A stretch of 32,000 nucleotides of DNA from Haloferax volcanii DS2 (GCF_000025685.1 NC_013966.1:390001-422000), one strand, 5' to 3'. Positions 1-32,000 are shown, counted from the first letter of the stretch. Numbers and translations are program-made. Notes: generated by a model not told the origin, from the sequence alone.

Positions 1-1035
1 CTTGAGGAGGTCGCCGTCAATCCAAGCGATTGAGCCCCCGCCAGCGCCGATAGTCCGAATGTCGTAGACGGGAATCATGAGTGGCTGGTGTTCGAGTGAG
101 GAGTCGTACTTCACCACGGGGGATCCGTCCTCAACGACCGCGGCGTCGAGGCTGGTGCCGCCCATATCGACCGTGATGAGGTTGTCGCGGTCGGTCACGC
201 GGCCGACGTGGGATGCGCCGATGAGGCCGCCGGCGGGTCCAGAGAGAATCGTGTGCGCGGGCGCGGATTTCGCGCTCTCTGCGGTGAGCGTTCCACCGCC
301 AGACCGTGTGACAAAGAAGGAGCCGTCGAAGCCGCCGTCACGAAGGGAGGCGTCGAGCGTGTCGACGTAGTTCTCGAAGATCGGTTTGATGTACCCGTCG
401 AGGACGGCGGTGCTGGTGCGTTCGTACTCACGGTACTCGCCGCTGATGTCGCTGGAGACGGAGACGCTGATGTCGGGGTAGGCGTCTTGGACGCATTCTG
501 CGGCGGCCTGCTCGTGCTGGCCGTTCTGGTAGGCATGGAGGAAGCAGATGGCGATGGAGTCGACATCCTGCTTCTCGACGAGGTATTCTGCAGCCTCGGC
601 GACGGCGTCGGTGTCGATCTCTTCGACGACCGCGCCGTCCGCGTCGAGGCGCCCGGGGACGCCAACGCGGCGGCGGCGGGGAACGATAGATTCGGGCTTC
701 TCATAGTTGATGTCGTACATCGCGGTCCGTTCAAGATTTGTCCGCCCGATCTCGTAGACGTCGGCGAACCCTTCGTTGGTGATGATGCCCGTTCTCGCGC
801 CGTCGCGTTCAAGAACGGCGTTGAGGCCGAGGGTAGTGCCGTGGACAAACGCATTTGCGCTTTCCAGATCTGCGTCAACTCCATTGACTGATTCGATGAC
901 ACCTTCTGATGGTTGGTTAGGTGTTGTCGCTGCTTTTTCGAGCGCGATATCTCGGGTCTCACGGTCAAACGTAATGGCATCGACGAACGTGCCGCCGATA
1001 TCCACCGCAACCCGTTGGGTGTTATCTTGACTCAC
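1..1035 (-). CDS. hydantoinase/oxoprolinase family protein (HyuA-like); N-terminal 345 codons, with the 3' end beyond the window start
   Basis: This ORF is not in the supplied track because it has a GTG start and runs off the edge. My translation of the reverse strand from GTG 1035..1033 gives VSQDNTQRVAVDIGGTFVDAITFDRETRDIALEKAATTP...FVHGTTLGLNAVLERDGARTGIITNEGFADVYEIGR...LITVDMGGTSLDAAVVEDG and stays open to position 1. It carries the DIGGTF and DMGGTS motifs and parallels the HyuA at 7167..9215. Track ORFs 195..1010(-) and 208..891(+) are other-frame shadows. Confidence 0.85.
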   Translation of the reverse strand, partial: MSQDNTQRVAVDIGGTFVDAITFDRETRDIALEKAATTPNQPSEGVIESVNGVDADLESANAFVHGTTLGLNAVLERDGARTGIITNEGFADVYEIGRTNLERTAMYDINYEKPESIVPRRRRVGVPGRLDADGAVVEEIDTDAVAEAAEYLVEKQDVDSIAICFLHAYQNGQHEQAAAECVQDAYPDISVSVSSDISGEYREYERTSTAVLDGYIKPIFENYVDTLDASLRDGGFDGSFFVTRSGGGTLTAESAKSAPAHTILSGPAGGLIGASHVGRVTDRDNLITVDMGGTSLDAAVVEDGSPVVKYDSSLEHQPLMIPVYDIRTIGAGGGSIAWIDGDLLK

Positions 1036-1211
1036 GATTCCACGTTTCGTGCAATCTGTTATAAGGTTTGCTCCGATATTGACGATTCGTTCCCTACTAC
1101 GCTCGAATCGAAACATCACACTCGATTTTTCGGACTCAAAGATTGTTTCAATGAACTCTATGTAGTATTAATACCGTGTCTTTATTGCACCCTAACTCAC
1201 ATGGTGATGGT

Positions 1212-2903
1212 ATGGTCAAGCGTGACAAGGGCCGTATCGACCGGAGATCGTTCCTAAAATACAGTGGATTGGCTGGTACTGGTATCACGGTTGCAGGATG
1301 TACTGGGAATCAGTCGGAAGAAACTACATCTGTTAATTCAGGTGGGTCAACGTCGTCCGGCAATAATCAGGCGACATCAGCTAACAAATCGTCGACTGAC
1401 TTCGAATATGTGACAACCATCACACCGACCTCACTCGATCCGATGAAGGGGTCGGACAACATCGAGGCCATCCTCCTTCACAACCTCTACGACCCACTCC
1501 TCTATTACACCGACGAGACGCCGCCAACCCTCCAGAACTGGCTCGCCACCGACTACACCGTCTCAGAAGACAAGAAGACGTACACGTTCTCGCTTCGCGA
1601 GGACGCGGCGTTCCACAACGGTGACCCCGTGACCGCTTCCGACGTGAAGTACTCTTTCCAGCGCATGATGGACATGCAACAGGGCTTCTCTTGGATGTGG
1701 TCCGGTCTCCTCGACCCCGAGAACGTCGAAGCGACCAACGAACACACGGTGAAGATGACCACGAACGAGGTCTTCGCGCCGTTCCCCTACACACTCCCCT
1801 TCTTCTTCATCGTCAACGAGAATGAGGTGTCTGGCAACGCCAAGAGCGACGGACAATTCGGTGAACACGGCGACTACGGAACTGAGTGGCTCGAAGACAA
1901 TGACGCAGGGAGTGGTCCCTATACGCTCACCAAGCGCGATCGTAAACAGCAGATCGTTATTGGTCGGAATACCGATTGGTGGGGGTCCTTCCCTGACGGA
2001 AACGTCTACGAGTCGGTTACGACAGAGATGGTTCAGGAGTCCGCGACTGTTGCTGGAATGATGAAGGAGGGAGCGGAGATGTCTGACCAGTGGCTCCCTC
2101 TCAAGACCTACGAGGAACTCGATGGAGTCGACGGTGTCTCGGTGAGTGCGAAAGCGACGTTCAACCCGTTCTACATCTACATGCATACCCAGCGTGAACC
2201 TCTCAACGACGTTCACGTCCGGAAAGCGATCTCGTTCGCGTTCGATAGCGAAACTGCCCTCAACGACGTGATGTCGGGCGATTCAAACCATCTGAACGGC
2301 CCACTTCCGAGCGCGATGTGGAGCCATACCAATGATCTCCCGACGTATGAGCGTGACCTCGAAAAGGCGAAAGCCGAACTTGAGAAGTCCGACTACAGCG
2401 CAAGTGACATCGATCTCACCTACACCTACGTCTCAGGGCTTTCCACCGAGCAGAACATGGGGCTTCTCCTACAGTCGAACCTCCAAGAACTCGGTGCGAC
2501 AGTGTCTGTCGAAAAAGCTCCTTGGACGAAGATCACACAGATGTGTACGAGCAAGGACACAACCCCGGATATGATGGCAGTTTACCTCTCCTTCAGCTAC
2601 GCCGACCCCGACACCTTCCTTTATCCCGCTTGGCACAGTTCCTCGCACGGATCGTGGACGAGTGCGGCCTGGTACGAGAACGACGAGGTCGATAGCCTTC
2701 TTACGGAGGGGCGTCAGACCATTGGAAAGGAGAACCGCATCCCGATCTATCAGCAGGCACAGAAACGCATCGCTGAGGACGCCCCCGCGCTCTTCGTCAT
2801 GAACCAGGCGACGCGGAACGCGATTGCGGACAGCGTGAAGGGATTCCAGGACAACGGCATCATCGGCTACCGCCAGTCCTTCCAGCGGTTCTATCAGGGG
2901 TGA
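1212..2903 (+). CDS. ABC transporter substrate-binding lipoprotein, peptide/nickel family 5 (DppA/OppA-like)
   Basis: The track ORF is 1176..2903, but I prefer ATG 1212. The N-terminus MVKRDKGRIDRRSFLKYSGLAGTGITVAGC combines a twin-arginine signal with a lipobox Cys. A Ser/Thr/Asn-rich linker follows, then a roughly 500 aa family-5 solute-binding body. It is the first gene of a 5-gene ABC operon. Confidence 0.9.
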   Translation: MVKRDKGRIDRRSFLKYSGLAGTGITVAGCTGNQSEETTSVNSGGSTSSGNNQATSANKSSTDFEYVTTITPTSLDPMKGSDNIEAILLHNLYDPLLYYTDETPPTLQNWLATDYTVSEDKKTYTFSLREDAAFHNGDPVTASDVKYSFQRMMDMQQGFSWMWSGLLDPENVEATNEHTVKMTTNEVFAPFPYTLPFFFIVNENEVSGNAKSDGQFGEHGDYGTEWLEDNDAGSGPYTLTKRDRKQQIVIGRNTDWWGSFPDGNVYESVTTEMVQESATVAGMMKEGAEMSDQWLPLKTYEELDGVDGVSVSAKATFNPFYIYMHTQREPLNDVHVRKAISFAFDSETALNDVMSGDSNHLNGPLPSAMWSHTNDLPTYERDLEKAKAELEKSDYSASDIDLTYTYVSGLSTEQNMGLLLQSNLQELGATVSVEKAPWTKITQMCTSKDTTPDMMAVYLSFSYADPDTFLYPAWHSSSHGSWTSAAWYENDEVDSLLTEGRQTIGKENRIPIYQQAQKRIAEDAPALFVMNQATRNAIADSVKGFQDNGIIGYRQSFQRFYQG

Positions 2904-2913
2904 ACACTCGGAC

Positions 2914-3933
2914 ATGGGATACCGAGATTTCCTGATTAAGCGAGGGCTATCGACGATCCCGATGTTCATCGGGCTGTCGATGCTCATCTTCACACTCGCA
3001 CGCGTCATCCCCGGTCGGCCAGCACGGCTCGCACTCGGCCCACGTGCGACCGACGAAGCCGTCCGGCAGCTCCGCCACCAGATGGGACTCGACCAGCCGA
3101 TCTGGCTCCAGTACATCAACTACATGACGGGCCTGCTCCACGGTGACCTCGGGCAGTCCCTCATCTCGAACCGTAACGTCGCAACGGACCTCATTCAGTA
3201 CCTCCCCGCGACCCTTGAACTCACGACTGTCGCGATGCTGATTGCGATTGCTGTCGGTGTGCCACTCGGCGTCATTTCCGGGCAACACAAGGATGCGGCG
3301 CCCGACAACCTAAGCCGATTGTTTTCCTTCTTCAACGTGTCTCTCCCACCGTTCTGGGCGGGCATTCTCCTCCAGCTAATCGTTGCCTTTGGACTCGGGT
3401 GGCTCCCCGCAACCGGGCGTATCGGCGACGTCAGTCCAATGCCGATTACAGTAACCGGTCTGCTCTTAGTCGATAGCGCGCTTGCATGGAATGTTGACGC
3501 GTTCATCAGCGCTGCCCAACACCTCGCACTCCCTGCGCTGACGCTTTCACTTGCGCCGATGGCAGACATCGCGCGGATGACGCGTTCTAGCTTCATTGAG
3601 GAGTATGACAAGGACTACGTTGAGGGTCTGCAGACGCATGGGATTCCTGACAAGCTTATTGCATACAAGTATGTCCTCCGAAAGTCCTTCGCATCCACTC
3701 TAACAATCATCGGCCTTGATTACGGTTTCCTCCTCGGCTCTGCATTCGTCGTGGAAATCGTCTTCTCGTGGCCAGGAATGGCATCCTATGGTGTGGAAGC
3801 GATTCTTCAGAAAGACATGAACGCAATGGTCGGTGTCACGCTCGTTGTCGGCGGGTCGTTCCTCCTCGTGAACTTCCTCGTTGACGTCCTCTACGGCTTC
3901 TTCGACCCCCGCGTGTGGCACGAGGGTGAGTGA
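2914..3933 (+). CDS. ABC transporter permease (DppB/OppB-type)
   Basis: The 339 aa product is a polytopic membrane protein with the typical DppB-like N-terminus (LIKRGLSTIPMFIGLSMLIFTL) and C-terminus (FFDPRV). It starts 11 nt after the SBP stop. Confidence 0.9.
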   Translation: MGYRDFLIKRGLSTIPMFIGLSMLIFTLARVIPGRPARLALGPRATDEAVRQLRHQMGLDQPIWLQYINYMTGLLHGDLGQSLISNRNVATDLIQYLPATLELTTVAMLIAIAVGVPLGVISGQHKDAAPDNLSRLFSFFNVSLPPFWAGILLQLIVAFGLGWLPATGRIGDVSPMPITVTGLLLVDSALAWNVDAFISAAQHLALPALTLSLAPMADIARMTRSSFIEEYDKDYVEGLQTHGIPDKLIAYKYVLRKSFASTLTIIGLDYGFLLGSAFVVEIVFSWPGMASYGVEAILQKDMNAMVGVTLVVGGSFLLVNFLVDVLYGFFDPRVWHEGE

Positions 3934-3940
3934 TTCCAAA

Positions 3941-4840
3941 ATGTCTCAAGACACAACAACAGCTAGCCGATTCGAGAAGCGTCGCGAAGACTTCGACCGA
4001 GTCGCGTATCGATTCCGTCAGAACCCGATGTCGATTGCAGGGCTCGCGATCATCGTTGCTCTCCTTCTAATTGCCGTGTTCGCACCATGGATCGCCCCTT
4101 ATCCGCAGGATGCCGGCTACCAAAGAGAACCCGCCGTCCACTTCGATGAGAAGTTTCAGTCGCCCAGCCTCACTCATCTCTTCGGCACCGATCAGGCCGG
4201 TCGCGACATCCTGAGCCGCGTACTCTTCGGCACTCGGCTCTCCCTCCAAATTGGTGCCGTGGTACTCGCTGGTGCCGTCGCAATCGGCGTTCCAGTCGGA
4301 CTCGTCGCTGGCTACATGGGGGGTGCTCTCGGCATGACCTTGATGCGAATCACGGATATCTTCCTCTCCGTCCCGCCGCTCGTCCTCGCATTAGGGGTGA
4401 GCGTCGCCTTAGAACCGAGTTTGACGAATGCCATGATTGCAATCGCTATAGTCTGGTGGCCATGGTACGCCCGGCTCACTTATGGAGAGGTGATATCAGT
4501 CAAAGAGGAGACGTTCGTTGAGGCGAGCCGCGGCGTCGGCGCGTCCTCGCTTCGGACGGTCTTCTACGAGATCCTCCCGAACGTCCTCGCACCGATCACG
4601 GTGAAAATGAGTCTCGACATGGGGTACGCGATCCTCGTCGCGTCCGCGCTTGGCTTCCTCGGACTGGGTGCGCAACCCCCGATCCCCGAGTGGGGGACCA
4701 TGGTGAGCCAGGGACGCGGCTATCTCCCCGCGCAGTGGTGGTATTCGACGTTCCCGGGGCTTGCAATCTTCGTCACCGTCCTCGGATTCAACTTCCTCGG
4801 CGATGGCCTCCGTGACATGTTCGACGTGGAGGTGCAGTGA
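3941..4840 (+). CDS. ABC transporter permease (DppC/OppC-type)
   Basis: The track ORF starts at 3881, but ATG 3941 (MSQDTTTASRFEKRREDF) lies just after the upstream stop. The sequence carries the DppC-type GTDQAGRDILSRVLFG motif and multiple TM segments. Confidence 0.9.
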   Translation: MSQDTTTASRFEKRREDFDRVAYRFRQNPMSIAGLAIIVALLLIAVFAPWIAPYPQDAGYQREPAVHFDEKFQSPSLTHLFGTDQAGRDILSRVLFGTRLSLQIGAVVLAGAVAIGVPVGLVAGYMGGALGMTLMRITDIFLSVPPLVLALGVSVALEPSLTNAMIAIAIVWWPWYARLTYGEVISVKEETFVEASRGVGASSLRTVFYEILPNVLAPITVKMSLDMGYAILVASALGFLGLGAQPPIPEWGTMVSQGRGYLPAQWWYSTFPGLAIFVTVLGFNFLGDGLRDMFDVEVQ

Positions 4841-5964
4841 TGACGGACACGCTGCTTAACGTCTCTGACCTCTCCGTCGACTTCGAGACCTACGAGGGGC
4901 GTCATCATGTCCTGAACGGAGTCAACCTCACGATTGAGAAGGGCGAAACCGTCGCGCTCGTCGGCGAGACGGGTTGTGGAAAAAGCGTCACCGCCCGGTC
5001 GATTATGGGGACGCTCCCCCGACCGCCTGGCGAGATCACGAGCGGACGGATCGACTACCGTGGGGCGGACCTGCTCGTCGACCCTACCGAGCACGAGCGT
5101 GTGAAGGGTGAGGAGATGAGTATGATCTTCCAAGACCCGATGACGTACCTCTCACCTGTCTACTCCGTCGGGTCGATGATGGCTGACGTCGCTACGTACA
5201 GCGGTTCGAACGACGCGTCCTGGCTGGACATCGCCCGGAACCTCCTCGGCCAGCGCGGCAACAAGAAGGAAGTTCGAGAACGCAGTATCGAACTCCTCGA
5301 ACGGATGCGGATCCCCGACCCCGAGGGGACACTAGAGAAGTACCCGGTCGAACTCTCCGGTGGGATGCGCCAGCGGATCATCATCGCGATGGCGCTGATC
5401 AACGAGCCGACGTTCCTGCTCGCGGACGAGCCGACGACCGCACTCGACGTCACTGTCCAGGATCAAATCCTCGACCTCCTCCGCGAACACGTTGAGGAGC
5501 GCGACCTCTCGATGCTCTACATCACGCACAACCTCGGCGTCGCGCGGAAGGTCGCCGATAAGATCTGCATCATGTACGCCGGCGAAGTCGTCGAGGTTGG
5601 CGACACCGAGGAGCTCTTCGACGCGCCGCTCCACCCCTACACGCGTGGTCTCCTAGACAGCATCCCGAAGCTCACTGGCTTCGATGGGGACGGCATCGAC
5701 GGACAGATTCCCGACTATACGGACCCGCCGCAAGGCTGTCGGTTCCACCCGCGGTGCCCCGCGGCAATCGACGGTGTCTGCGACGCTGAACCGCCTGAAT
5801 CCCCCGCGATCGAGGGCGACGACAGCGACCGTCGGGTCACCTGTCACCTCTACGACGATGAAATGACGCTCAACGACGCGGTCGCCGTCGCGACCGACGA
5901 ATCGACGTATGCAGACGAACCGTCGGCGCAGCAGTCGACCGTCGAGGCGGGTGGTGAACAATGA
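4840..5964 (+). CDS. ABC transporter ATP-binding protein (DppD/OppD-type) with C-terminal Cys-containing oligopeptide domain and acidic tail
   Basis: Walker A is GETGCGKS, the signature is LSGGMRQR and Walker B is LLADEPTTALD. The C-terminal segment reads CRFHPRCP...VC...CHL. ATG 4840 overlaps the permease stop (TGATG); GTG 4837 is an alternative start. Confidence 0.9.
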   Translation: MTDTLLNVSDLSVDFETYEGRHHVLNGVNLTIEKGETVALVGETGCGKSVTARSIMGTLPRPPGEITSGRIDYRGADLLVDPTEHERVKGEEMSMIFQDPMTYLSPVYSVGSMMADVATYSGSNDASWLDIARNLLGQRGNKKEVRERSIELLERMRIPDPEGTLEKYPVELSGGMRQRIIIAMALINEPTFLLADEPTTALDVTVQDQILDLLREHVEERDLSMLYITHNLGVARKVADKICIMYAGEVVEVGDTEELFDAPLHPYTRGLLDSIPKLTGFDGDGIDGQIPDYTDPPQGCRFHPRCPAAIDGVCDAEPPESPAIEGDDSDRRVTCHLYDDEMTLNDAVAVATDESTYADEPSAQQSTVEAGGEQ

Positions 5965-7064
5965 GATCCGAGCGAGCGACCGCCGGAGTCGCGAGTCAGT
6001 CCGACGAGCGTGACAACCCGCTGCTCTCCGTGCGCGACTTGGAGAAATACTATCCCGTCAGCGGTGGCCTGTTCAGCCGATCGACGTCGCATGTCAAGGC
6101 CGTCGATGGCGTATCCTTCGATGTCTACCCCGGCGAGACGTTCGCAATCGTCGGTGAGTCCGGCTGTGGGAAGACGACGCTCGGGAAGACCATCGCGCGC
6201 CTCTACGAGAGCACTGGCGGGTCGATTAGCTTCGACAGCCGAGAGATCACTGACCTCGACGGACGGGCGCTCCGTGCTCTCCGCCGCGACATCCAAGTCG
6301 TCTATCAAGACCCGTCGTCGTCGTTGAATCCGCGGCGCCGCATCGGCGATATCGTGAAGGAACCGCTCGTCGTGCACGATGTCGGTACGTCGACCGATCG
6401 GGACGAACGCGTCGCCGACCTTCTTGAACGCGTCGACCTCCCGGTCGACTTCCGCCACCGATACCCGAATGCGCTCTCTGGCGGCCAGCAACAGCGCGTC
6501 GCGATCGCCCGCGCACTCGCCGTCGAACCGAAATTCGTCGTGCTCGACGAGCCGACGAGCGCACTGGACGTGAGTGTGCAGGCGAAAGTCATCTCGCTGC
6601 TTGACGAGCTGCAAGAGGAACTTGGGCTGACTTACCTCATGATCAGTCACGACCTGAGCCTTGTGAAGAATGTCGCTGACCGGATCGGCGTAATGTATCT
6701 CGGAAACTTCATGGAGGTCGCCGACAGCCATCGCCTCTTCGAATCCCCCCGAAACCCGTATACCGAGCAGTTGCTCTCCGCCATCCCGGTCGTCGAATCT
6801 CATGAGCAGGATCTTAAACCGGACGCGGTTGAGGTGAGCGGCGGGACGCCGGACCCGGCGAATCCACCGAGTGGCTGTCCGTTCAATCCACGCTGTCATC
6901 GTGCGTTCGACGCCTGCAACGCTGTGAACCCCGAACTCGTCGAGGTCGAACCCGGCCACCTGACGCGCTGCCTACACGACTCCGGCCCGAAACAGGACGA
7001 CGTCGACGCTTATCTCGCCGGAGACCAGGCTGACAGGGAGGGAGTGGACGGCGACCGTGACTAA
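5961..7064 (+). CDS. ABC transporter ATP-binding protein (DppF/OppF-type)
   Basis: Walker A is GESGCGKTT, the signature is LSGGQQQR and Walker B is VVLDEPTSALD. The C-terminal segment reads CPFNPRCHRAFDAC...CLH. The start overlaps the upstream stop in an ATGA. Confidence 0.9.
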   Translation: MRSERATAGVASQSDERDNPLLSVRDLEKYYPVSGGLFSRSTSHVKAVDGVSFDVYPGETFAIVGESGCGKTTLGKTIARLYESTGGSISFDSREITDLDGRALRALRRDIQVVYQDPSSSLNPRRRIGDIVKEPLVVHDVGTSTDRDERVADLLERVDLPVDFRHRYPNALSGGQQQRVAIARALAVEPKFVVLDEPTSALDVSVQAKVISLLDELQEELGLTYLMISHDLSLVKNVADRIGVMYLGNFMEVADSHRLFESPRNPYTEQLLSAIPVVESHEQDLKPDAVEVSGGTPDPANPPSGCPFNPRCHRAFDACNAVNPELVEVEPGHLTRCLHDSGPKQDDVDAYLAGDQADREGVDGDRD

Positions 7065-7166
7065 CTTGCGCCGCTCGACGGTTACGGCGGCTGCCGGGCC
7101 GGCCATCAAGAGCGGAGCAACTGCGACCGAACAGAGACGCATCCGAACGACTAGCACCCACGACTC

Positions 7167-9215
7167 ATGACACAACAGATCAACCGCATCGCCATCGACA
7201 TCGGCGGCACGTTCACCGACCTCGCCGCCGTCGATGGCGGCACGCTCGAACTCGAAAAGACTTCAACTACACCGGCGAATTTCGCTGACGGCGTCCTGAC
7301 CGCCGTCGAGAAGAGCGCCCTCGACCCAGCGTCTCTCGACCAGTTCGTCCACGGGACGACCGTCGTTATCAACGCGATCACCGAGCGAGCCGGTCAGGAA
7401 ACGGCGCTGCTGACGACTACCGGCTTCCGCGACGTGCTCGACATCACGCGGGCGAACCGTCCGGACATGTTCAACTACCAGTACGAGAAGCCTGAGCCGT
7501 TCGTCCCCCGGCGACACCGCTGGGAAGTCGACGGACGCGTCGACCAAGCCGGGTCCATCCTCACACCGCTTGACGAAGATGGTGTCCGAGAGGCCGCTAG
7601 GGAGATGCGGGCGAAGGGACTCGACACGATTGCTGTTTGCTACGTCCATGGCTACGAGAATCCGGAGCACGAGCAGCGCACCCGCGAACTCATCGAGGAG
7701 GAGTACCCAGAGGCATATGTCACGCTCTCTCATGAGTTGACGAAGGAATACCGTGAGTACGAGCGGACGAACACAACGGTCCTCAACTCCTACGTCCGCC
7801 CAATCGCCGATGCGTACCTCGACAATCTCGAAACCCAACTTGACGACCGGGACCTTACCGGGAGTAAGTACGCGATGAAGTCGAATGCGGGCACGGCGAG
7901 TTTCGCGCAGGCGCGTCGCACGCCGGTGGAGATGGTGGAGAGTGGCCCCGTGGGAGGCGTCTACGGCGCTGCCCACGTTGGCGAGCAGATCGGCACGCCG
8001 GATGTCATCAGCTTCGACATGGGCGGCACCACCGCAAAAGCCTCGCTCGTCCAAGACGGGAACGTCACCATCGACACAGACTACTGGCTAGAATCGTCGC
8101 CCCGCGACGAGGGGTACCCGCTGAAAGTCCCAGTCGTCGACATCGTCGAGATTGGGACCGGCGGCGGGTCGATTGCGTGGACCGACCCCGGTGGCTCGAT
8201 CAACGTCGGCCCGAAGAGCTCTGGCGCCGACCCCGGTCCGGCGTGCTACGGGCGCGGCGGTACGAAGCCGACCGTCACCGACGCGAACCTCTTGACCGGT
8301 CGCCTCAATTCCGACTACTTCCTCGGCGGCGAGATGGACCTCAACGTTGACGCGGCGCGGGACGCTGTCGAACCCCTTGCCGACAAGTTCGGCACGACCG
8401 TCGAGGAGGCCGCGCACGGCGTCCTCCGCGTCGTCAACTCCAGCATGTCGAACGCGCTGAAGCAGGTGAGCATCCGCCGTGGACACGACCCCCGCGACTT
8501 CGCGATGGTCGCGAGCGGAGGTGCCGGCCCGCTACACGCCGCGACTCTCGGTCGCGAACTCGGCGTCGACGAGACGATCATCCCGCGTGCCCCCGGTCAA
8601 TTCTCCGCGTGGGGTATGTTGATGACCGACGTCCGGAAGGACTTCGCGCGAACGCACGTCACGTCCTTCGAGGTCAGCGCTATCGAGGAGGTCACGGCAG
8701 CGTTCGCCGACCTCGAAGAGGACGCGTACGCGGCCTACGAGCCCGAAGCGGAGGTCGACCGCGGAGATGTCGAACTCGAACGGACCGTCGACCTCCGGTA
8801 CGCTGGCCAAGAACACACCGTCAACGTGCCACTCACCGGCGACGCAGTTACACCGGACGCGGTCTGCGGGACAATCAAGCGCTTCCACAAGCGCCATGAC
8901 CAGACGTATGGCTTCCGACTCGACGACGACGTGGAAGTCGTGAACTTCCGACTCACCGCAAGCGTCCCGATGCCGAAACCCGAGGTTACGACTGTCGAGC
9001 GCAATGGGTGCCCAGAGGATGCTGTCAAAGAGACGCGGACGGTCGACTTCGGCACGGAAGGCGTCCACAACACGCGCGTCTACGAGCGCGACGCAATCCC
9101 CACGACGACGCCGGTTACCGGCCCCGCGGTCATCGAAGAGCCGGCCTGCACCACGCTCGTCCACCCGGACCAGGCCTTCGACGTCGACGAACTCGGCAAC
9201 ATCCACATCCAATAA
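7167..9215 (+). CDS. hyuA: hydantoinase/oxoprolinase A subunit (N-methylhydantoinase A / acetone-carboxylase-beta family)
   Basis: The 682 aa product has an IAIDIGGTFTD N-terminus, an FDMGGTTAK second phosphate-binding motif, and typical HyuA length and architecture. Confidence 0.9.
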   Translation: MTQQINRIAIDIGGTFTDLAAVDGGTLELEKTSTTPANFADGVLTAVEKSALDPASLDQFVHGTTVVINAITERAGQETALLTTTGFRDVLDITRANRPDMFNYQYEKPEPFVPRRHRWEVDGRVDQAGSILTPLDEDGVREAAREMRAKGLDTIAVCYVHGYENPEHEQRTRELIEEEYPEAYVTLSHELTKEYREYERTNTTVLNSYVRPIADAYLDNLETQLDDRDLTGSKYAMKSNAGTASFAQARRTPVEMVESGPVGGVYGAAHVGEQIGTPDVISFDMGGTTAKASLVQDGNVTIDTDYWLESSPRDEGYPLKVPVVDIVEIGTGGGSIAWTDPGGSINVGPKSSGADPGPACYGRGGTKPTVTDANLLTGRLNSDYFLGGEMDLNVDAARDAVEPLADKFGTTVEEAAHGVLRVVNSSMSNALKQVSIRRGHDPRDFAMVASGGAGPLHAATLGRELGVDETIIPRAPGQFSAWGMLMTDVRKDFARTHVTSFEVSAIEEVTAAFADLEEDAYAAYEPEAEVDRGDVELERTVDLRYAGQEHTVNVPLTGDAVTPDAVCGTIKRFHKRHDQTYGFRLDDDVEVVNFRLTASVPMPKPEVTTVERNGCPEDAVKETRTVDFGTEGVHNTRVYERDAIPTTTPVTGPAVIEEPACTTLVHPDQAFDVDELGNIHIQ

Positions 9216-10966
9216 TGACAATGAAACCCCAACAGGAGTCCTCGACCGACCCGTTCACGCGCGAGGTAATCACGAACGCCTTGCAGAGCGCGGCTGAAGA
9301 AATGTTCCTCAACCTCGGCCGGACCGCGAAATCGAGCGTAATCTACGAGACGCTCGACTACGCGTGCGGGATTACGGACCCCGACGCGAACGTCGTCGCA
9401 CAGGCGAACGGCGTCCCCGGCTTCCTCGGCACGCTGAAGTTCTGCGTCGAGGCCGCAACCGAGAAGTTCGGTGCGGACGGCTTCGAACCCGGTGATGTCG
9501 TCGTGACGAACGATTATCGCGGCGGCACACACCTGAACGACGTCGCGATGGTCGCGCCCGTCTTCACCGACGGTGACCTCGTCGGATTCACCGCATCGAA
9601 GGCGCATTGGACGGATATCGGTGGGAAGTCTCCAGGTTCGTGGTCGACGGACGCGACGAGCATCTTCCAGGAAGGTATCCAGTATCCCGTCGTCAAGCTC
9701 TACGATGGCGGCGAACTGAACGAGGACGTCCGCGACATCGTCGTCGCGAACACGCGGATGCCTGAGATTACAAGCGGCGACATGCAAGCGCAGAAATCCT
9801 CCATGGACGTCGGTGCCGACCGCGTCGTCGACGTGTACGACCGCTACGGCGTCGACACCGTCAAACAGGCGGTAGAGGAGTACTTTGACGCCGGCGAACG
9901 CCTCGTTCGCGAAGAGATACGTGACCTCCCGAACGGCACGTACGAGGCGTCCGACACGCTCGACAACGATGGCATCACCGACGACCCCGTCCACGTTGAG
10001 GTTACCGTCACGATTACCGACGACGCGATCGCACTCGACTACACGGGGAGCGACCCGGAAACGCAGGGACCGATCAACGCCCCGTACGCCGCATCTGTCT
10101 CCGATATCCGGTCGTTCTTCCAGGCAATCACGCTTCCGGACGCGGAGACGAACGAGGGGTTCTTCCGCCCGCTCGACATCACAATCCCGGAAGGCACCGT
10201 CCTAAACGCGACCAAGCCGGCCGCAATCGGTACCGACTGGGAGGGTTCCGCGATGGCGTCCGATCTCCCGTGGAAGGCGCTCGCCCCCCACCTCCCCGAC
10301 CGGCTGTCCGCCGGGCACTTCTTCAGCGTCTGTGCAACCATCGTTGGCGGGCACGACGAGCGCCGCGACGAGGACTTCCTCGTCGTTGAACCCCAACCCG
10401 GCGGCTGGGGCGGTAGTCCCGGCCGCGATGGTGCAGATGTACTTGTCTGCGCCGGCGACGGCGACACGCTCGAAATGCCCGTCGAAGTCATGGAAACTCG
10501 CTTCCCCCTCCTCTTCGACGAGTTTGCACTCGATACCCCACAGGAGTCCGGGCACGGCGAGTTCCGTGGCGGCACCGGGCTCGTCCAAGGCTACCAACTG
10601 TACAACGAGTCCGGCGGCTTTATCACCGCCGAGTTCGGGCGCTCTGAGTTCCCGCCGTGGGGCGTCGAAGGCGGTCACGAGGGCGACGGGAATTACATCG
10701 TGGTTGAGCGGACCGACGGGTCGACTGAACGCCGCAGCAATCTCTCGAACTACGACCTCGATAACGGAGATATTGCGCGCCTCGTCACAAGTTCCGGCGG
10801 CGGCTGGGGTGACCCGACAGAGCGCGACCCCGAGAGCGTCCGCGTCGACTACCTTGACGACTACATCACGCGAGAGACCGCCCAGAACGTCTACGGTGTT
10901 ATCCTTGACGAAAACGGAACGATAGACCACGACGCGACCGCGGCCGAACGGGGTGAGGCGCAGTGA
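9215..10966 (+). CDS. hyuB: hydantoinase B / oxoprolinase subunit
   Basis: The track ORF 9008..10966 has a basic, junk-like N-terminal extension. ATG 9215 (MTMKPQQESSTDPFTREVITNALQSAAEEM, a typical HyuB N-terminus) overlaps the hyuA stop by 1 nt (TAATG). Confidence 0.9.
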   Translation: MTMKPQQESSTDPFTREVITNALQSAAEEMFLNLGRTAKSSVIYETLDYACGITDPDANVVAQANGVPGFLGTLKFCVEAATEKFGADGFEPGDVVVTNDYRGGTHLNDVAMVAPVFTDGDLVGFTASKAHWTDIGGKSPGSWSTDATSIFQEGIQYPVVKLYDGGELNEDVRDIVVANTRMPEITSGDMQAQKSSMDVGADRVVDVYDRYGVDTVKQAVEEYFDAGERLVREEIRDLPNGTYEASDTLDNDGITDDPVHVEVTVTITDDAIALDYTGSDPETQGPINAPYAASVSDIRSFFQAITLPDAETNEGFFRPLDITIPEGTVLNATKPAAIGTDWEGSAMASDLPWKALAPHLPDRLSAGHFFSVCATIVGGHDERRDEDFLVVEPQPGGWGGSPGRDGADVLVCAGDGDTLEMPVEVMETRFPLLFDEFALDTPQESGHGEFRGGTGLVQGYQLYNESGGFITAEFGRSEFPPWGVEGGHEGDGNYIVVERTDGSTERRSNLSNYDLDNGDIARLVTSSGGGWGDPTERDPESVRVDYLDDYITRETAQNVYGVILDENGTIDHDATAAERGEAQ

Positions 10967-11295
10967 GCGACGTCAAACTCACGGAGTTAGCGGACGTCTG
11001 GGCGAAGAGCACGGATGCGCCGCTCACACTCCACGAGATCGACGATCCGGTCTCACAGACGGGTTCGTACGTCATTCGTCCCGGAGAGCGCGTCCCCGAA
11101 GAGGGATGGACATCCCACGAGGGCGATGAGATCTCGATCATTCTCGACGGAGAAGTAGAACTCGTCACGCCCGACGGCGAGTACAGTGTCAGTTCTGGAA
11201 TGGTCTCTGTCATTCCAGCCGGCGTGAAACACTACAGCGTGAACGACACTGACAAGCCGGTGCGGCTCGTCTACACCGCAGTCGGTGGCCTCTGA
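10963..11295 (+). CDS. cupin domain protein
   Basis: The 110 aa product contains HEGDEISIILDGEVELVTPDGEYSVSSGMVSVIPAGVKHYSVN, which matches the two-motif cupin_2 pattern. Its GTG start overlaps the hyuB stop (GTGA), implying translational coupling. Confidence 0.8.
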   Translation: MSDVKLTELADVWAKSTDAPLTLHEIDDPVSQTGSYVIRPGERVPEEGWTSHEGDEISIILDGEVELVTPDGEYSVSSGMVSVIPAGVKHYSVNDTDKPVRLVYTAVGGL

Positions 11296-11310
11296 GGCCG
11301 CCACGTCACG

Positions 11311-11835
11311 CTAGTTCGTGATCGGTTTGTGCCAGGCCTTGTGCGTTTTCGTCACCGGCATCGCCTCGTACTTCGCCACAAGGTCGTGGCACTGCAACTG
11401 CGTGCGAAGATAGCTCTGGATGTCCCCGAGCGTCGCGTGCCAGACGCGCAACAGCAGGTCGTATGTCCCCATGTACTCCTCGATCTCGTAGATAAATTCG
11501 TCGCCCTTCACCGTCTCGAGGAACTCGTCGAGCTCGTCGACCGTCGCCTCTGAGCTGAGTTTCACGAACACGTCAGCGTACGCGAAATCGGCCTCCTGCA
11601 AAACAAGGACGCCAAGCACGTCAATGATCCCTTCCTCTTCGAGCTTCTTCCGACGGCGGTGCGCCGCCGTCCGCGACAGTCCGACGCGCTCTCCGAGTTC
11701 TGTATCCGACATTCGCCCGTCCTCGTTGAGAGCCTTGTATATCCGGTAATCCGTCTCGTCGAGATGCTCCTTCAGGAGCGACTGAATGGTGTCATTCTCC
11801 AACCACTCGGTCGCGGCCGATCGCTCGTTAGTCAT
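11311..11835 (-). CDS. Lrp/AsnC family transcriptional regulator
   Basis: The 174 aa product has the HTH segment YRIYKALNEDGRMSDTELGERVGLSRTAAHRRRKKLEEEGII followed by an AsnC/RAM-like ligand domain. It is convergent with the hyu operon. Confidence 0.85.
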   Translation of the reverse strand: MTNERSAATEWLENDTIQSLLKEHLDETDYRIYKALNEDGRMSDTELGERVGLSRTAAHRRRKKLEEEGIIDVLGVLVLQEADFAYADVFVKLSSEATVDELDEFLETVKGDEFIYEIEEYMGTYDLLLRVWHATLGDIQSYLRTQLQCHDLVAKYEAMPVTKTHKAWHKPITN

Positions 11836-11977
11836 TTACCCGGTTTTCGGAACCTATCGTGGTGTAGTTATCGATGCTGTCGAATCCCATGTCCGCTACC
11901 CGGCGCGCTTGTGTCCGAATTTGCTCCCATCATCTGAGGAAGGTCATATGGATCGGCAGACAACGGGTGCAGACTGA

Positions 11978-12247
11978 GCTCGGATAGTTGCTCGGCAACT
12001 GTCCGAGTTGGGGGCGGCAAATTGGATCGTCTCTGAAGCGGGCTGGTCGAACGAGCCAACCAAGCGCGTCTTCGAACGGCTCAGCGGCGACGGTATCTTC
12101 TACCGCGTCGACAGCGGTACTCACACTACGTACTATCTCGATTACCGCCTAAGTGATGTGGGAGGTGATGTACCTCCCGGACGACAGAATACTGTTGGAG
12201 AACATATTGAGCGTCTCGCCGACATGAACTCGCAGATTCGGGGTTAG
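11978..12247 (+). pseudogene. 5'-truncated paralog of the winged-HTH/coiled-coil genes at 14316 and 16695
   Basis: The frame is open from 11978 with no ATG; the track shows a TTG at 12008. The segment AANWIVSEAGWSNEPTKRVFERLSGDGIFYRVDSGTHTTYYLDY aligns by eye with SVNWISEQADAAWSTTNEELQALVDQGQLRRVEAGETTRYQPDY of the 16144..16695 product. The shared pattern is NWI..E.A..WS...L..G..RV..G..T.Y..DY. The upstream helix and the long C-terminal coiled coil are both missing. Confidence 0.4.
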
Positions 12248-12615
12248 GAGGTCGAATCTGAGGTCAATTCTCCGTACCCGCTTCGTGGGACGCTCACCGA
12301 GAAGTCTCTCGACGCTGACGAAGAGGACCACCACTGTAAGACCATCTTATTAGACACTCACCAATTGTGAGCTAATCGGAAAGAAATATGCTTCTCCCAT
12401 ACTATCGCAGCGGTCTCAAGCAGTCCAGCGACGAAAGGGCGATCGAGACACGAATCGTCCACTCCCTTTCGATGAGAATGTGAACACCGATTTCTACTGA
12501 TCCCACAATTCCCTTACGCTCATTTCGAATCCTGATACCCCACTCACATTTACTTCTCTTCCGTCTCGGTAGCAAACATGTACCGACATTCAGTCGGTTC
12601 CCCATACCCGCACGT

Positions 12616-12894
12616 ATGATTACACGGTTAATCACCATCGAAGAGATCGATGGCCTGTACTTGGTGTGGAACGACCACATCAACGCGTCCGCCCTCTATC
12701 GCCGTGCCCTCCGTGAAGAGATGGATGTTCACGGTGTCGACCCGAATGAACTCCGTGAGCTCCTCGAACGGGCCCGCCACTAGGGTTACACACTCGAAGA
12801 GATCGCCGAAAACACCAATCAGTTTGCTGATCTCCAGTCGCTCGTGGAAAATCGGCAGGACCATCCACCGACTGGAGATGCCACTGACGAGTGA
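12616..12894 (+). pseudogene. small HTH-like protein gene interrupted by an in-frame TAG (12781..12783)
   Basis: This ORF is not in the track because each half is under 60 aa. ATG 12616 gives MITRLITIEEIDGLYLVWNDHINASALYRRALREEMDVHGVDPNELRELLERARH, then TAG. The same frame continues as GYTLEEIAENTNQFADLQSLVENRQDHPPTGDATDE, ending at TGA 12892..12894. That stop overlaps the GTG start of the next ORF (GTGA). The track ORF 12628..12954(-) is its antisense shadow. Confidence 0.4.
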
Positions 12895-13319
12895 TCCGTG
12901 TGTCACAGGATCAGATCCTCTCCGATTCTGAGCGTCGTCCCAAGAACCAGTCACCGCTGATCGGCACGATCCCTCGGCAGGCAGCCCTTACTGTCGTCCT
13001 CCTGAGCCTCTTCGCCGTTCAGCCAGTTACCGCCCAGAGCAACGCCGTCTGTAGCGCGGACAACCTCCCGAGCATGATTGGGGGATTCTTCCGGCTCACC
13101 ACCGCGCTGGGCATCGTCGGTCTCGCCATCGTCTGGCAGGCTGATCTCCTCATCGAGATGTTCACCCTCAATCCGGAGCAGAAGAAGGGCCTCAGACGAC
13201 ACAAGCGCTCTGCGATGAAGTCTGCGGTCGTCCTCGTCGTCCTCGGCCCGCTGTACACGGTCGCCGGAGCGATAATGGGGCTTCCATTGGCAGAGTTCGT
13301 CAACCTCGTCCCCTGGTAA
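12891..13319 (+). CDS. secreted/membrane protein (signal peptide plus two hydrophobic helices)
   Basis: The 142 aa product has a signal-like segment RQAALTVVLLSLFAVQPVTAQS. Two TM segments follow (GGFFRLTTALGIVGLAIVW and SAVVLVVLGPLYTVAGAIMGL), separated by a basic loop (KKGLRRHKR). The overall shape recalls small pilin/VirB2-like proteins, but I could not verify this. Confidence 0.55.
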   Translation: MIRVSQDQILSDSERRPKNQSPLIGTIPRQAALTVVLLSLFAVQPVTAQSNAVCSADNLPSMIGGFFRLTTALGIVGLAIVWQADLLIEMFTLNPEQKKGLRRHKRSAMKSAVVLVVLGPLYTVAGAIMGLPLAEFVNLVPW

Positions 13320-13384
13320 TCCAACCCAGATCTCCACTCGTGACCTCCTTGGATCGACGCGCGCTCTGCGTACTCGCGGTCGTC

Positions 13385-13867
13385 ATGATCGTGGAGTCAA
13401 ATGCGGAGACGATCGCTGGTATCTTTTCGCCAGGCGATATCGAATACGCAGTTGAACATATTCATGAAGGACATTTCGGTCAGGTGCTAGAATCACACCA
13501 TGTGAAGACATTCCAGCTGCTGCGGCTCATTGCAGCGAATCATCCATTCGTCGATGGCAACAAGCGAACGGCGCTCATGTCGACCCGAATTTTCTACGCG
13601 TTGAATGGCTGCCGTTTTGACTACGATCGGGAGATCAAAGAGATCCTGAAGGCGCTCGCGACAGATGAGAGCAGTGTCGAAGCGGACGACGTGATCACGT
13701 ATCTACGAGCACACACAGAGCCGCTTGCTCCGGAGTACGAGGCGACCATCAACCTGTGGCTGGCACGGATTGAGGGAACGGACCAACTACCCACGGAACA
13801 CGACACGGTCGAGCAAGACACGTATGAACCGAACGATTATGACGACGACGCCCATAGTGGGGAGTAA
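13385..13867 (+). CDS. doc: Doc (death-on-curing) family Fic-fold toxin with acidic C-terminal tail
   Basis: HPFVDGNKRTALMS matches the Doc-specific HxFx(D/N)(A/G)NKR variant of the Fic motif. The track start is GTG 13340; ATG 13385 (MIVESNAETIAG) is more conservative. The tail reads DTYEPNDYDDDAHSGE. Confidence 0.85.
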   Translation: MIVESNAETIAGIFSPGDIEYAVEHIHEGHFGQVLESHHVKTFQLLRLIAANHPFVDGNKRTALMSTRIFYALNGCRFDYDREIKEILKALATDESSVEADDVITYLRAHTEPLAPEYEATINLWLARIEGTDQLPTEHDTVEQDTYEPNDYDDDAHSGE

Positions 13868-13869
13868 GA

Positions 13870-14007
13870 ATGGCCGCTGAAAGTGAACAACCCGAGATCC
13901 CCGATGAGCTGTCCCCCGAGGAGGCACGGCAGTATCTCATCCGGTTCCTCGGCCGACAGGACCTCGACGAGCACGAGGAAATCTACGACGAACTCGCGAC
14001 CGAATAG
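13870..14007 (+). CDS. small acidic protein (45 aa), candidate Doc partner
   Basis: This ORF is not in the track. ATG 13870 lies 2 nt after the doc stop and gives MAAESEQPEIPDELSPEEARQYLIRFLGRQDLDEHEEIYDELATE, ending at TAG 14005..14007. The halophile-like acidic composition and tight spacing are the only support. Confidence 0.3.
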   Translation: MAAESEQPEIPDELSPEEARQYLIRFLGRQDLDEHEEIYDELATE

Positions 14008-14315
14008 ACGGCGGCCGGCAGTCACTCAGTCTTCGCAACGGCCTGTTTAGTTTCTCCTAACACCGAAGTCAACAAGGACAGCGAAGAGTACAGTGGGTAC
14101 AGTACCCGTTAGGGCAGGTACAGGTCCGCGAGATGCAGCAGGTCGTGGCCCGAAGGTCGGTTACAAAGTCAGTCACGACTCGAGCCGATGGGTGATTCCA
14201 TCTGAGGCGGAGACGCGGCGAACTCGCCGGCGCCGACTGTCTGGGCGTATCGGGATATTATGAAAATGTATTTTTCTCAGGAAGCTATTTGTTTCTCGAC
14301 CGCGTAGCATCCAGT

Positions 14316-14828
14316 ATGACCGAAACGTGGGATGACATCAACGAGCAGGTCAAAGCCGACTGGAAAGCCGACACCACGCCGTTCGAGCGGGTGTACGAAA
14401 TCATCGAACAGACCCACGATGGGCAATCGGCAGCCGAGATCGCCGAGCGGGCCCTCGTGAGTGAGCCGACGGCGCGTCGCCACTGCAAGTCGCTCGTGAA
14501 CACTGGGTTCGCGGAGACGGAACAGGACGGCCAAACAACGCTGTACAAGCGCAACAGCGACCGGGTGTTGATGTCGCGGATCCGCGAGCTGCGTGAGGAA
14601 GTTACTCGATCGGAGTTGCTCGACAGCATCCAGGAGATGAAGGCCGAGATCCGACGCTACGAGGACCGCTACGACGTGGTGTCACCGGAGGAACTCGCCC
14701 AGCAACTCGACGCCGACGAGACGGGCGGCTGGGACGACCTCACCGCCTGGCGGACAACGCGACAGAATCTCGCCGTCGCACAAGCCGCACTCGCCTACGA
14801 CGAGGCCAGCCACCAGCTCGCTGTATGA
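14316..14828 (+). CDS. winged-HTH plus coiled-coil protein (antitoxin/regulator-like), paralog 1
   Basis: The track ORF is 14289..14828, but ATG 14316 (MTETWDDINEQV) is preferred. The wHTH segment is SAAEIAERALVSEPTARRHCKSLVNTGFAETEQDGQTTLYKR, followed by a helical/coiled-coil C-terminus (RIRELREEVTRSELLDSIQEMKAEIRRYEDRYDV). Its stop overlaps the next start (ATGA at 14825). Confidence 0.75.
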   Translation: MTETWDDINEQVKADWKADTTPFERVYEIIEQTHDGQSAAEIAERALVSEPTARRHCKSLVNTGFAETEQDGQTTLYKRNSDRVLMSRIRELREEVTRSELLDSIQEMKAEIRRYEDRYDVVSPEELAQQLDADETGGWDDLTAWRTTRQNLAVAQAALAYDEASHQLAV

Positions 14829-15277
14829 ACGGTAACGACCGCGCCGGCGAGTTCGGGCCGATCTATCTTCCGGCACTCCAGCGGATTCGTGACCTCTGGC
14901 TCGAACTTGAGCCGCTCGTCGACGAAACGGCGTATGATGATGTCGTCGCCCCTACGGAACTGCAGATCAGTCTCAGCGATGGATTGGGCGACGCCGAGAA
15001 CGCTCGGCTCGATATCCAGTGGAGCGAACTGGGGCTGTATTCGTTCCACTACGTCGATAGCAACGACGTCAACTGGCGCTTCGATCGCCATCCGAACACA
15101 CACTCCCCCGAGATCCATTTCCACCCGCCGCCCGAGGCCGCGACGATGGACGCGGAACCGTCCTGTATCGACGTCACCGAGGTGTCACTCGTGACGCGTG
15201 CCGTCCATGCAATGTGGCGAACAGCGTACGAGGATGATGCACTGGATCGGCTGAATAGTGCGTCAAACCCACCGTAA
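14825..15277 (+). CDS. DUF6516/TumE-like protein (putative toxin)
   Basis: The 150 aa product contains YSFHYVDSNDVNWRFDRHPNTHSPEIHFHPPPE. This resembles, from memory, the YxYHW...RWDNAPHH...PHHKH core of the DUF6516/TumE toxin family. The size and the position directly behind an HTH gene are consistent. No HMM confirmation was run. Confidence 0.55.
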   Translation: MNGNDRAGEFGPIYLPALQRIRDLWLELEPLVDETAYDDVVAPTELQISLSDGLGDAENARLDIQWSELGLYSFHYVDSNDVNWRFDRHPNTHSPEIHFHPPPEAATMDAEPSCIDVTEVSLVTRAVHAMWRTAYEDDALDRLNSASNPP

Positions 15278-15279
15278 AG

Positions 15280-16098
15280 ATGGATGTAACCGAGGACGCA
15301 GTCCGGGACATCTGCACGGACGCAGTCTTCGAACGCGGCGAACGATACCGTGAGGAGGGCCGTATCCACGGAATTCACCGCATCGACACCACTGTAACCG
15401 CAGTCGTGAGCGGCAGCCGTCAGTACGATGTCCGTGTTGACCTCGCCACCAACGGGTTTGCCCCGTGGTGCGACTGTCCGTACGACGGGCCGGGCACGTG
15501 CAAGCACGTCGTCGCCGTGTTGCTTCGGTGTGTTGACGACCCTCCCCAAGACGAAGGTGATCGGCTCGACACCGCACTTAACGGTGCCGACGCCGACGAG
15601 CTCCGCGCGTTCCTGCGTGAAGAACTCGCGACCGACGCTGACCTCCGCGACCAGTTTCTCGCCCGGGTCAGTGAGTCGACGACGCGGTCAGTCGACGAGC
15701 TTCGCACCACGATCGACCGGCGGTTCGAGGAGACAAACCCTGAGTACTACGTCGTCTTCGAGCCGATCGACTTCACTCGGTGGTTCGATCTCGCGACCGA
15801 GTACCGCGAGCAGGGGCGGTACGCGTCGGCGGCGACCGTCTACCGTGCGCTTGTCGAGTCGCTCGACGACAACATGGAGCGTGTCGACGGCGCGTACGAC
15901 CACTTCTCGCGTGCGTTCAGTCGGGCACTCGACGGGTATGTCGACTGTGTCGCGTTCCGTGGCCGCGACGACGCGGTCACAGACGCTGTCGCATTCCTTG
16001 ATGAGCGGGCGACGTCGGGAACGCCGTTCCTCACGGAACACTTCGAGAAGGCTGTGGTCGAACTTCAAGAAAAGGCGGACGAGCAGTCCTTCGAGTAG
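15280..16098 (+). CDS. SWIM zinc-finger protein
   Basis: The 272 aa product has the SWIM signature (CxC...CxH) in WCDCPYDGPGTCKHVVAVLL after an N-terminal beta-rich region, followed by an acidic helical C-terminal domain. It starts 2 nt after the upstream stop. Confidence 0.85.
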   Translation: MDVTEDAVRDICTDAVFERGERYREEGRIHGIHRIDTTVTAVVSGSRQYDVRVDLATNGFAPWCDCPYDGPGTCKHVVAVLLRCVDDPPQDEGDRLDTALNGADADELRAFLREELATDADLRDQFLARVSESTTRSVDELRTTIDRRFEETNPEYYVVFEPIDFTRWFDLATEYREQGRYASAATVYRALVESLDDNMERVDGAYDHFSRAFSRALDGYVDCVAFRGRDDAVTDAVAFLDERATSGTPFLTEHFEKAVVELQEKADEQSFE

Positions 16099-16143
16099 CT
16101 GTGCCGACCTTGATGGCGCCTCCAAGTTCGAAGATCCCGAGAA

Positions 16144-16695
16144 TTAGTTTCTCACACGGTCAGCCACGTTGATCCGCTGTTCGCGAGCGGCTTCGACATC
16201 CGAGTAGAGGGCCAACGCGTGCTTGATGAGCCGGCGGTCTTCCAAATTCTCCTCCCAATGCCTAATCACGTCGCGCCGTTCGCAAAGCTCGGCACTCGAG
16301 AGATCTCCGTCGTCGAGCGACTGTTCGAGATCCTCCCACGTCTCGACGTCGTAGGTCGCCTGCCACTCCTCGATCTCCTCGGTGATCGCGGCCAATTCGT
16401 TCCGCAACTCCTCGCGCGGGTTCTCCTCGATGAGCGTGCGGATTTCCTCGAAGAGCAGCCGCGTGTAGTCAGGCTGGTAGCGCGTCGTCTCGCCGGCCTC
16501 GACGCGGCGCAGCTGGCCCTGGTCGACGAGCGCCTGAAGTTCCTCGTTTGTCGTGCTCCAAGCGGCGTCGGCCTGTTCGCTGATCCAGTTAACCGACCGG
16601 GGTTCACGAAGCGTCTCGGCGACGGCTCGAATACGGTCGCGGGCGCTCATCGACTCAGTCCACGACTGGACGCCATTCCGGGGGGATTCGGACAT
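16144..16695 (-). CDS. winged-HTH plus coiled-coil protein, paralog 2
   Basis: The track ORF is 16144..16713 (TTG start), but ATG 16695 (MSESPRNG) is preferred. It is collinear with the 14316 product, with a wHTH (NWISEQADAAWSTTNEELQALVDQGQLRRVEAGETTRYQPDY) and a coiled coil. Compare EEIRTLIEENPREELRNELAAITEEIEEWQATYDV here with RIRELREEVTRSELLDSIQEMKAEIRRYEDRYDV in paralog 1. Confidence 0.75.
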   Translation of the reverse strand: MSESPRNGVQSWTESMSARDRIRAVAETLREPRSVNWISEQADAAWSTTNEELQALVDQGQLRRVEAGETTRYQPDYTRLLFEEIRTLIEENPREELRNELAAITEEIEEWQATYDVETWEDLEQSLDDGDLSSAELCERRDVIRHWEENLEDRRLIKHALALYSDVEAAREQRINVADRVRN

Positions 16696-16831
16696 GCTTG
16701 GCACCTCTTGCAACAGTGTTCATGCCTCACTCCCAGATATGTTTGTGTCTTCGCGTATAATATAGAAGTAGTCGCGAGCACGGTTACCCTGACGTTGAAA
16801 TACCATCCCGGCAGAACCTACGAGCCAATCG

Positions 16832-17716
16832 ATGTACAACCGATATTCTGACTTCGAGGAACTGCGGCCGACCGGCGAGGCGTCCCACATTCCGGACTCG
16901 AGGCTGGACGACGGGTGTGAGGGTTCCCCCCGGCGGCAACGCGTCGCGACAAGCACGGGGGACTATCCCGACCAACCGTCGGGCATCGGCGCGGAGTGCC
17001 AGTCCTGTGGTGCGTCGATCCCAAACGGGCAGACCAAGTGCCGGTTCTGCCTCACGAATCATCTCGGAGCGCCCACCGACAACCAGCAGCCCGCAGACAC
17101 CGAGTGGACACTCCTGCACGTCGTCCAGCTGCTCGTCGAGGCATCGACCGTCTATCATGCCCTCGCAAAGGGCGCTGCGGCAGCGACCCTCCTCGCGAAG
17201 CCCGACAGGGATCCAGCCGTCGACGACTGCCAGCTGCTCTACGATTTCGACGACGCGCCTGCCTCGCAACTGACCGACGAGTGGCCCTCGCTTCCTGACG
17301 CCGTACGGGCCACCTCTGAGCGTGGTGACCGGCTCCTTGTGTTGGCTTGTGCACGGACTCCCTGGACTGAGCCGACCGAGACGCCACGTGGAGAGACGCA
17401 CAGGACGTTCCTCTACGACGAGGAGGGTCACAGCATTCGCGACGTGGATCGGCTTACAGGCCTCCTTGAGTACCCCGAGAACGACGTCTGGTTGGTGCCC
17501 GCGATTGCACTCCAGCGTTCCGTCGACGACGTACAGTCCGGGAATCGTTGCCCCAGCGTTCCCTCGAAAACGCGACTTGACTGTCGCAGCTGCGACCGAA
17601 CAACTGTGCATCAGTTCCAGGAGTTCGAGTCTGTCCCAGCTGAGAACTGGACTGGGCAGCCGATGTGGGAGTGTCAGGTGTGTCAGTCGCCACGTCACGG
17701 GCCAGCCCCTGAATAG
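16832..17716 (+). CDS. hypothetical protein with N- and C-terminal zinc-ribbon motifs
   Basis: The 294 aa acidic product has CQSCGASIPNGQTKCRFC near the N-terminus and CRSCDRTT...WECQVCQ at the C-terminus. It is divergent from paralog 2. Confidence 0.7.
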   Translation: MYNRYSDFEELRPTGEASHIPDSRLDDGCEGSPRRQRVATSTGDYPDQPSGIGAECQSCGASIPNGQTKCRFCLTNHLGAPTDNQQPADTEWTLLHVVQLLVEASTVYHALAKGAAAATLLAKPDRDPAVDDCQLLYDFDDAPASQLTDEWPSLPDAVRATSERGDRLLVLACARTPWTEPTETPRGETHRTFLYDEEGHSIRDVDRLTGLLEYPENDVWLVPAIALQRSVDDVQSGNRCPSVPSKTRLDCRSCDRTTVHQFQEFESVPAENWTGQPMWECQVCQSPRHGPAPE

Positions 17717-17737
17717 GAGGGTCGGTTGAATACGGCG

Positions 17738-17827
17738 TTAACCAACAACGGATGCCTATACGAAGGGTGTTGGTTAAGGCTGATGCAGGCTTCGGCGGGA
17801 GACATCGGCGTACCTGCATTGTTTTTC
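17738..17827 (+). terminator. two consecutive hairpins followed by a T-tract
   Basis: TTAACCAACA (17738..17747) pairs with TGTTGGTTAA (17768..17777), a perfect 10 bp stem with a 20 nt loop. ATGCAGG (17783..17789) pairs with CCTGCAT (17813..17819) and is followed by TGTTTTTCT. The first hairpin begins 22 nt after the stop of the 16832..17716 gene. Confidence 0.4.
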
Positions 17828-17855
17828 TGCGCCGGGAGTCGGCGAGGCGCACATT

Positions 17856-18044
17856 ATGGACCCACGGGACACGCCCGGATATCGACTGTATCGCGCTCTG
17901 AGTAACCTCAACAGCATCGATATCGAGCAACTGGATGACCCCGACCGAAAACGACTCGCTGAAGCGACGACGCTTCTGGAACAGGTGGGACTGCTCACCC
18001 GACCCGATGCTTCGAAAGAAACTGACGCCACCGTTGACTCCTGA
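17856..18044 (+). CDS. small hypothetical protein (62 aa)
   Basis: The ATG ORF gives an acidic, helical product (MDPRDTPGYRLYRALSNLNSIDIEQLDDPDRKRLAEATTLLEQVG). I recognise no motif. Confidence 0.4.
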   Translation: MDPRDTPGYRLYRALSNLNSIDIEQLDDPDRKRLAEATTLLEQVGLLTRPDASKETDATVDS

Positions 18045-18145
18045 GGAAAGGCTCGGTCGAACAGAATCGGTTCAGCTTCTCTTCCAGTCGATTTTGTTCC
18101 CCCAGAAGGGGTACGGGGGCAGGAAAGTGCCCCTGAGGACTAACA

Positions 18146-18634
18146 ATGGCAACACTCCAAGCAGCGACAACGTCGACCGGCGCGACCGTAACGGATTCAC
18201 AGGCAGTCCGCCAGCTCTGTGAAGCACATTGCTTCGGGACCTTGAATTGGGAGGTGGACGAAGAAGGAGAGCTCATCATCTGGGGCTACGACGCCTTCGA
18301 GATCTACGAGACTCGTGAGGATGGGCTTCCGGACTACGAAGGTGGTCTCGCCACTCACGAGTTCCTCCGAAAGCTGGCCAACTACCTCAAACCCGGTGAA
18401 GAACTCGACATCCAAACCGCAGGGTACACGAAATGCCGGTTCCCGGTGCTGGCCAAGCGCTACGTCATTCGTGAGGGGGACGTCCTATACGCCGACCTCA
18501 GTTCCCTTGGTCCGGTTGAGCGTAGGTGTTGTTCATCCCCGAGAGGGGTGCGGAGCGATCCAACACGAGCATCGTCCAGTAAGGTGATTTCACGATGGGA
18601 TATCGCGCACTCGTTGCGTACGAACGTACGGTAG
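18146..18634 (+). CDS. hypothetical protein; C-terminal roughly 40 aa look non-native
   Basis: The first roughly 120 aa are halophile-like (…EVDEEGELIIWGYDAFEIYETREDGLPDYEGGLATHEFLRKLANYL…). The tail (RRCCSSPRGVRSDPTRASSSKVISRW…) is basic and Ser-rich, suggesting a lost stop, a frameshift or a rearrangement junction. Confidence 0.5.
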   Translation: MATLQAATTSTGATVTDSQAVRQLCEAHCFGTLNWEVDEEGELIIWGYDAFEIYETREDGLPDYEGGLATHEFLRKLANYLKPGEELDIQTAGYTKCRFPVLAKRYVIREGDVLYADLSSLGPVERRCCSSPRGVRSDPTRASSSKVISRWDIAHSLRTNVR

Positions 18635-18661
18635 TCAACGGAGATCCCACCATCTCACATT

Positions 18662-19822
18662 TCACGGATTGTACGGTTCGACGATTTTGAGAATAGCGGG
18701 CGCTTCATACCGTCGATTGCGTTGTTGGCCAGTCGTCTCACGCAGGACGCCATCATCCCATAAGCGACGAATCGCCTGGTTCACTGCCGGTTGAGACCGC
18801 CCAAGCGCGTCGACCGCCTGTGGCTCTGTGAGATACGGGTGTTCGATGATGAAATCGATGAGTTCGCGAATCACAACGCCCTGGCCCTGGTACTGTTCTC
18901 GGTAGCGATCGCGCAACGCGAGAAGTTCTCGGGCGACAGTATATCCCTCACGGCCCTGTTCGGCGATCGCCTGAACAAAAAATGACACCCACTCTGTCCA
19001 GGCACCGTCACGACTCACGGCCAGCAGCCTGTCGAGATAGGCATCACGGTTCGCATTGAAATACGACGACGGATACAGATACGGGCCGGGTAACAGCTCC
19101 CACTTGTAGAGGGCTAGCATTACGAGGAGGCGACCGAGTCTCCCATTGCCGTCCTGAAACGGATGAATCGTCTCGAATTGGTAATGGATCAGCGCCAGGT
19201 CAACCAGCGGGGCGTACCTGGGCCCTGACCGGACGTACTGGAGCAGGCTCCGGAGTGCATACGGGATACTCGCCGGGGGAGCCGGAACGAACCGTGCCTC
19301 ACTGAGTGGCGTTCCCGGCTGGTCAATCCCCACGAGGTCCTCACGAAATTCTCCTGGGTTCTTTTGCTCGCCGCGCGCACCCTGCAGCAAAATTTCGTGG
19401 AGTCGACACAGCAAGTCCCGATCTAACTCGGCTCCATCATGGAGCGCCTGAATCCCGGTGGTGATCGCTTCGACGTAGTTTTGTGCCTCCGTGATGTCGG
19501 CTCGCTCGGTCGCGGTTTGTCCGGGCTCTTCACCAGCTTCGCGTCGGTATATGTCCGAGAGCGTGAGTCGTGTCGTCGTCTCGATGTTCGAGGAGTCGAC
19601 AGCCTCACGGTGGATGAGGGGACTGAGGATGACCTCCGGCGAATCCAACCACGTATCCAGGTCTGAGAGCTGACCCACGGCATACATTGCCTCCCCGTTT
19701 TCGCTGACCAGCTCGTGTGTGGCATCGAGATCTGGTGGAAGCGGATCTGGGCTGAACGTGAAGATACCGTCGACCATCTCAACCTCTCCCGGAGCGTCGT
19801 CAACAAAGTCTTCAGGCCTCAT
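18662..19822 (-). CDS. Fic family protein (AMPylase-type) with Fic_N-like region and C-terminal winged HTH
   Basis: The canonical Fic motif is HPFQDGNGRLGRLL. An upstream inhibitory-helix-like segment reads SSNIETT, i.e. (S/T)xxxE followed by T instead of G/N. The C-terminal wHTH is LTEPQAVDALGRSQPAVNQAIRRLWDDGVLRE. The track ORF extends to 19948, but that extension is non-halophilic junk; ATG 19822 (MRPEDFVDD) is preferred. Confidence 0.9.
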   Translation of the reverse strand: MRPEDFVDDAPGEVEMVDGIFTFSPDPLPPDLDATHELVSENGEAMYAVGQLSDLDTWLDSPEVILSPLIHREAVDSSNIETTTRLTLSDIYRREAGEEPGQTATERADITEAQNYVEAITTGIQALHDGAELDRDLLCRLHEILLQGARGEQKNPGEFREDLVGIDQPGTPLSEARFVPAPPASIPYALRSLLQYVRSGPRYAPLVDLALIHYQFETIHPFQDGNGRLGRLLVMLALYKWELLPGPYLYPSSYFNANRDAYLDRLLAVSRDGAWTEWVSFFVQAIAEQGREGYTVARELLALRDRYREQYQGQGVVIRELIDFIIEHPYLTEPQAVDALGRSQPAVNQAIRRLWDDGVLRETTGQQRNRRYEAPAILKIVEPYNP

Positions 19823-19851
19823 TGTTATCCAACACACATGGCCAGGGAGAT

Positions 19852-19963
19852 ATAGATAACGAATATCTATTTCACCTATCCAAAATATCCAATTCCCCAC
19901 CTCAAGATAGGTAGTTCTGAGGTTCGTTATGCAACTCGTCGCCGGCATCGCCCATAGATAACG
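19852..19963 (-). promoter_or_regulatory. AT-rich repeated sites upstream of the Fic gene
   Basis: The 10-mer ATAGATAACG occurs at 19852..19861 and again at 19954..19963. The first copy is part of the palindrome ATAGATA-N5-TATCTAT (19852..19870), 30-48 nt upstream of the Fic ATG. Confidence 0.4.
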
Positions 19964-19978
19964 GACAGACGATCAGCC

Positions 19979-20254
19979 CTAGCCGGAGCGACGCATCCCG
20001 AGATGGATCAACAAGCCGAGGATTCCGAGTATGCCGAGCAAAACAGCCCGAAGACGGGGTGATGAGTAGCCTCGCTTTATCGAATCCTGATACACGTAGT
20101 AGCCGACGATGGGCCAGAAAATGAAAATATACAGCCCGATTCGCAAGAGAGCGCCGTTATACGCAGTCAGAAGGTCGCTCGTCTGAAGAGGGTAATGGAA
20201 AATCAATGGAAGGAGGGCAATCATAGCAGCAGATACACCGGCATCGATCATCAT
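19979..20254 (-). CDS. small integral membrane protein (91 aa)
   Basis: There are three hydrophobic segments. The central YVYQDSIKRGYSSPRLRAVLLGILGILGLL pattern is typical of small haloarchaeal membrane proteins. It lies on the same strand as, and upstream of, the Fic gene. Confidence 0.55.
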   Translation of the reverse strand: MMIDAGVSAAMIALLPLIFHYPLQTSDLLTAYNGALLRIGLYIFIFWPIVGYYVYQDSIKRGYSSPRLRAVLLGILGILGLLIHLGMRRSG

Positions 20255-20389
20255 TCTTACTCACATACCTCCAAACCGACATCTTCGAAGCACTGCTGTT
20301 TTTCGAGGGCTGAAAGGACTAAGCCCTCATGGGCTCATGATTCCATGACTGAAGAACCAGTTGACGATCCGTTCAACGACTGCGAGTTA

Positions 20390-21444
20390 TAGTAACCGTT
20401 AGAACTTTTTACTCAAAGACTCTTGTAAGAGATAATGAACCATCTCGACGATGTTTCCGTCGAGGAATTGCAAGACGCTCTCGACAACGTGGACGGAAAG
20501 AAGCCGACACAACGGCTCTTAGCAGCTATCGCGTACAAGAACGGTGTCACGCAGACCGAGCTAGCCCAGTGGTACGATGTTCAGCGACGGACGATCTACA
20601 GCTGGCTCAAGCGACTCGACACCAACGAGTCGCTTGAGCAAGCTGTTTCTGACGATAAGCGAACTGGGAGAAAACGGAAACTTTCAGAAACACAGCAAAT
20701 CGAATTTCAAGAAATCGTCCACGAACCTCCTCAAGAAGTCGGCATCGACGCGCCGGCGTGGACGCCGGCGCTTGCCCAAGATTTCCTCGAAGAAACCTAC
20801 GACGTCGAGTATTCAATCCCGAGCTGTCGGCGGTTACTGAAAGAAGCGGGATTGAGCTATCAGAAACCACGCCGTACAGCCGCCGAAGCCGACGAAGACG
20901 AGCAAGAAGCGTTCTACGAAGAACTCAAAAAAAGCGGCGGAAGATGGACGCCACCGTAGTCTGTATCGATCAAACCAAGAAATCCGTGCAAGTTGAGCCG
21001 CGTGCCGCGTGGTTTCCGCGTGGCACGCGGCCCTCGGTCAAACTCTCTGGTCAACGCGACTGGACGTGTCTGCTGGGCGCGATCACCGAGGACGGTGATC
21101 GCTTCTTTTCACGATTCGAAGAGTACGTCACCGCTGAACACGCGAAACATTTCATTTTAGCACTATGTAAAGAATTTGAAGATGACTTGCTCGTGGTGCT
21201 AGATGGTGCGCCGTACTTTCAAGCGTCGGCCGTCACGGACCTGGCGGCCCGTGACGACCTCGCGTTCGTGACGCTTCCATCATACTCGCCGGAGCTAAAC
21301 CCGGTTGAGGAGTGCTGGAGACAGCTTCAAGTAGCGTTGAGCAACCGGTTTTTCGACTCACTTGACGAGTTAACGACAGCGATAGACGCCGCTCTTGACC
21401 AGCTTTCGGTCCCAAAAGTGAGTAATTACTTCTAACGAATACTA
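20390..21444 (+). mobile_element. IS630-family insertion sequence (about 1055 bp) with TA target duplication
   Basis: The terminal inverted repeats are TAGTAACCGTTAGAA (left) and TAGTATTCGTTAGAA (reverse complement of the right end). They match 13/15, with weaker similarity extending to about 27 nt. The element is flanked by TA (20388..20389) and TA (21445..21446). It has a two-frame transposase with an A7 slippery tract. Confidence 0.85.
20435..21435 (+). CDS. IS630-family transposase, two frames joined by a -1 shift at the A7 tract (20927..20933)
   Basis: OrfA (20435..20959) carries the HTH part (…TQTELAQWYDVQRRTIYSWLKR…). The -1 frame continues KKRRKMDATVVCIDQTKK…VLDGAPYFQA…LPSYSPELNPVEECWRQLQ, which is the DDE/Tc1-mariner-like catalytic part. 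The frames overlap at CTCAAAAAAAGC. Confidence 0.85.
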
Positions 21445-22030
21445 TAGGTCCCGACGCGGTACTCGGGACACACACGTTCGAAGATGTCCTGTTCACTGAC
21501 GAGACGGAAACCCCGGTGAACGTCCTCACCGGCGAGACACCGGCACATTCGCAAGCAACAGTTGAGGAAGCGAAGGAATTCGCTGCGAGTATCGACACGG
21601 AGACGCCCCAGATCGCGCTTCTGACTTCCGTCGAGTCGCAGGTCGAAACACAGCATAAGCCCTACACGGCGGCCGCGTTCTTCCACTTCAAGGCGACAGG
21701 CTCACTCGAGCGTCACCACGCCTACCACGCCGCCTACGACTCGGACAAGTTCACCGTCGACTTCGAAGCGGACTACGAATCGGGCGATCTAGCGATTATC
21801 GTCGAGCGTGCGGGCGATGGCTGAATGGCTCTCCCGAAGCGATACTTTGAGCGCCGGCGGTGGATACTGGCACTTAAGCACCAACAAGCTGCAGCCCGCT
21901 GTAACTGGTTGGTGTACTCTGTCATTTTCATTGTCCCCTCTTTGGGGCCCTATTAACTTGATACCGGGAGAATACGGTGGGTAGGTTGGCTCTTTCACCG
22001 GGACTTCATCTATTTCCTGAGTTAGCGAAA

Positions 22031-23179
22031 CTAGATCTCATCAAGCAGATCTGCTTTCTTCTCTTCGAATTCCTCTTCTGAGAGAACTCCGTTATCGCGG
22101 AGTTCACCAAGCTTTTCCAGTTGCTCAAGTGGGTCAGTCTCTGTTGATGCTGTTGAGGTAGCCGTCGTGGTATCTCCTGCGATCTGTTCGCGGATGAACC
22201 GCGTCATCTCACGGACTTCTGGCTTCCCAGGGAAGTTTGCTTGGATGTGATACGTCTGGCCAGGAGTCTGGAGTGAGATCCGTTTCCCACCTAAGCCAGC
22301 ATCAAGATCAACACTTGTTATGCTTTGGTAGGGTACTGATCGTTCGTCGGTCCCGGTGAACTGAGGAATCTTTACGACGACACGTTTGTTCGTTGCGGCG
22401 GCTCGTACGTAGCCGCGTGTTCCCTGCTTTCGACTTCGGTCATTGCCCCACCAAGAACTTCCCGCACCAGAACCCTCTACATCAACTGTTTGACCGCGAG
22501 TGAGGTAGTGGACACGCTCATCTGGATCAAGTATATCTCGGATTTTATCTACGCGCTCTTGATTTACATAAGCTCCTTGTGGCGTTGCATCAAGTGGATC
22601 TGTATTGCCGGCACCGGTTCGCATCGTGTCATCCCAAATCGGGCGAAGTGAATGGACAGTATCGAGATCGGAGTTGACAGTAGGCGCATCCTTTGCTTGG
22701 GTTCGGATGTAGTCTGCAGCTGCTTCAATCTCGGATTGAGTGGCTGAATTCGGAATATACATTCTATATTCGTGATTGCTTGTGAAGACTGATAGCCGGT
22801 TTTTTGTCAGTCCATTTTTGGTCTGGACGTCAGTAATTGAGCCATATACTAGCGCGTTCCCACGATTCCCAGCAGCTGTGAGGATGATTCGTTGGTCAGT
22901 TACGAGAACTGTGCTCATGAAATCTTGCTGGTGGCCAGCTCCAACTGCATCTCCGTCACGAATCTGACCTTTTGAGTTATTGGCAAAGTAGTAGTGGGGC
23001 TGTTCGTTCTCGTTCAGTATATTGAGGAATGGACTGTCAGCAAGAATACTCTGAACTGAAAAACTACCTACCCCGCCTGTAGTCTTCGTGAGAATTTTCG
23101 CGGTGACGCTCTTTCCCCGCGCACTATCTGCCAAGCGCTGTGCTTCTGGATTAACATCCCCAGAGTCGAACAGTCCCAT
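22031..23179 (-). CDS. tandem bacterial-PH (YokE/GRAM-like) domain protein with C-terminal SHOCT domain
   Basis: The first PH-like unit reads …PHYYFANNSKGQIR…VLVTDQRIILTAAG…LVYGSITDVQTKNGLTKNRLSVFT… and the second …ERVHYLTRGQ…AAATNKRVVVKIP…VPYQSITSVDLDAGLGGKRISLQT…. The C-terminus LEKLGELRDNGVLSEEEFEEKKADLL is a SHOCT motif. I prefer ATG 23179 (MGLFDSGD); the track start is 23248. The gene is visibly lower in GC than its surroundings. Confidence 0.75.
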   Translation of the reverse strand: MGLFDSGDVNPEAQRLADSARGKSVTAKILTKTTGGVGSFSVQSILADSPFLNILNENEQPHYYFANNSKGQIRDGDAVGAGHQQDFMSTVLVTDQRIILTAAGNRGNALVYGSITDVQTKNGLTKNRLSVFTSNHEYRMYIPNSATQSEIEAAADYIRTQAKDAPTVNSDLDTVHSLRPIWDDTMRTGAGNTDPLDATPQGAYVNQERVDKIRDILDPDERVHYLTRGQTVDVEGSGAGSSWWGNDRSRKQGTRGYVRAAATNKRVVVKIPQFTGTDERSVPYQSITSVDLDAGLGGKRISLQTPGQTYHIQANFPGKPEVREMTRFIREQIAGDTTTATSTASTETDPLEQLEKLGELRDNGVLSEEEFEEKKADLLDEI

Positions 23180-23566
23180 ATCTGATCTAACCAATTTAAC
23201 AGAGTAAAGCTTACTCTCTTGTCCACAACGCATCATACCATCCGTCACATCTCACGAGAGTCATTCAGTTACTGGATGGTCTGCATACGCAATCGCCCCG
23301 GTCAGTACAAACATCTCTTAACATGACATATGCGGTCACGATCTCCTGCGCGGAGTTCGCTGAGTTGTGTAGCGAAGCTGATTCCAGTACCCGAGATCAC
23401 TAACAGGACGACCAAGTACCGTGCTTTTCGAAACTACTGCATCAGTCTGCTGTCGGAGGTTCTGAGATAACTTCGTCTCCAACTGCTTGTCCGTCCACCA
23501 GTTTTCTTCAGACTTGAAACTATTCTCAGTCTCTCAACTTCTCAGCAGCACAGTTGCTGCAGTAGA

Positions 23567-24946
23567 CTCAGTCGATCACATCGGGTTAGAGGAAATGTCT
23601 GCTTTGGGAGGATGTGCAACAACCCGAAGCAGACAGCGAGATAGAGGAAGAGCACCTGCTTAATTTTGTCGTCAACAGCCTTGACGAGGAACTTGCGATA
23701 GACCTTGATGAGGACGTTGAGGTCACGACAGAGACCTTGTACGAGGTCCTCGCCGGCGCCAGCGCCGGCGGGACCTCGATCAACCACGTCTGCGAAACGA
23801 CCGACGACTCACCGCACGCCAACACTGTCCGGGGACATCTCACCGATCAGTTCGACCTTGACACTGTTGAGGCGGTTGGAGACACGCTCCTCCAACGAGA
23901 TGCGCTTGAGACACTCCCGGATCGACCGGTGGGAGGTCGTCGCCGACCTCCACCTCGATCCCTACTACGGCGACGAAGACGAGACAGAAGCGCTGTACTT
24001 CTCGGAAGCGAAACGCGGAACAACGACGTTTCACGCGTATGCGACCCTCTACGCGCGGGTACGCAACAAGCGGTACACGCTGGCGGTGCGCCAGCTTGTC
24101 GCTGGCGACACCACCAGCGATGTCCTCGCTGAGTTCCTCGAACTCCTCAACGGCTTTGACCTCGGCGTCAAGGCCGTCTACCTCGATCGCGGATTCTACA
24201 ACAGCACCTGTCTCGGACTGCTGTACGCCCACAACTACGCCTACGTGATGCCGATCGTCAAGTGGGGCGAGACGATTCAAGAGGAACTCAGCAAAGGCTG
24301 GAGCCGCGAGATCGAACACGATCTCGCCGGCGAGGTGACCTTTCCCGTGTTCATCGACTGCGTCTACCAGCAGGGACGATACGACGAACACGGGGTGGCG
24401 CGTCACGGCTACGCCGCTGACGCGCCGTTTATCGACACGCCACGGGATGCCCGAGAGCACTACAGCAAACGCTTCGGCATTGAGTCGAGTTACCGCTTAG
24501 CCAAGCAGAGCCTCGCATTCACCAGTTCTCAGGACGCTGGTCTACGGCTGGTGATGTTTGTCGTGAGCCTGCTGCTCCAGAACAGCTGGCGGTATCTTCA
24601 CTGGAGGTACGTGGCGGCGCCCCGCCGCGGGGGGCGCCGCCTCTGGAGGTGGCCGTTCACGGAGTTCTGTGAGATGGTGCTGCGGGCCGCCTGGACAGCG
24701 CTTGGTGTGCGCAGGGCTGTTCCAGCGAACCAGCCACTCGACGACCGGTTCTTCCGGTAGCTGTCCACCCGTCCGGACAGCGGTTATGAGTGGTAACACT
24801 GTCGCGTCGGCGGCAGTCCGCCGCCGACAGCGACGGTCCATCCCGAAGACCACACTCACCAGTGCTTCGAAGACGTTCCACGACCAGTTCGATCTGATTC
24901 ACCGCCATCAGACAAGATTACGCGGCTGTCGATGTGATCGACTGAG
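23567..24946 (+). mobile_element. ISH3-family insertion sequence (1380 bp)
   Basis: There are perfect 17 bp terminal inverted repeats: CTCAGTCGATCACATCG at 23567..23583 and its reverse complement at 24930..24946. The transposase matches the ISH3-family pattern I recall (…LLNFVVNSLDEE…, …DLHLDPYYGDEDETEALYFSEAKRGTTTFHAYATLYARVRNKRYTLAVRQL…, …YSKRFGIESSYR…). The flanking 5-mers differ (GTAGA vs ACTTC), so no target duplication is visible. Confidence 0.85.
23614..24760 (+). pseudogene. ISH3-family DDE transposase with a +1 frameshift at 23931..23933
   Basis: The frame of 23614 reads …ALETLPDRPV and then junk (GGRRRPPP). The frame of 23705 resumes EVVADLHLDPYYGDED…. Removing one G from the GGG run in CCGGTGGGAGGTC restores a single ORF of about 381 aa. 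Confidence 0.85.
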
Positions 24947-24961
24947 ACTTCCGTCGAGAGG

Positions 24962-24990
24962 CGACCTCAGCTGTTTGAGCGGTGAGTATT
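24962..24990 (+). repeat. left copy of imperfect direct repeat flanking the GC-rich cassette
   Basis: The sequence is CGACCTC-N11-CGGTGAGTATT. Compare 26805..26843, CGACCTC-N21-CGGTGAGGATT. Confidence 0.45.
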
Positions 24991-25061
24991 ATCGGTACGT
25001 TTGGGGGGCGACTGCTCGGGTTGTGCGCGCTCCGGCGGGCAGTCCGTTCCTGCCGGGCCCG

Positions 25062-25095
25062 GGCGTTTCGCGCTGCCGTTGCGTCTCCGACGGAC
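25062..25095 (+). repeat. direct repeat copy 1 inside the GC-rich tract
   Basis: The sequence is GGCGTTTC[gcgctgc]CGTTGCGTCTCCGACGGAC. Compare copy 2 at 25511..25537. Confidence 0.6.
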
Positions 25096-25510
25096 GGGGC
25101 ACGGTCACGGGGCCGGGTCGGGCCGGGTGCAGCCACCCGATGCCGGTCAGCCCCGAGGGCGGGCCTGCGAGCGCTCGGCCCGCGACCGGGCCGTGACCGA
25201 GACCGGGGTGGCTGCATCTTCACCAGCCGTTGCGGCGGCGCTCCCTCGATGCGGTCGCGCCACCGGCCGGCTGGCTCAGACGTGGCCGCTTGCGCGGTCC
25301 GGGCGGGCTGCTCGCCGTTCGGGCACTTGCCCTCACCCTCGTTCGCCCGGGCTGCGGTGGCTACTGGGGGCTCGCCGTGCTCACCCCCAATATGCCACGG
25401 TCCGGGGCTCACTCAGGGCTGGCTGTGCGGCCTGCCGGGCATGCGCTCAAACCCGGCCGCGACGAGCTGTGGGTCCGCGGGCGTCCAGCCCGCACCGGGC
25501 TGCCGCACGA

Positions 25511-25537
25511 GGCGTTTCCGTTGCGTCTGCGACGGAC
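25511..25537 (+). repeat. direct repeat copy 2 inside the GC-rich tract
   Basis: The sequence is GGCGTTTCCGTTGCGTCTGCGACGGAC, identical to copy 1 at 26/27 positions apart from a 7 nt indel. The copies are 442 nt apart and fall in different reading frames. Confidence 0.6.
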
Positions 25538-25805
25538 AGGTGTCGGCGAGGCGCCGACCCGCGGTGACCGGCTGGGTATATGGTGGTGACCGCGCGCTCA
25601 CCTCGAGGTTCACCCCCCGAACTTGTCTGGGGGGGCGCCGTCGGTGCCGCGCCGCGCCGGACAGGGTCCGGCGTGAAGGCGCGGCGCGGGCACCTCGGTG
25701 ACGGCGTCATCGGTTGACGTCGGAGCCGTGGCTCAAGTGTTGGTTCGTGAGAATCCCGCGAGTGAGGTCGCGGGCGTCGGCGCGTTAGCGCCTTCAGGAA
25801 CAACG

Positions 25806-26705
25806 ATGTCTAGTAACAACTCCAGTCGAAAGGTAGTTTCGGTGGCTGAACAGGCGTTCGAGCAAGCGGATGAGACGACAGTCGACGAAGACGGGTTCGA
25901 GGTCGTCGACGAGACGCCGACGTTTCAGGCGACGGTGCAACAGGAGATCCAAGCAAAGGTGGATGCGAACCACCCAGATGGGATCGCAGACACGAGCGAC
26001 GAGCGGATTGACGGGGTGACGTTGGCCCAAGAAGAGCGCATTCGAGCGCGGGAAGCGGAACTCGAACGGATTAGTGCCCGTGCGGAACTGGGGTCGCAAG
26101 AGGGTCGTGAGGCGCGGTCGCGGGTGATTGCGGCCGAGCGGAGCGCTGGGCGACGGCGGCAGTTCCAGAAGCGCGCGGCAAGTGTGAACCCGATGGCGGA
26201 CCCCGACCGGGCGGATCCCCGGACGGAGCTAACCCAAGCACAGTTGGGCGCAGTGAACTCTCAGGCAACACGGTTGGCGGAGAAGCTGGATGGGTGGTCA
26301 CGAGCGGCGATCAGTCGGCGGCTGAGCGAGGCGGTGTTGGGTGGCAAGGACATGATGTCGGCAACTGTGAGCGTGTTCGAGGAACTCGAAGGCGCACCGG
26401 GGACGATGGTGCCGATCGGGAAACTGGAGGGCGTGTCGCGACGCGAGGTGTGCGTTGAAGGGACGCTGACGACAGTGTGGGAGTCGGAGTCGCCGGCGAT
26501 TCAGCAAGCGGGGCTCCTCGAAGACGAAAGCGGGCAGGTGAAGCTGACGAGTTGGAAGGCCTCGGACGTGCCGTGGATTCGCGAGGGCGAACGCGTGCGG
26601 ATTCACGGAGCGGCGCGGAACTGGTACGATGGGCGCGTCTCGGTGGCGCTGACGGGGTGGACGACCGTGATGTTCCCCGAGCGCGACGCTTGGTGGGACG
26701 CCTAA
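25806..26705 (+). CDS. OB-fold nucleic-acid-binding protein (acidic N-terminus, basic/coiled-coil middle, C-terminal OB fold)
   Basis: I prefer ATG 25806 (MSSNNSSRKVV); the track start is 25698. The C-terminus VCVEGTLTTVWESESPAIQQAGLLEDESGQVKLTSWKASDVPWIREGERVRIHGAARNWYDGRVSVALTGWTTV has the beta-strand pattern of an RPA/tRNA-anticodon-type OB fold. The middle is Arg/Glu-rich (REAELERISARAELGSQEGREARSRVIAAERSAGRRRQFQKR). A hand-counted line (26101) is about 78% G+C. Confidence 0.7.
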   Translation: MSSNNSSRKVVSVAEQAFEQADETTVDEDGFEVVDETPTFQATVQQEIQAKVDANHPDGIADTSDERIDGVTLAQEERIRAREAELERISARAELGSQEGREARSRVIAAERSAGRRRQFQKRAASVNPMADPDRADPRTELTQAQLGAVNSQATRLAEKLDGWSRAAISRRLSEAVLGGKDMMSATVSVFEELEGAPGTMVPIGKLEGVSRREVCVEGTLTTVWESESPAIQQAGLLEDESGQVKLTSWKASDVPWIREGERVRIHGAARNWYDGRVSVALTGWTTVMFPERDAWWDA

Positions 26706-26804
26706 CGGCGCGCGGCGGCCTTCTTTTTTGCTGGTGGCCGGGCCGACCCAGACCCCACCGCCCCACCCTCCGCTCCGTGCTCGCAGACGCTGCGCGCGCA
26801 GCCA

Positions 26805-26843
26805 CGACCTCTAGAACTCTTTTTCGACGTCACGGTGAGGATT
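26805..26843 (+). repeat. right copy of imperfect direct repeat flanking the GC-rich cassette
   Basis: The sequence is CGACCTC-N21-CGGTGAGGATT. It begins 2 nt after a perfect 14 bp palindrome, GCTGCGCGCGCAGC (26789..26802). GC content drops sharply from here on. Confidence 0.45.
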
Positions 26844-26929
26844 GGTGCCTTCGATATTCTCCAATGAAAGTGACCGTTAAACTGGGGTATCACTATCATG
26901 ACTATTACCCTGTCTCCCCACCGACTAGC

Positions 26930-28084
26930 ATGCTTCGGGGGAACCAACAAGGGCTGAATCGACGACAGGCACTCCGAATTTTGGGGACCTCATTTGCGAT
27001 TGGAACTGCAGCTCTCCGCACGGGACGCCCCGTTGCTGCTCGTGCAGCAACAGAGCCGTCGTGGCCGACGTTCCAGTTTGACAATGGTCGGTCTGGATAT
27101 AACCCGCATGGGAGACGGCCCACAGGCAAACTCACAAAAGTATGGGAGACGACCGACGGATCATTCTCGAGTAGTCCAGCCGTCGTCGGAGAACTACTTT
27201 ACCACGGGACAGCCGCGAATGGTCTCTTCGCCTACGATGTCGCTGATGGGTGCATCGTCTGGAACAGTCCAACCAACGGGCGAATCGCCCCCTCAAGACC
27301 AACTGTAGCGAACGGAGTCGTCTATATTGGCGATTGGGAGCATATCTTCTACGCATTCGATAGCGCTACTGGGAGTGAACTCTGGCGCTACGATGCTGGT
27401 GCGATACTTAATCATGATTCAGTTGTTTCTGATGGGGTGGTGTATTTTAGTGACGCGAATGGGGTTATTCACGCGATTTCAGCAGCTGACGGGACTCCTA
27501 TCTGGAGTCTCGACACCGGCTTTGGAATCACATCACTTGCGATGAGTGATGGGAGTATTTTCTTCGGGGGGTCTAATTCACGGATCTCTCGGCTCGACGC
27601 AGCAACTGGCGTGGTCGAGTGGTCTCACCCTGTTCCGTACTCTCCACGACACATTGTCCTCGTCGATGGGATTGTGTATGTTGGTGGCTGGCCGTATCTC
27701 GCGACCTACGACGCAGCAGATGGAACAGAACGTTGGCGTGTCTATGTCGGGACAATTACCAACTCACCAGCGATCTCTGATCGACTCATCTATCTTGGCT
27801 CTACCAACAACCAACTACTCGCATTTGACCGAGCGACTGGTGAAGAACAATGGGCCTTCAGCGTTGGTGACCACCCGATTCAAGGAATTGTCTCGTCGCC
27901 TGCTGTTGTCCAAAACCGTGTGTATTTCGGCGGCTACGACAGGTACGTATACGAACTCCATGCACGGACAGGTAAGCTGATGTGGTCATTCGACACCGGT
28001 ACTGAGATCACGGGATCGCCAGCTGTGGTTAATCGCCGTCTGTATATTGGGAGCCGCTTGGGTGGTATGTACGCATTCGGTTGA
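26930..28084 (+). CDS. Tat-secreted PQQ-like (BamB-like) beta-propeller repeat protein
   Basis: I prefer ATG 26930; the track ORF starts at 26477 and overlaps the OB-fold gene. MLRGNQQGLNRRQALRILGTSFAIGTAALRTG is a twin-arginine signal. Repeated ...G.(V/I/L)Y.G(S/D)....(L/I/V)YA(F/I/Y)D..TG...W blades follow. A hand-counted line (27421) is about 45% G+C. Confidence 0.85.
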   Translation: MLRGNQQGLNRRQALRILGTSFAIGTAALRTGRPVAARAATEPSWPTFQFDNGRSGYNPHGRRPTGKLTKVWETTDGSFSSSPAVVGELLYHGTAANGLFAYDVADGCIVWNSPTNGRIAPSRPTVANGVVYIGDWEHIFYAFDSATGSELWRYDAGAILNHDSVVSDGVVYFSDANGVIHAISAADGTPIWSLDTGFGITSLAMSDGSIFFGGSNSRISRLDAATGVVEWSHPVPYSPRHIVLVDGIVYVGGWPYLATYDAADGTERWRVYVGTITNSPAISDRLIYLGSTNNQLLAFDRATGEEQWAFSVGDHPIQGIVSSPAVVQNRVYFGGYDRYVYELHARTGKLMWSFDTGTEITGSPAVVNRRLYIGSRLGGMYAFG

Positions 28085-28110
28085 TGAACAACACCGACTC
28101 TATACTGGAC

Positions 28111-28302
28111 TCACAGTTCACCACCGGTTTTGTCGGCGGGTAAAATCGACGATCTAAGTCTAGTGGGCTCTGTTGAAACCCTCAGCCGCTGATCGTTTGT
28201 TGAGGATGTGCTGCATGTCGAGCGTGTATCTCGCACGAACCCACCGATTGCCCGTTGGCGGTTTCTGCCTTTGACTGCGAGTTCTAGGGTCAGTGATTCC
28301 AT
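28111..28302 (-). pseudogene. decayed paralog (N-terminus only) of the HTH_10 regulator at 29256..29897
   Basis: ATG 28302 gives MESLTLELAVKG, which parallels MKSITLEISVEG of the 29897 gene with mostly third-position nucleotide differences. After about 12 codons the product becomes basic junk. It has the same conserved upstream element as the intact gene. Confidence 0.35.
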
Positions 28303-28321
28303 AGCTTGGACTCTCTGGAAG

Positions 28322-28383
28322 ATAATAAACGAGCCTCTCGGAGTGAGGCAGCGCTGATAGGGAATCTCCACTCGGACTATGAT
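28322..28383 (-). promoter_or_regulatory. conserved promoter/upstream element, copy A
   Basis: This 62 nt stretch aligns without gaps to 29921..29982 at 44/62 identities, counted by hand. On the minus strand it contains TTTATTAT about 20-27 nt upstream of ATG 28302, a TATA box at leaderless spacing. It is followed by about 50 nt of conserved upstream sequence including GCCTC-N7-GAGGC. Confidence 0.5.
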
Positions 28384-28385
28384 TG

Positions 28386-28919
28386 ATGACCAGTACGACG
28401 AAGGCTACGGCTGATCTCGGCCGTGGCTACGCACAGGCACTCGCCACTCGACTCAGAGCAGTTCCCGCCCTCGCATGGATTGCCGCGGCTGTCGGCGGGT
28501 TCCTCGGGAGCGTCCCGCTTGGCCTGATGATGCAGTACGGGAACCCCGAACCCTTAATCGCGCTCGCCCTGCCGATGATGTACGGCCTCCCCGGGCCAGA
28601 CCTGCTCGCTGGATGGGTGATTCACCAGTTCCACGGCGTCGCACTCGCAGTGATGTACGTCGCCGCCGTCCAATGGGAACCACTCACCGAGTACCCAAGG
28701 ACGCTCCGTGGAGCCGTCGTCCTCGCAGTTGTCGTCGGCGCTGTTTCGACGGTGCTGCTCTCGGTGCTATTGATGCCGCTTTGGCTCGGTGCAGTCGGCT
28801 ACCCGTTCACGCCGGCGTTCCCCGATCTTACGATGCCCGAGAAGCTCTGGAGTATCCTCGGTCATGTCATCTACGCGCTCCCAGCAACGGTCGGGTACGC
28901 GCTCGTCATGAGGCGGTGA
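28386..28919 (+). CDS. integral membrane protein (about 4 TM)
   Basis: The product is 177 aa from ATG 28386 (the track gives TTG 28383). Hydrophobic segments include PALAWIAAAVGGFLGSVPLGLMM, GVALAVMYVAAV and AVVLAVVVGAVSTVLLSVLLMPLWLGAV. It is divergent from the decayed regulator. Confidence 0.7.
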   Translation: MTSTTKATADLGRGYAQALATRLRAVPALAWIAAAVGGFLGSVPLGLMMQYGNPEPLIALALPMMYGLPGPDLLAGWVIHQFHGVALAVMYVAAVQWEPLTEYPRTLRGAVVLAVVVGAVSTVLLSVLLMPLWLGAVGYPFTPAFPDLTMPEKLWSILGHVIYALPATVGYALVMRR

Positions 28920-29012
28920 GGCCCCTGTACTTGTTGAGGACATCTCCCTTGGCCTCCTCTCCTCGCCGGATTTGCAGCGCTGTTCGCCGGTGTTGGCGCG
29001 TCCGTGACGAAG

Positions 29013-29171
29013 ATGCGGCCGAGCGACACTCCTGGGGCTGTCGACTGGGCCGCAATGGTGTTGCTCGTCGGCACCGGTATCGGTCTGAGTTCGCTTGGGA
29101 CAACACAGTTCCTGTCTGGTGCGGGATTTGGGACGGAGATGCTTGTCCTCTCGGGGATTTCGTACGGATAG
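29013..29171 (+). CDS. possible small membrane protein (52 aa)
   Basis: This ORF is not in the track. It gives MRPSDTPGAVDWAAMVLLVGTGIGLSSLGTTQFLSGAGFGTEMLVLSGISYG; GTG 29004 is an alternative start. The open frame extends upstream to 28938 with another hydrophobic stretch (LLAGFAALFAGVGASV) but no start codon. Confidence 0.25.
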   Translation: MRPSDTPGAVDWAAMVLLVGTGIGLSSLGTTQFLSGAGFGTEMLVLSGISYG

Positions 29172-29255
29172 ACATCGAGATTCTCTAGTTAGCTCCTTGA
29201 GCAATGTGTGATTCTCGGGTGTCTAGATTGGTCAGTAGAACTTTCGAAAATACAG

Positions 29256-29897
29256 TTATCTGATAAGTGCAGAGAAAACACGTTGTTCGACTTTTCGGAG
29301 ATGCTCGCTCACAGTCGTAGTTGCGACACCAATCTGAGTCGCAATCTTCTCGTGAGTGGTTCCTCTCGGTGTTTCGTAGTATCCCTCCTCAACTGCCAGA
29401 GTGAGTACCTCTACCTGGCGCTCAGTCAATAGTGAGATGATCACATTCTCCCCTGGCTTACGCTCTCCCTTTCTGAGGAGGGTGAGTTCAATATCTGATG
29501 GAATTTCCGAGATGACACGATGAAGCGTTTGTTCATCTCCGCTCATCGTGATCTTGAGTCCATCATCAGTATGTGTTATGGGTGTCTCGAACACGATTCC
29601 GTGTGACCGGGCAAGAGAGAAAAATTCACGAATCGGCTTGAGTGGGCGACCGTGGATGTACACAAGCCCACTTCCGTTCTCTGGCACATCACAGGAGATG
29701 ACCTCTTTGTGGTCCGTGAGGTATGTTCTCACCTGATCGAGGTCGCCTCGAAGATGGTAGAGCAGAATAATCGTCCCATCTTTGAGAATAGTAACGTGGT
29801 GCAGCGACTCACGGATTATCGACGGATCCGCTGCGAGTAACTGATTCGCCGGGTGGAATCCGCCTTCGACTGAGATCTCCAGCGTAATCGACTTCAT
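29256..29897 (-). CDS. HTH_10 (bacterio-opsin-activator-type) transcriptional regulator
   Basis: The 213 aa product has the C-terminus LTERQVEVLTLAVEEGYYETPRGTTHEKIATQIGVATTTVSEHLRKVEQRVFSAL, the classic haloarchaeal HTH_10 domain. The N-terminal region has the GGFHPANQLL…LYHLRGD pattern of this regulator class. Confidence 0.85.
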   Translation of the reverse strand: MKSITLEISVEGGFHPANQLLAADPSIIRESLHHVTILKDGTIILLYHLRGDLDQVRTYLTDHKEVISCDVPENGSGLVYIHGRPLKPIREFFSLARSHGIVFETPITHTDDGLKITMSGDEQTLHRVISEIPSDIELTLLRKGERKPGENVIISLLTERQVEVLTLAVEEGYYETPRGTTHEKIATQIGVATTTVSEHLRKVEQRVFSALIR

Positions 29898-29920
29898 GAG
29901 ATTACTCCGATTTCCTTTGA

Positions 29921-29982
29921 CTAATAAATGAGCCTATCTAGGTGAGGCAATGCTGACATACAAATTCCACTCTAACGATAAT
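29921..29982 (-). promoter_or_regulatory. conserved promoter/upstream element, copy B
   Basis: See copy A (28322..28383). On the minus strand, TTTATTA lies about 24-31 nt upstream of ATG 29897. Confidence 0.5.
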
Positions 29983-30092
29983 TTGCCTCATGAAAAGACA
30001 AAGCCTTGGTTGGCGTCAGTTCCATATTAGACCGTTATGGAGAGCAGTATCTCCTCGATCTGTAAGTAACCGTACGAGTGGAGAGATTTGAG

Positions 30093-30746
30093 ATGGGTGT
30101 TCGAATCAGCGAGTCCGAGAGCGTTCCCGCCACGTTGCGTAGCCGAGACGCAATTCTTCCTGGAGTGATGACGGTGATCTTGGTTGCGACCTTTACCTAT
30201 CTCTCCCCAGGGTTATCACTGATCACCACGTTCGTTCCTGCTATTATTCTCGCATACGTGTGCTATTTATTAACGAGCTTTCAACGAATGCCTGATCCAA
30301 GTCGGGTGCTCCCCGTCTACTTGATCGCATTTGCTGTCCAGTTCTTACACTTCGCCGAGGAGTTTTCGACCGAATTCTACACCCGCTGGCCGGTTGAGGT
30401 TTTCAACGCAGCCCCGTTCGAGCTCACGACGTTCGTTCAGATCAATATGGTCTCATACGCTGCGTTCGCTCTCGGTGCGGTCGCCATCCACCGTGGTATC
30501 AAGGGTCCAATGCTCATCGTCTGGTTTTTCACCCTTATGGGGGTCATCGGAAACGGCGTTCTACATCCCATCTATCCGATCCTCGCGACCGGCGAGTTCG
30601 GCTACTTTCCCGGACTCTATACGTCCGTCATCTATCTGATTTTAGGCCCGATCCTGTTTCGTCGTCTGTGGGAAGTCCGAAGCGATAGTGGTAGTGCTGT
30701 GAACCATGACGTTGAGACGAACAGCAACACTGGGAGTAGTCAATGA
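30093..30746 (+). CDS. HXXEE domain-containing membrane protein
   Basis: FAVQFLHFAEEF is the HxxEE signature, and there are about 5-6 TM segments. I prefer ATG 30093; the track gives GTG 30078. Confidence 0.8.
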   Translation: MGVRISESESVPATLRSRDAILPGVMTVILVATFTYLSPGLSLITTFVPAIILAYVCYLLTSFQRMPDPSRVLPVYLIAFAVQFLHFAEEFSTEFYTRWPVEVFNAAPFELTTFVQINMVSYAAFALGAVAIHRGIKGPMLIVWFFTLMGVIGNGVLHPIYPILATGEFGYFPGLYTSVIYLILGPILFRRLWEVRSDSGSAVNHDVETNSNTGSSQ

Positions 30747-30806
30747 GACCTTTCAGCGACCGAGATACTGTAGAAACAATGAAACACCAAGCAGGAGTCG
30801 TATCCA

Positions 30807-31511
30807 ATGTCGAACAAGGTAACTAGTATGAAGTTCGTCGACTTGAGTCACACGTTCGAAGACGGGATGCCGGGGTTCCGTCAAAAGAACGATGACGGGA
30901 CACACACGGAGTACACTGCAGATGTATATCCGTTTTTCACACACGAGGAGTCTCGGGAGAAGTACGAAGGCAAATCCGCGTTCGAGGTTACCGAAATGCG
31001 GTTCCAGACGTCCATGGGAACGTATCTAGATTCACCGTATCATCGACATCCCGAGGGTCGTGACATCAGTGATCTTGACATCGGCGAGCTGGTACTTCCT
31101 GGGACGGTCGTCGATGCTCGTGGGCTTGCTGGCAACGAAGAATTGACTGTTGACGCACTTCCCCAGGAGTCTGCCCTCGCAGGTACCGCCGTCCTGTTCA
31201 ATTTTGGATGGGACGAACACTGGGGCACAGAGCAGTACCGATCCTACCCATACATCTCTGAGGCCGTCATTGAGAGACTAATCGATGCAGATGTTTCTCT
31301 GGTTGGCGTAGACACGCTAAACGCCGACGACCACCAGAACCCCGCCCGCCCGGCCCACACTCGACTCCTTGACGAAGAGATCTTCATCGTCGAGAATCTC
31401 TGCAACCTTGATTCGCTCGGTGGTGAGTCATTCCGATTCTTCGCTGTGCCGATCAAAGCCAAAGACACTGCTGCAATGCCCATCCGTGCGTTTGCCGAAG
31501 TTGACCAGTGA
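30807..31511 (+). CDS. cyclase family protein (kynurenine/aryl-formamidase-like)
   Basis: The 234 aa product shows the putative-cyclase fold pattern in MKFVDLSHTFEDGMPGF…THEE…GTYLDSPYHRHP…LVGVDTLNADD…HTRLLDEEIFIVENLCNL. ATG 30828 is an alternative start. Confidence 0.85.
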   Translation: MSNKVTSMKFVDLSHTFEDGMPGFRQKNDDGTHTEYTADVYPFFTHEESREKYEGKSAFEVTEMRFQTSMGTYLDSPYHRHPEGRDISDLDIGELVLPGTVVDARGLAGNEELTVDALPQESALAGTAVLFNFGWDEHWGTEQYRSYPYISEAVIERLIDADVSLVGVDTLNADDHQNPARPAHTRLLDEEIFIVENLCNLDSLGGESFRFFAVPIKAKDTAAMPIRAFAEVDQ

Positions 31512-31627
31512 GACGAGAAGTCGGTATTCGCAATGTGTGGCAAAGATACTGGCCGGATTAAGCGATTTAAACAGCACGTTCCCCCACTAGTTGTCTGTCA
31601 TCCCAGCTCCCCGTCTCGTAGCAGCAG

Positions 31628-31912
31628 TCAGGTGGTCAGTTCGCTGGTATACTGTTGTTCCCAGTCGTCACGGGCTTCGATTTCTCGACGACCGCGAGCT
31701 GTAATCGCGTAGACGTTCGTTCGGCGGTCCTTTTCGCCTTTGTCGAGCAGTCCCTTCTCAACGAGCGTGTCGAGGTTGGGATACAGCCGGCCGTGGTGGA
31801 TCTCGGTTTCGTAGTAGTCCTCGAGTTGGTCTTTGATTGCGAGTCCGTGTGGTTCATCCAAGCCGGCGGTGACGTACAGCAGGTCGCGTTGGAACCCGGT
31901 CAAGTCGTACAT
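31628..31912 (-). CDS. PadR family transcriptional regulator
   Basis: MYDLTGFQRDLLYVTAGLDEPHGLAIKDQLEDYYETEIHHGRLYPNLDTLVEKGLLDKGEKDRRTNVYAITARGRREI is the typical PadR winged helix. The track start 31960 adds a Cys/Ile-rich leader that I discount. Confidence 0.85.
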   Translation of the reverse strand: MYDLTGFQRDLLYVTAGLDEPHGLAIKDQLEDYYETEIHHGRLYPNLDTLVEKGLLDKGEKDRRTNVYAITARGRREIEARDDWEQQYTSELTT

Positions 31913-32000
31913 TTTGCTGTCCGCAGCTAGTTTAAGAATACATATACATTTGTTGGCCATCGGCCGGGTTTCAGAGTGACCTCGCTGGACGAACGTTTAT

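Follow-up and report, generated by a model that had tools for sequence, protein, structure and literature searches.

Within a 32,000 nucleotide stretch of DNA from Haloferax volcanii DS2 (NC_013966.1:390001–422000), which is referred to here in its entirety as the window, the interval at positions 24947–26843 is rich in G+C. A preliminary description, made from the sequence alone, presented this interval as a 1.8 kb cassette bracketed by imperfect direct repeats, and the locus raises the question of whether it is an inserted element or DNA of some other kind. The sequence comparisons reported here indicate that the GC-rich stretch is one copy of a conserved module of haloarchaeal megaplasmids and not an inserted cassette.

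Composition and architecture of the module

The whole interval (24947–26843) has a G+C content of 68.5% and the window one of 58.6%, which is lower than the low-to-mid 60s that had been given for the rest of the window. The earlier figure of about 80% over 1.8 kb holds insofar as the interval is GC-rich, its ORF-free part (25000–25805) having 74.1% G+C (71–78.5% in 200-nt windows), but it is overstated, since 78% is attained in only 2 of the 31 sixty-base lines from 25000 to 26800 and the OB-fold gene (25806–26705) has 64.3%. The 3' tail (26706–26809) has 76.0% G+C. The nearby beta-propeller gene, one line of which had been put at about 45%, has 54% G+C, and the non-coding share of the interval, previously estimated at about 45% of the block, is ~53%. 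The true anomaly of composition is the 0.8 kb non-coding part together with the short tail. The module in the window consists of the following parts.

24996–25805, + strand: GC-rich non-coding region of type A (74% G+C, poor in A), proposed structured 5' leader
25806–26705, + strand: Rfa5/Rfa6-type gene (299 aa), a plasmid RPA/SSB homologue with a single OB fold
26720–26728, + strand: oligo-T run TTCTTTTTT, candidate transcription termination signal of the gene
26730–26809, + strand: conserved C-rich 3' tail, with a 12-bp palindrome CTGCGCGCGCAG (26790–26801) followed by CCACGACC

Our searches of contigs representing one genome per species found the gene in 187 stretches, of which the best 80 were taken; each of these 80 loci has 66–79% G+C over at least 400 nt upstream of the ATG, and most of them are located on plasmid records or plasmid-sized contigs. 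The module has the same order in 84 loci from many genera, viz. 0.4–1.1 kb of GC-rich non-coding DNA, the gene, the oligo-T run, and a C-rich tail of ~80 nt. It had been asked previously whether the pairing of non-coding DNA with an OB-fold gene recurs elsewhere; it is kept in all of the 84 loci examined, and the record numbers in PLSDB are nearly equal for the two partners (type B non-coding region: 165 records, 251 places; gene: 160 records, 222 places). A separate count gave 166 plasmid records with the gene. No element without the gene was found. The module is conserved with defined limits, an invariable gene pairing, and a single orientation, and the constancy of the pairing supports an RNA-plus-binding-protein module, which was among the options listed at the outset. 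The distal part of the upstream region exists in at least two forms: type A, the rarer form, which is present in the window and is ~970 nt at full length, is known from 14 loci of Haloferax, Halolamina, Halopenitus, and Halorubrum, and type B from ~70 loci.

The protein encoded in the window has an acidic disordered N-terminus, a helical part (approximately residues 73–195), and a C-terminal OB fold (approximately residues 214–290). It matches Pfam PF01336 (6.9e-5), the NCBIfam replication factor A model NF005553 (8.5e-13), and the PDB profile 2kbn (1.4e-10), and Foldseek matches its AlphaFold2 model (mean pLDDT 78) to the OB folds of RPA, SSB, Teb1, and POT1 (2ken at 1.3e-8, with a TM-score of 0.73 on the target). 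The gene is 74.9% identical in DNA to the "DNA-binding protein" gene of pNRC100 (NC_001869), the protein shares 71–76% identity over 100% of its length with many haloarchaeal entries annotated as "DNA-binding protein" or "replication factor A", including those of Hfx. volcanii and Hbt. salinarum, and the window is 94% identical to the Haloferax plasmids pHGLR1 and pSVX82-3. By its megaplasmid or minichromosome location, its length of ~300 aa, and its OB fold, the ORF is an Rfa5/Rfa6-type protein.

Transcription in Archaea terminates at oligo-T runs. In almost every locus a conserved run of this kind follows the stop codon at a distance of 15–25 nt, and by analogy the run at 26720–26728 is likely to be the termination signal of the gene.

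The plasmid family to which the gene belongs has been named rfa5/rfa6 in Halobacterium salinarum NRC-1 and HVO_A0019/A0374/A0409 in Haloferax volcanii; its members are non-essential and expressed at a low level, and their deletion results in a ~15-fold higher sensitivity to mitomycin C (PMC5924565), the only phenotype known for the family. That study treated the coding sequences alone and does not mention the structured upstream region or the 3' tail. It was the sole related paper in our literature searches, in which the upstream element and the tail were nowhere described. The gene family is already known; the upstream element is, as far as these searches extend, undescribed.

Flanks of the module and the question of mobility

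The features that adjoin the module on its two sides are listed below.

23576–24939, + strand: insertion sequence of the ISH3 family, a neighbor outside the module, with the ends CAGTCGATCACATCG ... CGATGTGATCGACTG
23571–23575 and 24940–24944: 5-bp target duplication AGACT of the insertion sequence
24962–24990, + strand: left "repeat" CGACCTC-N11-CGGTGAGTATT, overlapping the left edge of the conserved module
26805–26843, + strand: right "repeat" CGACCTC-N21-CGGTGAGGATT, its first five bases being the module terminus and the remainder flank

The end of an insertion sequence had been noted beside the block, and this observation is confirmed by the 15-nt inverted repeats at the ends of the element, by its AGACT duplication, and by sequence comparison with Haloferax lucentense plasmid pSVX82-3 (locus L084), where the uninterrupted site is present. 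The ORF of the insertion sequence (23705–24760) gives a weak Pfam match to DDE_Tnp_1, and "ISH3-like" transposases are annotated on related plasmids. The ISH3 element was inserted later, ~25 nt from the left edge of the module, and is unrelated to it.

The strings that were described as imperfect direct flanking repeats are present (CGACCTC at 24962 and 26805, CGGTGAGTATT at 24980–24990, and CGGTGAGGATT at 26833–26843), but their similarity is no better than chance. Aligned locally, 24947–25000 and 26780–26860 give at best this 11-mer, with a score of 17. In the shuffle control that had been suggested for the flanks, 173 of 2000 dinucleotide shuffles attain this score, as do 22 of the 310 real sequence pairs of equal spacing taken across the window; in a ranking of the region's short direct repeats, the 11-mer comes 20th. 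The left "repeat" is ordinary flank joined to the start of the conserved module, and the right CGGTGAGGATT lies in a flank common to only a few Haloferax plasmids.

Several properties of the module could be taken to suggest a non-autonomous element, mobile or integrated, viz. an att-like or terminal-repeat cassette, a satellite, or a rolling-circle type with a 3' hairpin. Its ends are sharp on both sides, and its neighbors vary, the flanks being unrelated between loci; on the right, the tail stops abruptly at CTGCGCGCGCAGCCACGACC (window 26790–26809), a terminus present exactly once in the window. Similarity between loci ceases there, and BLAST coverage drops from 53–60 loci to 16 at ~26800. 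Multiple copies of the module occur per genome, the flanks reassort among Haloferax plasmids, a GC-rich palindrome is located 8 nt from the right end, and in 8 loci the same mini-insert occurs both at the 5' start and in the 3' tail. However, the flanking repeats are not significant, target duplications are lacking, and the two ends are dissimilar at the level of the family: the upstream region and the 3' tail show no detectable similarity or complementarity (median z of the end-to-end match 0.8 direct and 0.2 inverted), and nhmmer searches with the tail profile against the upstream end gave only E ≥ 0.83 and fewer matches than the reversed control. No integrase, recombinase, Rep, or transposase is encoded in the block, where the OB-fold gene is the sole ORF to match any family; its earlier portrayal as a block with a single recognizable protein is thus upheld. 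Copies from the same genome are 63–95% identical, except for one identical pair (L049/L050), and hence give no sign of recent transposition; with these divergences and without a Rep gene the block, its palindrome aside, also lacks the marks of IS91/Helitron-like rolling-circle elements. Searches of PLSDB with the flanks gave occupied sites or a single 5'-truncated copy, the sole candidate for an empty site, and no relatives of the module were found among 50,697 phage records or the IMG/VR viral contigs. The reassorted flanks are explicable by homologous recombination between dispersed copies of ~2 kb. The reading as an inserted cassette, satellite, or provirus fragment with att-like or target-duplication geometry, as it had been proposed, is not sustained, the repeats being insignificant, a recombinase absent, and an empty site not found among the PLSDB records, and we regard mobility of the block as very improbable.

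Conservation and structure of the non-coding upstream region

In the 14 aligned type A loci, conservation begins in the Haloferax copies at ~24968 (ACGTG/AGCTG-TTTGRG-nGGTGAGn). The upstream part is non-coding: its variable sites are distributed over the three codon positions as 78/77/78 (p = 0.996), compared with 93/77/201 for the gene, and its alignment contains 132 one-nt gaps. It is also under stronger purifying selection than the coding sequence, with an identity of 82–85% vs. 70–71% for the gene in the same genome pairs. The ORFs of the non-coding region match no Pfam family, and none of the 4227 models of Rfam 15, among them group II introns, riboswitches, and large ncRNAs, reaches its gathering threshold in the window or in three further loci (L001, L003, and L086); searches at E up to 10 gave just three matches at chance level (11–18 bits).

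Long spurious ORFs extend over the tract on both strands, and in one record a "hypothetical protein" is annotated over it, as would be expected of a decayed gene or a functionless fragment of foreign high-GC DNA. This reading is refuted as far as sequence goes and its probability is negligible: codon periodicity is absent, frame-breaking indels occur throughout, the ORFs are without Pfam matches, and the same feature is present in 84 of 84 loci, where it is conserved across genera and more strongly than the adjacent functional gene. Since the G+C content upstream of the gene is high in every genus sampled, it is not a mark of foreign origin and should not be taken as a sign of foreign DNA in annotation, where the region is not to be called a "hypothetical protein".

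The structural features of the region in the window copy are as follows.

25076–25093, + strand: repeated hairpin, copy 1, CCGTTGC-GTCT-SCGACGG (direct-repeat family D1), with a U.G pair on the + strand
25128–25216, + strand: helix TGCAGCCACCC / GGGTGGCTGCA (inverted repeat I24, 11 nt, perfect), with a stem-loop inside
25518–25535, + strand: fused copy 2/3 of the repeated hairpin, at the junction of a window-specific deletion of ~160 nt
25626–25815, + strand: proximal leader motif, the last ~180 nt, common to the whole gene family
~25643–25694, + strand: P1, a long bulged hairpin with a conserved GAAGGCGCG junction
25755–25774, + strand: P2, CCCGCGA-GTGAGG-TCGCGGG
25779–25792, + strand: P3, GGCGC-GTTA-GCGCC
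25795–25805, + strand: remnant CAGGAACAACG of P4, which is missing in the window copy

The consensus fold of type A comprises 294 pairs with 98.6% of cells paired, compared with 38–44% in slid controls. Changes on both sides of a pair affect 15 pairs and 39 cells vs. 8.7 and 12.3 in shuffles (1 and 0 of 500, respectively, reach the observed values), a control which related sequences can exceed without structure. Full-length relatives carry the repeated hairpin three times, and its sequence does not vary among four genera; in helix 9 (25128–25216), two pairs are altered on both sides (CG to UA and AU to GC) in Halolamina, Halopenitus, and Halorubrum. Most of the helices are invariant and hence uninformative either way. 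The window copy is without ~160 nt that 12 relatives have, a loss which occurred by recombination between two of the repeated hairpins; an analogous deletion, between hairpin copies 1 and 3, is found in locus L008.

The proximal motif is common to both forms of the upstream region. R1, a covariance model for which type B loci alone were used, matches the window at 25626–25815 (27.6 bits, E ~1e-7). Every one of the 83 sources searched contains a single full-length match on the + strand, with its end at the ATG; the model recovers the type A loci and, at E ~5e-16, the locus of a homologue that shares 42% protein identity. In P1–P3, 6 pairs and 15 cells are changed on both sides among 67 loci, vs. 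1.2 and 1.3 in shuffles (0 of 500), and the stem of P1 is lineage-specific in sequence yet complementary (GCCGCGCCGCGCC, GCGCTCTCGCTCGCGCC, and CCGCTCGCGCC). P4 ends 1–2 nt before the AUG and occurs in ~70 of the 80 distinct loci; its stem exists in no fewer than 12 different compensating versions. These compensatory base changes support the helices; uncompensated pairs are also found, viz. T.C in P1 (13 loci) and C.A in P3 (14 loci). Since P4 and one internal domain are missing from the window copy, either this copy is impaired or the role of those parts is not indispensable.

Several observations bear on the strand that is active. In 13 of 13 type A sequences the + strand folds 12–43 kcal/mol more stably than its complement, and it contains ~1.7 times as much U as A and about twice as many G.U pairs; the one-sided changes in P1–P3 are G.U wobbles. 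Outside P1–P4 the strand evidence is mixed, because in a strand-symmetric test, with a fold free of G.U pairs, departures to A.C (29 cells) exceed those to G.U (9 cells), and the consensus folding energies are equal on both strands. Between −22 and −4, 58 of the 80 loci have a motif resembling a Shine-Dalgarno sequence, compared with 36% of control windows. The hexamer TTTGAG at 24973–24978 is weakly TATA-like, lies ~28 nt before the G-run at 25004, and might conceivably serve as a promoter; the type A candidates are weak, and the sharp 5' boundary of type B (GAAAGCCC) is not preceded by a conserved TATA-like element at a distance of ~27 nt. Within the 60 nt that precede the ATG there is no promoter-like element, and no oligo-T run or other terminator was found between the structured region and the gene.

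Candidate functions and related systems

The upstream region is most likely co-transcribed with the gene as a very long + strand 5' leader, and we favor, at somewhat better than even confidence, the interpretation that it forms a long structured leader RNA which acts in cis on the gene and is possibly bound by the gene product. Such a leader would control expression post-transcriptionally by folding around the start codon. P4, with its end next to the AUG and often with a loop GGUGA that resembles a Shine-Dalgarno sequence, would be part of this folding, and the purine-rich single-stranded junctions (GAAGG and GGAAAA) may bind the OB-fold protein, which could thereby exert autogenous control. 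Most haloarchaeal mRNAs are leaderless, and a leader of 0.4–1 kb would thus be exceptional.

A precedent for such control is provided by the gene 32 protein of phage T4, a single-strand-binding protein which represses translation of its own mRNA autogenously by attaching to the 5' leader. The two systems are alike in having a structured leader before a single-strand-binding gene, a fold which adjoins the initiation region, and a simple feedback logic. However, the T4 leader is short, consisting of a pseudoknot and an unstructured tract, whereas the region described here is 0.4–1.1 kb in length, very GC-rich, and multi-domain. The two proteins are unrelated beyond the OB fold, and binding by the window protein is putative, the layout alone being compatible with it. 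The leader model leaves the C-rich tail beyond the oligo-T run unexplained.

Some large bacterial non-coding RNAs are likewise paired with partner proteins, and OLE, GOLLD, ROOL, and HEARO/omega RNA were found as long GC-rich intergenic regions. The upstream region resembles these RNAs in its large size, multiple domains, occurrence across genera, linkage to mobile replicons, single partner protein gene, and intergenic G+C; it differs from them in being archaeal and in having no Rfam 15 match. It might accordingly be a separate large non-coding RNA gene, whose product forms an RNP with the OB-fold protein or acts in trans, rather than a translational leader. Consistent with this are its length of 0.4–1.1 kb and greater conservation than the coding sequence, its modular domains with three identical hairpins as possible protein-binding sites, its constant pairing with one protein gene, and the binding of single-stranded nucleic acid by OB folds of this type. 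Against it, conservation and structure continue unbroken to the AUG, where P4 abuts the start codon, no terminator separates the structured region from the gene, and copies lacking the gene were not encountered; moreover, with no promoter-like element in the last 60 nt, the gene would be without a promoter of its own. We therefore consider a separate gene unlikely; the element adjoins the start codon directly, which makes a leader more probable than an independent RNA. A broader proposal, to which we give a low probability, is that the region represents an unrecognized class of large structured RNA (0.4–1.1 kb) which is specific for haloarchaeal megaplasmids, forms a functional unit with Rfa5/Rfa6, and is more than a passive leader. 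It could be an RNP or a sensor of single-stranded or damaged DNA governing plasmid maintenance or repair, with the C-rich tail and its palindrome as a second cis site.

In the leading regions of conjugative plasmids of bacteria, the single-stranded DNA promoters Frpo/ssi are located upstream of ssb and psiB; we know of no archaeal equivalent. The element described here is similarly non-coding, strand-specific, rich in hairpins, and placed directly before a plasmid ssb-like gene, with a fixed orientation in 83 of 83 sources. It may be asked whether it too acts as single-stranded DNA, in which case a hairpin signal on one plasmid strand would permit transcription or priming to start on an entering or displaced single strand, so that the SSB-like protein is made first. 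Long near-perfect hairpins and a strand-asymmetric, G+T-rich composition agree with such a role, T.G mismatches are tolerated in DNA hairpins too, the comparison of A.C with G.U departures does not favor RNA, and three of the host plasmids are typed with MPF_T-like mating-pair genes in PLSDB. In addition, type A has a single AT-rich motif, GGGTATATGG, for which the fold prediction gives CCGTATACCC as the pairing partner (helix 30). However, this helix with its TATAT sequence is a prediction for type A alone; type B does not have it, the window copy has lost one of its arms, and archaeal promoter boxes do not recur in the stems. The host plasmids are all typed as non-mobilizable, and single-strand conjugative transfer is not known for them. 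Frpo/ssi consist of bacterial sigma-70 boxes inside a DNA hairpin, whereas P4, a hairpin with a Shine-Dalgarno-like loop beside the AUG, is a feature of mRNA and points to RNA. Hence, action as single-stranded DNA is improbable.

To our knowledge, few cis-acting RNA structures are known in Archaea. At 0.4–1 kb, the element would be among the largest and most widespread cis-regulatory RNAs of Archaea, or else a new large non-coding RNA; if it is only a leader, it would be a modest addition to archaeal gene regulation. Its conservation exceeds that of its gene, it occurs on well over 100 megaplasmids from many genera, and copies in tractable hosts (Hfx. volcanii and Hbt. salinarum) make the hypothesis directly testable. 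Copies of the gene are found on Hfx. volcanii pHV4, which carries three, and on Hbt. salinarum pNRC100 and pNRC200.

The OB-fold gene and its non-coding upstream region

With moderate confidence we interpret the GC-rich tract in front of the OB-fold gene (25806–26705) as a long structured 5′ leader that would control expression of this SSB-like gene after transcription, which is the best-supported reading of the locus. A single ORF in the block is recognisable, an OB-fold gene as the preliminary description had noted, with the fold at the C-terminus of its product, and the long ORFs across its GC-rich part have no match in Pfam. The 299-aa product is an RPA/SSB-type OB-fold protein (Pfam PF01336; NCBIfam replication factor A, 8.5e-13; PDB 2kbn, 1.4e-10 by profile), and its AlphaFold model (mean pLDDT 78 from a deeper alignment; 54 from a shallow one) matches OB domains of archaeal RPA/SSB, Teb1 and POT1 in Foldseek. 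For the helical N-terminal region Foldseek returned no informative structural neighbour beyond RPA AROD-OB matches at 10 Å rmsd. The gene itself is already known: at the DNA level it is 94% identical to Haloferax plasmids and ~75% identical to a Halobacterium pNRC100 "DNA-binding protein" gene, and its product belongs to the family named Rfa5/Rfa6 in Hbt. salinarum and HVO_A0019/A0374/A0409 in Hfx. volcanii, members of which are non-essential and weakly expressed and the deletion of which leads to ~15-fold higher mitomycin C sensitivity (PMC5924565). The family counts 983 clusters at the 90% identity level and, with E ≤ 0.001, 300 at the 50% level, and all matches with an organism name are haloarchaeal. 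The protein had no match among INPHARED phages, nor in IMG/VR, which was queried both with the single sequence and with protein alignment A3, and a viral or satellite origin was therefore rejected.

The cassette had been described as having about 80% G+C. A sliding profile indicates that the anomaly is real but narrower and weaker than this: positions 25000–25805 have 74.1% G+C (71–78.5% in 200-nt windows), the ORF 64.3% and the next 104 nt 76.0%, the whole interval has 68.5% vs 58.6% for the window, and only two of the 31 sixty-base lines between 25000 and 26800 reach 78%. Among the loci compared (the best 80 of 187 gene stretches from one-genome-per-species contigs, together with plasmid loci), the 400–1000 nt before the ATG have 66–79% G+C in every locus and composition returns to the local background further out. 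BLAST of the window against 83 loci matched the gene in all of them, the first 100 nt past the stop codon in 53–60, and the window's own upstream sequence in 12–14. The upstream region occurs as two sequence families, viz. type A (~970 nt between a G-run and the ATG; carried by the window and by 13 loci of Haloferax, Halolamina, Halopenitus, and Halorubrum) and type B (~70 loci; 400–720 nt). PLSDB contains the type B non-coding region at 251 places in 165 records, almost nowhere annotated, and the gene at 222 places in 160 records, while all five occurrences of the type A region adjoin the gene; the pairing of non-coding sequence and OB-fold gene that the preliminary description proposed to look for elsewhere thus exists.

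A comparison of Haloferax with four distant type A loci gave 78, 77 and 78 variable sites at the three codon positions of the upstream region (p = 0.996) vs 93, 77 and 201 in the gene. The upstream alignment contains 132 single-base gaps, and identity is 82–85% upstream vs 70–71% in the gene. By identity, periodicity and gap pattern, selection is therefore on the nucleotide sequence itself. That the region is a decayed gene or foreign DNA is exceedingly improbable, and a hidden or decayed gene was rejected on the lack of periodicity, the indel pattern and the absence of a Pfam match. A "hypothetical protein" annotated over the type A region in two Hfx. alexandrinus plasmids (NZ_CP106967.1 and NZ_CP106970.1) is probably a spurious call, since codon periodicity is lacking. 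Searches of the window and three representative loci against Rfam 15 gave no match; a group II intron (considered for its GUGYG-like left end and structure-ORF-structure layout), RNase P, SRP RNA, and riboswitches were rejected on this basis.

On the 3′ side, an oligo-T run, the presumed terminator, follows the stop codon in nearly all loci, and beyond it sits a C-rich tail of ~80 nt in two sequence variants, of which the window's stops sharply at CTGCGCGCGCAGCCACGACC (26790–26809). Past the tail end, the flanks are unrelated between loci. The 5′ boundaries of the module are as sharp as the 3′ ones, and in the commonest type B form the module begins with GAAAGCCCTCGG. Complementarity between leader and tail was no greater than in shuffles, which led us to reject long-range leader-tail pairing or circularisation. 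Insert length varies between loci, from 4 to >60 nt, just 5′ of a palindrome in the tail, and a small insert consisting of a GAGAC...GTCTC hairpin followed by GCCCTCGTTCGC is present on the + strand in 8 loci, in some where the upstream region starts at its 5′ side and in others within the 3′ tail. These features are as follows.

26790–26801: perfect 12-bp palindrome CTGCGCGCGCAG, 8 nt before the conserved right terminus
L003 at -688, L041 at -567, L052 at -1297 (relative to ATG), + strand: GAGAC...GTCTC insert, upstream
L002, L011, L032, L072 at +972 to +984 (relative to ATG), + strand: GAGAC...GTCTC insert, tail

This insert is possibly a very small hairpin unit that moves or recombines; the window carries only its CCCTCGTTCGC part, at 25336.

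Predicted structure of the proposed leader and its strand

RNAalifold of the type A region yields 294 pairs with 98.6% of cells paired, as against 38–44% of cells in slid controls. Changes on both sides of a helix affect 15 pairs and 39 cells vs 8.7 and 12.3 in column shuffles, values reached by 1/500 (pairs) and 0/500 (cells) of the shuffles; relatedness alone can exceed such controls and most type A helices are invariant, and hence the far-upstream fold is plausible rather than proven.

The structure evidence for the last ~180 nt before the AUG is much stronger. Type B structure was examined helix by helix and with a covariance model derived from 23 type B loci, since the global alignment was misaligned. 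The two types share one order of elements: P1 (a long bulged hairpin with a conserved GAAGGCGCG junction), a purine-rich linker, P2, P3 (GGCGC-GNNA-GCGCC), UUC, P4, and A-AUG. The P1 stem is GCCGCGCCGCGCC in type A loci, GCGCTCTCGCTCGCGCC in type B loci and CCGCTCGCGCC at L086 (where the homologue has 42% protein identity), and it is complementary to its partner strand in every form. Double changes also occur in P2 (CCGCG/CGCGG to CCACG/CGTGG) and in P3 (GGCGC/GCGCC to GGCGTC/GACGCC); over 67 loci, double changes in P1–P3 amount to 6 pairs and 15 cells vs 1.2 and 1.3 in shuffles, none of 500 shuffles reaching these values. P4 is found in ~70 of 80 distinct loci with at least 12 different compensating stems (e.g., GGUAC/GUACC, GGAAC/GUUCC, GGAGU/ACUCC, GGAAUC/GAUUCC, GGUCU/AGACC, and GGAUC/GAUCC), always ends 1–2 nt before the AUG, and often has the loop GGUGA; 58 of 80 loci have an SD-like tetramer between -22 and -4 vs 36% of control windows. 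The type B covariance model finds every type A locus, scoring 27.6 bits (E about 1e-7) at window positions 25626–25815 and 52.7 bits at L086. Each source has one full-length hit, on the gene's strand and ending at the ATG, and the remaining hits are the palindromic P1 on the opposite strand and nothing else.

Several further observations concern this motif. TCACCTC (window 25598–25604), which equals the anti-Shine-Dalgarno end of 16S rRNA, is kept ~200 nt before the AUG in both upstream types, and a sequestering interaction with the complementary GGUGA of many P4 loops is conceivable. In the type B P1 region (alignment A5, columns 26–81), three segments are complementary to one another, and stem A:B, a long one, competes with GCGCCC-loop-GGGCGC and GCUCGCG-AAGG-CGCGAGC, a layout that could be a conformational switch. 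In Natrinema gari (L079, 2750–2805), the regular P1 palindrome is preceded ~100 nt upstream by another P1-like one.

Whether these structures form in RNA or in DNA bears on a different reading, in which the region would be a signal in single-stranded DNA comparable to the Frpo/ssi elements that precede plasmid ssb genes. Folding without G.U pairs leaves A.C departures in 29 cells vs G.U in 9, and consensus folding energies are equal on the two strands, both of which are neutral or speak against RNA. On the side of + strand RNA, a short hairpin with an SD-like loop abuts the start codon, the + strand is predicted to be 12–43 kcal/mol more stable than the complement in 13/13 type A sequences, and its G.U pairs are ~2 times as many; composition is strongly asymmetric (in L001, for example, U 163 vs A 95 and G 374 vs C 345), the repeated hairpin CCGUUGC-GUCU-GCGACGG has an invariant U.G pair, and the one-sided changes in P1–P3 are G.U wobbles. 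We consider the single-stranded-DNA signal quite unlikely and conclude from these sequence features that at least the proximal motif probably acts as + strand RNA, i.e., as a 5′ leader.

Conservation is unbroken and neither a terminator nor a promoter was found between the structured region and the AUG, from which we infer that the whole 0.4–1 kb would be transcribed together with the proximal motif. A free-standing large non-coding RNA working with the OB-fold protein appears doubtful beside these observations. It is likewise neutral or adverse for + strand RNA that the sharp type B 5′ boundary has no conserved TATA-like element at the expected distance; A/T enrichment near -27 is absent as well, and a promoter there was rejected on the latter ground. 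Type A promoter candidates are a weak TTTGAG/ATTTCT hexamer ~28 nt before the G-run (window 24973–24978) and an internal GGGTATATGG at 25575–25584. TSS or sRNA evidence was sought in supplements of two Hfx. volcanii transcriptome papers and in the Hbt. salinarum atlas, from which the locus tags are absent.

In the favoured reading of a structured 5′ leader, folding around the AUG (P4 and P3) would be the switch, and the OB-fold protein would be the natural candidate ligand. The T4 gene 32 protein exerts autogenous control of this kind. We rate the element as a cis-acting structured leader by kind; neither Rfam 15 nor the searchable literature contains a description of the upstream element, the P1–P4 motif or the tail. 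Archaeal mRNAs are mostly leaderless, and the element is unusual in occurring in such organisms as well as in its length and in a conservation above that of the coding sequence. Its importance would be greater if it turned out to function as a large RNA or to belong to a ribonucleoprotein.

Module boundaries, dispersal and the copy in the window

The preliminary description had taken two flanking CGACCTC-containing strings as possible att sites. Both strings are present where it placed them, but their similarity consists of one 11-mer with one mismatch, a score matched or exceeded by 173 of 2000 dinucleotide shuffles and by 22 of 310 equally spaced real window pairs; together with family-level local alignments and an nhmmer profile search, these tests led us to reject att-like direct repeats. 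The right CGACCTC is the module terminus, since similarity between loci ends there and the sequences beyond are unrelated, and the left "repeat" straddles ordinary flank and the start of the conserved region.

The module could in principle be a non-autonomous mobile element: its ends are sharp, its flanks unrelated, several copies occur per genome, and flanks reassort among Haloferax plasmids. The window's left flank is shared with Hfx. lucentense pSVX82-3 and its right flank is not, and the right flank is shared with pHGLR1 and the left is not. Hfx. gibbonsii ARA6 plasmid pHG1 (3501–3971) has a 5′-truncated module, with the last ~365 nt of the gene and the tail, in the window's right-hand context; this copy is preceded by a ~1 kb AT-rich stretch (31–46% G+C) with no listed genes. 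However, no repeat is common to the two module ends, the block contains no recombinase, and copies within one genome are 63–95% identical, except for the identical pair L049/L050. Flank searches of PLSDB also gave none of the empty sites proposed as a check: the right flank returned pHG1, the second Hfx. gibbonsii plasmid, with its 5′-truncated module rather than an empty site, and the left flank returned the source record only. The reassortment of flanks is sufficiently explained by homologous recombination between dispersed copies of ~2 kb, and we judge a mobile element very unlikely.

The copy in the window lacks ~160 nt present in 12 relatives. The junction lies in a thrice-repeated hairpin, CCGTTGCGTCTGCGACGG (25518–25535), the segment between copies 2 and 3 being absent, and L008 (about 2660–2700) has a larger loss, between copies 1 and 3. 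As both deletions end in them, the hairpin repeats appear to act as recombination points, and since these natural variants keep the gene, the central 160–600 nt can be lost without damage to it. The window's lost segment holds CACCACCGTATACCC, which is predicted to pair with GGGTATATGGTGGTG (helix 30). The P4 loop and 3′ arm are also missing from the window (CAGGAACAACG-ATG), as from L006, L007 and L010; the gene in the window copy is intact.

The insertion sequence said to adjoin the module is real, as its inverted ends, the duplicated AGACT and an exact uninterrupted target in pSVX82-3 (L084, 3972–4011) attest, and its insertion is recent, since that target survives. It lies between the PH-domain gene and the module, ~25 nt left of the conserved region. 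This insertion sequence and the neighbouring genes are located as follows.

18662–19948, - strand: Fic/DOC family protein
22031–23248, - strand: bPH_3 (bacterial-PH) protein with a C-terminal SHOCT domain
23576–24939 (23571–24944 with the AGACT duplication): ISH3-family insertion sequence (inverted ends of 15 nt; target duplication of 5 bp)

The next downstream gene is a TFIIB/TFB paralogue in ~33 of 84 loci, with GTTTAT and a short GC hairpin in front of it, and is located 150–250 nt after the module end in L025, L056, L070, L076, L077, L083 and others. Other loci have a small downstream ORF resembling a C2H2 zinc finger, and the window has a PQQ-like beta-propeller gene; the remainder of the window is typical megaplasmid cargo (viz. 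a peptide ABC transporter, hydantoinase A/B, and a cyclase).
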